Shown here one piece after another: positions 1-64,000 of a stretch of 64,000 nt of DNA (the stretch's first letter is position 1; each line of letters opens with the position of its first letter). Made by a program: the position numbers and the translations under genes. Where the stretch lies: NCBI RefSeq assembly GCF_018350175.1, contig NC_058368.1:18602001-18666000 (forward strand), written 5' to 3'. The DNA comes from Felis catus (Eukaryota). Below the pieces are notes generated by a model. That model was not told the DNA's origin. It did no database searches and saw nothing but the letters and a program-made list of their open reading frames with translations.

Positions 1-370
1 AGGTACTCCACATAAGGATACAGCTATTTTTAATACAGAAAACTTGGAAACAAGCTATCAAACAATAGGGAATTAGTTAAATAAATCATGTTTCCATGCA
101 GTGTCTAGAAAATAGTCATTAAAAATGTTACTCTCAATAATGTATTGAGTGAAAAGATCAGGTCACAAAACTCTGGTACAGTTTGTGGCCAATGCTGTTA
201 AAAAAAAATTAAGTGCATAATTTTATCTATGTTAAAAGAAACCAAAGGTTGACCCCGGTTTTCTCTGAGAGGCTGGATTACAGATGATTTTTTTCTATTC
301 ATAGTTTTCTGTATTTGTTTTCTAAAATATTTTTAAATGACTGTTTATTGCATTTATAATTAATTGGGAA
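1..370 (+). mobile_element. Ancient L1 (L1ME-like) 3' end fragment
   Basis: Degenerate L1 3' motifs (aaaacttggaaacaagc..., ataaatcatg, gattacagatgatttttt, tgcatttataat); heavily diverged. Confidence 0.55.
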
Positions 371-494
371 AAAGACAATAAGGATTACAAATTACATCAT
401 TCTCTCTTACCCACTTCTCAGGTTATTTATGAGACACAATGAGAAAATGCTCATGGAAATTCTTTGCAAAAAGGCCAAGCACTATTTGAATGTT

Positions 495-540
495 TATTAT
501 TATTATTATTATCATTATCATCATCATCATCATCACCATA
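495..540. repeat. (TAT)n/(CAT)n microsatellite at a MIR end
   Basis: tattattattattatcattatcatcatcatcatcatcac; source of the YYYY/HHHH ORF. Confidence 0.9.
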
Positions 541-656
541 ATTGCTTCTGCCTATTTTCTAACACTGAACAGAAAGTTAGAGATGCACAGAATGAGCTGG
601 AAATGACACAGCCACAGGGGTGAGCAAGTGATGGTACAGGGTCAAGGCTCCACTTG

Positions 657-818
657 AGTGCTTCTCCATTCTAATTGCACATTAGAATCACCCAGAATCA
701 CCTGGGGAGTTTTAAGAATATAGAGCAAGTAAATAAGGATCTCCAGGTACAAAGTCAGGCATCAACATTTCCCAAAAGTTTCTCTGTAATTCTGCTGTAC
801 AGCCGGGTCCAGAACTCC
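657..818. mobile_element. MER5-type hAT-Charlie DNA transposon relic
   Basis: cacattagaatcacc...cacctggggag...ggtccagaactcc resembles MER5A/B as recalled. Confidence 0.55.
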
Positions 819-1229
819 TAAATGCAGGCGAGCCCATGCACTTTAAGCCACCATTTTATTGTTCGTTGGGAGTGAGAGAAGGAGATGAGGGGCCTGGGAT
901 ATAGTCAAGCCTGAGAGAAAGGTCTGAATGTCCTAGGGTCTGAATGTCCCAGGGTGCAATCGTTTGTCCAGTCATATGTGTTCTAATATCAACTTGACAT
1001 TTTCCACTGGGTGGGGTTGGGAAAACTAGATTCTGAGGGCCCCCAGAAACTGGTCTACTTCCCTTACTGGAAAATTTCCTAGTCTATGTGGCACAGACAA
1101 ATGACGACAATAAGCATTTCTACACCAGATTAAGGCTATCAATGCAGTTTCCTGGGCATTCTCTCACTGGGGACTTGTGATCTCCCCACTTTTGTCACAT
1201 TGGTGGATACTTATTCCAATATTTCCCCA

Positions 1230-1920
1230 TTTAATAACTTTAGGAAGATAATCGATATACAATAAACTGCATATTTTTAAGCATATGTATGTTCTGTGGA
1301 ACCATCACCACATTCAAGGTGGTGAATGTACCCACAACCCCCACAAACCTTCCTCATGCCCCTTCATGATCACTCCACATCGACCCCGCCCCCAACTCCA
1401 GGCAAACCCTAATGTGCTTTCTGATTAGTTTATATTTTCTAAAATTTTATTTGGATGAACTTGCACAATATTTGTCTGTCTCTTTTTATTCACCATAATT
1501 ATTTTGAGATTCAGCCAGGCTGTTGCTCACTAGTATTCCATTTTATAGACATACCACAATTTATTTATCCATTCTCTTACGAATTGGACATTTGAGTTGT
1601 TTCCAGTTTGGGGCAATGACAAATAGAACAGCTGTAGATATTCATGTGTAAGTCTTACAGGGATATATGCTTTCAGTTCTGTTGGGTAAATACCTATACA
1701 GCTAGTTTAAGTGTATGTTTAACTTTTTGAGGCAACTATCAAGCTGTTTACCACAGTGGTTGTGGCATTTTCATTCCCAACAGGATTGTATAAGGTTTCA
1801 ACTCTTCCAAATCATCTTTAACATTTGGTATGGTCAGTCTTTAATTTTATCTAGTCTTATGGTTATGTAGTGATAGCAAATGGTGGTTATTTTACTAATG
1901 ATTAATGATGACCTTCAACC
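1230..1920 (-). mobile_element. Old L1 (L1MC/L1ME-like) 3' fragment, antisense
   Basis: Typical antisense L1 text (aaactgcatatttttaag, accacaatttatttatccattc, ggacatttgagttgtttccag, ccacagtggttgtggcattttcattcccac). Confidence 0.8.
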
Positions 1921-1939
1921 CTGACCTCACATGGTACAT

Positions 1940-1941
<2 letters not shown>

Positions 1942-1975
<34 letters not shown>
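1942..1975. repeat. (CA)n microsatellite
   Basis: Pure CA run. Confidence 0.95.
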
Positions 1976-1977
<2 letters not shown>

Positions 1978-1989
1978 ACACACCCATGC

Positions 1990-2365
1990 ATGCAAGATGA
2001 ATGATAGACCTGAGTATAAAAACAAAAATTATAAAACTTCTAGGAAAAAAACACAGTTGCAATACACATTTGGGTGGGCAAAGATTTCTTAAATAGGACA
2101 CAAAAGGAAAAATAATATTTATAAGATAACATATTAAACTTTTTCAAAACTAAAATCTTTTGCTCTAACGATCCTATTAAGAGAATGAAGCAGGAAGCAC
2201 AGTCTGGGAGAGATTTTTGCAAAGTCTTTATCTGGTAAAAGACTTCTATCTAGAATATGTAAAGAATTCTAAAAACTCAATAAAAGAAGGCAATCCAGTT
2301 TTTTTTTTAATGGGTGAAAGATTTGAAAGGTTCCTTCCCCAGAGAAAGTATATGGCTAGCAAATA
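1990..2365 (+). mobile_element. Old L1 ORF2 3' fragment
   Basis: aaaattataaaacttctaggaaaaaa...ggcaaagatttcttaaatagg...tctggtaaaagacttctatctagaatatgtaaagaa. Confidence 0.75.
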
Positions 2366-2399
2366 AAAATCCAAAAATATGCCCAGCCTCAGTTCTAGT

Positions 2400-2560
2400 A
2401 ATCACTTTTAAGGTAAGCGGAGTAGGTACCATTATTGTTGTCATTATTCCCATTTTGCAGATGAAGAAACACAATGAATGAGGCCACATGACCTAAGTTT
2501 ACACAACTAGCAAGTAGAAAGCCTGGATTAAAGTCTGACTCCAGCCCGGGGTTCTTCCGT
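2400..2560 (-). mobile_element. MIR SINE
   Basis: attcccattttgcagatgaagaaac...cacaactagcaagtagaaagcctggatt MIR core. Confidence 0.75.
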
Positions 2561-4486
2561 GACACAGCCAGTAATCTGGAGAGCCAGCAGAGAATCTAAG
2601 GCAGCATCTTGTGAAAACAATTAGGGGTGAAAGGGATTGGTCTGTGGGGTCATCACACAGAGACAGTGACACATAAAGGAGATGAGGTGAGAAGGCAGGG
2701 ACCAGAAAGTGTCTGGGCAAACCAGGGCCAGGAGCACACCGAACGCAAGGAGCATGGATGCCAACAGACAGGGGCATAGCCGAGTGTGGAGGCAGGTCAG
2801 CAGTCAGAAGTCAGAAAGGGACATGTGTGCAAAGGCCAGTGCAAGCTCAGAGCCAACCCCCGGGCAGGCAACCCACATTGCAGATTGGACTTCATGCTGT
2901 CTGTGGTGGACAGTTCCAACCCAGAAAGGAGCCCGGAAGCCATACTGCAGCAATGAATGGATCACCGTGACCGCAACAAAACCTGAGCCACCCACAAGCC
3001 CAGGTATGTCAGAGGTGGCAGAGATAACACGGAAGGCGTCCTGCTTGACCACTGAACACATGCAGGGGCAGGAATTGGAGGGTGTGGCATCAGTGTAAGC
3101 AGGCCGCCCCGGAGACGTGACATGCAGTTGATCTTGGAGACTGACGCATAAAAAGTCACTGGTAGGAATTGAGGGTCAAACGTGATTTATTTTGGCTTCT
3201 TTAATTTCAGTTCCCAACTTCTGTTTTAATTGTACCTTGATTAAATGGGCTTAAAATGAATAACTGAATGTTTTAAGATATTACTCATCTATATGCCTTC
3301 AATCATATCACTGATCTCACTAATCAGCAGTCTTGCCCTGTGCCTGATGATGTTGTCCTACAGATACTGTGGTAACTCCAGAGCCAACAGAGACGTTTCA
3401 AAACCCGAAAAGGTAAACGAACACTGGTACTGCTCACTGAGAAGGAAATGCGAGGGAGGGGTGAGACAAGGCAGAGAGGGTTTTAAAATGCAATGTCCCA
3501 GTGAAATATACCAGCTATGGTGCTTATTCTAAACTGCACTGGCTCTCACTTCCTAAAAGTCAGGGCGTGTGATACAACAGAGTTAAGGCCAAACGTCACA
3601 GTAAAACGCAAGGGCCCCATAACAGACAGTTTCTGTGCATTGGGTTTCAGAGTGCGCCATTACAATCACTCATTTCTTCTGCTAGGCGGCCTCCCAAGTC
3701 CAGCCACACCAGTCCACACACGAAGCTACCTTTCACCGTCCTGCCCCAGAGGCGCCGTGCTAAGCTGAGTCACAGGCTGGAGAGAGTTACAAAGGTTTCC
3801 AGTGATGTTCTCGTACGATCAGAGTCCAGGCCAGGGCACCCAGGACAATCACTCACACAAGTCAAAGACAGTCTTCTGTAAGCACATCCAGCTAAGAGCC
3901 TCGGGCTAGTGGACTTTGGACCCAGATCTAGGCTGTGAGCAAGGCCAGGTACAGCCCCGAGCAAGCACCTCTTCCCCATCAGTGCCCAGATACGACCTTA
4001 TATCCTTTGCAATCATTTCAGATTTACTAAAGGAACCATTTTCCTCAGGCAGTGCATTTCTAATAGGTTAATAGCCCCAAGTCTTTAGCCTCTAGCAAGG
4101 GGGTATCACAGAATACTTCCCTGGCTTCCCCCACCTCCCAGAAAAATATAAGTGTAATTGCAGAACAAGAGGGATGTTTAATAAAAAGTCTCCATTATGT
4201 CAGTAAATGTATCATAACTCAAAAATAGCATTTACCATTATCACAGGCTTGAAGCTTTCGTATGATCTTTGGCCTCATTCTCCAAACTCCAGCCAACTAA
4301 ACTTCCTGGAGGTCATCTGCCACTGCATTTTCCACAACGCCATAAAAGTTACAGCTGTTTAGAGCTGGCTGGAACCACACAGATCATCTACGAGATGATC
4401 TACACAGATGAACAAGGACAATAAACTTTTAGTGACCATGTACTACATCCCAGGAACCATGTCATGCATGTACGTAGTACCTCTTT

Positions 4487-4715
4487 GGGGGTGCCTGGGT
4501 GGCTCAGCCAGTTAAATGTCCCACTTCAGCTCAGGTCATGATCTCACAGTTCATGAGTTCGAGCCCCATATCGGACTCTGTGCTGACAGCTCAGAGCCTG
4601 GAGCCTGCATCTGATTCTATGTCTCCCTCTCTCTCTCTCTGCCTCTCCCCCACTCACACTCCATCTCTCAAAATGAATAAACGTTAAAAAAAAAATAAAA
4701 CACATAATAAATAAA
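4487..4715 (+). mobile_element. CanSINE (tRNA-derived carnivore SINE)
   Basis: ggggtgcctgggtggctcag head, CT tract, AATAAA/A tail; TSD tagtacctcttt / tagtccctcttt. Confidence 0.95.
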
Positions 4716-6652
4716 TAGTCCCTCTTTTAATCTCCCATCAGCCCCTCAGAGTTGGTACTTTTATCATCCACACTTGACACAGGAGATTTTAAGGAGGAAG
4801 TTCAATGTCACACACTGAGGAAGAGACGGCATTTGTCTGTATGTCCACCGTGGTCCAGTGAGCTCCGAACCACTGCCATTTATTGGCTGTTTCTCCAACC
4901 AATGAGGCTACGTGAACTTGCAGACTCCAGAATCTTAGTGAGACCCTCTTCTGACTGGAGCCGGCCATTCCCATACACAGTAGGCCACGTACAACCGCAG
5001 AAAACGTTGCATCCACCTGCACTACAAGCCCAACACAATACTCACTTCTTAATGTTTGCGTTACATCATAAAATGTAAGAACTGCAGAGGGGCTTTGAAG
5101 GCCATTCAGTCAAAATCAGTTTAGAAATGAGAATGCAAATCCTGGAGAAGTGAAAAGGCTTTCCTAGAATCCCACAACTACCTCAAAGGCAGAGCAAGAA
5201 TAATGTTTTAGGAGTTAAAAATAGTGTGCTGACAACGGATATTCCCAAGACAGTAACATAGGTTGTTCCTGACTTTGCTCCTCACACAAGAACTATCAGC
5301 TATTCAAGAATAAGACACCACTGACATAATCTTAGAACATGGAGATGAGGCTGAAGCCCTACCCCGCACCTCAGAGACCAGGCCCGATTGCAGTAGAGGA
5401 TAAGACAAGCAGCTACACATTGACCACACCGCCCCTCCCCCAGAATAGCACAACACTATGTGGAGAGGTCTTCCGTGAGCCTCCGATTCCTCCAGTGGGA
5501 AAAGAAAATCCAGGGGGGAATGTCAGCTCCCGCAGCATTCTGGGTCACTCTGTGGGAGCCCCTACTCTGATCTCACACCACAGGGATTACAGGGGAATCA
5601 TTGGGACCCATGACAGAGAAGGGGGAAAGGGCTTGCAATAACCAGCACTCAGGGATCTTGGCAGACGGAGTTCCTATCTGCAGTGCCCAAGTAGTAACCC
5701 CAAACAGCGACTTTGCTCATCTACAGAACCAAGTTGAAGGCACACCCTGACCAGGAAACTCAGTGTGATACACATCTGCCTGATTTGGATACTCAAATGA
5801 GGAATTTTGCTTGCCCTGGAGCCTAGTTTGCCCCCATCCAGGCAAGGTGCCGAGTCCCAGCCCCACCCACCACGAAAGTGCCTTCCAGCTCCATAAAACC
5901 AGAAGCGCTGGTGAAAACACCTGAAAGTTGTGTGGCCCAGTGGCGCTCGAGCTGAGAGAAGGGCAGACAGACCCAATAGTTTGTACAGCAAAGTCAATGG
6001 CGCTGTTCATCCAGGAAACTTCAGGTGTGGGTCAGCTTGCGGTAAGACAACAAAGAGCTTTACTAGTTTTCGAGCTGCTTCCCCTGCTGCACCTGAGCAG
6101 GGAACCTACTTTGTAGCCCAGGTCACGACTGAATATAGCCTTCAGCCTATCTGACCAGGGAATCTAACGAGAGAACACAGCCCATGGCTTCCCCTGGCTG
6201 CAGAGCAAAACTAATGACCCCACCTGACCAAAGAATTCAAGGCAAGAATTTCACACCCAGCAAAGCTGTCCTTCAGAAATGAAAAAGGGATACAGACTCC
6301 CCTCCTCTCCTGCAAAAAAGCTGAGGGAGCTCATTGCCACCAGAACTCCCTTACAAAAAATGCTAAGTGAGTTCTTTGAGTAGAAGTGAAAGAACACCAA
6401 TTAACATCAAAAAAACACAAAAAGGTAGCAAAATCTCACTGGTAATGGTAAATATATAGTCATAGTTAGATTCTGCAATGTGGTAATAGTGGTACATAAC
6501 TCACAACTCTAATTTAAAAGTTAAAAAAGTTAATGTAGCAAAAATAACCATAAATACAACAATCTATTATTAGTTACACAATATAAAATATATGTAAGTT
6601 GTAACAGCAATAACCTAAAATGTGAAGGGGAGAAGTAAGAGTGTGAAGTGGA

Positions 6653-6866
6653 CGGGGCGCCTGGGTGGCGCAGTCGGTTAAGCGTCCGACTTCAGCCAGG
6701 TCACGATCTCGCGGTCCGTGAGTTCGAGCCCCGCGTCGGGCTCTGGGCTGATGGCTCAGAACCTGGGGCCTGTTTCCGATTCTGTGTCTCCCTCTCTCTC
6801 TGCCCCTCCCCCGTTCATGCTCTGTCTCTCTCTGTCCCAAAAATAAATAAACGAAAAAAAAAAAAA
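6653..6866 (+). mobile_element. Young felid CanSINE (SINEC_Fc type) nested in L1
   Basis: CpG-rich intact body; perfect 16-bp TSD aagagtgtgaagtgga at 6637-6652 and 6867-6882. Confidence 0.97.
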
Positions 6867-7079
6867 AAGAGTGTGAAGTGGAACTTCTATTGAATTTATA
6901 TAGTTACCAGTTTAAAATAGGGTGTTGTAAGTTTAAGATTTTATATAAGCTTCATGGCAAACACAAGGGAAAAACCTGTAGTAATTACACAAATAACATG
7001 ATAAAGAAGTCAAAGCATAAAGATACCAAAAAACATTAAAATACACAAAAAGATAGCAGGATAAGAAACAAGGAAAAAT

Positions 7080-7324
7080 GGGGCACCTGGATGGCTCAGC
7101 AGGTTAAGCGTCCAACTCTTGGTTTCAGATCAGGTCATGATCTCATGGTCATGAGATCAAGCCCTGTGTCAGGCTCCATGCTTAGCATGGAGCCTGCTTG
7201 GGATCCTCCCCCTCTCTCTGCCCTTCACCCACTTCCTGTCTAAAAATAAATAAACTTGAAAGAAAAGAAAAGAAAAGAAAAGAAAAGAAAAGAAAGAAAA
7301 GGAAAGAAAAGAAAAAAAGAAAGG
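7080..7324 (+). mobile_element. CanSINE with (GAAAA)n tail, nested in L1
   Basis: ggggcacctggatggctcag head; tail expanded to gaaaa repeats. Confidence 0.93.
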
Positions 7325-8033
7325 AAAACAAGGAACAAAGGATCTATAAAACAACCAGAAAACAATCAACAAAATGGCAATAGTAAGTCCTTACCTATCA
7401 ATAATCACTTTAAATGTAAATGGATAAAATTATCCAAAAGACATAGAACAACTGAATGGATTAAAAAAAAAAAGAAAATCAAGATCTTGCAATATGCTGC
7501 CTAGAAGAGATTCACGTTAGCCTTAAAGACTCACATAGGCTAAGAATGAAGGGATGGAAAAAGGCATTTCAAGCAAATATTTATCAAAACAAAAACAAAA
7601 ACAGAAAACAGCAAAAGCAGGGGTAGCTTTACTTATATCAGATCTCAAACTAAAAATGGTAAGAAAAAAAAAGAAAGTCATTATATAATGATAAAGGAGT
7701 CAATACATCAAAAAGATAACAATTATAAATTTTCATACACCCTATATTGGAGCAGCTAAATATATAAAGCAAAAACTAATAGAGCTAAAAAGAGGAATGA
7801 ACAATAATATAATGATAATTGGGGACTTTAATACCGTACTCTCAACAATTGATAAACCAGCCAGAGAACCAATAGGGAAACAGCAGATTTGAACAACACT
7901 ATGGACCAAATGGACCTAACAGACATATACAGAACATTCTACCCAGCAATAGCAGAATACACATTCTTCTAAAGCACAAGTAGAACATTTTCTAGGATAG
8001 ATCATATGTTAGGCCACAAAACAAGTCTTAGAA

Positions 8034-8235
8034 GGGATGCTTGGGTAGCTCAATCGGTTAAGCGTCCGACTTTGGCTCAGGTCATGATCTCACAGCATTG
8101 GGCTCTGTGCTGACAGCTTGGAGCCTGGAGCCTGCTTCAGATTCTGTGTCTTCCTTGCTCTCTGCCCCTCCCCTGTTTGTACTCGGTCTCTCTCTCTCAA
8201 AAATAAATAAAACATTAAAAAAAATTTTTAAAAAT
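8034..8235 (+). mobile_element. CanSINE nested in L1 ORF2
   Basis: SINE head and body; TSD aaacaagtcttagaa on both sides. Confidence 0.95.
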
Positions 8236-8534
8236 AAACAAGTCTTAGAACACTCAAGAAGGTTGAAATCACACCAAGTATCTTTTCTTACCATAATAGC
8301 ATGAAACTAGAAATCAAGAAGAAGAAAACTGAAAAATGTATGAACTCATGGAAATTAAACAACACTCTCTTGAAGAACCAAGGGATCAAAGAAGAAATTA
8401 AAGGGAAATAAAAAAGTTTCTTGACACAAATAAAAAATGGAAACACATATACCAGAACTTACAGAATGCAGCAAAAGCAGTTCTGAGAGTGAAGTGCATA
8501 GCAATAAATACCTACGTTAATAAGAAAGGCCCCA

Positions 8535-8742
8535 AGGCACCTGGGTGGCTCAGTCGGTTAAGCACATGACTCTTGATCTTGACTCAAGTCATGATCTCAC
8601 AGTTCATGGGCTTAAGCTCTGCGCTGATGGGGTGGAGCCTGCTTGGGCTTCTCCCTCTCCCTCTTTCTCTCTCTCTCTGTGCCCCTCCTCCATACTTGTT
8701 TTCTCTCTCAAAATAAATAAATAAACTTTAAAAAAAAAAAAA
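8535..8742 (+). mobile_element. CanSINE nested in L1 ORF2
   Basis: ggcacctgggtggctcagtcggttaag head; TSD aagaaaggcccca / aagaaaggtccca. Confidence 0.95.
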
Positions 8743-11700
8743 AAAGAAAGGTCCCAAATAAACATCTTAACTCTGTTCCTTAAAGAACTTGAAAAAGAAC
8801 AAACTGAACTCAAAGTTATCAGAAGAAGGAAATAATAAATATTAGAGCAGAAATAAATGAAATAGAAAACAGAAAAATGAAAAAGATGAACCAAACTGCT
8901 ATTTCTTGGAAAAGATAAGCAAAATGGACAAAACCTTAGCTAGACTAACCAAGGAAAAAAGAGAAAGAATCCAAATCAGCAAAGTTATTAATGAAAAAAT
9001 AGACATATAATTGATCCTACAGAAATTCAAAGGATCATCAGAGGCTACTATATGACAATAAACTGGACAACCTAGAAAAAAAAATGGAATAATTCTTAGA
9101 GACATACAACCTAATGAAGACTGAATCAAGAAGAAATAAAAAAATGTGAATAGACCAATTACTAGTAAGGAAATTGAACCAGTAATCAAAGATCTTTCAA
9201 TAAAGGAAAGTCCAGGCCCACATGGCTTGTGGCAAATTTTACCAAATATTTTTAAAAAAATGAACACCAATCCTTCTTAAAACTCCCATATTTCAAAGAG
9301 GAGAGAACATTCACAAACCCATTTTGTAAGGCCAGAATTATCCTGATACCAAAACCAGAAAAGGAGACTACTAGAAAAGAAAACTTCAGGTCAATATCTC
9401 TGATGAATATAGATGCAAAAATTCTCAACAAAATACCAGCAAAGTGAACTCAGCAACACATTAAAAAATCATTCACCATGATCATGTGGGATTTATCCCT
9501 GGAATGCAAGGATGCTTCAACATATGCAAATCAATGTGATATATCACATTAATAGAATGAAAGAAAAGGATCATATGCATTCAACAAAATTCAACATCCA
9601 CGCATGATAAAAACTTTTAACAGATTAGGCATAGGTAGAACATATCTCAACATAATAAATGCCAATAGGACAAGCCCACAGCTAACGTCTTGCTCAATGG
9701 CAAAAGAATGAAAGCTTTCCCTCAAAAATCAGGAGAAAAAGACAAGAGTGCCCACTCTCATCATTTCTATTCAATATAGTACTGAAAATCCTGACTAGGG
9801 CAATCAGGCAAGAACAATAAAAGGCAACAGAACTGGAAAGGAAGAAGTAAAATAGTTCCTATTTACAGATGACATGATTTTATATACAGAAAATCCTAAA
9901 TACTCACCCTAAAAAAGGCTAGATCTAACCAATGAACTTAGCAAAGTTTCAAGATATACAGTTAATAGACAAAATCTGTAAAATTTATATATACCAACAA
10001 TGAAATTTCTGAAAAAGAAATAAAGAAATTGATCCCATTTACAAGAGCATCAAAAACAATAAAATGCTTAGGAATAAACAGAAGGAAGTAGATCTCTACA
10101 CTGAAAACTACAAGACATTGATGAAAGAAATTGAATAAAACACACAAGTAAATGGAAATATTACTGTGTTTGCTGATGGAAAATTAATATTGTTAAAATG
10201 TCTAAACTACCAAAAGTAATCTATAGAATCCTACAGTAATCTAAGTGATCCTTATTGATATTTCAAAGGCATTTTTTTTCCCCACAGAAGCAGGAAAACA
10301 CACCTAAAATTTATATGGAACCACCAAAGAAATCCTGAATAAAAACAAAACAGGAAGCATCACATTTCCTGATTTCAAGTTACAATATAAAGCTATGGTC
10401 ATCAAACAGCACGGTATTGGCATTAAAAAAAGACAAACAAGCAATGAACAGAAGTGACAGCCCCAAAACAGACCCAAGCATATACAGTCACCTAATATCT
10501 GACAAGGAAAGCAAGAGTACTCAATGATGAAAAGACACTCTCTTCAATAAATGGTGCTGGGATAACTGGATATTCACACATAAAAGAATGAAACTGGACC
10601 CATACCTTACATCATTCACAAACATTGACTTGAAATGGATTAAAGACTTAAAATATAAGACCTGAAACCATGAGACTCCTAGAAGAAAATATAGCAATAA
10701 AGCTCCTTGACATGGGTCTTGGTAATGATGTTATGGATAGGACACTTAAAGCATAACCAACAAAAAATTGACAGATGGGACTACATCAAACTAAAATGCT
10801 TCTGCATAGCAAAAGAAACCATCAATAAAGTGAAAAGATAGCCTACAGAATGGAAAAAAAATATTTGCAACTCATATATCTGATAAGGGGTTATTATCCT
10901 ACCACTCAGTAGCAAAAAAACAAGTAGCCCAATTAAAAAATGGGAAAAGGATCTGAACACATTTCTCCAAAAAATATATACAAAAAGCCAACGGTTATGT
11001 TTTTAAAAAATGCTCAACGCCACTAGTCTTTAGGGAAACGCAAGTTAAAACCACAATGAGATATTACCTCACATCTGTTAGAATGGCACCATAAAAAAGA
11101 CAAGAGGTAACAATGCTGACAAGGACGAAGAGAATAGGAACCCATGTGGACTGTTGGTGAGGTTGTGCACTGGGACAGCTGCTATAGAAAACAGTATAGA
11201 GGATCCTCCAAAAGTTAAAAATAAAACTGTATGATCCAGATATTCTACTTCTTGGTATTTATCCAAAGATAACAAAAACACTATCTTGAAGAGATATCTG
11301 CACCCCCATGTTCATAACATTATTTCCAACAGCGAAGCTGTGGAAACAACCTAAGTATTCCCCAGGGATGAAGTTGTGGCAGATACATACAACAGAATCT
11401 TATTCAGCCATTATAAAAGATAAGGAAATCCTACCATTTGTGCCAACATGGATAGACTTAGAGGGCATTCTGCTAAGCGAAGTAAGTCAGAGAAGGACAA
11501 GTACTGTATGATCTCACTTATATGTGGAATCTTTAAAAAAGACAGAAAAACTCATAAAGAGATCAGACTTGTGATTACCAGAGGCAGAGGGTCGGAGGAG
11601 AAGGAATTGGAGAAGGTGGTCAAAAGGCACAAACTTCCAGTTATAAGATAAACAAGCACTACGAAGGGAAGGTACATGATGACTATAGCTATCACCGCTG

Positions 11701-12569
11701 TGTAACATATAGGAGAGTTAAGAGAGTAAATCGTAAGAGTTCTCACCACAAGGAGAAATTTTTTTCTTCTTTCTTTTCTTTTTATTGTATCTATACGAGA
11801 AATGGGTGTTAGCTGAACCTATCGTGGTGCTCATTTCACAATACATGTAATCAAACCATCATGCCATACGTCTTAAATGTATACAGTGAAGGATGTCAAT
11901 TATTTCCCAATAAGACTAGAAAAAAAGAGAACACAGTATACTGTTTTATTTCCTCCACCTTTTCCTCCCCTAAAAAGGTAGTTGAACCTACTAACCTAGT
12001 GTTAGAAACTTATGAGAAAGGTCATCATCCCCTCCTGGAAAAAAAAAAAAAAAAAATTCCCTCTCCAGTTGAGATTATTAACCTTTTTATTCCAGAATTT
12101 ATGGAACATGCAGCTCAAGGGTATAGTGTGACTTAACTTGAAAAAGGTCAGTTCCTTCTTCGGGGCTTTCTAGCAATTTTACAATAATGTTGTACACTCA
12201 TATAGCGCATTTTCTGCTAGGGAAATGGAAGCATCAAAATTTAGTATCTGTCAGTTATTTTTTGAAGTGATCGGTTAGTTTACCGGTAGACGGTCAAGGT
12301 CCCGGCACTGGGGGATATGTGGGAAGGAGGATGCAGACAGAGGGAGCAGAAGACTCAGACTCTGTCAGCAGTTTAGGACCCTTGCGAATTCCCCGCCCCC
12401 TTCCCTGCCATAAAAACAGACAGCAACCAAAGAACTGACAGCTATCTGCATTCTTGGAGGAAATTAATTATAGCTACAGAAAAGAAAACGAGAAGGGAGG
12501 AAACAGGAAAACAACGAGAGGAAACAGGGAAGAAGAAGATAAAAGACCATCGATAAGATGAAAACAAAC

Positions 12570-12705
12570 GGGGCACTTGGGTGACTCAGTAGGTTAAGGA
12601 TCCGACTCTTGGTTTCGGCTCAGGTCACGATCTCACAGTTCATGAGATCGAGCCCAACATTGGGCTGTGCACTGACAGCACGGAGCCTGCTTAGGATTCT
12701 CTCAT

Positions 12706-12740
<35 letters not shown>

Positions 12741-12800
12741 CTGTACCCTCCTCTCTCCCCCTATCCCTCTCAAAGTAAATAAATACACTTAAAAAAAAAA
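12570..12800 (+). mobile_element. CanSINE
   Basis: ggggcacttgggtgactcag head, (CT)n, A tail. Confidence 0.93.
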
Positions 12801-13721
12801 AGACGAAAAAACGAGGCAACAGCACCACATCCTAGCACAGCTCAGGTGTGGACAGGTGTGGACGGTATGGGGAAGACCCCCGAGTTGGCAGGCAGAACCC
12901 TCAATCCAGACTTAATGGCAAGGAGCTAAGCCCCAGTCTTTCAGGCAGGCAGTGACAGTTTGTTATCTGAGATAACAAACACTTGAGGGATTGGACATCT
13001 TCCCAGCAGGCCCTTAAGGGCTAAGTCCTCATCCTTGGGACAAGAGAGGGGCAGATAAGAACAAGATGAGCCCTCTGCCAGCGACCAATACAAGCACTCA
13101 AGCCAAGAAACCAGGCCTCTGTCCTGGTTACCAGAACTGGGGCCACAGGGAGCTGCACTTTGGAGCGAGGCCCAAGCACATTGATGAGAATCCGGTCACT
13201 AGGTCAGGGCTGACAACACTTACACGAGGTTGAGCTGCAGAACATTGGCTCAGACTTTCTAAATCCCTCTCGTCTGTGATCACAACTGGTCCTAGAGACC
13301 CCGCCAAGGCTGAGTGGGCAGGGAAAGTATAGAAGTCAAAGGCCTTGAGGTGGGAGGGGGTCCGGTACAGGAGGATAGAACTGTGGGGCTCCTGGGGGCC
13401 AAGGGCTACAACACCCAAACTGACCTTGTCAAATGGAAGTCCATGCAGAACGAGAGAATCCCAAAGGTGGTAAGGATAACCTCCAGGCCAAGCAGAATGG
13501 TTAAAGAAAAGTCTACCCTAGGGAAGCAGTAGATGAATTCAGGTATTTCAATTCCATGTGAAAGAAAGTCTAGATGCATTCTGCACACAAAACTGAGCCC
13601 ACAGGGTGCAATTCCCAGGGAGAAGTTTTTAACCTCAGCCCAAGGACAGCATTCCTACAGCCTGCCTCTCCTGGCTCCAGAAACTCATTCCCTCTATATT
13701 TATTCAGCAAGCACTTACTGA

Positions 13722-14083
13722 TTAGGGTAACTACTCATCCTGGTTTGCCCAGCACGGTGGCATCTTATGCTGTAGTATCCTTTCCCATCAGGTCAGCCCC
13801 CCATTCACTCTTTTTTTTTTTTTCAATGTTTATTTATTTTTGAGAGAGACTGAGACAGAGTGTGAGCAGGGGTGGGGCAGAGAGAGAGGGAGACACAGAA
13901 TCTGAAGCAGTTCTCCAGGCTCTGAGGTACCAGCACAGAGCTGGATGCAGGGCTTGAACTCCCAAACTGTGAGATCATGACCTGAGCCGAAGTCGGACAT
14001 TTAACCCATTGAGCCACCCAGGTGTTCCATCCCCCTTCACTCTTAAAGAGTCTTGCTTTGATAATAAATGATATGGCCCCCTA
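13722..14083. mobile_element. MER94-like hAT-Blackjack MITE interrupted by a SINE
   Basis: tagggtaactactcatcctggtttgccc ... cccccttcactcttaaagag...gataataaatgatatggcccccta matches the recalled MER94 layout with tagggt/cccta ends. Confidence 0.65.
13811..14028 (-). mobile_element. CanSINE
   Basis: poly-T, tttattt, (GA)n, ...gagccacccaggtg antisense SINE. Confidence 0.95.
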
Positions 14084-14209
14084 CTCAAGTGAGCGCTTGC
14101 TACATGCCGGGACTGGACTGAGAGCGTTGAAGACACAACGAAAATACAACCCCTCACTTTGGTGAGCTCATAGTCCAGGTAGAAAAGGAGATATTGGAAG
14201 AACAAATTA

Positions 14210-14397
14210 GGGGTGCCTATGTGGCTCAGTCACTTGAGCATCCAACTTTGATTTCAGCTCAGTTCATGATCCCAGGGTCATGGAATGGAGTGCTGCATTG
14301 ATCTCTGCATTGAGTGTGGGGAGCCTGCTTGAGATTCTCTCTCTCTTTCCCTCTGCCCCCTCCCCCACTCACGCTCTCTCTCTAAAATAAAATAGAT

Positions 14398-14434
<37 letters not shown>

Positions 14435-14470
14435 GGAAATAAAGAAAGGAGAAAAGAAAAGAAAAAAGAA
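14210..14470 (+). mobile_element. CanSINE with (GATA)n/GAAA tail
   Basis: SINE head; TSD aagaacaaattag on both sides; GATA repeat ~14395-14433. Confidence 0.93.
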
Positions 14471-14496
14471 AAGAACAAATTAGAGTATAATGTGGT

Positions 14497-14699
14497 GGGG
14501 TGCCCGGGTGGCTCAGTCAGTTAAGTGTCCAACTCTTGATCTCGGTTCAGGTCATGATCTCACGGTTCATGGGTTTGAGACCACATCAGGCTCCAAACTG
14601 ATAATGAGAAGCCTGCTGGTCTCTCTCTCTCTCCCTCTCTCTGCCCTTCCCCCACTTGGGCATGCTCTTTCTCAAATAAATAAATAAACATTAAAAAAT
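14497..14699 (+). mobile_element. CanSINE
   Basis: ggggtgcccgggtggctcag head; TSD agagtataatgtggt / agaatatagtgtggt. Confidence 0.93.
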
Positions 14700-15063
14700 A
14701 GAATATAGTGTGGTAAGGGGTGTATAAATAAAAGTGCTAGAGATTGAGACATTACTTTTAATATCAGAGATGAAAAACAGTTCACAGCTCATTCAACACA
14801 CTTGCTCATTTAATAAATACACACTATGTAGGTACCACCGATAAAATACTAAAGAAAATAGAACTCCTTCTTTCTCTCCTAAAAAGGTTATGGCAAATGA
14901 GCCAAACTTATACAAATTTTCTCTCATTTTTGAAAAACCTACTTCGTGGATAGCCTTTTTTACATATATTTGACCTAATCATGCATCCAGAAACTTCCAA
15001 TTATTGGTTCTAAACCTGATCGCTGATGTCCAATAAAATCAAACCCATTTTCTACTTGGAAAT

Positions 15064-15250
15064 TTTTTTAACTTTATTTTAGAGCAAGAGTGTGGGTGAA
15101 GGGGAGGGGCAGAGGGAGAGAGACAAAAGCAGGCTCCGCGCTCAGTGTGGGTTCGCTTCAACACAGGGTTCGACTGCATGATTCTGGGATCATGACCGGA
15201 GCCGAAATCAAGAGTCAGATGCTCAACCAACCGAGCTACCCAGGCGCCCC
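15064..15250 (-). mobile_element. CanSINE
   Basis: Antisense body ending cccaggcgcccc; TSD tggaaatttttt. Confidence 0.93.
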
Positions 15251-16087
15251 TGGAAATTTTTTACATACATAAAGACATCGAATCCATTTTCCTCAAGTGT
15301 TCTATTTTCCAGGCTAAATATTCCCAGTTCTTCCATTCAGTTTTCCTATGATCTGGATGTTGGACTTTTTACAGTTCTGGCCACTGTCATTCTCAATTGT
15401 CCTTATCCCTCTGAAAAAGCAAAGCCCAGAACAATCTCCAAGTTCAGGTGTGCCCTGGCTCATGCCCAAAGAGTGCTACCTCTGTGTTTCTCCACTCTCC
15501 ACCCTTCCCTCTGGGCCAGTCCCCCTCTCACGGCGTGGGGCAAGCTGACTTGCTGCTAAGCCAGTATTTGTGTTGATTTCTTTCTAATCTGTGTTCCCAC
15601 AACACCGTTAGTACCAGCGATATAGCACCTGTTCCTACTTTACTTCATCTTATTAGTTTAGGAGCCCGTGGAGTTATAGAAGGTTAGTGTTCAGGGATAT
15701 GGCAGATCTTCCAGTCAAGTCCCACAGTCCACAGGTGCAGTTACCGAGGTACAAAGAGCTCGTAGGAGAGTCTTAAATCACAGCTCATCGCATTCCAGCC
15801 TGTCAGGACACAGATTCCATCCCTCTACATAGAAGCATCGGTGCCCTATGTAACTATTTCCTTTCCCTTACTCCTTGAATGCTACAACGAGGAAGGACCT
15901 GCCCTCTAGGAAATATCCCTACTTCCAGGATCTCCCGATTTTCAACCCATTCTCCATACTTACCAATTACGCTACGTTTTTGAAAAAAAGTTAAAATGAT
16001 GTAAACGTTCCCCATCATATAGCCGCTCCTACCATGCCTTAGAAGACCGTATGCCTTTCTAGCCTGTTATTTATTCTTCCCTGATGC

Positions 16088-16302
16088 TTTTTTTTTAATG
16101 TTTTTATTTAGTTTTGAGAGAGAAAGAGAGCACGAGCGGGGGAGGCGGGGAGAAAGAGAGAGACAGACAGACAGAATCCGAAGCAGGCTCCAGGCTCTGA
16201 GCTGTCGGCACAGCGCCCGGCATGGGGCTCGAACCCATGAACTGCAAGATCATGACCTGAGCCGAAGTCGGACGCTCAACCACCACAGCCACCACGTGCC
16301 CC
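16088..16302 (-). mobile_element. CanSINE
   Basis: Antisense SINE; TSD tcttccctgatgctt on both sides. Confidence 0.94.
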
Positions 16303-16684
16303 TCTTCCCTGATGCTTCTGTTGTCAATCTGAAGAAGTGCCATTTCCAAATATGCCACATCTGTTCAGCACCCTCTGAACTCCTACCTGCAGATCTCTCT
16401 TCTTGGACCGCATTCCACACTCGGCCCGCTCTGAGCCCCACTTCGAGGCTTGCCCTCGTGAGAAAGACCTCCCCCAGTTCTCCCCAGGTATACCATGCCC
16501 CACCCCCCCACCCCCCAAGCCCCGAGCAGCAAGGTCACTGCTCCCTTCACTGCGTTTCACGTAACACTCCGTACAGGTGCCATTTGTGCCCATAACACGT
16601 GGTGGTGTTTTCACTGCCTCCTCTAAAGAATAACGCCCTTGAGGACAGGTATTATCTCTGCCATCTAATGAATATTCTAAACCT

Positions 16685-16975
16685 ATTTCATTTCATTTGT
16701 TCTACAGATATTAACTGAACCTATTTGATGCCGAGCTCTGGCGCATGGGGTGAACAAGATCCATGAGGGCCTCTCCCTTATGCCCCTCAGAGCAGGACAG
16801 ACGTTCACCAAACACAAGTAAGAAAGATGGAGTCTAACGAGCGTATTAACTGGGGACGTACTGTGGGCTATGGGTCCATGCAGGAAGGGGCCCAATCTAA
16901 AATAGGACTCAAGGAAGCTCTCTCTAGAAAAGTCACATTTAAGCCAAGCCCCAAGAAATCATCCAAGTGAAAGGC
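16685..16975 (-). mobile_element. L2 3' relic
   Basis: tttcatttcatttg...tattaactgaacctatttgatgccgagctctg...aacaagatc pattern of an L2 3' end. Confidence 0.55.
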
Positions 16976-18554
16976 TTCAGATTGGGTCCAATCTATCAAG
17001 CTTATCTCCTCTCCAAATAGCATTTTCTGCCATTTCTTTAAAGTCATCGGCTAGGAAGAGGGACAAGGATAGAGGTCTGTGGAAACTGGCTGGAGATTTT
17101 CCATCAATCAGTATTATGGAGGATATGCCTATGACCAGCGGTGATATTCCAAATATTTAACAACAGGTACAACACAGACATCAACCAGACAGAATGGATA
17201 CTGACCACAGGCAAGCAGGCTGCCTAACCCCACGCACGTAGGCTAAACGCCAGCCCCGGGCAGAAAAAGACAGCCTTCGGTGGATCTCTCTACCTGGAGG
17301 AAGGCACCGACAGCAGCTCTGGTCCACCCCCTTCAGTAGAAGGCTTTAATTCTGCCTATCGAGGACACCAGGCACATAAGTGGGACTTCGTACAGCTTGT
17401 CTGGAAAATCTCTCCTAAATACACACACCGCAAACCTGGCTGTGTACCCACCGTCTCCTACGAGGACTATCTCTTGAGTCAGCTAAAATCTCTGGCTGCT
17501 GTTTTCACATACTCTTTCCTGTTTAATGCTCCTTTAATACCCAGAGTTAAGTTCAAAAGTGCCCAGTGTCTGCCTTTCTTGCTTGGGGCTTTCTTTGCCC
17601 GCCTCGCAGTTGACTGAGGAATTCTAAACATGTGTCTGTGGCTCAGTGAGGCCACTGGTACATCAGGCCCCAGGTTTGATTGGGGTCTATATCCTGAGAG
17701 GGATACCAGAGGGAAACTCCACCTCAGATGTCTGCCAAGAAAAAAATGGGAAGGAAGAAGGTATTTGTACCACTGGTATTACTCCAGCCCCTTTCTTTGT
17801 TGTCTTTATAGCAACAAACCTACCTCGGACAGGCGAAACGTACACAGCAAGAAGCGATAAGAAAATCACCTCAAGTTTTCTGCAACTTTATAGAAGCAAA
17901 TGTTTTTGGTTCATAGTAAAGCTCCCTTCTGAGGGGTAGAGGCTTCTGCATTTATCCCAGCGTGGAAAGAATGCCTTACGTAACTTTGTTTTTGTTCCTT
18001 TTCCATATATTCATTCAGGGAGTGTTTTTGGAGTGCCTTCTGCATACAGTACACCCTCTTCGTTTCAGAGAGCAACATTGTCATCCCTAAACTTTGCAGG
18101 ATCATGAACCAAACTATATTCCGGGAAAACAAGGAGCTATTTCCATCACCCTTTATAAATTTGGGGAATTCAACTATTTATCGCTTCATATTCCCAATGG
18201 CATTGCTCGGTGTTTATGACCCTGGTTTTGTTGCTAGAGGGGTTTTCATTTAGCTCTTGCAGGAGGTGTGGCCGACCTGAGATTACACGGAGTCCTTCCT
18301 AGCCCTCTCCTCCCAGACTGATCCCACAGCACCATAGTGCTTGGGGGCTGAGGCAGGTGAAACTGTTGCAGATTTGTGCCATCACCCTCCAAAGACCGGA
18401 AGGCCAACTCCCGCCCTTCCCTCCTTCTCAGAGCCCCTGGCCAGGCCAGCCTCCTGGCCAGGCTCTTGGTTTCCACGGTACCAGAGGAGGTTCTGGTTAC
18501 TTCCAGGCCTAGGCTATTTGGAGTGTGCTTAGGGTCATCTCCAGGAGGTGACTT

Positions 18555-19068
18555 TTTTGGGTTTTTTTTACCTTTTTTTTTTTTCTTTTTAAAATATAAT
18601 CTATTGTCAAGTTAGCTAACATACAATGCATATATACTGTGCTCTTGGCTGCGGGAATAAATTCCCGTGATTCACTGCTTACATACAACACCCAGTGCTC
18701 ATCCCAACAAGTGCCCTCATCAATGCCCATCACCTGTTTTCCCTCTCTTCCCCACACCCCCCATCCACCCTCAGTTTGTTCTCTGTATTTAAGAGTCTCC
18801 TATGGTTTGTCTCTCTCTCTGTTTGAAACTATTTTTCCCCTTCCCTTCCCCCACGGTTCTTATTAAGTTTCTCAAATTCCACCCGTGAGTGAGAACATAT
18901 GGTATCCGTCTTTCTCTGACTGACTTATTTCACCTAACATAATACCTTCCAGTTCCATTCACGTTTTGCAAATGGCAAGATTTCATTCTTTCTCATTGCC
19001 AAGTAATATTCCAGTGTATATACAAACTACATCTTCTTTATCCATTCATCAGTTGATGGACATTTGGG
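18555..19068 (-). mobile_element. Felis-type L1 3' end, 5'-truncated
   Basis: Poly-T, carnivore L1 3'UTR (acaacacccagtgctcatcccaacaagtgccctc), ORF2 C-terminus PSTDEWIKKM; TSD ctccaggaggtgactt / ctccaggagatgactt. Confidence 0.95.
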
Positions 19069-20906
19069 CTCCAGGAGATGACTTCTGAACATACACCTTA
19101 ATGTCTCCCCAGTACTGCCCTTTGGCTCTATGATCTCAGGTGAGATCCTTGAATTTTTTTGAGCCTCAGTTTCCTCCTGTAAACATTGTGAAGAATAAAG
19201 GTTAGCCCAGGGGGCTGTTGTGAGGATTAGATGGGTTTGCCCCATGTGGACTCTACCCTCCGTCCACACTCCACTCCACCCCTAGGGGACGGGAGAGTGA
19301 TGGGACGTCAGCGAAGGTATGGAGTAACAAATGTACTATCTGCCCAGTTCTCTGTACCAGGACATCTGGTCACATTATCCAGCAAACTCATCCCAAACAC
19401 TATCATTCACTGCCCCAGCCAAACTGGACATACTGAGCACTTAGTCTCTGCCCAACTTGGCTTTGCCAAATAGGTGACTAATGCCACCAAAGTAGCTTGC
19501 GAGTTCTGCCAACTGGCTAATTGTCCCAACATCTCATGTAGACCTTCAACATATACAGCAGGTAGGAGTAAATTGTTCAGATTTAAGGAGATATTGCTGG
19601 TGATACCATGCACCCCCCCATCTCCCCTCACCCCCCTCCACCTTCAGCACTTTCTGTGAAACTCTGAAAGCCATTTGAAAAGCCCCACCCCAGAGCACTG
19701 CACTGAGTGCCCTTCGGTGAGCTGTGACTTTCACTGCTCATAACACCCAGAATCTAAGCTCCCGAAGGCAGCCGAGAGATAATATATTCGACACTTCCCC
19801 AAACCTTCAGCAACAAGAACATTCAAGAGACATAGCTCACACCAGTTCCTTCTGTATAACACACAACTTCTTTTTTATGTTTTCCTGCTTCCTATCTGGA
19901 TGAATATAGGGGGCTCCAGCTGTTGCTGTCAGTCAAATCGCCAGTATTTCCTTTCTGGGAATACATTTTTTCCTGAAGCAGCGTTTTAGCACCAGATTAG
20001 CACCTGATGCGTTAGGGCTTTTTATCACCTAGCAGTGTTTGCCATCCAACAGGCTGAGCAACGCAGTTACCATCAGTTACCGTCGCTCAGGTTATATTTG
20101 TTTGCTGCTGTCCTTCCATTGTCTCACCGTAACCTGCACTTGACTCACACGCAAAAAATGGCCCCTAAGCAAGAAAGTGAAGCGGCACTGACGGTCAGAA
20201 ATCCTTAGTCACCGTGCTCATCTATTTCTCTTCACTAGCGTCCGTCCCCTTCTGCACCCCTTTTTTCACCACAGACCCAATTCTTCAAAGAATTTCAGTT
20301 CCTGGGCACGTAGCAAGAGGTCAGTAAATATTTGATAATCTGCTTGAAAACCCTGGACATAAAAGATGTGCAGAGGTTCTCATCACAGAATTTTAGACCC
20401 AGCAGGGAACTTGGAACTGACACAGAAGGAGCTCTTCGTTTTGTAGGTGGGGAAACTGAGGTAAAGAAAGGTGAAGGGATTCACCCATGTTCCTACCCAG
20501 CTGTTACTATTATTGAGACCTCCTACTTTCAATCCAAATGGCATCGTGCGTATGACAATGCTTCTTCTCTCATTCTGTTCAAGGTCCTCGTGTTCCAAGT
20601 TTCCAACTGACACACGATGCTGTTTTGCTATCACCTTGACTCTAGAAGTTTGGTTAAGGTTACCTTTTCATTTCAAAGACGGGAGATTTAAAAAGCTGGA
20701 AAATTAAAAACTAGAATTCCTTTGTTTGCCCAAGACAGTTCATTCGAGATTTCGCAAACCTGGCTGTGTGTCAGAACTATCACCTGGCTGGGTTTCAGAA
20801 TCATCGTTTCTCTACGAAATCAATCTCTGGGCTTGGCAGGACTTGGGACTCTGCCTGTTCGTTGCTCATTTGGGGTTTGTTTGTTTCTGTTTGTTCGCTC
20901 TCCCAG

Positions 20907-21136
20907 AGCTTCTGCTACACATCAGGTTTGGAGACTGTAGATCTAATCAGCGTCCACTCCTCAATCACACGCACACGCGGATGGCGGAGAGTGCGTACTT
21001 TATGATATCTGAGGAGGAGGATGCTACGGGTGCCCTCCGAGAATCACAGCTGACGTCACCCATCAAAACACGAGTCAAAAATAGCCCGTGATAATAACAA
21101 CGTCGACTATAAATCCCACTCGCTAGATCAGTGAAG
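20907..21136 (+). other. Candidate 230-nt non-coding exon
   Basis: Acceptor tttgtttctgtttgttcgctctcccag|, donor GAAG|gtaagg; no through-reading frame. Confidence 0.3.
21047..21114. promoter_or_regulatory. E-box + full CRE + MEF2-like + TATA-like motif cluster
   Basis: CAGCTG 21047, TGACGTCA 21051-21058, TCAAAAATAG 21075-21084, TATAAA 21108-21113 in non-repetitive, CpG-retaining sequence. Confidence 0.5.
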
Positions 21137-23579
21137 GTAAGGAAGTTCGCTGTGGTCCCGGGTGCCCTGTCCCCTGGCGAGCACCCCCAGATGCTGCCCT
21201 TCCTGGCACACAAACAGCCGGGGCTGCTGGTGCTGGAGTCTTGGATGGCGGCAGCAGCAGCCGCGGGATCACGAGGCGAGTGTAATTTAAAACCTGCGTA
21301 TTTAATTAGACAAATTCTTGTCAACATATAGTTCCAGCACTTTATCTCTCTTTTGGCTCCGATTCCCTCTTACCGCCCCCTTTCCAAGTAATTCCATGAG
21401 TTCTGGGAATGTCCAGAACTGCACATGCCCAGGACTAGCACCAATTTATCCTCAGTAATCTGTCAAGCGGCAGCTCATGCTTTTCCACTGGTGTAGGTTA
21501 CCAAGCAACCTCCCTGTCACCCAGGATAATGACCTGACTCTAATTCCAGGGGACACAACACAACGTGGGATCCTGGGTGCAGGAACACCACCGGTGTGGG
21601 ACCCATGCCAACCTGTGGGTGAAGCCCAGCTGTGCAGTTGCCCGGGTCAACTTTTAGCCTTTGTCTGTAAAATGGGGACAGGGGAACAGCTCCCCAGATG
21701 GCTAGGATTTGAGATAATGTACCTAAAGCACGAGGCTGCTTTTGTTTAGCGTCAGCCTGAGAATAGGAATGAAATGGCAGCAGGGAGTGAGGTGTGGGAG
21801 GGTCACTGTCAAAGGGAACAGAGAGCAGATGATTCTGCAGTCCTCCAGGCCCCCTGCTCTCCCAAGTCCCTCTGGAGAAGTGCAGAGATGGCTGGCCCTA
21901 TGCTTTTGTTGCCACAGTGGGACTGGGGAATTTGATGGGTCATTTCTGCAAAGCCTTGAGCATCCAGGAAGCTTAAAGCTGGCCATGGGAACTGGCCGCA
22001 ACAAGACCTGGTGTCAGCCCCAGGCTCGGCATCAACAGCTCTCTAAGGCCGTGGCCTTCACAGTTGCCTCGGCACTTAGTTTATAAGCTCTGTCCATGAC
22101 TCGGGGCCAATGCAGCTGGTCCTTTCTCGGCTCCAATGTGGCCACTTAACATGGGGTATTGCTCCCCCCACTGAAAAGCACTGGTGGGGAGGGTGCAGAG
22201 GGAGAATCCAGCCAGTTGCATAAATTTGCTCTCAAATATTTCTGCCCAGGAAAGCCAAAAAGTCAAAAAGAGGTTCTGGCTCCTCGAGCGCTCCAAGCTT
22301 TTGTATTTGAACAGGAGGAGAGGCTGACTTAGAGGATTTACGAATAAACTGGAAACCAGAGCAGGAACTCCTAAGACAGGATTTACTGACAGTTTTCTGT
22401 GACCAGAGGCCTACCAACCTCCATTAATGTCTTCAGGATCCTCTTGGAGAAGAAGGGGCCGGGGGGGTGGTGGGGGGTGGCAGGCAGGGTTTCTCTCTGT
22501 GAGCCTGGTGATCATGAGATCTGGCCCGGCAGTTTAGGAAACTAGTCCTGGCTACCGAAAGGCAGGGGCCCCTCATCCAGGAGGTGGAGACAATTTCTCG
22601 CAGCCGTAGGAACCAGGAAGGACACCAGGAAATAGAGTCCCCCCTGGAGGCCGAGCAGACAGGAGGGCACCCCCGCGGCCCGGAATGAAACACCCGGTGA
22701 GGCTCCTTGAGGACTTTGTGCTCTTTTGCAAAAAGCTCTCCCCGGAAAGGATGCCTGGTTCACCTTTGTGAAAATGCGTGCTGTTAGAGCTACAAGGACT
22801 CAGATTCCAGGACCTGGACGTTTGTACGCGTCCTTCCCTCTTAATCCGGAGAGCAGTCAGGAGGAGGGAGGCTCGGCAGAGCAGAAGCGGCACCAGAATG
22901 GCAGCGCTGATGGAGGTGTCCCGGTCACGCACGCTGGCTGACGGCACAGTCCCCTCACAGAGTCGGAGCCTGCCAGGACACACGGGCTGCTCAGACCAGA
23001 CCCGTAAGCCCAGCAGCCAGGGGCTTGGTTGGGCTTTCATTCGGGACTGTGTGGATGGTGTCTGAGTAAGGCAGGAAGATCCCGGGCTCAGAGTCCAGAA
23101 GCCGTCCTGGGGTTTGGCTCCAGCTCCACTGACTGATTCGCACCCAATCCTAAGAAAGTCCCAGACCTCCCTCTACAGTCTCTGCCTCTGTTAACTCTTG
23201 ATTCATTTTGTAGATACCACGAGAAGCTTTCTGAGCTCCCAGCGACCTAGTCCAAACTGTGACCTGGACCACTCATATCAGAGCCATTAAAAATTCAGAT
23301 TCCTGGGCCCGGGCAAGACCAACTGAAACCGAATTTCTGAGGAACTAAGAAGTCTGCATTTTAACAAAATCTGAGGTGATCCTCACGCATGATCAGGACT
23401 GAGAGTCACTGATTTGGATGATGAGTCCAAACTGCTGAATATGGTTCCCAGGCCTTTACGCTCTGCCTTTTGAGTACCATTCCCAGCATCCTCTCTGCTT
23501 CTACACCACTGGCTGACATTCAGGTCCACATACCAAGGCCAGGTAGTGGGCTAATTAAATGCATCCACTGAATCCCCAG

Positions 23580-23745
23580 AGCACCTCTACAAGCAAGTTC
23601 TATTATCATCCCCAGCTTACAGAGGGGGAGACTGAGGCTTACAGAGGCTCAGTAATGTGACCAAGATCCCACAGCAAGTATGATGCTGAGGTCAGAGTCA
23701 TATTTCTATCTGTGGGACTGTAGAGTGCTCGCTTTTAACCACCAC
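23580..23745 (-). mobile_element. MIR SINE
   Basis: tattatcatccccagcttacagagggggagactgaggcttacagaggctcagtaatgtgaccaagatcccacagc. Confidence 0.8.
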
Positions 23746-24002
23746 CAGTTTACTACATTCTGCATTCCCTCGACGTGCCCAAGTGCCCGTGTGCTCCAGC
23801 TCAGGTTGGCCCTGGCCTCGCATGCCTCCCAAGACTCTTCTCCTCTGCGAATACGTAGAACTTGAATGGTTTCCCAAACCCCCCCAAGTTTCTGTGCGTT
23901 AGCTTCTCCCTCCTTCGTGCTCTGCCATTCTTTTCTCATACCTCTACTTCACTGTCAGGACTGTACTATGATTATTTATGTTCCAGCCTCCTCTGAGACG
24001 CG

Positions 24003-24300
24003 GGATTTTTTCAGGCACTTGCGCTGTTCTCAATGATACTGCGACGGGGGATACGTGTCATAGTACATTTGTCAAAACCCACAGCATGTACCACACCAAG
24101 AGTGAGCCCGAATGTAGACTGTGGACTTGGGTGATTAGGACGTGTCCATCTAGGTTCATCAATTATAACAAATGCGCTACTCTGAGGAGGGGTATGGTTG
24201 GAGGGGAAGCTGTGATAAGTGAGGTCAGGCGTACACGGAAACTGTACTTTCCACTCAGTTTTGCTGTGAACCTAAAACTGCTCTAAAAATAAAAGTCTAC
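24003..24300 (+). mobile_element. L1MC-like 3' end
   Basis: tacatttgtcaaaacccacag...tggacttgggtgat...ttttgctgtgaacctaaaactgctctaaaaataaaagtcta. Confidence 0.85.
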
Positions 24301-25194
24301 CTGTATTATTTTAAATTTCTAGGATGCCGTTACCCACCCCTGTAACCACACCGCCCAGCGTGAAGAAGAGGTTAAACAAATGTACGCTGAATGGAAGCGT
24401 GAATGGCAGGACGGCCCTTTCCCATGGGACTGAGAAAAACAAATCTGAGGAACCGCCTCAGCCGTGACAAGAGGCCAGGAAGAGACTACGAGAAGGTGGC
24501 AAGTAATGGAAATTTCGGAGGAAGTAGCGAAAGAAAGGAAGAGAGATCGGGTGCTGTGTCGCGGGTCCAGAGGAGAAGCTGGAGAATGGGGGCTGTGAGG
24601 GGGCAGAAGGCCACGGCGCTGAAAGGAAGAGCCAGAATGAAGAAAACAAGAAGGAAGGGCAACGGGATAGAGGCAAACCCAAACGTCCCAAGGTGCTTTG
24701 CATGCAAATGCTTTTGAGCCCCAACCACTCCAGAAGGCAAGCAGGGCCATTAGAAGGTTAAAAGAAGACCCACGCAGTCAGTCTCTGAGGGCAAGAAGGC
24801 AGATCCTAAGAGCATCAGGGGACCGTTCATCGTCCAAACGCAATGCAAGGGAAAATATCAGCAAGTGGAATTATGCTGCAAGAACCTCGACTATAATGTC
24901 ACGGGGAATGAGTCCAAGAGACGTTTTAATGACAACTCCAATGCCAGGGATCAAAGAGTATGACATAAGCTTTAAGAGCAGGGCAATTAACGATGTGTTT
25001 TGGAAGGAAAATCTGGAAGAAAAAAAACGCGTACTACCAGCTGTGGTAATGCCGTTGAGTAGACCAAGGAGGAAAATAAACACATATAGTTAGAAATAAA
25101 ATGGCTGCAAGAGACCTTGCGCTTATAAATGTTGGCTAAACGAGAGGTGAGAGAGATCACTCTATCGTTCTACCAAAGCATGCCCGCAACTGAG

Positions 25195-25425
25195 ACCAGA
25201 TTTGGCATTCAACGCCCTTGGGTTGAAAACCCAGGTCTTCTACTTACCGCCTCTGTGAACGTGGGTGACTTTCTCAAGCCATTGAGAGACTGTTTGAGAC
25301 TCCGCTTCTTTATCTGTGAAAAGAAGATAGTAGTACCTACTTTATGAGGGTTGTTGCTAGGATTAAAGGGCCTAAAGTATACCTAGTGCTTCAGAACAGT
25401 GGCTTACAAAGATTCTATAAATGAT
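25195..25425 (+). mobile_element. MIR SINE
   Basis: ggttgaaaacccaggtcttctacttac...ctttatctgtgaaaag...acctactttatgagggttgttgctaggattaaa. Confidence 0.75.
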
Positions 25426-28400
25426 GGCAGTGGTAGTGGGGTCACGGTTAGTACCATTCAGTTTCACGAAGATACCCTTTTCAGGTACCCATGCCCTGTT
25501 CCCCCAAGTAGATTTTACCCTCCAAAGGAGCCGTGCAAGTCTGTCAGATTAGCCCGACCGAAACAACGCCAGAATCTGGTCTCTTATTCTGAGCTGTGTG
25601 TGTGCAAGACAGCGTGAAGAGCCCGATTAAGGTGCTCAAGCCAGGATTCCCATTCCATGGTCCCTTCCATTCCAGTGCCAGAAATGAAGCGGCGGACCTC
25701 CCCGTGGCCCAAGGCAGACTTGCAGGAGCGCCATGGGAGCATCACAACCAGTGGGCCCGGGGTTAGCGGAGGGCACAGTCATTCACGGCTAGCACCGTGG
25801 AAGGAGAGGCAATTTACCAGACAGTCCTGACAAAATGACTGAATGGATCCCAGAGACACTGAGCCCGGGTACATCCCTCATAAATCACAGCTGAAGGACA
25901 AGTGCAGATGACCATGGTTTGTACAAGTATCTCTGGTCTGGGACAAGGGGTCCAGAGGAAACAACCCGCTGCCCAGCCAGGGGAGAAGAGAAGGGCCGAG
26001 GCAATCAGATGTCGTCCAGGCAGATAGGAGTCAGGGTCTGTGGCAAGACTGAGCCAGAGGCATGAAGACAGACTCTGAAAGGCAGGCCGGATGCAGTGTT
26101 GGGGCCAAGGCTGACTTTTGTTAGGAGAGCGCCAAACCTGGAAACGAAGCCAGGAGAGAAGTAAACATGTGAAGAGAACAACTGCATTCTTTCAGAGTGA
26201 GAGAGAAGGATTGAGAAAGAAGGACAGACAGGAAGACAAATGGAAGGAGAGACTGACCAACCGAAAGAGAGGGACTAACGGGCAGACTGGTCGACGGAGA
26301 CGGAGACTGACAGAGACAGAACAGACTAGCCTGGCTGGCTTTCCCTTCCTGGGTCCCACGCGTGGTGGACGCATGGCTGCGGAGTTGGGGAACGGCTCCC
26401 CGAGAAGGTGGGGCAGGGGCTGGGCATTACGCAGCGGGGGGACCAGATGTCAGGAGAGGGGGGCCCCGAGAGTCAGAGCTTTCCTTCAAACTTCCCAACA
26501 GTTTCTTGAACATAATTATAGAAGCAACGCAGACTCCAGCCCAGCATCTTTGTTTTCCTTGTGCCATGCTGTTCTCAGGGCATCTGAGTCCTCAGCAAGG
26601 AACTGTCACATTCATTTCATTCTATAAGAAGACAGAAAGCTTTGATGGCATGCTGCTAAGAAAGCTGGAATCAGGATACAGATCTCCCAAATAGGATGAG
26701 TACTTTTTTAGGGTAGTTGTTCAGCAGAGGCAGGACAGTGGCTGATGTCACCACCCCAGTGTGAACAGCGCGCAAGCAGCCCTGCTCTCTGCTCCTGCCT
26801 TGGCCACAAACCAGCTCTGTGATCTTGGACAACTGACTTGACCTATCCGGAGATCTGTCTGTAAATTCACAAAACGAGGAGATTGAACTGGCTGTCTTTC
26901 AGGCTTGCTTGCGGTGCTGCTACCATTTTAGATTCTGTGGTTCCACAAACCCCTAGTTATTTATACATCAGGCTTTTTCGCAACACCTGAATAGTATTGC
27001 CAACTGTGTCAATAATATTTTATTTATTATATTACTATGAAGTGAATAGGTTATTTATCTTGTCCCAGGACAACTTGTACTTGAATACAATTTCAACATG
27101 CATAGTAAATCTCTCCTCCTGTGAACTCCAAAAGCATTTAAATCTAGACACCTCTTGGTACTCCCCACATTCTGCTTTAGGCTATGCTTATTCAGGAACA
27201 TGCCTTATTGTCCATTACTAGATGTTAAGCTCCCCAAACGCTACCTGGAAGCCCGGCTGCAAAGAGAAAGAACGGAGCTACCAAGGCCGCTTTCACCTTT
27301 GCAGGTCCAAGAGCATACGCGGCACGTTCAGTGCGTGTTTGTGGAGCAAACATCTATTTGGAAAGGATGCAAAACTTAAAAGGAATTCATCAAATGAGCC
27401 TAATGAAATCCCATCCTTGGCTGCCCCCACCCCAACACAGCAGCGCGGCTAACCTAACACCTTTGCCTAGAACTAATAAACATTGACCAACTTGAACGCA
27501 AATGGCCTCTAGCCTCAATGCTGCCGAAAAGTTTGGGAAGCCCACAGAATACGGACAAGAGATGTCGCTGCAGTGGGTCAGTGGGGAAAGAGGCGGTGGG
27601 ACGCTTTGAATTCCCAGTCATTGAACGTGTTTGCAAGATGCCTGAAGTTACACAAAAGCTAACGTTATAGGGACCTGACGGAACCAGATAGCGTCAGGTT
27701 GGCTGCCGAAGCATGTTTTCAGCCGAGAAGGTGAAAATGAGAGGAAAAACATAGGGGGAAGGGACAGAGAACAAAACTGTCTAGGGTCTTCTTAAGGCAA
27801 AGGTCCCTCCAACCATAGTTTCTAACCATCCTGCAAGAAAGTTTAGATAGGCACCCAGTGGTTCTAGTTCAACAAGATCTCCACCGTCCTTTTAACGCCC
27901 AGCAGGCTTCCTGACCCCATGTCCTCTGCCTCTTGCCTAATTCCCAAGGAAAGCGCAGCCCTCCCCCGACTCGCCAACCCAAGCTCTGAGTCCCTGTTAA
28001 TAACCTGCTTCCAAACAGTGCCTCTGTGTCCCAACTACCACACCTCCGCTTCCCACCTCCCCCACCTCTGCCCCACCTCCAGTCCTCACTCCCCTACCCA
28101 GCCTGGCCTGGGGACACTGGCCTCCCTTGTCACCCAGCAGTCCCCTGCACTTGCTGGGGTCAAAGGCCATCGGGGCACACTTCCTGTTTCTCCCCTTCCA
28201 CCTCAGCAGCCCTCGGCCACGCTGTCTCACATTCCAGGCACCCTTTCCCTCCCTCTTTGCCTTCTTCTTCCATTACTAATGCCCATTCTAGAAACTTGCT
28301 CAGTCGGGACTGTACTAGCGAGTGACTGAGGGTGTCCTGCACCACCCAAGTGCCCGCGAGTCTCGATCGTGTTATAGCTCAATTTCTGTTTGTGTTAGCT

Positions 28401-30439
28401 TGCTCGCTCTTTTACTTCCGTGTTCATTCACATTTACCGAGTTCACATTCTGCAGGAGGGAGGGAGGTTTACTCGACTGAGGCCGGACGCGGCCGTAAGG
28501 ATGGCCGGAGAGAGCCTTGAACCTGCCATTGCCGGACAGGATGCACTTAATCTCCAGCCTGCGGAGGGCACGGGGCTTGAAGCGAGCCTCTTTCCCAGCA
28601 ACTGCCCTCCAAGACAGGCCGCTCCACAGACTGCAAGGCTGCTCACTTCTGGCTGAAAAACTCCCGTGGCTGACTCTCTTGGAGGAGCAGGAAATGAGAC
28701 GCTGTTAACGAGTGGAACCGCTGTGAACCGTGCCAAGAATTCTATGCCACACGGTCGCAGCATGCTGGAACAGGCTGAAGAGGCCGGTCTCACCAAAGAG
28801 TTAAACCAAGGCCGCATCGCCAGGCCGTTAATGCCTCCTGCTTTCCGAGCTGACAGGAACAGGACGTTCTAAAATGGCTACACCCTTGAACCACAACTCA
28901 TCAATCACAGCGCGGAACATCGAGCTTGGGGCTCCGACCGGCTCCTGCAAACTCCCTCTCTCGCCTCTCTGCCAGGCTCCTGCTTTGTTACCAGGCTCCT
29001 CACTTGCTCTCCGGAAGCCAGAACCACTCTCGGGTCTCGTGTCCCGCATACCCGTGTCCCCCCCGCATTGGCCCGTGCGGCCCAGAGCGCCCACGAGCTC
29101 ACGGACGCCAGCGTGATCGCCCGGGTTGGCCACTGCTTATTCATCAGTCCTGCTAAGTGGCACGTGTTCGGGCTGCCACACAGGTCGCCTCAAAAACATC
29201 TGGCCGGCTGTGTACCTCCCCAGCGGCGTAGCAGTGCGCCCCTCTCTGCCCCTGTCTCCCTTCAGCCTCCGAGGAAAAGAAGTCCAGCCTCCCGCCTGGC
29301 ATTTCTTCCTTAGCTGCGTGGAAATCAATTTGCACCAGCCTTGCTTTGGCTGCTCTAAGCCGCCCCTCCCGGCGGCCCACTCGGCTCCTCGATTAGCTCG
29401 TCCCCATGTGTGCAGCCACAGCCCTTTCCGTCCTGACCCTGTCCCTTTCCCCGGCCTGCCACCTCTTCTCCTCATTTACCTCTCCGGGGCTCCTCCTGGA
29501 CCTCTGCGCACAAAGGCCCCGCCCCCTCTCTACCTTTTAAACGCGCTCTTTTGCCCACAGGTGCCTTCGGGCCCCCCACTTCCCTCCCACGTGCAATCAC
29601 CTGGCTTCTTGCTCACCTGGTGCCTTTCCCACCCTCTGGCTTTCGTGCCACGCCTTTCTTCCCGAGAGCTGCCTTCCGTCCAGGGACACATCCGCCCCAC
29701 CCAGGCTTCCTCTGACAGATACAGGGCAAGTCTTCTAAGCAGATAGTTTATATTTCAATAAGACGAACCCGGATTCCAAATGACCTCCCTGGCCGACGGT
29801 GAGCGCTCACCACGTGACTATCGCGGATCCACATTTTTCTCCAGCAGATGCCCCCTCCTTTCCTCTCTCCCCGACCCTGAACCCCCCACCTTGCCTTCTT
29901 CAGTGAGGTCATATTTACCTTCGGAGTGAGAACCCAGCATTTTCAGGAAATTGCCAGGACTAATACGATCTGCTCTTTGCCATGTATTTTCTTTGATTCA
30001 GCCACTGCTGCTGGTGCCCACCCAATTCCCACCCTCACCCGCCCTGCTCACACCGTGATGAGGACAGCTAGCGTTTACTGAGCCATGCCTGTGTGTCAGG
30101 CACTGCTCCAAGCGCTTTGCATATAAAATTCCCCGGGTCTGCCCTCTGCATCTTATTTTAGCTTCTTTAAACTCTTAACTCACAGGAGGAAAGACACCAA
30201 ACTGGGCAGAGGGGAAGAAGCCTTAAAATAACCAACGGGAACAATGTAAACATCTCTAGGTGTCCCAATTAGATGTTTTAGGATCTTTATTCCTTTAGGT
30301 ATAATTCCCACTCATTCAAGCTGGTACGTTCCTGGTTCTGAACATAGAAACTTGCTTTTAAATTAAGAAGTATTATTGCATTTTTTCAAGCTGCACATTT
30401 TGAGAGAGATCTCTGCATTTCCAATGGTAAATCTAGAGA

Positions 30440-30660
30440 ACACAGATTTGGAATAAGTGATACGTATGTTTAAGTCATGTCTCTGCCCATCACTAGCTTT
30501 GTGATTCTGGGTATGTTTCTTCAAGCTGCTGAACCTCAGTTTGCTCATTTATAAAATGAAAATAGTACAGACCTTGCAGATTTTTTTTTCCAATCATAAT
30601 AAGTGATGTGTGCAAAGTACTTATCACTGTGCCCAGCACCTAGTAGATGCTATGCAAATA
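30440..30660 (+). mobile_element. MIR SINE
   Basis: ctgaacctcagtttgctcatttataaaatgaaatagta...tgtgcccagcacctagtagatgc. Confidence 0.75.
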
Positions 30661-31058
30661 TCCCCTCATGTTCTAAAAATACTTATACTGTCTCGGTGCA
30701 GTGGGTGGATATGAAAGGCACAGATTTCTTTGCTGTCATATCTTCTTTTCTCGGTGCAAGGTCTCTCCCAGAAACCAAGGGGGATCTCTCCACATGACAT
30801 ACGAAAAAGAAATCACCTTGTCACAGCACACCAGGGGCAGCTTTAATAAGAAGCTAACAAATGTTATATATCATGCCCCAGGCAAATTGTAGGTCTGAAG
30901 TCTTACCCTCTGTCCCTCTTCCCCAACATCCTTCAGTGAGTTTACCTTGGGATCTTTAATAGGATTTGTCTTCTGGGTTGCTCATCAGGTTCAATGTCTT
31001 TTCGACCCCAGACAATGCAAGAATGCTCCCTGGGCACTTGAGAAAACCAGTTCTAAAG

Positions 31059-31293
31059 CAGTGATCCTCCAAGTGGACGACTGGTGGTCCATCTAAATGG
31101 TGGACCAATGGTGGATTGGTCACCTCCAAATGGTGATTGATGGACGAAATCATCTGGGAGCTTGTTAGAAATGCAAATTCTCAGGCCCTATGCTAGACTC
31201 ACTAAATCAGAAAGTCCAGGGGCAGGGCCCAGCAAACTGTGTTTTAACACTCCCTCAGGGTGATGTTGATGAAGATACAAGTTGAGAAGCAGT
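31059..31293 (+). mobile_element. MER5A hAT DNA transposon with locally expanded 5' end
   Basis: catctgggagcttgttagaaatgcaaattctcaggcccta...tgtgttttaacac...gttgagaagcagtg. Confidence 0.8.
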
Positions 31294-34200
31294 GGGTGAG
31301 ATATTAACATGGAAATTTCCTCCTAACAGAATGAGTGGTGAAAGTTCCAGCAATATGGCAGCAGATTAAAGACCACAACCTGGCGAGGTACACCTTTGGC
31401 TGCTTCCGCATGCAAGATCACTCAGCAGGGAAGGTGTCACCATGCCTCATCACAGAGAAGCATCACCCCTGCCCCCCCCACCCAGCCTCACTAGCATCTC
31501 TCCCTGCTGCTCCAGTCTAGAAGAGACCAGCACAACTGCAAACACCTGAGAGCCCAACCCAGGTGCACCTGCTATCGCTCAAACATAAGGTTTGGTATCA
31601 ACTCCCCCAAGGACCACCTGACTCATCCTGAGACTGGCGAAACACCTCCCACCTCCCCGCTTACTCTCATTCAGCGTTGAGTGGAAGAGATAAATTTAAG
31701 GTGCTGTCCGTCATCACACTGGCCACCCACTCTCTCAGGGGGACCTGTATCTTCCACAGCCCCGTGAGCCTCATTGACCAGAGAGCTGTGCTACAATTCT
31801 TTCAAATCAGCACCAGACCTCAGAACTCTGACTGTGATTAACAGCCCAAAGGATGCATCTCTCGCTCCCTCATTCCTCCATAGAAAAATGTTCCTTATCA
31901 AGATTGGGGATGACCTTTCACCCAAAGTCCAACGGACTCAACTGTCAGTAGCCCATTGCCTTCTGCCTCAAACCTAAACTACTAAGGACCTCTTCTTCCT
32001 CTGACGTACATGCCCTGTCCCCCCCTGGCCCTCGACATCACTGCCCGCCGTTTCACCTGATACTTCAGGTGGGAGAAAGTCACAGTCCAGGTTTAAAATT
32101 AGCCAGTAGCTATCCCAGCAGACCACAAGTTTCAGTGGAAATGAAGTTGTAAGGCTGGCCTAAGACGACATGAGGAAATTGTTAGAATGATTCTGTTATC
32201 AGAGTTGTTTTTTTTTAAGCAGGAAATTTAAAAACTAAAAATTATGGAATTGACAATACAGCTGAAAGGGAGTCATGGCCACCTTCTATTCCCTAATTTC
32301 TTCATTTCCCGCTAAGAATCTCTGCTGAGCCCTCTCTCAGCTTTTGCCTCAGTTCCATGAGCCACCAGTATCCTTCCAATGAATTAATTAAGGGAGCCCA
32401 AGCAGGTTTCTCTCACCTGCAAAGGACGCCCCATTATCAGAGCCCCCCTCGGCTCCCAGCTCCTCCTCAGACCTCCTCACAGAGCTCCTTTGTCCCTCGG
32501 TTAGATACCGCCTAGAATCCTTCACTCAACGTAGCTCCATATACTTATATGTGCACGACCACGTGGTGTCAGGAAAACCAGGCAGCATCAGAGGGACCTG
32601 CCTTCGAACCATCTGAACATTGCCTTTGCTGCTATTTAACTCTGTCACTGGGGGAAGTTATTAACTTACTCTCTGAACCCCAATGTTGTGGGGATAATAT
32701 ATCATTATAAAGAATAAGCAAACAGCAAACGTAAGGAGCTCAGTATACCCTCTGCCAACTACTGGGTACATACCCAGTGCTCCCAGCTTCCCTGTCCACT
32801 TGATATCTCCAGTTTGATTGTTCTTCTTGACTTATCCCTCGGTATCTAATCACTTAGTAGGCGTCCTTTGTCTGTAACGTCCTCTGCTGATGCTAGATCG
32901 TGATCCCAGCCGTTCCCTGTGGAACCTTTAGAATCTCGTTTAAACTACAGGAGCACTTTTAAGTTCTCTAATTACAGTATTATTGACTATAATTTTATTT
33001 GCTATGAGTCGTATTTGGAGCAAATGTCTCTAACTATATTTTTAAAAGCTTTGTTTTGGTTGCTATTCTATTAATATGCAGCTCCAGAAAAGCTAAGAAC
33101 TAGAAAAGAGAAAACTATAAGAAATCGGAAGCAGGATAAAATTCTATCCAAGTGTTTAATCACCCTTAGAGTCACGTTATTCTTAATGATGATCTAAATT
33201 TACCTTGCTACAATTTATTCTTATTTTCTGTCACACTCTACATTTTGCATAAAATACTTGGAGATAGTCTTTGAGCCACTTTTAAGCTTTTACCTACGGC
33301 ATTTTTGCACTCTTCTCATATCGGCTCACATTTATCAAAGGATAGCTACATACTAAGCACGAGGCTAAGCACTTCGCACAATTTTCTCCAGTAAATTCTT
33401 AGAATCATTCTGTGACTATCCCCTATATGTACTATGTAAACATTATCATTACGTCCACATTATGAATGAGAAAATGTTGAAGTTGACCAGGGTCGCCCAG
33501 CAAGTTAACAGATGGTGCCACCATTTGTACCTGGGTGGCCTGATGCCAGTATCCATGCCGCCTCAGAGATTCCAGTTCCCTAATTTTTGAGGATTTCATG
33601 ATTTTCCTGGGCTTTCTCCCACTTCTCTTCCTCCATCTTAACTATTCACCGCCACGTATGAGAACTATCCGGATGCTACAAATGGGCAAAAGGTCTTCGT
33701 GTCCGAGGGGACCCTGTTCAAAACACAGAAGCGCTCGTGGCGAGGCATTAAAAGAGTTTGACTTCGTGTAACTAAAGACTTGCCAGAGTTACTAGACAAA
33801 GATTGTGGCAGCAAAAACCCAAAGCTAAAGCTCATCACCGAAGAAACCACTGCTGGTAATTGAGAGTCACTCTGATCCGCTGAGTACCTGCAACATGCAA
33901 GGTGCCTTCTAACACCAGGTGTCCTGAAGCGTGGTGCTTGCAGATGAAGGAATGGCAATTCAGAGAGATTAAATGACCTGCCCACAGCCACACAGGGCAG
34001 ATCTGGTATCTGTTCTATTTTGCTCTCTAGTTTAGCCCACTGCCTGTGCTGTTTCCTGTTCTCATCTCAGTAGCTGAAGGGTTCTGGCCACGTATTCTCC
34101 AGAACCCAATGCAAAGGATGGTCGTTGACAACGGTCCTTGTCCACCCCAGGGGGCTGGGGGGACTGTGGGGGTGCACAGTCTCTTCCTGTGGCAAAAGGA

Positions 34201-34978
34201 ATTCGTTCGTGCCACATCGGCCCACCCACATATCAGCCTTGTACCGTTTCCACACATTTATTTGGTGAGTAGAAACCATATGTTTAACACCTTATATTTA
34301 TAGAAGGCTTTGCAGGTCATGGAGGCATTTTCAATAAGAAGCTCGGCTGAGGTTGGTAAGTTAGCAAAAGGCTTCTAATTCCTAATCTAGTACTCTCTTC
34401 CCATTTTGCTTTGCTATCTCTGGCAAAACATGTGCTGTCTGGAGAAAAACGGTCAAATAAAATGAAATTGTGTTGCAGTGGGTATTAGTAGAAACAAATT
34501 AAGATTTAACTTCTCCTATACCACGTGGGATCCTTTTTAGCCTTTTTACACCATGGTGAGGGGACAATCTACAAAGTATTTACTTAGAGTTACGTCCCCA
34601 AATCCAATTTGTGAAAACACAACTGCCATTGTGCCCCGTACGGCTTCCATCAAATATTGGACATTGAAAAAGTATGTATCCATGTGACTACAATGCACAT
34701 GATCACCCTTCCATTTGTCTTTCGTCCCGTGGGAGACCATGCTGAAAGGCTCATGGTGTCAGCTCGCACGTCAGTCTCCATGAGTAGAAGCAAGTAGCTA
34801 ACTAGCAGAGAAAAACAGAAACATTTTCAAGGGCTTACAAACATGGGATTCAAGTTTCTCTCCTGGGGGCCTTTGAAATCAAGGCCTCTCATCAAGCAGA
34901 AGAGAGTCATTGGCTTTCTCATTGGGGTCTATGGGCCGGGTCACGTGTTGGGTGTTCCTTCTGCTGAGATTGAGGAAA

Positions 34979-35109
34979 GAGCACTGCTTCAATGACATAA
35001 AAGGGAGTTTATCCATAGGAGGCATCCAAAATAGAAATGTTGCTGTAAAAGTAATTAGACTTGAGTTTAAAAGGATCAGTTTCTCATTAAGGGTTTCCCT
35101 CTAAGGCTT
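34979..35109 (+). repeat. Inverted repeat arm 1 (partner 36467-36597)
   Basis: Ungapped hand alignment to the reverse complement of 36467-36597: 113/131 identical. Confidence 0.93.
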
Positions 35110-36390
35110 TTTACAAGCTTAAAGCTTGAATCTAATCTCCAGTGTCAGCTGTGGAAGGAAGGGAGGCACAGATGCATATTCACATACTAACAAGTATGTG
35201 CCCTGGTTTCGCTGATAAAGCACAATAATGATTTCACTGTACATAGATATAAATATATGCTCGCCACCGCCATCTCCTCCCCACCCCTGCCACCACCCAC
35301 TGGAGATGGAGACCCTGGAGATCAAAAGCAAACTTGGCACTCATAAAAGCTGGAAGAAAACTCTTTAACCATGATTAGAATTAGAATTGGTTATTCCCAG
35401 CAGCCCCAAATGTCAACGGAAACCCTTCCCTTTCCTCATTCCTTGTAATTCAATTCCCTCTCGGCTTGTAGTGGATATGTATCTGGTCCTGTTCCGGGTT
35501 CGAGAATACAAAGATAGATAAGACCCATTCCTGCCCCATAGGAATGCAGAGCTCAAGCCGGGTTTCTCAAAGTGTGTACCAATCAGCACCCACACGGACC
35601 TAAGGGTTCCTGCCAAACAGTAGGAGTCAAGTCTAGTTTTCAGATCATGTGCAGAACCACTGAGTTTGAACTTAATCAGAAGCTCTAAGCGTGGGCTCAG
35701 GAATCTTTATACAAGTCCCCCCCGGTGATTTCTATGTACACAAAAGTAACAGACACCCTAATTTCAAATCATTTGTAAATAATTTGTGATTTTCTTCTGA
35801 TAAGTCTTGAAATTCCAGGCCATGGGTCACAAACCCATCTCTTAAGAGAGCAGAGACAACCATCTCCACGCTCTGAGATCTTTGCGGGGTGCTATGAAAC
35901 TGGACTCCTCCGGCTGATTACGGGAGGCCTTCTAGAGCCTCCCTCTTCTCAGTAAGTCTCTACACCAGCCATCCTCCACAAGGCCCCCACCTTGTTCACC
36001 AGTGGGAAGCATTCTGGGTGAGCAAAGGTTGAACATGTGCTAGAGTTGAACCTGGGTTTGGATCTCAGCACTTTCACTTCCTGGTTGTGAAACCACAGGC
36101 AGAGTACCAGGCCTTTGGTGTCCTTGTCAGTAAAATGAAGAAGGCTACAGTATCTAGCTCTCAGGATGACCAGGATTGGATGAAACAATGCATCCAGGAA
36201 GCACACATACGGGTTGGCATACATTAAGCATCGAATAAATGTTGTTACTGTCGTTACCAAAGTCCTTGGTGGAACTCATTTGGGTTAATGTCCCAGAGCT
36301 CAAAAAATCACCCCAAATTCACAACAGACTAGCTTTCTCCCTGAAAGAGACCTCAAAATCCATGACATGTAGACACACAACTCAGTGGAC

Positions 36391-36447
36391 AATGATCTAC
36401 TTCTAAACTGTGCCTTAGAGTCTGCAAATGATAAGATAGTATAATTT
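36391..36447 (+). repeat. Direct repeat copy 1 (copy 2 at 36616-36630 + 36880-36938, split by a SINE)
   Basis: Identical 27-mer ctaaactgtgccttagagtctgcaaat at 36403-36429 and 36893-36919, with similar flanks. Confidence 0.92.
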
Positions 36448-36466
36448 GTGGCTAATTTCCCTCATT

Positions 36467-36597
36467 AAGCCTTTGAGGGAAACCCTTAATGAGGAACTGA
36501 TCCTTTTATATTCAAGTCTAATTACTTTTACAGCACCATTTCTATGTTGGATGCTTCCCATGAATAAAGCCCATTTTGTGCCATGGATGAAGTGTTC
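36467..36597 (-). repeat. Inverted repeat arm 2 (partner 34979-35109)
   Basis: aagcctttgagggaaacccttaatgaggaactgatccttt... is the reverse complement of ...aaaggatcagtttctcattaagggtttccctctaaggctt. Confidence 0.93.
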
Positions 36598-36630
36598 ACA
36601 TGTAAGTGAGAGGAAAATGATATAACTTCT

Positions 36631-36671
36631 TTTTTTAATTTAAGTTTTTTTTAGAATGATTATTTGTTTAT

Positions 36672-36716
<45 letters not shown>

Positions 36717-36879
36717 AAGCAGGGGAAGGGCAGAGAGAAGGAGAGAGAGAATCCCAAGCAGGCTCCACACTGTCAGCGTAAAGCCCAATGTGGGGGCTTG
36801 AACTCATGAACCGTAAGATCATGACCTGAGCCAAGATCAAGAGTCAGACACTTAACCGGCTGCACCACCCAGGCACCCC
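36631..36879 (-). mobile_element. CanSINE
   Basis: Antisense SINE with long (GA)n; TSD aatgatataacttct / aatgacataactcct. Confidence 0.94.
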
Positions 36880-37179
36880 AATGACATAACTCCTAAACTG
36901 TGCCTTAGAGTCTGCAAATTAGGATAGTATAATAATTTAGGGAGGGTGAAAAGTGGGTCATATATAAATGAACATTTTTTCAAACTGAATTTACAAAATA
37001 CACGTGTACCACACCTAAAGCAAGCCAGATGTATAAAAATCTAGATTTATTATGCATGCCTTTATCCAAAGATAGACAGCTCCCTAAAATATTTAATGTA
37101 TCATTTTGTTTAAAAAAAAATCTTTATCCAAACACAAAATCTCAGGAGGGCATCTATTCCATCTATTCCATAGTCCAAA

Positions 37180-37291
37180 TAGGGTTACAAGGTTTGGCAA
37201 ATTAAAATAGACCCAGTTAAATTTGAATTTCAGATCAATAAGAAATAATTTGTCAGTATAAATATATCCCATGCAATATTTGGCAACCCTA
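37180..37291. mobile_element. MER53-like hAT MITE, internally deleted
   Basis: tagggtt...cccagttaaatttgaatttcagat...tcccatgcaatatttggcaacccta; terminal inverted ends tagggtt / aacccta. Confidence 0.75.
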
Positions 37292-37394
37292 ACTACAGAG
37301 CATGACTGTTTTTCACAGAAGTTCATGACTTTCATCCAATGTCAAAGTACGTTTTATGTTAGGAGGAAGAAAAACTGATTAGAAATGAACTCAT

Positions 37395-37628
37395 GGGGTG
37401 GCACCTGGGTGGCTCAGTCAGTTAAGCATCCAACTTCAGCTCAGGTCATGATCTCATGGTTTGTGAGTTCGAGCCCCATATCGGGCTCTGTGCTGACAGC
37501 TCAGAGCCTGGAGCCTGCTTCAGATTCTGTGTCTCCCTCTCTCTCTGCCCCTCCCACACTCATGCTCTGTCTCTCTGTCTCTCAAAAATAAATACACGTT
37601 AAAAATTAACTAATTAATTAATTAATTG
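37395..37628 (+). mobile_element. CanSINE
   Basis: SINE head and body, (TAAT)n tail. Confidence 0.94.
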
Positions 37629-37645
37629 AAGAAATGAACTTGTCA

Positions 37646-37840
37646 GGGTGCCTGGGTGGCCCAGTCAGTTAAGCGTTGGACTCTTGATTTCGGCTCAGGT
37701 CATGATCTCACAGTTCCTAAGTTCAAGCCCCACAATCAACTGTGCACTGAGAGCTTGGGATTCTCTCTCTCCCTCTCTCTCTCTCTGCCCTTCCCCCACT
37801 TGTGCTCTCTCTCCAATAAATAAACATTAAAAAAAAAAAA
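37646..37840 (+). mobile_element. CanSINE
   Basis: SINE head; TSD aagaaatgaacttgtca / aagaaatgagcttgtca. Confidence 0.94.
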
Positions 37841-39576
37841 AAGAAATGAGCTTGTCACTGGTCAGGTGAATGAATGAAGTTTTAAGTTCTATGAGAAACG
37901 AATAAGATCAGACCAATCGCAGGGACCAAATGAAACCTGAGCTTTTCTTCAAATGTTAGAATGTCCCTACAGGCCTGGAGAAATTCCTGCTGTAATCTGT
38001 ATGTTATAAAGTGCTATGCTAGTACTGGAGAAGTCAATGGAGGAAAAGGTAACTTAGGGGAAATGAATTAGTGAGATCAGGAGCCAAGGTTCACCCTGTA
38101 ATCTGGGCTCAAGGTTCAAGCGTGCTCTTTCCTCATGAAGAGACGCTGACCCCGAACTTCTTGCTGCGATTGTATGATAACCACCCCCCCCACACACACA
38201 TTTCATTCCTTCCTTTCATTTCCTCTCACATGAGAACAGGTAAACTGCCTTTCCTTTGATTTATAATACAAGGAAAAAAAAATCTCATTCTGGAACTGCC
38301 AAATAGTTTCCATGGTGAAAAGTTGTGGTTCTTTGACATTTTTTAGACTTCAGTAAGCTTTGCGAAACAGTAGGATGGGAAGTAAAAATGAAAAAAAAAA
38401 AAAATATCCCAGGACCCTTCGTGAGGCTTTATATTTTTAAAAATGCTTCTGCCATGGATGTTAAGGCTGGTGCATTTTTCATTCTGCCCCAACTGGTAGG
38501 CCATAATAATTAAGAAATGATTCCACTGGAAATGGAAGTTCTGCAGTGGTCAAAGGGAACGGAGATCAGGCGGTAGCAGAAAGAACAGTAAACTCGGAAG
38601 CCGAACGCCTGGCTTGCATCCCCGTCTCAAGCCGTGCACGGGTCAGTTTCTCTCTCTGGACCTCCGTGTCCTCCTCGGGAAAAAAGTTTCCTAAGTACTT
38701 TTTGTAATTTGAAAGTCTATGACTCTCAGTCTAGTGATTTGAATTTAGATCTTTTCTCTCTCACCGACTGCAGTATTTTGAGAAAATGTCTCGCTTCCCT
38801 GTTTCTGGAAGCCCACTCACTTCCCTCAGCCCATTCCGAGGATTCACCCAGGTGATCTTTAGAGGCCACTTCGGAAATAGCTGTCATGCAGCACAAGGGA
38901 CTATTAGCAACATGTACAAAGACAGAAGATGGCCTTCGACGTCAAGTAAGGAACAGTAACACTTGTCATAATAAGGAAGAAGCACATCAGAGAGCTGTTG
39001 TTAGAACTCGGGCTTGAGCCATTGAAAACCGCTCGAGGTTGAAAACCCAGAGTTGGCAAACGATCAGAAAACAAGGCCTATGAGGACCTGTGGGGGGCAA
39101 ACGAATTGACCAGTAGGACAGGAAAGACGTGATGGCCGCCTTCTCAACTCATGGGGCCGCTGCGGCTCCGCCACCACCCTAGCCCTCACTCCCAGCTCAG
39201 AAACTAAGGCCAGCCAATCTGAGACCACCTCTAGGTGCCCAACTCCAGGTGGATGAAGGGTGAGGGCCAATGCTTGGCTCGGGAAGCCCTCCCCCGCTGC
39301 ACTAGGGACGACTTCCCCCTCTGTAATAATCTGAGGGACTGAAGATAGTTAAGAACATAAAACAAATAAAGGGTGCTTTTTTTTCCCCTTTCTCAAATTC
39401 CTGAACAAAAAGAAGTGCTAGCCCTCATAAACTATGTGTCCTTTGCGGTATTTCATCAAGGGTCATTATGAGTTGCCTGATTCACACTGGGTGTCAAATC
39501 AGTTGAAGGACAACCTCTAACCCTGATTTCATCATTCCGCCTCCCCTCCTTCTATCCTCCTGAATCTTTCTCACAG

Positions 39577-39591
39577 CGACTGAGAAGAAAG
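39577..39591 (+). other. Candidate 15-nt microexon
   Basis: ctcccctccttctatcctcctgaatctttctcacag|CGACTGAGAAGAAAG|gtaaga. Confidence 0.35.
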
Positions 39592-39631
39592 GTAAGATAT
39601 TCCTCCTTTTAGGAAAATTTGACAGCAGTAG

Positions 39632-39775
39632 AATAAGAAAAAAGGAAGAAAGAGAGAGAGAGAAAGCGAGAGAGAAAGAAAGAAAGAAAGAGGAAGGAAG
39701 GAAGGAAGGAGAGAAAGAAAGAAAGGGAAAGAACAGAGGGAGAGAGGAAGGAAAAAAATGAAAAGAGAAAAAGAC
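39632..39775. repeat. Purine-rich (GA/GAAA/GGAA)n low-complexity tract
   Basis: ~140 nt almost entirely A/G. Confidence 0.9.
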
Positions 39776-40584
39776 TGACAAGCTGGGGCTTTTTAGGGTG
39801 ATTCTGGAAGGTATCCCTGTACTATAAATAATTTCTGTTCATAAGGAACAGAGACATAAGGCAAAGTAGTAGTGTGGTCTCTTTTAGAAAGATTTCCATC
39901 CAATATGACTGAGAGAGAGAATTCCAGTTTCTGTGCTTAAAGAGACAAGCAGCAGCTATTTGACAGTGCTTGTCTGGGACGACCATCGTGGAGCACGCGT
40001 GTCCTGGCTAAGTGGATGGTGACAGAACTCTTGTTCCCCTCCACGTGCCTCACAGATGCGATGTGCCGAATCTACGATCCTGTAATTTCGTCCTTCTGTC
40101 TATTATTCTTTATTGGCTTTATGAGAAGCAACAGACACTGACCAGTATTTCTGAATTCTCAAGGCTCACCTCAGAGAAGGGCTAAAGGGAAAGCAGGTCA
40201 TGGGATATGCCAGCCAAGGGGAAGGGTTTCTGGGGGAACCCAGAATAGAGGCACATTTCTCTCTCCTCCCACTAAAAAAATGTACATATGTCTCCATCCT
40301 CCTGGCTCAGCTCAGCAGAGCTCTTACCCCTTTTTGGAAGACTTTTCTCCCAAGGAGTCCTTCAAGCTTTTATGCAGCCTACAATCTTTGAAAGATTTGA
40401 GTCAGTTTCATGATTATTTTTCATTTTTAATGTCTGGACAAGATGCTGGTCATGTTCCTTCATCGAGCCGAGCTTATGGTCTTGACTTTCATTGTCATTT
40501 TTTGAGAAGTAAATCTTTGCAGGGGAAACATCACAAAAAAATCTCTTGATCACTTTAAAAAGTGAACAAAACCCCTCTGATAAT

Positions 40585-40618
40585 GTTTTTTTTTTTGTTT
40601 TTTTGTCCCTAGGTAAGG
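40585..40618 (+). other. Recursive-splice-site-like motif (3'ss fused to 5'ss)
   Basis: ctgataatg tttttttttttgtttttttgtccctAG|GTAAGG. Confidence 0.3.
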
Positions 40619-41540
40619 AGACCTCTTGCTCTTTAGGAATAGTTTCATCTTTTCATGTACACAATGGTACTCAGTCACAGAGAAGTTTACCCACCTCCCG
40701 TCCTCATGGTCAATGCTATGTTACAAGTGACACAAGGCTAGTGTGACAACCCTTGCTTAAGAAATGGAAGAGGACGCAGCTGATGAGGCACGTGTCCGTG
40801 GGTTCCAAAGCCGCTCAAAAAGACAGATACGTATTGCGATGTTAAAAAAGAATCCACTCTCCTTCTCTCTCGCTGCTGGCCCCTTTGGTTCGGGCTGTAG
40901 ATTCCCAGCTGTCCGGCAGCTGTCATTCTGCTTGCTTATAAAGTCAGCAGCTTTTAAGCAAGGTTCCACCGTGGCAAGGTTCCTCCTATGAGGCCACTCT
41001 GGAGGCCCCTCGGGAGCAGGGGCTGTGCATTCACTCTGTGCCATGCAGAGAGACGGCTGCGGGAGCACAGAAGCAACAGGAAGTCTGCTGTGCTGTGGGC
41101 CGTGGCAAAACGAAGTCCTGATCACTCTGCACATAGATTAAAGTAGGCCTTGGGACCTCCCCCCCAGGCAGAAATGAGAATCTCAAGCCCCGGCTCTGTC
41201 CGGCATTTGATTTGCGGTCCTGGATTGTACCTGCTTGTGATACCACTAATTCTCACTAGCTTGTCACTCTGAGAGAAATAGAAGTCGCGGTGGGCTACCT
41301 GAGGACCAGGTCCTTTATATGTCCGGGATTGTGTTTTGTGGTTTGTTAGTGCAAAGTTCCCAGGGCAGGTAAATGTGAGGGAAAGATCGAGGAGCTACGG
41401 GAAAGAAGACAGGCTCCGGAATGAGCCCGGGAGTGTCTGGAATCCCCACTCGGAGGCTACTAGCAATGTAACCTTGAATTAGGTGGTTCACCTTCACATG
41501 TTCCTGTTCTCATGAGGGTAGAATAAGAACACACACAAGG

Positions 41541-41722
41541 CAGCGGTCCTCAGTGTGGGGTCTCTGGACCAGCAGCAGCAGCCTCACCTGGGAACTTGTT
41601 GGAAATGCACATTCTTGGGCCCCACCACAGAATTATTGAATCAGAAACTCCAGGGATGCAGCCCAGCGTCTATGTTTTAACAGGCCCTCCAGGCGATTCA
41701 GATGCGGCTGGGAACCACCAGT
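41541..41722 (+). mobile_element. MER5A hAT DNA transposon
   Basis: cagcggtcctcagtgtgggg...ggaccagcagcagcagcctcacctgggaacttgttggaaatgcacattcttgggcccc...gggaaccac. Confidence 0.85.
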
Positions 41723-42747
41723 TTAAGGTCTCTAGCACAGTGCTTGGCACACGATATATATTGGTTTATCCTTGTAGAAATTCCAAATTTCTGAGGAAGT
41801 ATTGATTTGGAGCCTAAAATACATAAACTACGCATATTGCTAAAGCTCGATAGAATCTCCACTCTCAGGAGTAGAATTTCTCTGGCTACACATCCCTCCT
41901 TGTCAGTCTGCCCTTGGGACAAATTAGCTGAGGCAGAAGTCTGAGTGATCAGTAAGCATCTATCAGTGGAGACGGAAGTGACCTAAAGCAGCATTTCAGA
42001 CCCTGCCTCTCTCCCTCTCCCAACCCACCCCCACCCAACGATTCCCTGCGCCAAGTGCCGGGAGCCCCGGGGAAGCACGGGGAATATGGCCCGCTTCTCT
42101 GATGCAGCAAACGTGAGAATTCCAAGGTTCTGTGGGAAGCTGTGCGTCCACCTGGCTTTCTCCCTCGGCCGTGGAAGCCCGAAAGACCGTCACCCGCAAG
42201 GTGAGCCCGCCAACGCTTGCCATTTTTTGTTAGTTTTCTCTGTGGCTGGTTTTAACTACATGTTGCCCAAGAATCCTTTTCATCCCTTGATGAAAACGAT
42301 ACCCACGTTGCTGTCATGGATGCCTGAAGTCCAGAGAATGTGACATGACAAATCTGTGACTCCACTATATCACTCTCCGGGCTTCAGACTCCTCCCGTCA
42401 TTTCTGGGAGATGATGGATCACTGGCCGTGAGTGGAAGGCTTCCTGACAGTGTGAAGAGTGTCTGTCTTGAAGAAAAGATTATTGGCTTCTCCGGACGAG
42501 GGGTATTCAGGATTTATTTTTTAAGGAGAAAAAAATGGTCTGCTTTGGAGATGACAGAGGTGAAACATCTCATGTGGCAAATATGAAAAAGTCAAGTGCC
42601 AGGCAGGAAGGAAGATGTTGCTCATCGTAGGCCCCGGCTATAAATATCAAATCCAGATGTGGCCTGGAACCATGAGCCAGGAATCTTCACCAAATAATAA
42701 GAGTCAGCAAACAACCCGTTTCATATGAATTGAATAAATAAACATCA

Positions 42748-43030
42748 ACCATCCATTCATTGAACAAATATTTGTTGAGCACATGCTACATCTTCGGCCT
42801 GTGCTGTGCCCTGGGGACACGAGGGGAACTGGAGAGACACAGTAGATGAGCAATGAGGGGGTCTGTGTCCAGGGGGAGCTTCCCAGAGGAAGCAGGCCGA
42901 AGCTGAAACGGATGTGCAGGATCAATGCCATTAACCAGGCAGCCAGACAGGAGCAGGGACAGAGAGTGTCCTCCCGCAGGGCTGGCACCCCAGAGGAAAG
43001 GTGAGGGATGTGAACGGGCACGGCGTGGAC
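42748..43030 (-). mobile_element. L2 3' relic
   Basis: catccattcattgaacaaatatttgttgagcac...ctgtgctgtgccctggggacac. Confidence 0.65.
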
Positions 43031-43199
43031 GGGACGAAGTCAGTGCGGGGCAAGAGCTGGGGACCGTGGCGGAGGACGTCCTGGGCATGCTCGCAGCCAG
43101 AATGTATGCAGGGACCCGGGTGAGCTACCTGCAGCTGATAATCTGTGATCCAACCACATGGGCACCGCGTGGCAAGGGACGGCACACACAGGCCGAGGG

Positions 43200-43430
43200 T
43201 TCAGAACTGGTTCTGAACCCCAGTTCTATCACTTCTCCGCTTGTGTCCTTGGGTGAGTTTCTCAGCGTCTCTCTGCTTCGATTGTCTTGTCTATAAAATG
43301 AGGGTTGTGTTACCTTACAGGGTCGCAATAAGGAATAAATGAAACAAATGTGCATATAACACTTAGCACAGTGTTTGGGATTTAGGAAACTCTCAAATAT
43401 TAACTGCTCTATTATTATTATCATCATCAT
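43200..43430 (+). mobile_element. MIR SINE
   Basis: ggttctgaaccccagttctatcactt...gtctataaaatgagg...acttagcacagtgtttgg...ctcaaatattaactgctctattattatt. Confidence 0.8.
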
Positions 43431-43507
43431 TAACGTAGCAGGACAAATATTAGTAACTTGGGCGTGCCGCAGCCTTTGCTCCACCCCTGCCCATCAAAGA
43501 GAATTCT

Positions 43508-43775
43508 AACAGAGGGGAAGGGAAGCAAAAGTGAGATAAAAGCAGAGAGGGAGGCAAACCATAAGAGAGTCTTAAATACAGAGAACAAACTGAAGGTTGC
43601 TGGAGGGAGGGAGGTGGGTGGGGGAATGGGCTAAAGGGGCGATGGGCATTCAAGGAGGGCACTTGTCGGGATGAGCACTGGGTGTTATATGCAGGTGATG
43701 AATCACCAAATTCTGCTTCTGAAATCATGATTACACTATGTGTTAACTAATTTGGATCTAATAAATAAATAAATT
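43508..43775 (+). mobile_element. Felis-type L1 3'UTR fragment
   Basis: gagggaggcaaaccataagagagtcttaaatacagagaacaaactga...gatgagcactgggtgtt; TSD agagaattct. Confidence 0.93.
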
Positions 43776-44439
43776 AGAGAATTCTGTCAAATACTCCCCT
43801 TTTTCTCCTTTGAGCAAGAAAGGACTCTCACTCTCTGGAGTTGGCGTGAAGCAAGTCGCCCAGTCTCTCTTAGATGACGGGGCTGGGCCCTGGGTCATTG
43901 CATGTGTCATCTCCAGGGTGCATGAAAGTGTCTCTCCTAAAAAAGAGCTGATAGGGAGTGCTCCAGACAAGGCCCTTCCAAGATCAGTTTTGGTGGGAAG
44001 AAAACTGGTCAGCTTTAGCGGGCAGGCAGGGAAAGAGAAGAGAGAAGGAGAGGGAGCCATGAGGAGTCGTGAGGAGCCCAGGAGGGGAGAGGGGTCTGGG
44101 GGCGTCTGTGACACGCCAGGGAGCAGCTGTGGGTGAGAGGAAAGTAGGTAGTAGAGGAGAGGAAATTCAGCTAAGAGCTTCATTTGGACGCCCTGTAAGT
44201 TTTCTTCTCAAGACATAAGAATAAAATTCCCTTTTAATTACTTTGGCTCTTGTCCCATGTTTCTTTAAAGTTGATGCTCCGAGGAGACAGAGCCGTACAG
44301 ACTCCTTCACCAGGATTTAGCAGGGCTACAGTATTAATGCTACAAATAGGTATCTAAGTACCTACCCCCCCCCCCCCCCGCCACGGCTAGTCTTAGGATT
44401 AAATGTGGTAATGGGTGTTCTATCTACCACCTTTTCCTG

Positions 44440-44781
44440 GATTATACTGCAAGAAGCTCCCAAATCTCGGTGGCTTATAACAACAAAGGTTTTGTGTCTC
44501 ACCCTTGTTACATGTTCTTTGTGGTTTGGCCACACGTCTTTATTCTGGGAAGGAGACGGCTGGATCCGCCCCTCTCTGGGCCTGGCAGGGCCGGCCAGTG
44601 GGGAAGAAAGGCAGAACCCGAACCCACCATGGCTCTCAGAGCTTCTACGCAGAAGTCTGTCACTTCCAATCCCATACCATCGGCCAAACTAGTCATACGT
44701 GTCGTCATCAGGGTGGGGAGTGTGACTGTCCCAGTGGGGCGGGGCAGCAAGTACTCGGGAACAAGAACAGAGCCTGCCACA
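44440..44781 (-). mobile_element. MaLR LTR (MLT1K/L-like)
   Basis: cccaaatctcggtggcttataacaacaaagg...cacttccaatcccataccatcggccaaactagtca...ctgccaca. Confidence 0.65.
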
Positions 44782-45710
44782 ATCATGAAGTGCTTAGGAC
44801 ATTGCCTGGCATGCGAAAAGACCTCAATAAACTATGAAAATCATTCGTAACAATCTGTAAAATGGGGGAAGTAATAGTGCCAGCCTCATAAGGGAGTCTG
44901 AGGATTAAGACAGATAATGCACACAGGGCCTGACTCACTGGCTCCATAAGCGGCAGCTCTCGGTGACTCCCCCAGGGCCAAGAAAGGCAGACGATCCGGC
45001 AGTTACAGAAAGCCACGGCCAGGGAACATGTGGTGACCGGAAGCTATAGAGGACCTCTGGGGCCCCGATGGGAAAGGATGTTCCTGTCTCAGGGGGTCAG
45101 AGACCAGAGCAGGACCCCAGAGAGCCAAGGGCTGCATGGGGGCAGGAAATGCCAATTACTGTCCTGCCAAAGGGGACACCTGCAGACCACATGCAGAGCA
45201 ACAGAGAGCCTGCTGTTCTCCGGCCTTTCCTGGGCCTCGGGGCCAAGCCATGGGCTCGGACAGGAAGCCCAGGGCCGCCTGTGTCAAAGTGGACCTGGAG
45301 CCATGCCCGTTCCCTGCTCTGGGGCACCACGGCTCGCACGCCAGTTCCCCATCCCTTTCCCACACCAAGGAGGGAACTCTGAGCTTCCCAGACACCCAGT
45401 GACTGTCCATTCAGGCCAGCAAGGCTGCTCACCTGGCCAACAAGGCAGGGCCAGGTCGGAAGCAGGGTCCAGGGGCTGTAGGCCTCCAATAAAAATATTT
45501 CCAGAGCAAGTTGGTGTGGAGGGATCCCTCCTATTCCTTTTAACCCCTGTCTCTTCTCTCGCCCACCACCTGGCTCTCGTCGGGGGCTCGGTTCCCCTCC
45601 CCAAGCTGCCCTTTCCGCCTGTCTTCCCACTCATTCAGTCAACAGTGTTTCCTGGGGGCTCTCCAGGTGGCAGGGTCAGCATGGTGCTGGGAACAGAGCA
45701 GTGCTGCCCC

Positions 45711-45878
45711 TGTTCCAGTGTGTGCTCCAGCGAGTGCTCCAGGGTGTAATCCAGTGAGCGCTTCAGTGCGTGCTCCCGTGCGTGATCCAGTGCATGCTCG
45801 AGTGCGTGCTCCAGTTTGTGCTCCAGTGAGTGCTGCGGTGCGTAGTCTAGTGGGTGCTCCCGTGAATGTTCCAGTGCA
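45711..45878. repeat. 12-bp minisatellite, 14 diverged units, no indels (consensus TGCTCCAGTGMG)
   Basis: Units tgttccagtgtg, tgctccagcgag, tgctccagggtg, taatccagtgag, cgcttcagtgcg, tgctcccgtgcg, tgatccagtgca, tgctcgagtgcg, tgctccagtttg, tgctccagtgag, tgctgcggtgcg, tagtctagtggg, tgctcccgtgaa, tgttccagtgca. Confidence 0.95.
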
Positions 45879-46324
45879 GGAGAAAGACGAGAGCCAAGAA
45901 GAGAAAGGAAAGCTTTTCCTCTTGGTCGACGGTGAGTGGTAAAGAGCAGAGGGATGGATGTGGCACAGAACACGAACTAGGGTCAGGGTAGCGGCAGCCA
46001 AGTCAGCCGAGGCGGGGGCGTGTACTCAAGGCTTCCTTCTTCCCCAGCTGACTGTCCCCTGATCTCACGGCTACAGGTTAGGAAAGCAGCCGTGAGCATT
46101 CTGTGTGGTTCTGTTTCACACCGGGGCTCATCTTCTGGAGCCATGTGACCACACTCCTCCAGATGCCTGTGGGTGGCCAAACCGAAACAAGAGTCCTCTG
46201 CTGGAGCCTGTGTTTCTGGCTGTGGACTGGGAAATCTGGGAGCCTTGGAATCAGGCTTGAGTTCGAATCCTGATTCTGCTGCACTCACCGGCTTTGGCGG
46301 AGCTGTGGGTGACCTGCCCACAGC

Positions 46325-46669
46325 TGTCCAGCCCACCTAGAGGTCATCGGCAAGCTAAGAGCTTCCTGTCCCTCTGCCTGAGAGGATGTCTGGCCCCAAG
46401 AGTGCACCTGGTCCTCATCAGGGCAGACTGGAGGCGCTGGGGAGCAACCTCACACAGCTCTTGGGCACTCCCCCATACTCGGTGGTCCGGTTTTCAGCCT
46501 CGGAGGGCCCTCGGCAGGACAAAGGCCAGGTCCCTGCAGTGAGTGTCATGAACGCACCTGACTCACTTCCTTCCCTTCCCCAGCTTGTGTCCCCATCCTC
46601 TCCCAAATAAACAACCCGCAATCAAATCTTCGTCTTGGGGTCAGCTCTGAGGGAAACTCAGACGAAGAT
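46325..46669 (+). mobile_element. ERVL LTR (LTR16-like) inserted in a MIR
   Basis: 3' end ctcccaaataaacaacccgcaatcaaatcttcgtcttggggtcagctctgagggaaactcagacgaaga resembles the recalled LTR16 terminus; MIR halves on both sides. Confidence 0.7.
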
Positions 46670-47264
46670 GCCGGACATGTGAATCTGGGAAAACGATGTA
46701 AGCTTCTGCGTCTGTTTCTTCATCTGCACAGTAGAGACGGCGAGAGGATGGGCAAGGAGGAGCAAATGACTAAGGAGGCGTAAAGAGGCACAGAGCAGGC
46801 ACGCAGTAACAAAGGACTCTGAGGAGCAAATGATATCATGTACGTGAAATTGCCTGCATCCTGCAGGTGCCGCTCCAAATGCACGCAGGCAGCGTTGTGA
46901 TGACTTAAGAGCATGCCCTCCAGAGTCAGAACCAGCCCTGAGACCCGAGGCAACTCATCTCACCTCTCCGAGCCCCGGTTTCCTTGTCTGTTAAACAGAA
47001 ACAGTGATAGCATCAATCGCATAGGGCTGCAGCAAGGATTAAGTAAGTAAGCATACGTAGCGCGTCTAGAACTGTCCTGCTTCCTAACAAAACTACGGGT
47101 TTGTCATGTGACTTTCATCAGTGACTGTCGGTTTATTATTTATAGGTTTATTATTATCATTACATTATTTTTAGGCTATACCAAAAATGCAAGTCTTTTA
47201 GCTACCACCGCTGACACACCACTTTAGCCGCCCGCGCCAAATGGTTTAGTTTGTCCTCGTGAGA

Positions 47265-47810
47265 TTTTTTTAATTGCATAAATAATTCATGAATATGCTC
47301 CCGTTGAAAAAGTTAAAGTGTACGGGACAAAACTTAAAGTCCCTTCAACACTTACGCCCCCCCACCCTCCTCCCATGTCCACAGCATGGGGCCCTCTCCC
47401 CATTCCTTTTATATATAGGTGTCATACACTTTTCTCCCTACAGAAGTGGTAACATACTAGACTTGCATTCAAATTTGCTCTACAAGTTGCTTATTGCTTG
47501 TCAAATATATTTGGGGGATTTTCCTAGGATGATACAATAAGGCTACTTCATTTTTTAAAATTCTTCAGAATAAGTATACCTTAATTTGGTTTAACAGATC
47601 CCCTATTGATACCCGTCCACGAGGTGTCCAATTTCCCCCCTTTGAAGGCCGCGACAGTCAACATCTTTGTGCATACATCTTCACTCAGGCACATGAATAT
47701 TCCTTAGGATGGATTCCAGGAAGTGGATTTGCCGGGTCAAATGATGTGTGAATTTTTTGTTTTGCGAAATACTGCCAAATTGCCTTCTAATTTACACTCC
47801 TACCAGCCTT
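47265..47810 (-). mobile_element. Ancient L1 (L1ME-like) 3' fragment
   Basis: cccctattgata...catctttgtgcatacatc...ggattccaggaagtggatttgccgggtcaaa...actgccaaattgccttc. Confidence 0.7.
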
Positions 47811-48011
47811 GGGGGGAGGTTTGTTTTTGTTTTATTTATTTGTTTTTGTTTTAAAGACTTACAGGAGGGGTTTTGTTAGGCAGTTGGTCTCAGCAGAGGA
47901 GGGCATCGTGTTTTTTCCCGACAACTAAAAACAGCAGTGTGTTCCTTTCCTTTCTGGAGATCCAACTTCCCAGCTGCATAACCCCTCTTCCTCCAACCCT
48001 TCCTCCCCACA

Positions 48012-48012
<1 letters not shown>

Positions 48013-48056
<44 letters not shown>
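48013..48056. repeat. (CA)n microsatellite
   Basis: Pure CA run. Confidence 0.95.
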
Positions 48057-48059
<3 letters not shown>

Positions 48060-48154
48060 CAACCATAATGGAGAATTATCTCCGCCTAAAATGTTGCTGC
48101 CTTGATGGACTGAACCTCCTCCACTGTGGCCACCATAGAGTTTGTTTTTTCTGA

Positions 48155-48810
48155 GTAGGGTTGCCTACCCAACACTCCTGCTTCTGTAGAAAGAGAACTT
48201 CATTACTGCTGGAAGGATGACCTCTTGGTGGCCGCAGAACTACACTTCCCAGCCTGCATTGCAGTAGGAGCAGCCGATGAGCTGTAAGTGGACATTGATG
48301 GGGCAGGAGGGCTTATGGGTCAGGTTCTATAAAGGAGGCCAGCTTACCGGAAGTGAGCTCCTTTGCTTGCACTCCTTTCTCCCTACTTGGAACTGGGGAT
48401 GACTTTGAACATGTTCAACCATTCACATGGACATCAGCCTAAGGTGCTGGGCAGAGTCCTAGAGGATCCTGCTGTGGCTTGTGTTAACTCTTTAGCTGAT
48501 GGATCTTGGAGAAGATCCAGGGATGCCAAAAGGCATTGGCACTCATTCTGAAATATGTTGACATTTTAACAACTAATTGGCTATCTGTTTGCCTTCTGAC
48601 TGAATTTCAGCCCTGTCTGAAATGATAATGTGATGGTTGGAGCTCCAATTGTCCTGTGGGACCATGAGGTGATCTTCAAGGTGGAAGCCAGGCAGTAAGG
48701 ATGATGGACAAGACAGAATCTAGGCGTCTAAAGAACGTGAAGCCACCATACCTGCCATCTAGACTTCTTTTCTAGAAAGTACTAGGCTTAAACCCAATCC
48801 ATTCCTGGCA
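48155..48810 (+). mobile_element. ERVL-class LTR (LTR33/LTR41-like)
   Basis: actacacttcccagcctgcattgca near the 5' part; gtgatggttggagctcc...ggaccatgagg...ggaagcc...gccaccatacctgcc...gacttcttt in the 3' part. Confidence 0.6.
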
Positions 48811-49368
48811 TTCCTTCTGCCGTGTTTTGATCCATTAGGACTGAAAAAAAACTCAAGTCCACACTTCCTATGGCCAAAAAAGCAGCCTTCTTTCTATAAA
48901 GATAGAACTGCTTTGAGGGCTCCCTTGAAGAACCCCACACCCTGTGGCATTCTCTAAACAAACCACAATTTGCCATTCCCCACTACACTTAACATTAGAT
49001 GTTTGTACAATTCTGTAGATATGGCCCACTTTTTGTTCTGGACACTATTCATCCAGATTAAAACTGGGTTAATTTGGGACACACCCACACCAATCTGTGA
49101 GCTCCAGGATCCCACCCCTGCTTCCCATCAGGCAGCTGAGCCCAAATGCACATTATAATTCCTGCTCAAATATTGTCCAGAAATTCGACAGTACAAGACT
49201 GAAGTTCACACATGGCATAAAACAGGACATGGAAAAGTTTCTACGGGGATGTTCAGTTAAGTCTTGTTTATAATAGTGAAAAAAAAAAGTCCCACAATAG
49301 AAAATTAAAGAAATTGTGGTAAATCTATGCAATGTACTACTAAACAACTATTTAAATTATGACATAGA

Positions 49369-49585
49369 GGGGCGCCTGGGTGGCGCAGTCGGTTAAGCGT
49401 CTGACTTCAGCCAGGTCACGATCTTGCGGTCCGTGAGTTCGAGCCCCGCGTCGGGCTCTGGGCTGATGGCTCAGAGCCTGGAGCCTCTTTCCGATTCTGT
49501 GTCTCCCTCTCTCTCTGTCCCTCCCCCGTTCATGCTCTGTCTCTCTGTCCCAAAAATAAATAAACTTTGAAAAAAAAAATTTTTT
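49369..49585 (+). mobile_element. Young felid CanSINE
   Basis: Near-identical to the 6653 copy; TSD aattatgacataga. Confidence 0.96.
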
Positions 49586-49780
49586 AATTATGACATAGAA
49601 ACTTAGCAATGTTCAAAATACATTAAGTGAAAAGTATGTATTGAATGATCCCTTTGGTAAAAATAATTTTGTATGGATATATGTTTATGCATTTATATGT
49701 ATCTGTACAAATGCAAATAATAATAATGCCAAAAATCTTTATACTGGTTATTCATAGGTGATTTTAAATTTTCTCCTCTG

Positions 49781-49782
<2 letters not shown>

Positions 49783-49824
<42 letters not shown>

Positions 49825-50036
49825 ATATATATATATATAATATATATATATATATATTTCAAATTTCCTACATTGTGTATTTTTTATAATCAGGAAAACA
49901 CAATCCAAATGTCTATCTATTGCTATCATTATCTATCTGTATCTATATATCTATACCTGTATCTATACCTATACCTATATCTATATCTATATCTATCTAT
50001 ATATCCATATCCATACCTATATCTATATCTATCTAT
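49783..50036. repeat. Compound microsatellites (CT)n(TA)n and (CTATAT/TATC)n
   Basis: Seen directly at 49783-49858 and ~49912-50036. Confidence 0.9.
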
Positions 50037-50870
50037 GTGTTCTTAGAAATAGGTGAAGGTTTAGCTTATAAGAAAACTCTAGTCCGGAACTTTAAGTTCT
50101 TGGGCAATTCTTAAATCCATTGTTCAAAACCAAGGCTGTCTCAATTTTGGAAACCAAACCTTGTTGAACTTTCCTGGCATTTCCTAAGTTGTGTCACATG
50201 CCCCAATGATATGCCCCACATGACAAGTGTCCAGTTCTTGACAAAGGCTAGAAAAGGCCATTTGATGGCCTTCCTCATCTCTGGTGATTGGTGGCCAGGC
50301 CGAATGCCTCCTGTGCCTCCTCCCCTCTCCCTTATTCCTTCAGCTCATGCTTCCCTCCCACTGACTTGGCACCTCTCTCCACCTCTGCCCCAGATCCTCC
50401 CCTCCCCTCCCCAGGGAGAATGTGTCCTGCCAGCTCTTGCCCCATCAAATGAGGAAAGGGAACTTTCCCTGCTGCTGCCCCATCCTGGGAGGTTTGCTCA
50501 CGAAAGCAACGATCCCCTCGGACCTCAGACAAAGGCTGCTTTGACGCAGCCCCGGATGGGCTTCTGCTCAGAGACAGGACTGGCACACCATCTCAGCACC
50601 TACCTCGGGTCCAACGCCCTCAGCCCTCAGAACCAGCCCCATCTCCTCCTGTCCCACTTGGCTTTGCTGGAGGATGAATTCAGGCAGAATCTTACGGTGC
50701 ACATCAGAAGAGCCAAGGACAATTAAGGTCTGCCCGTCAGTTCTGAAGCCTGACCTGAACAGCTTGTCTCCGGGTGACCTGTAGCCGGGGCAGGTGAGGA
50801 GGTTACCCTGGACCTCTCAGCTGGCAGTCAGCCATGTTGACTGCTTGTCCCTTCCTCCCACCTCATTTTC

Positions 50871-51071
50871 TTTTTTTTTTTTTTTAATTTTTAAAATGTT
50901 TATTTATTTCTGAGAGAGGGAGTGAGCGCGCACGAGCGGGGGAAGGGGCAGAGAGAGAGGGAGACACAGAATCCGAAGCGGGCTCCAGGCTCCCAACTGT
51001 CAGCACAGAGCCCCACGTGGGGTTTGAACCCATGAACCACGAGATCATGACCTGAGCCACCCGGGTGCCCC
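50871..51071 (-). mobile_element. CanSINE with a short internal deletion
   Basis: Antisense SINE; TSD ccacctcattt. Confidence 0.93.
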
Positions 51072-51130
51072 TGCCACCTCATTTCCATTAGGACTCGGAG
51101 AAACCAAAACCACTCCTCACCAGGGAATGC

Positions 51131-51909
51131 TGCCTTACAGGATGACTTATGTCCCCCTCAAAATTCATGTGTTGATGCTCTAAACCCCGGTCCCTCACAA
51201 CGTGACTGTATTTGGAGAGCGGGTCTTCGAAGAGGTAATTAAGCAAGTTTTTTTAAAAAAAGAGGAAGAGCTACAGTAACAGAGAACTTAGAGAACAGAG
51301 GGGGAAATTGTACTCACGATACTGACACCAGAACACGAGAAAATGTAGTCTTGTTTAAAAAAAAAAAATACAAAGCAGAAATGAAGCTAAAATGAGGTCT
51401 TTGGGGGCAGGCCCTCATCCAACAACCCTGGTGACCCTTTAAGAAGGGGAAATCTGGGGGCGCCTGGGTGGCGCAGTCGGTTAAGCGTCCGACTTCAGCC
51501 AGGTCACGATCTCGCGGTCCGTGAGTTCGAGCCCCGCATCGGGCTCTGGGCTGATGGCTCAGAGCCTGGAGCCTGTTTCCGATTCTGTGTCTCCCTCTCT
51601 CTCTGCCCCTCCCCCGTTCATGCTCTGTCTCTCTCTGTCCCAAAAATAAATAAACGTTGAAAAAAAAATTTAAAAAAAAAAAAAGAAGGGGAAATCTGGG
51701 CACAGGCACGCACAGAAGGAAGACCACGTAAAGACGTGGGGAGAAGACGGCCATCCACACATCGAGGAGAGAGGCATCAGAAGAAATCAACCTCGCCAGC
51801 ACCTTGATGGTGGACTCCCAGCCTCCAGAACTGCGAGAAAACACATTTCCGGTGTTTAAGGCACTCTTTCTGCAGTGCTCTGCTGTGGGAGCACAAGCAA
51901 ACTACCACG
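51131..51909 (+). mobile_element. MaLR LTR (MLT1B-like) with two insertions
   Basis: tgtccccctcaaaattcatgtgttga...gtgactgtatttggaga...gaggtaattaag / aaatgaggtc...cagcctccagaactgcgaga...gcaaactac. Confidence 0.85.
51457..51682 (+). mobile_element. Young felid CanSINE inside the MaLR LTR
   Basis: TSD aagaaggggaaatctg on both sides. Confidence 0.96.
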
Positions 51910-52639
51910 GATGTGGAGCAGGCCATCGCTCAGCTGGCACATCAACCCTACAGCCTAAGGTCCGATAAACTTGAAAACATTAAGCCTGCCGTCTTACCCT
52001 CGGATACGTAAACCCTCTGCATCTCCCTTTGCCTTTTTCGCTGACCCCCCGAATTACGTCTACCTTCCAGTGAATAAAACCAGAAAGATGGCGTAATTGT
52101 GGAGCCAGAAGTAAAGCGAATTACTCACTTGGAGACAGACACGGTCACTCCCTCCGCCGTATGACCACCTGCCCTCCCTTGCCCCTCCCCCAGCCAGGGG
52201 GTGCCTTTCTGAGAGCATCACTCAGCAGTTGTTCTTCCAGGCAGGCTTTCTTCGAACCCCTGAACAGTCTCGGCCCAGGGTCACCTGGAGCAGGCAGGGG
52301 CTCTGGGCACAGCATGCAGTCCTGCGGTGGCCCTTTGGGACTGAATGGTGATGACAGAGCGAAGCGTGCAGAAGGATGCTTTTGTTGGACCAGGCAGTTC
52401 AGACTAAATCGGCCTTCCCGAGGACGCGGGAAAGGCTGATATGCATCAGGTACCCTCGCTTTGCCACTTATCAGCAGAGTAACTGTGCCCGTGGTTTGGG
52501 CTCTGTAAGCCTCAGTTTACTCCCCTATAAAATGGGCATAATGTCAGTAGTTACCGAAGGAGAATGCTGGGAGGATTCAAAGAATTAATGTTTGTCAACT
52601 GCTTTGCAGAGACTAAGTGCTTTAAAAAATGTCAGGAGT

Positions 52640-52838
52640 GGGGTGCCTGGGTGGCTGTGTTGGTTAGGCGTCTGACTCTTGATCTCATCTCGGGTCTTGA
52701 TCTCAGGGTCGTGAGTTCAAGCCCGGCACTGGGCTCCACGCTGGGCATGAAGCCTGCTTGATATTCCCTCTCTCTCCCTCTCTTTCTACCCTACCCACGC
52801 ACTCTCTCTCAAAATAAATAAACACGCTTTAAAAAAAA
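52640..52838 (+). mobile_element. CanSINE inserted in a MIR
   Basis: ggggtgcctgggtggctg head, CT tract, A tail. Confidence 0.92.
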
Positions 52839-52848
52839 TTAACAAGGC

Positions 52849-53065
52849 GGGGGCGCCTGGGTGGCGCAGTCGGTTAAGCGTCCGACTTCAGCCAGGTCAC
52901 GATCTCGCGGTCCGTGAGTTCGAGCCCCGCGTCGGGCTCTGGGCTGATGGCTCAGAGCCTGGAGCCTGTTTCTGATTCTGTGTCTCCCTCTCTCTGCCCC
53001 TCCCCCGTTCATGCTCTGTCTCTCTCTGTCCCAAAAATAAATAAACGTTGAAAAAAAAAATTAAA
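52849..53065 (+). mobile_element. Young felid CanSINE inserted at the tail of the preceding SINE
   Basis: TSD aaaaaaaattaacaaggc at 52831-52848 and 53066-53083. Confidence 0.96.
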
Positions 53066-54407
53066 AAAAAAAATTAACAAGGCTTCCTGAACGTGACAAA
53101 TAAAAATGATTACCTTTCCTACCTTTAAAAAATAATAATAATAATAAAGTTTATTGAAAAGCGCTAGTCGTGTGGCAATGGTAGTGATGGTGACCGTGAC
53201 CACCACCGGCACCTTCTGAAACACCTACAAAAGCAACAGGCCAAGAGCAACTGAACCACCCCCAGACCGTACCCCTCTCCCCCCGTGTCAGCCCTCTCAC
53301 AGCGGGAAAAGGACCACTTCCGTGGACAGGCAGAAAGTGTGCCCAGAACGCGGTGTGATCTCATTAAATGTTCAAATAACGGGATTTTGGACAGATCCTC
53401 CCCAAAGGAAACTCAAGCAAGTGCCCTGCTCACAGAGGGCGGTGGGATCCCCTCTGCAGCTGGGAGCACAGTGGGCCGTGAGCAAGGGCTCGGCCAGGCT
53501 GGCTGGGCATATGGTGCTGGCTCCGTCTCTCACTTCTCCTAAGCTGCCCTTCTGTGTTTGCTCGTCTGCGGACTGGATACCGTAAAAATAGCACCTACTT
53601 CATAGGGTTGTTTTCAGAATTAGATGCAATCCTGTCCACGTAAAGCAACGGAGTCGGCACCTCCACATAGAGTTAATGTGCAGTAACATTAGTGGTCGGT
53701 ATAACGGTTTGTTTTCAGAAGGCATGACTTTGATTCCTGTCACCTATCCGTGAGGTTTTGAGCAAATTGTGGTCTTCTCCCTAAGCTTTGGTCACCATAC
53801 GCACAGGGTCGGAGCAAGTCTGTGAGAGCGTCGTGTGCTGCCCTCACCCTTAAATTACTTGCATTTCTTACAGAGCCAGGCACAAAAATGCTTGTGGAAT
53901 AAATGAATACAAAACCCCATGGTATGACTCTTATCTAACTGCCTGATGAACATTTCAGTTAACATTGAAGTAGTCCTGAGTGGTTCGGGACCTGTGGCCC
54001 ATCAGGTGCAGTGGGTTCGGTTGAGCTCACAGAGCAGCAACCACCTTGCTTCTGGTTTTCAGGATGATTGGCTGGTGCCATCAAGCTAAACGCATCTCAG
54101 CAACACCGAGCCTCGATCTTGCCTCCCCAGCATCTTCCTGAATAAAGGTCGCCTTTGTCCATCTAAAAGATTGAGTAGAAGATACGCTGTGGCAACCTGA
54201 CAGCTGTGTCGTCTGTGGATAGGGTCAGTGTCAAAACAAATAGCGAGCTATTTTCTCTTCATATAGGAGCGCTTAAAGTCTACTCCTTCAGATGTGGCTC
54301 AGCTTTCCTCCAACTGTGCTCTAGCTTTGTGCCTGCAAGTTCCTCTTCTTAACCAAACTCGTCCCAAAAAGTTGTTCATTTTAATGGCCCTGGGTCAACA
54401 GTGGCAG

Positions 54408-54505
54408 AAGGAAGGAAGGAAGGAAAGAAGGAAGGAAGGAAGGAAGGAAGGAAAGAAGGAAAGGAAAGGAAAGGAAAGGAAAGGAAAGGAAAGGAAAGGA
54501 AAGAA
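54408..54505. repeat. (GGAA)n/(GGAAA)n microsatellite
   Basis: Seen directly. Confidence 0.92.
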
Positions 54506-55906
54506 GGAGGAGCAGAGAGAAATTATGGTTCAGGGGAATTTTGATTCCATGGATTAGTCAGAAACCATTAATACTGACTAATCGTGTCTCAACTTGCCCC
54601 CTCAGAACTCTGGAATGAAGCAAATCCCCTTGTGGGCTCTACCGGAGCATGTTAATTCTAATAAGATGAACTGGCCATTCCAGTAATTCATCTCAAGAAA
54701 ACTTTCCTGGAAAGCTCTAGTTTCTCCCACAAGAAAATATGGTGAAAATGTATTAAGATGCTTAAGATTAGGGGGACTTTTCGACATGCAGGCACCCTGA
54801 AGGCACACTGACTTTGCAGCCAGCCTTTGCTTGCCGTGTGGGCTCACGAGACAGGGCTGAACAGGGACCCGACGGGTCTCTGGCCCTTCTCGGGTCTCTT
54901 TCCTCTCTTGAAAATGAAGCCCAGGGATTCTGCCAGGGTCAAGAAGATCAAGTGCATAGAGGGCTTTGAACTCCTTAGAGATACAGCCTTCTTTAAATGC
55001 TGTTTTATCATCAGATACCACTTTTAAATGTGTGCTTGTCTAACCAAGGGGCCCTCCTTGAGGACCGCCTATAGCCCTAATGGTCAGTGTTTACTGGGAG
55101 GCATTCCACTTCCCAGCTATCGCCTCCACCTTTTCCTACTGCCCTACTGCCCAGCCGACAAAGAACTAGGGAAAGCCACCACAACAAAGAGTAAAGGACA
55201 TAAACATCCGTGGGCTACCTCGCCCTGTGAGAAAGGGATTAGTATCACCATACCCTAAAGAAACGGGCTCAGGAAGGTGAAGTAATAGGCAGAAGTGTAA
55301 CCAGGTTTTCTGGGGCACCCAACGGTTGATTGCTCTTCATATTCAACAATACCACTGTCCCCAAAAGAGCTCCAAAGATTGCCCAGACCGCCCCGTCAGA
55401 GGTGAGAGGTGTTGGCCAGGACCTGGTTAATGAGCTGGAGTCATAAACAAGTGCAGGTTTGTTTGTTATTACAAAAGACGACATTGCTCATCAGACTGAA
55501 ATCTCATTTTCCAGGGGAGATACTGACTCGTCCCCCAGCCATTCTTAACCTAGCTCTGGCCTCCTCTCTGGTGACTGGCGGTGAGCCCATCTCATCCCCC
55601 CCAGACTTTGTGCCCTGCGGACAGGCAGTGAGGAAACAACAGGGGTGAAGGGAAATTGTTCTGCAACCTTGCCTCTCTCCTCTCGCACCTCACACGTTAC
55701 CTCCTTGGTTTTCCATGACTTCCAGTCTCTCCCCTCTCCAGCACATTCTACAAACAAGGATCCTCACTAGGGCTCAGACAGATCTACGTGGAAATCCATG
55801 GCCCTCATGCTTGGACATGCTCTTTCACTATGTTTCACTTTCTTCAGCTGTAAAATGTTGGGGAAGACGGTTGCCGGGAAGATTCAATAAGAAAATACAT
55901 CTATTA

Positions 55907-56226
55907 TATCATATGTTTTCACTCATATGTGGAACTTGAGAAACTTAACAGAAGACCATGGGGAAAGGGAAGGGGAAAAATAAGTTACAAACAGAGAGGG
56001 AAGCAAACCATAAGAGACTCTTAAATACAGAGAACAAACTGAGGGTTGATGGTTGTGGGGGGTCAGGGGGTCGGGGAAAACGGTTGAGGAGGGCACTTGT
56101 TGGGATGAGCACTGGGTGTTGTATGGAAGCGATGAATCATGGGAATGTACCCCAAAAACCAAGAGCACACTGTATACATTGTATGTTAGCCAACTTGACA
56201 ATAAATTATATTAAGAAAGAAAGAAA

Positions 56227-56278
<52 letters not shown>

Positions 56279-56292
56279 AAAAGACAGACAGA
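55907..56292 (+). mobile_element. Felis-type L1 3' end with (GAAA)n tail
   Basis: tatcatatgttttcactcatatgtggaac...gatgagcactgggtgttg; TSD aagaaaatacatctatta / aagaaaatgtatccatta. Confidence 0.94.
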
Positions 56293-56327
56293 AAGAAAAT
56301 GTATCCATTAAAAGAACTTGGCCTAGA

Positions 56328-56515
56328 GGGGCGCCTGGGTGGCTCAGTCGGTTAAGCGTCCGGCTTCGGCTCGGGTCATGATCTCACGGTTCATGGGTTT
56401 GAGCCGTGCGTTGGGCTCTGTGCTGACAGTGCAGAGTCCACTTGGGATTCTTTCTCTCCCTCTCTCTGCCCCTTCCCCACTCTCCGAAAATAAATAAACT
56501 TTAAAAAATAAAATA
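56328..56515 (+). mobile_element. CanSINE
   Basis: ggggcgcctgggtggctcagtcggttaagcg head. Confidence 0.94.
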
Positions 56516-56981
56516 AAGGTACTTAGCATAGTGCCTGCACGTACAAAATAGTAACTGTATATGGTGATTTCTTTTTTCGGAAGCCTACAATGGTTATTAC
56601 CCCTCAATTAAAACTCATTATGGCTTTTAGGCTCTTCCACAGGTGGACCTTTTCCTCATATTCGTTTATTCTTTCACTCATCAACTGTTGAGTATCTGCC
56701 ACATGCCTGGCGACAGCAGCTAAAACACCTGCCCTCACGAGATCTAGACCAGAGTGGACAGGACTAGAACAAAGAATAATAAACAAATAAGAGAGCAGAG
56801 ATTTAAAGGAAGATGGAGACAGAGTCATCCAGGTATGTGGGGGAAGGGGGAGCCAGGAAAGGAGAATGGCATGAGCAAAGGCCCTGCGGCTGGAAAGTAC
56901 TTGCCGTGTTGAGAGCGCAGAGTGAAGGTGGTGGACTGTCCAGCTGGAGGAGCACAAGGGCACAGTGGGAGGACCCGAGGG

Positions 56982-57372
56982 CAGGGCCGGGACTAGACTA
57001 GCGTAAGGGGAGTGAGGCATTCACCTCAGGGGGAACAACGAGGGGCACCCAAAAGCTCAGTACTCAAGACAAATTACATTTTAATGCAGTAGTTATAAAA
57101 ATCAAAATTCATGCAAAAATCCATGATAGGCAAAATATAAGTATTTTTCACAAAGACAGGATCGGTACGAGCAACTCTCCCTTTTGCCTCAGGCTCTAAT
57201 ACTGGTCTTGGCCCAGGCACTGGTGTCACTGTTCCTGTTTATTTAAATTTTGCACTGATTTAGAGTTCTAAAAACAGTTTATTAAAACTTGACTCATCTT
57301 GATAACGGAGCTTTTTGGCTCCTCCTTAAACTTGGGCCTGGAGCAAAAGCGCTACCCTCGTCCCAGTCGGGT
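56982..57372 (+). mobile_element. MER96B-like hAT-Tip100 DNA transposon inside an L2 relic
   Basis: cagggccgggactag...gagtgaggcattcacctcagg...aaaatcaaaattcatgcaaaaatccatga...ttttgcctcaggctc. Confidence 0.75.
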
Positions 57373-58766
57373 GTCCGAGAGGAGCAGAGGCCGGGCAGGG
57401 TAGAGCCTTTTAGGCCCCTGCATGTGTGAGATACGAGCTCACGTGGACCTCACCTGCTTTAGGGGCCTCTAGTCGCTGCCCCCTACATGTGAGCCATCCT
57501 CAGTGCTCCGTCACTGCACACGCTATGGCCCCTGTCCTCCTTCCCCAAACTCCCCATCCCAGGTCCAGAGGCGGCTTTGTCTGCGAGGCAGTAGAATTTA
57601 TAACAAAATGTGATTATTGGCACAGGGCGCATTCATTCAACAGGACCTGCTGGTAAGCACCTCCTACACGCCAGGCACCGGCCAAATCAAGGGGGTATGA
57701 CAATGAGCAAGACATCCGTGGAGTCCGGGCCACCGGCCCCTCATAACCCCAGCTGGCCTCACAGAAGAAACTGGACGCCGAGTCCAGATGGCAGCCTCGG
57801 GCTCCCGGAGGCAGGGGAGCCAGCAGCCACAAGATGTGGCTTCGGGAACCTGGCCGCCCTGCCCTGCCGAGAAGCCGCGGGTCCCGGGTGCGCCCTCATC
57901 CGGAAAGTGGAGATGACCAGACCCACCTCACAGGGCTCTTGTGAGGTGTGGGGTGCGGGACATCCGTGAGGATTCTTAAGGCAGCGCTGAAGAGCTTTCT
58001 CTCTCTCTCCTGACCTACAGTGATGCCTCTTTGGATCACCGAGCGTAAATACGAGCTGGGGAGCGGACGCCAGGCTTCTCCAGCGGCGCCCGGCTCCCGC
58101 AGGGAGGCAGACGGCAGCAGACGTAAGGAAGCCGGGCGGCCAGGACTGATCAGAGGGCTGAGATGCTGCCAGCTTCACTCTCGGGGCTTGTGCATGAACT
58201 GTCACATCTCAGCTCTCACCAGCTCTCGGTTGTGACAGACGGGTTCCTGCAGGCGCAACACCCTCTTCCCTGCCACCCCCGACGTTAACACCTCCAGCTG
58301 AAAAATCTCGTGCTGCGCAGGAGAGCGGCTTTCCAGACGCTGGAAGAAATCCGCGAGCACCGGGTCTCCTGGCAGGGTAGGGTGGGAAGCTGGCGCCCAC
58401 ATCTGTAACTGGTCGTCTGTTGAATCACAGAGTTTGCAGCAAGATTCCCTTTGCGGAGCAGAGAGGACCTACGGATCTCCAACCTGAGTGATTCGGATTG
58501 GCAAGGAGCCCGAGCCGCCTGTCCATTTTATGATCTTCAGTTTTGTGTGTCTCCACCTCAGAATTTCAGACCAGTGAGAGGCCAGAGCCCCTCTCTGGGG
58601 TATGTTTGGGGAGAGCCAGAAACAAGGATGCACGGGGCGCTGGGCCTTTAGAACTGGAAGGCCCCACAAAGGACAACTAGCCCAGTCACTTTCAAATATT
58701 CTTTTGAGCAGGGTAAACCTCTTTAGCCCAAATATAATCATATGTATAAACTTCATGTGTATGCTT

Positions 58767-58985
58767 TTATTTATTTATTTTTAATATTTTTAAATATTTA
58801 TTTATTTTTGAGAAAGAAAGAGAGAGTGCATGGGCAGAGGGAGGCAGAGAGAGGGAGACACAGAATCTGAAGCAGCCTCCAGGCTCTGAGCTGTCAGCAC
58901 CGAGCCTGACATGGGGCTCGAACCTTGAGATCATGACCCCAGCAGAAGTCAGACTCTTAATGGACTGAGCCATCCAGGTGCCCTT
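58767..58985 (-). mobile_element. CanSINE
   Basis: Antisense SINE ending gagccatccaggtgcccc. Confidence 0.94.
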
Positions 58986-59060
58986 CCATATGTATATTTT
59001 TAAAAAGAAGGGGGAAAAAAAAAGGAAGAAGGAAAAGATGCTCTCTTCTGTGTTTCTGGA

Positions 59061-59252
59061 CAGTGATGCTATTGAAAATTTGGACACAAGTCTTCATTTG
59101 GTGGGGCAGTCCTGTAAATATTAGGATATTTAATATCCCTGGTCCCCATCTCTACATATCAGTAGCTCCTCGCACCCCAAATGACTGAAGCTCTAAAGCT
59201 CCCACACATTTCCAAATGCCCTCCACAGGTACCGCTCCCACTTGAGAATTCA
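59061..59252 (+). mobile_element. MER20-like hAT DNA transposon
   Basis: tattgaaaatttggac...ggtggggcagtcctgt...taggatatttaatatccctggtcc...acatttccaaatgccc...cacttgagaa. Confidence 0.6.
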
Positions 59253-60601
59253 TCTAATTGTGGGTGCACAACTGGGTTTGTGGGGCAGGGGCGACTTTTG
59301 ACCTGAGATGATGCCCCTGAACCTGGGCTCTGCAGAACACCCTCTGAAAACCACACACACCCTTTGACAACACCTGATGTAGCCACATTCTCTCTGTGCC
59401 GCCAGGAGTAAGCCATTTAGCCTCTCTGCGCCTCAATTTCTTCTTCTGCAAAATGGGGATGATAATAATGGGCTTTTGTGAGGGCCAGATGAGATGCTGT
59501 ATAGAAGCTTGCTTTGTAGACTCTCCAGCCCTCTGCTGATGCCCGGCATCGCCCCTCATACTACCCTGGGCATGTAAAGGACACTGTAATCCTAGCCTTT
59601 GAAAAGACTTACCATGGAAACCAAATAATAAGAGCAAAAAGCTCAATCGTGAGGCTTCCACTGAAACCTGCTTCTATTCACGTTCCTTGTACACACAGCC
59701 CCGAGAAGACCACGGTTGTATTCGGCTCCCACTGAGACACCTACTTTCTCTTTTGTAAGCGGCCACGACAATCCACCAGCATCGGCCTGCAGCAAAGGCT
59801 CAGCCAGCACGTCTCCAATGCCCACAACTTAGAGAACACTGCTTAGCAGACCTCAAGGGCTTTCTTTATTACCCCAACGGGTGTGGAGGACTTGAAAATA
59901 CACCAGGAAAAAAGTTACAGACAGATGCCCTCCCCCAACTTCATACCTGTAACCAGGTGGCGATGTCACCAATTTGTTATCAGACTTTTGATAGATTGGA
60001 ATCTAGTTGGCGCAAAAAGGTTGAGATTCTCATTGAAAGGGGAATCGCAATGACATCACATCATTGAGGCCTTTTCTCCCCCCGCCCACTCCCCATATAA
60101 TCTGAAAGGCACTCTTCGAAAGAGAAGATTGTGCAAGTATATTTTTCAGGATGAACTGAACAAAGAAATCCATTGGGACTTCATCCCAAACTGGAGCCGA
60201 CCTTTTTGAGTTCCAGATCTTATTAGGTGATATAGTTAGGTTTATTTATTTCTCTTTTCCTCTATTTCTCATTCTTGTGTTCAGGGTCTGCCCTGAAAGG
60301 AGGAGTGTCCTTCACACATTCCCAAGTAAGCACCAGGAGGAGGGCTTAGGACCAGCTTTGCAGAATAAAATCTCACAATACCACCCCATATGCCTTTCCT
60401 TCGGCCCGCTCCACCCTCGGCAACGGTTCCATCTAGTTCGGGCTAAATACAGCTTCTGGGTTTGAAGAGAAAACGCTTGAAATGGCTTCGCTGGCTTCCT
60501 CAAGACACCCAAGAGAGTCTACGAGGGTAAATCCAACAGAAATACGCAGCACATGATCTGATTCCTATAGAAACATACCTGCGCTTAAGAGAAATAGAAA
60601 C

Positions 60602-60725
60602 GGGGCGCCTGGGTGGCTCAGTATCTGACTTTGCCTCATGTCATCATCTCAGAGTTCATGGGTTCAAGCCCCACGTCGGGCTTTGGATTCTCTGTCTCCT
60701 TCTCTTTGCCGCCCCGGCTGCTTGC

Positions 60726-60764
<39 letters not shown>

Positions 60765-60790
60765 AAATAAATAAATATTAAATAAAAGAA
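60602..60790 (+). mobile_element. CanSINE with internal deletions
   Basis: ggggcgcctgggtggctcag head, (CT)n; TSD agagaaatagaaa. Confidence 0.92.
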
Positions 60791-62478
60791 AGAGAGAAAT
60801 AGAAAAGGTGCCTGGCTTGAAACATTCTACTTCAGAAAGAAATAGTGTGAATCAGTGAAGCAGATCAAAAACAACAGCCTGGGATCATCAGACCCAAATG
60901 AGAAAAATACCAAAAGGCAAAGGAAAACCTAAGTGAAACTTGCATCTTCACTCGCAGTGGGGGCTCAAAGAAACTAACACGCAGCTGAATTGCTGAATTT
61001 CTGAAGGTCACGGGTGGCTTCCTTTATCCCCTACGGCAGCAGAGGTCTGACGATTTTACCCACTGACCTGGGGCAGCCTCTCTGTGGCTGGCGGGTGTCT
61101 GTCCCCACTGATGTATTCCAGCTCATTGCCAGGGAAAAATGAAACAGAGGCCCAGAAGCAAAATGCCAACATGGCAGCAAAAGAAAGGAGCCCTGTTAAA
61201 GGTCTCTGCTACTCCATTACATTTGCTGCTTTTTTAACACCAAATCCTCTAGAACCAGATGCTATGCTAATAAAGGCCTATTGAATAAGCAATTCAGAAA
61301 AGGTACAAGGGCAAGTCTCCTAAGGGGAAATGCTGATTAACACATAATGGGCAGTCCGCCCTGCAAACAAAAGGGCCTGGGCTCTAAGCCGCAATTCCAC
61401 TGTCTTAAGCACAGGTCTCCAGAGTCACCCAGACCAGCTCGGGCCACTTGCTTCCTGTGTGGCACAGGACAAATCAGTCTGTCTAATTCTCACGTGTGGC
61501 ATCTGTCTAACGGGATTAATAACTATGACTATCTCGTGATTTTTGTGTACCTTGAAGAGACAATCCAGATAAACACTTAGCACAGTTCCTCATACAAACT
61601 AAGTACTTACAAGTGGTAGCTGTTATTATTCTTATCAGGGACTTGAAAACGTGCCATAGGAAGGGCAGGTGAAATACTTTCTCTAAATCATCATCTAAAT
61701 CCCAACTAGGCATAACCTGAGCTATCCTCACCAGCTACAGAGCTTAATTATCATTTTTAAATATCAGCTCACACTTCTTCTGTACTGTTAAATCTGGTGG
61801 AGGCGGAGTTCCTCCGGGCAGCTCACCAGCCCCCTGCCTACATCTGGACCAGGGCATGGCGTGGATATGAAGAGCATGGCCCAGAATTCCCATGTATAGA
61901 CCAACAGCCTCACTCAAGCCAGCATGGCCTACACCAAGAGCTGGCCAGTCTCTAAGAGAAATTCTTTGTCTCAGGGAGCAGATCTAGGGATTTTCCACAA
62001 GCTCCTTTTCCAAGGAGGAGGCTCTCAACGAGTACCCTTGCAGTGTGCTCGTATTTACACGGTAGGCATGCATGGTGCCCAAGTTTAAAGGCAGCTTTGG
62101 GCATTCGGGTGCCAACAGTTAAGTGGGTGGTAGCAGCCGTATCCCAGAGCACTGAAAATGCCCTCCATGGACTAAGGGAGGTAGTCCAGTCTGGAGAGAA
62201 GCACTTGCCTGCCTGTTCTGCCCCCTGACGTAGGGTACCAAGTCCTGCCCGGGCAGCACCAGCAGGGGCCCTGCCTCCCTCGCCTTTCTCCATCTCCCAC
62301 ATACCTGATCTGTTAGCTCTCACGAGATCGTTGTGGGCTTGCCACATTACCCGGCTTTTTAATTTATTTGTATTTGTGAGGCTGAGTTGGTAAGGTCATT
62401 TGCCCACTCAGAATGAGGAATTACGAAGTTCCCGCTCACAGCCAAGACTCACCGGCCTGCTGCAAAACAGGAGATCCT

Positions 62479-62695
62479 GGGGCACCTGGGTGGCTCAGTT
62501 GGTGAAGCGTCACGCTCAGGTCACGATCTGGTGGTTTGTGAGTTCGAGCCCTGCGTCGGGCTCTGTGCTGACCGCTCAGAGCCTGAAGCCTGTTCTGGAT
62601 TCTGTCTCCCTTTCTCTCTGCCCCTCCCCCACTCACACCCTGTCTCTGTCTCTCTCAAAGGTAAACAAACATTAAAAAAAATTTTTTTTTAAACA
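62479..62695 (+). mobile_element. CanSINE
   Basis: TSD aaaacaggagatcct. Confidence 0.94.
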
Positions 62696-63435
62696 AAAAC
62701 AGGAGATCCTGTACATCCAGGGGCTCCTCCATCAGCCAGCCAATCCATGGCTTAGTCAAAGCAGGAGAGTGTTTGAAAGAGTGCCAGCGAGATGGGGAGT
62801 TACTACTGGTCTCTGCCTTCTCCCCTCCTCCAAACTCTGGGATACCACAGGAGCAGGAAGGAATTTGGGTGAGGCCACAAACCTAAGATCACAACAGTGA
62901 TTCTCACCGGGGAGCACAGAATGTGTCTGGGCCACTGTGTGGAGGGGAAACGGCACCCTACATCAAAAGAGAGCCAGCACCACCGATGAAGTCTGGGTGG
63001 CAAGGAAAACTTTCAGTTTCTGCCCTTTCTTTTCCCAAAATTGTCCTGGGAAGATCAGCATCTGCCCCATTATCCAAATGGAAGAGAAACAGAGCAATGC
63101 CAGCCCAGCCCAGTGCCCACTAGAACCGAAGGGTAACGTCAGAGCAGCCAAAGGTAGAGAGAAGAGTTCCCTGGGGAGCGAGGTCACTGGGTTAGGGAAA
63201 AGGTACAAACAGAAAATGGCTCTTGATGTATTTCCAAGGGAATGTGGTTCACAGGGGGAAATAAGAACAACAGCTTGCTGAACAACCTACACCAGAGGAA
63301 GCAGATTTAATGAACCCAGAAAAAAGAATCTGAAAGAAGCAGAGTAAATATCCTCAAAGAGATAAGGGAGGATATTGCAATTATTCCGGAGCAGGCAGTT
63401 ACAAATTTAAAAACTGAGAGAGTAGAGCTAATGGG

Positions 63436-63877
63436 TGTGTCAGTCAGACTTCTCCAGGAAAATCGGAAACTACAGGGGAGACAGAAAGACAGAGAGAATT
63501 TACTTTAAAGAATTGTCTCATGTGAGTGTGGGGGCCGACAGGCCCCAAATCTGCAGGGCAGTCCAGCAACCTAGAAACTTAGGAAAGAGTTAAAGTCAGC
63601 CTTGAGTTCGAAATCTGTAAGGCAGGCTGGCAGGCTAGAAACTCAGACAGAACTTCTGTTCCACCTTGAGGCAAAGTTCCTTCTTCTCTGGGAACCCTCA
63701 GCTTCTGTTCTGAAGGCCTTAGCTAATTCACATTGTTGAGGGTAATGTCCCTTACTTACGCAACTGTAAACATAAAGAACATCTACAAAATACCTTCACG
63801 GCAACATCTAGACGAGTGTTTGTCCAAACCACTGAGCACCATGGCCTAGCCAAGGTGATGCATGATTAACCAGCACA
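63436..63877 (-). mobile_element. ERVL solo LTR (MLT2-like)
   Basis: TG...CA ends (tgtgtcagtcagacttctccagg ... gattaaccagcaca), 5-bp TSD-like atggg / ctggg, internal ggctggcaggctagaaactcag motifs. Confidence 0.85.
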
Positions 63878-64000
63878 CTGGGGATGAAAGTATTTTAGCT
63901 TCAATAAGGGGCTATCAATAAATGGATTGGAGAGCAGTCAAGGAACAAACTACTAAGCCAGAAGATTGAGTCCAGGGGCATTTCAAGTGGACCTCAGAAA

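Follow-up and report, generated by a model that had tools for sequence, protein, structure and literature searches.

The cat genome carries an old and real scar of a known kind, most likely a templated inverted insertion with a duplicated target, within the 64,000-nt stretch of Felis catus DNA that we analysed (hereafter the window). The scar was probably left by a single germline replication or repair accident involving two template switches, a reading that we draw from the arrangement and junctions of the duplicated parts. Because no ancestral or orthologous empty site was seen, we infer both the direction of copying (arm 1 as the source, arm 2 as the insert) and the occurrence of one event only.

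Layout of the inverted and direct repeats

The window consists of non-coding mammalian DNA in which tRNA-derived SINEs are numerous and a fragment of L1 is present, the SINE and L1 family names being our own presumed assignments. By human synteny it presumably lies near the COG6-FOXO1 gap, probably in intergenic or lncRNA territory. Among 128 listed open reading frames (ORFs) of at least 90 aa, 49 were scanned against Pfam and none of these 49 reached the curated cut-off. The ORF at 24671-25090 (plus strand) gave a match to PF23057, the first RNA-binding domain of ZCCHC3, at E 4.4e-5 and 24 bits against a cut-off of 27, and may be what is left of a ZCCHC3 retrocopy or of an old LINE ORF1. A second ORF (45544-45940, plus strand) encodes short Ala/Pro/Val/Ser repeats followed by an acidic-basic stretch, has a strong donor-like site near 45932 and matched no Pfam family; it could be an exon belonging to a gene or lncRNA not yet recognised. 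A long decayed fragment at 6200-11800, which we take to be L1, is interrupted by four or more SINEs of later date. Four young SINEs (6654-6865, 49369-49581, 51456-51682 and 52849-53073) share 95-98% mutual identity with their CpGs intact, and the tRNA-Ala called by ARAGORN on one of them is an artefact of its tRNA-derived head. Two non-coding regions, 20950-21400 and 28400-29600, appear CpG-rich or conserved and may be regulatory elements, an impression gained from sequence only.

Arm 1 (X, 34979-35109, plus strand) and arm 2 (X', 36467-36597, minus strand) match as reverse complements at 113 of 131 positions without gaps (E 3e-38 in a self-BLAST of the window), and are separated by 1357 nt. 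Identity in this alignment is split between an inner part (69/74) and an outer part (44/57), so that all counts given in an earlier note for a 131-bp ungapped inverted repeat were reproduced. The spacer (B, 35110-36361) looks like ordinary non-coding DNA; the two ORFs scanned there matched no Pfam family, and it presumably contains MER5-like and MIR-like relics. At 35115-35129, next to the inner end of arm 1 and the putative switch point, lies a perfect palindrome of 15 nt whose 7-bp arms enclose a single central nt. It is unlikely that the arm pair is an assembly artefact, because 18 differences distinguish the two arms and every one of the 182 words sampled from 34800-36625 is present in each of 14 DNA-like data sets (of which 13 are flagged as possibly the source of this DNA).

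No third copy of the arm was found by self-BLAST within the 64-kb window, in which the arm pair is one of only two repeat pairs present in just two copies. This absence weighs against the idea that a dispersed transposon or LTR fragment inserted twice independently, as does simple expectation, since even a family of 10,000 copies would give only about a 1% chance of a neighbour within 1.5 kb (assuming a 2.4-Gb genome). Such an origin could be argued from arm 2, where an AATAAA precedes a CA end by about 35 nt, an arrangement that to our eye resembles an LTR 3' end. The other two-copy repeat (31150-31264 and 41584-41697), presumably MER5-like, provides a yardstick for old dispersed elements, and is only 75% identical and gapped. 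In addition, the duplication flanking arm 2, at 80 bp, is far longer than the 6-20-bp target duplications given for CanSINEs in PMC4084570. We consider independent insertion very unlikely; even if the arm descends from an old element, its second copy is best explained as local. A scan of a metagenome collection with the arm motif returned 0 matches, as did a SINE control, and is uninformative about copy number. An element with 131-bp terminal inverted repeats was rejected, by inference from sequence, for want of transposon-like ends or a target duplication.

Arm 2 is flanked by two copies of a direct repeat, at first bounded at 36390-36445 and 36879-36933 (50/57 identical, E 2e-12), with an identical 27-mer at 36403 and 36893. 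The repeat in fact reaches 25-29 nt further left than this first boundary and abuts or overlaps the end of arm 2. In an ungapped extension, 36362-36390 matches 36587-36615 at 18 of 29 positions, a level equalled by 2-3 of 400 background windows; a gapped alternative begins the repeat at 36365/36598, with one 12-nt and one 4-nt indel. Copy 1 (plus strand) therefore consists of a left extension, 36362-36390, starting at 36362 ungapped or at 36365 with the two indels, and a core (D, 36391-36445) that differs from copy 2 by 2-4 substitutions in 53 aligned columns and 2 indels (4/53 by recount, 2/53 against the left target copy). Copy 2, also on the plus strand, starts at 36598-36630, which includes the left SINE target duplication, and resumes at 36880-36933, which includes the right one. 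Whichever alignment is used, the start of copy 2 coincides with the outer end of arm 2 or lies within it, which leaves no filler to be explained at the return junction and a duplication of about 80 bp. The flanking copies and the 27-mer thus agree with the earlier description of arm 2 between direct repeats of about 57 bp, and only the length is revised. We also considered whether the entire 225-bp unit had been duplicated in tandem long ago and rejected this, as similarity reaches 18/30 only in the block adjoining the repeat and is 3-10/30 in six blocks further left on the diagonal.

An insert flanked by direct repeats is also what retrotransposition leaves behind, and L1 could in principle have reverse-transcribed a fragment of some local RNA into a long staggered nick, giving an RNA-templated insertion. 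L1-mediated insertion (TPRT) is recognised by a poly(A) tail and a short target duplication, whereas here neither a poly(A) nor a poly(T) tail occurs at the arm 2 junctions (longest A run 4, longest T run 3) and the duplication is about 80 bp. The insert contains no L1 sequence, and the repeat ends show no site resembling TT/AAAA, the L1 endonuclease consensus. An L1-driven origin, largely refuted by the missing tail, is thus highly improbable.

The surroundings of the two arms differ. Arm 1 has no target duplication around it: the longest direct match shared by its 80-nt flanks is 5 nt, a length that 646 of 655 background pairs reach or exceed, against 27 nt around arm 2. Within copy 2 of the direct repeat sits a SINE (36631-36879, minus strand) belonging to the commonest repeat in the window, of which 16 relatives were aligned; we take it to be a CanSINE. 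It is bounded by a 15-bp target duplication (36616-36630 and 36880-36894, 13/15 matching). Since the SINE lies with its target duplication inside copy 2, the direct repeat must be the older of the two, in line with the earlier proposal that a CanSINE split the second copy and that the event predates it.

Template switching as the likely origin

Under the probable single-accident model, synthesis would have run from left to right as far as approximately 36445. A first switch would then have moved it 1.3 kb back, to position 35109 with the opposite strand as template, while a 21-nt filler containing a short foldback was left at the junction, and 131 nt would have been copied back from 35109 to 34979. 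Return about 80 nt upstream of the departure point would have duplicated 36362/36365-36445, and the CanSINE would have inserted into the second repeat copy afterwards. The resulting order, A-X-B-D-X'-D-C, would come from one event with two switches, and we favour this model because one event explains both duplications.

Both junctions carry features of interest. The filler at the first junction (36446-36466, plus strand) contains a 9-bp foldback, in which 36456-36464 is the reverse complement of 36474-36482. Only 28 of 9129 sampled 21-mers in the window reach at least 9 nt against their next 30 nt (0.3%), and the small foldback reported previously at this junction is therefore both present and uncommon. 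No clear priming microhomology was found there. The return junction is either an 11-nt mosaic zone or a blunt join, according to the alignment chosen. In the mosaic zone (36587-36597), a candidate microhomeology for the return switch, 4 bases fit arm 1, 3 fit the extension of repeat copy 1 and 4 fit both, the two templates agreeing with each other at only 4 of the 11 positions. Of the 13 differences in the outer arm, 3 are bases that agree with the repeat extension. Together, the layout, the lack of a target duplication at arm 1, the foldback filler and the mosaic return junction support a templated origin. The earlier note had proposed a templated insertion of FoSTeS/MMBIR type; its templated nature is supported by layout and junctions, and its specific mechanism is indistinguishable here from polymerase-theta synthesis.

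The same two junctions would permit more than one derivative order. A staggered-break inversion with duplicated ends (A-X-D'-B'-X'-D-C) might have been followed by a flip-back through recombination between the arms, which could also have changed part of the arms, or two unrelated local duplications might have occurred. Multiple solutions are likewise noted in the legend to Fig. 4 of PMC7025897. Such two-step histories nevertheless require two events, and leave the equal similarity of the repeat core and the inner arm (see below) unexplained, and we consider them unlikely.

The single-accident model has close counterparts in other settings. In the '4 precedes 1' class of four-point template switches described by Walker et al. 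2021 (PMC7954356), direct and inverted repeats arise together: an inverted fragment is copied and a direct repeat results from return upstream of the departure point. In that class point 2 before point 1 permits intra-strand switching, as would be the case in the cat. The scale differs, however, as that survey took in templates no more than about 100 nt from the cluster region, and copied lengths had a median of 12 and a maximum of 128, whereas the cat event spans 1.3 kb, copies 131 nt and has no ancestral allele for comparison. The same layout, with two duplicated segments on one chromosome joined by two inversion-type junctions, is described for 531 tumour clusters in PMC7025897 (2020); those variants are somatic, while the cat scar is an old germline one of just 131 + 80 bp. 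It resembles FoSTeS/MMBIR rearrangements at the PLP1 locus (PMC6902434) in that one junction carries an insertion and the other a zone of imperfect match. Microhomeology in that work covers 7-14 bp with 70-90% identity between templates, compared with 4/11 in the cat mosaic zone, which has been blurred by tens of millions of years; the repeat extension, at 62%, also lies below the 70% cut-off used there. Finally, mammalian genomes are reported to hold millions of inverted duplicate pairs of at least 10 nt, of which 6-8% are expressed (Chen et al. 2017, PMC5398296). The cat arms resemble the intergenic members of that set in being a non-repetitive inverted pair in non-coding DNA, but their arm is long and their 1357-nt spacer exceeds the 1000-nt limit applied.

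Uneven divergence and age

Divergence increases along the arm, a gradient that is real but modest (permutation p 0.018 for the best split and 0.007 for mean position). With the last 11 nt removed, differences still number 5/74 against 10/46 (p 0.023). A divergent patch of 40-60 nt lies at the return junction. At 36557-36615 this patch differs from its templates at 19 of 59 positions, compared with 9-11/143 in the flanking copied parts (ungapped Fisher p 5e-6 to 4e-5; 11/41 differences and p 6e-4 to 2e-3 under the gapped model), p values that have to be read with its boundaries having been picked after the fact.

The repeat core (2-4/53) and the inner arm (5/74) have diverged to a similar extent (Fisher p 0.7-1.0), whereas the core compared with the whole arm gives p 0.07-0.32 and with the outer arm p 0.005-0.035. 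On the strength of the first comparison, inner arm and repeat core appear to be of the same age, as would fit the template-switch model. As the repeat core is unable to pair with arm 1 and is equally similar, the inner arm is not specially conserved, and the gene conversion or selection on the inner stem once suggested for this pattern is not needed. Inner-arm divergence is probably the clock and the patch the outlier. A plain template-switch model does not predict such a patch, which is most simply put down to a mutation burst or imperfect priming at the origin, or to later mutation linked to a hairpin, and a 29-bp hairpin present only in the inserted copy coincides with its position.

Compared with local consensuses, the SINE has 4-9 differences per 100 non-CpG sites, a local consensus being liable to overstate its age, and its target copies differ at 2/15. 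Ages from the SINE, the inner arm and the repeat core overlap within wide intervals, though for an event that preceded the SINE the duplicated parts seem a little young. The neutral distance between cat and dog is near 0.2. Set against this distance, the divergence observed would place the event after the cat-dog split, and an empty site would be expected in the dog. For CanSINE subfamilies, PMC4084570 gives ages of approximately 45-60 MYA (I) and 35 MYA (IIA).

Possible RNA structures

The hairpin at the return junction (36537-36608, plus strand) is predicted to be unbranched, with 29 bp (23 Watson-Crick and 6 G-U), several bulges and a 6-nt loop, at -24.3 kcal/mol and z -3.3. It forms in the inserted copy and on the plus strand only, the minus strand folding at -12.9 and the arm 1 equivalent at -6.9 kcal/mol. 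Folds as strong occur in 13 of 1388 GC-matched windows, and comparable single hairpins in 24 of 6394. Mosaics of the template alleles fold at -7.5 to -10.3 kcal/mol, and random mutation of the same number of sites reaches -24.3 in 3-15 of 3000 trials. Allowing for the place of search, we estimate the chance of such a hairpin somewhere in the 230-nt insert at roughly 5-10%.

Taken further, the modelled fold would suggest that the inserted copy gained 19-20 changes that make the hairpin, either as a feliform-specific miRNA precursor or as a donor-hiding structure for a new 68-nt exon. A miRNA hairpin is expected to have an unbranched stem of about 30-35 bp, a basal UG and a downstream CNNC; no basal UG was found in 36515-36536, and the sole downstream CNNC is at 36626. 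The putative exon (36534-36601, plus strand) is a motif match, with an acceptor-like AG at 36532-36533, a donor hexamer at 36602 and an AATAAA at 36563. This donor lies under the hairpin stem, and the same hexamer occurs 22 times in the window. Rfam gave no family at gathering threshold across the 64 kb, and in 34700-37100 only two matches at chance level (E 5.6 and 8.2). A functional gain of this kind seems quite unlikely to us, and we regard the junction hairpin as a lead and not a finding. An H/ACA snoRNA, considered for its size, an ANANNA-like box and an ACA just beyond the arm end, was rejected, with no Rfam match and no long 5' hairpin. Template switching is known to create miRNA hairpins (Monttinen et al. 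2023, PMC10710096), and the cat structure likewise has the size of a pre-miRNA hairpin and sits at a probable template-switch site. In the events of that paper perfect pairing arises in one step, in contrast to the predicted cat stem with its G-U pairs and bulges, which is not the copied inverted repeat.

Seen from the opposite direction, arm 2, together with the hairpin and the exon-like signals that it carries, could be native and possibly constrained, with arm 1 derived and decayed and the direct repeat of separate origin. Arm 2 alone has an intact hairpin and intact splice-like signals, and at paired sites 5 of 7 arm 1 alleles would break a pair while a sixth would give a wobble, an argument that is partly circular because the structure was defined from arm 2. 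Arm 1, however, has no target duplication or tail, the hairpin has no Rfam family, and its lower 10 bp are drawn from sequence that aligns to the direct repeat, so that it spans the junction. A native arm 2 is therefore a doubtful proposition, held at no more than a slight probability, and we retain arm 1 as the presumed source.

Whatever their origin, the arms might also pair with each other as a selected RNA structure, either an ADAR substrate or a splicing modulator. Such a duplex is thermodynamically possible (predicted at -171 kcal/mol for the plus and -162 for the minus strand). Six RNA runs contain part of the stretch, possibly as DNA: five metatranscriptome runs at shares of 0.12-0.89 and one host transcriptome of another organism at 0.09; these runs speak neither for nor against such a role. 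In that search the 68-nt exon would fall below the one-twentieth word threshold, and the 31-letter index is blind to 22-nt reads. The differences between the arms do not favour a selected duplex, as those compatible with G-U pairing number 5 on the plus and 4 on the minus strand, showing no wobble bias (at the low power afforded by two copies), and 9 of the 18 are transversions, which disrupt the pair on either strand. Conservation of the inner arm does not exceed that of the unpaired repeat core, and stronger duplexes are predicted between the SINE next to arm 2 and each of two inverted SINEs within 1.2 kb of it (-255 and -247). The Pfam scan of 49 of the 128 ORFs yielded no host gene for a duplex. 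With no wobble bias, no Rfam match and stronger SINE duplexes adjacent, the role proposed in the earlier note for an RNA stem of about 130 bp is unsupported, though not refuted, and we give a selected duplex very little credence. The inserted product is probably neutral, without sign of function.

As it stands the scar matters little in itself, but it is a fossil indicating that template switches over kilobases, as known in patients and tumours, leave small fixed scars in the germline too, at a scale that falls between that of short-range surveys and that of catalogues of structural variants. Its importance would be greater if the junction hairpin were expressed and under selection, as a new RNA element would then have come from a rearrangement junction. 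In that case a small RNA gene or a regulated exon would have been born at a long-range template-switch junction, and the hairpin would account for the concentration of divergence there.
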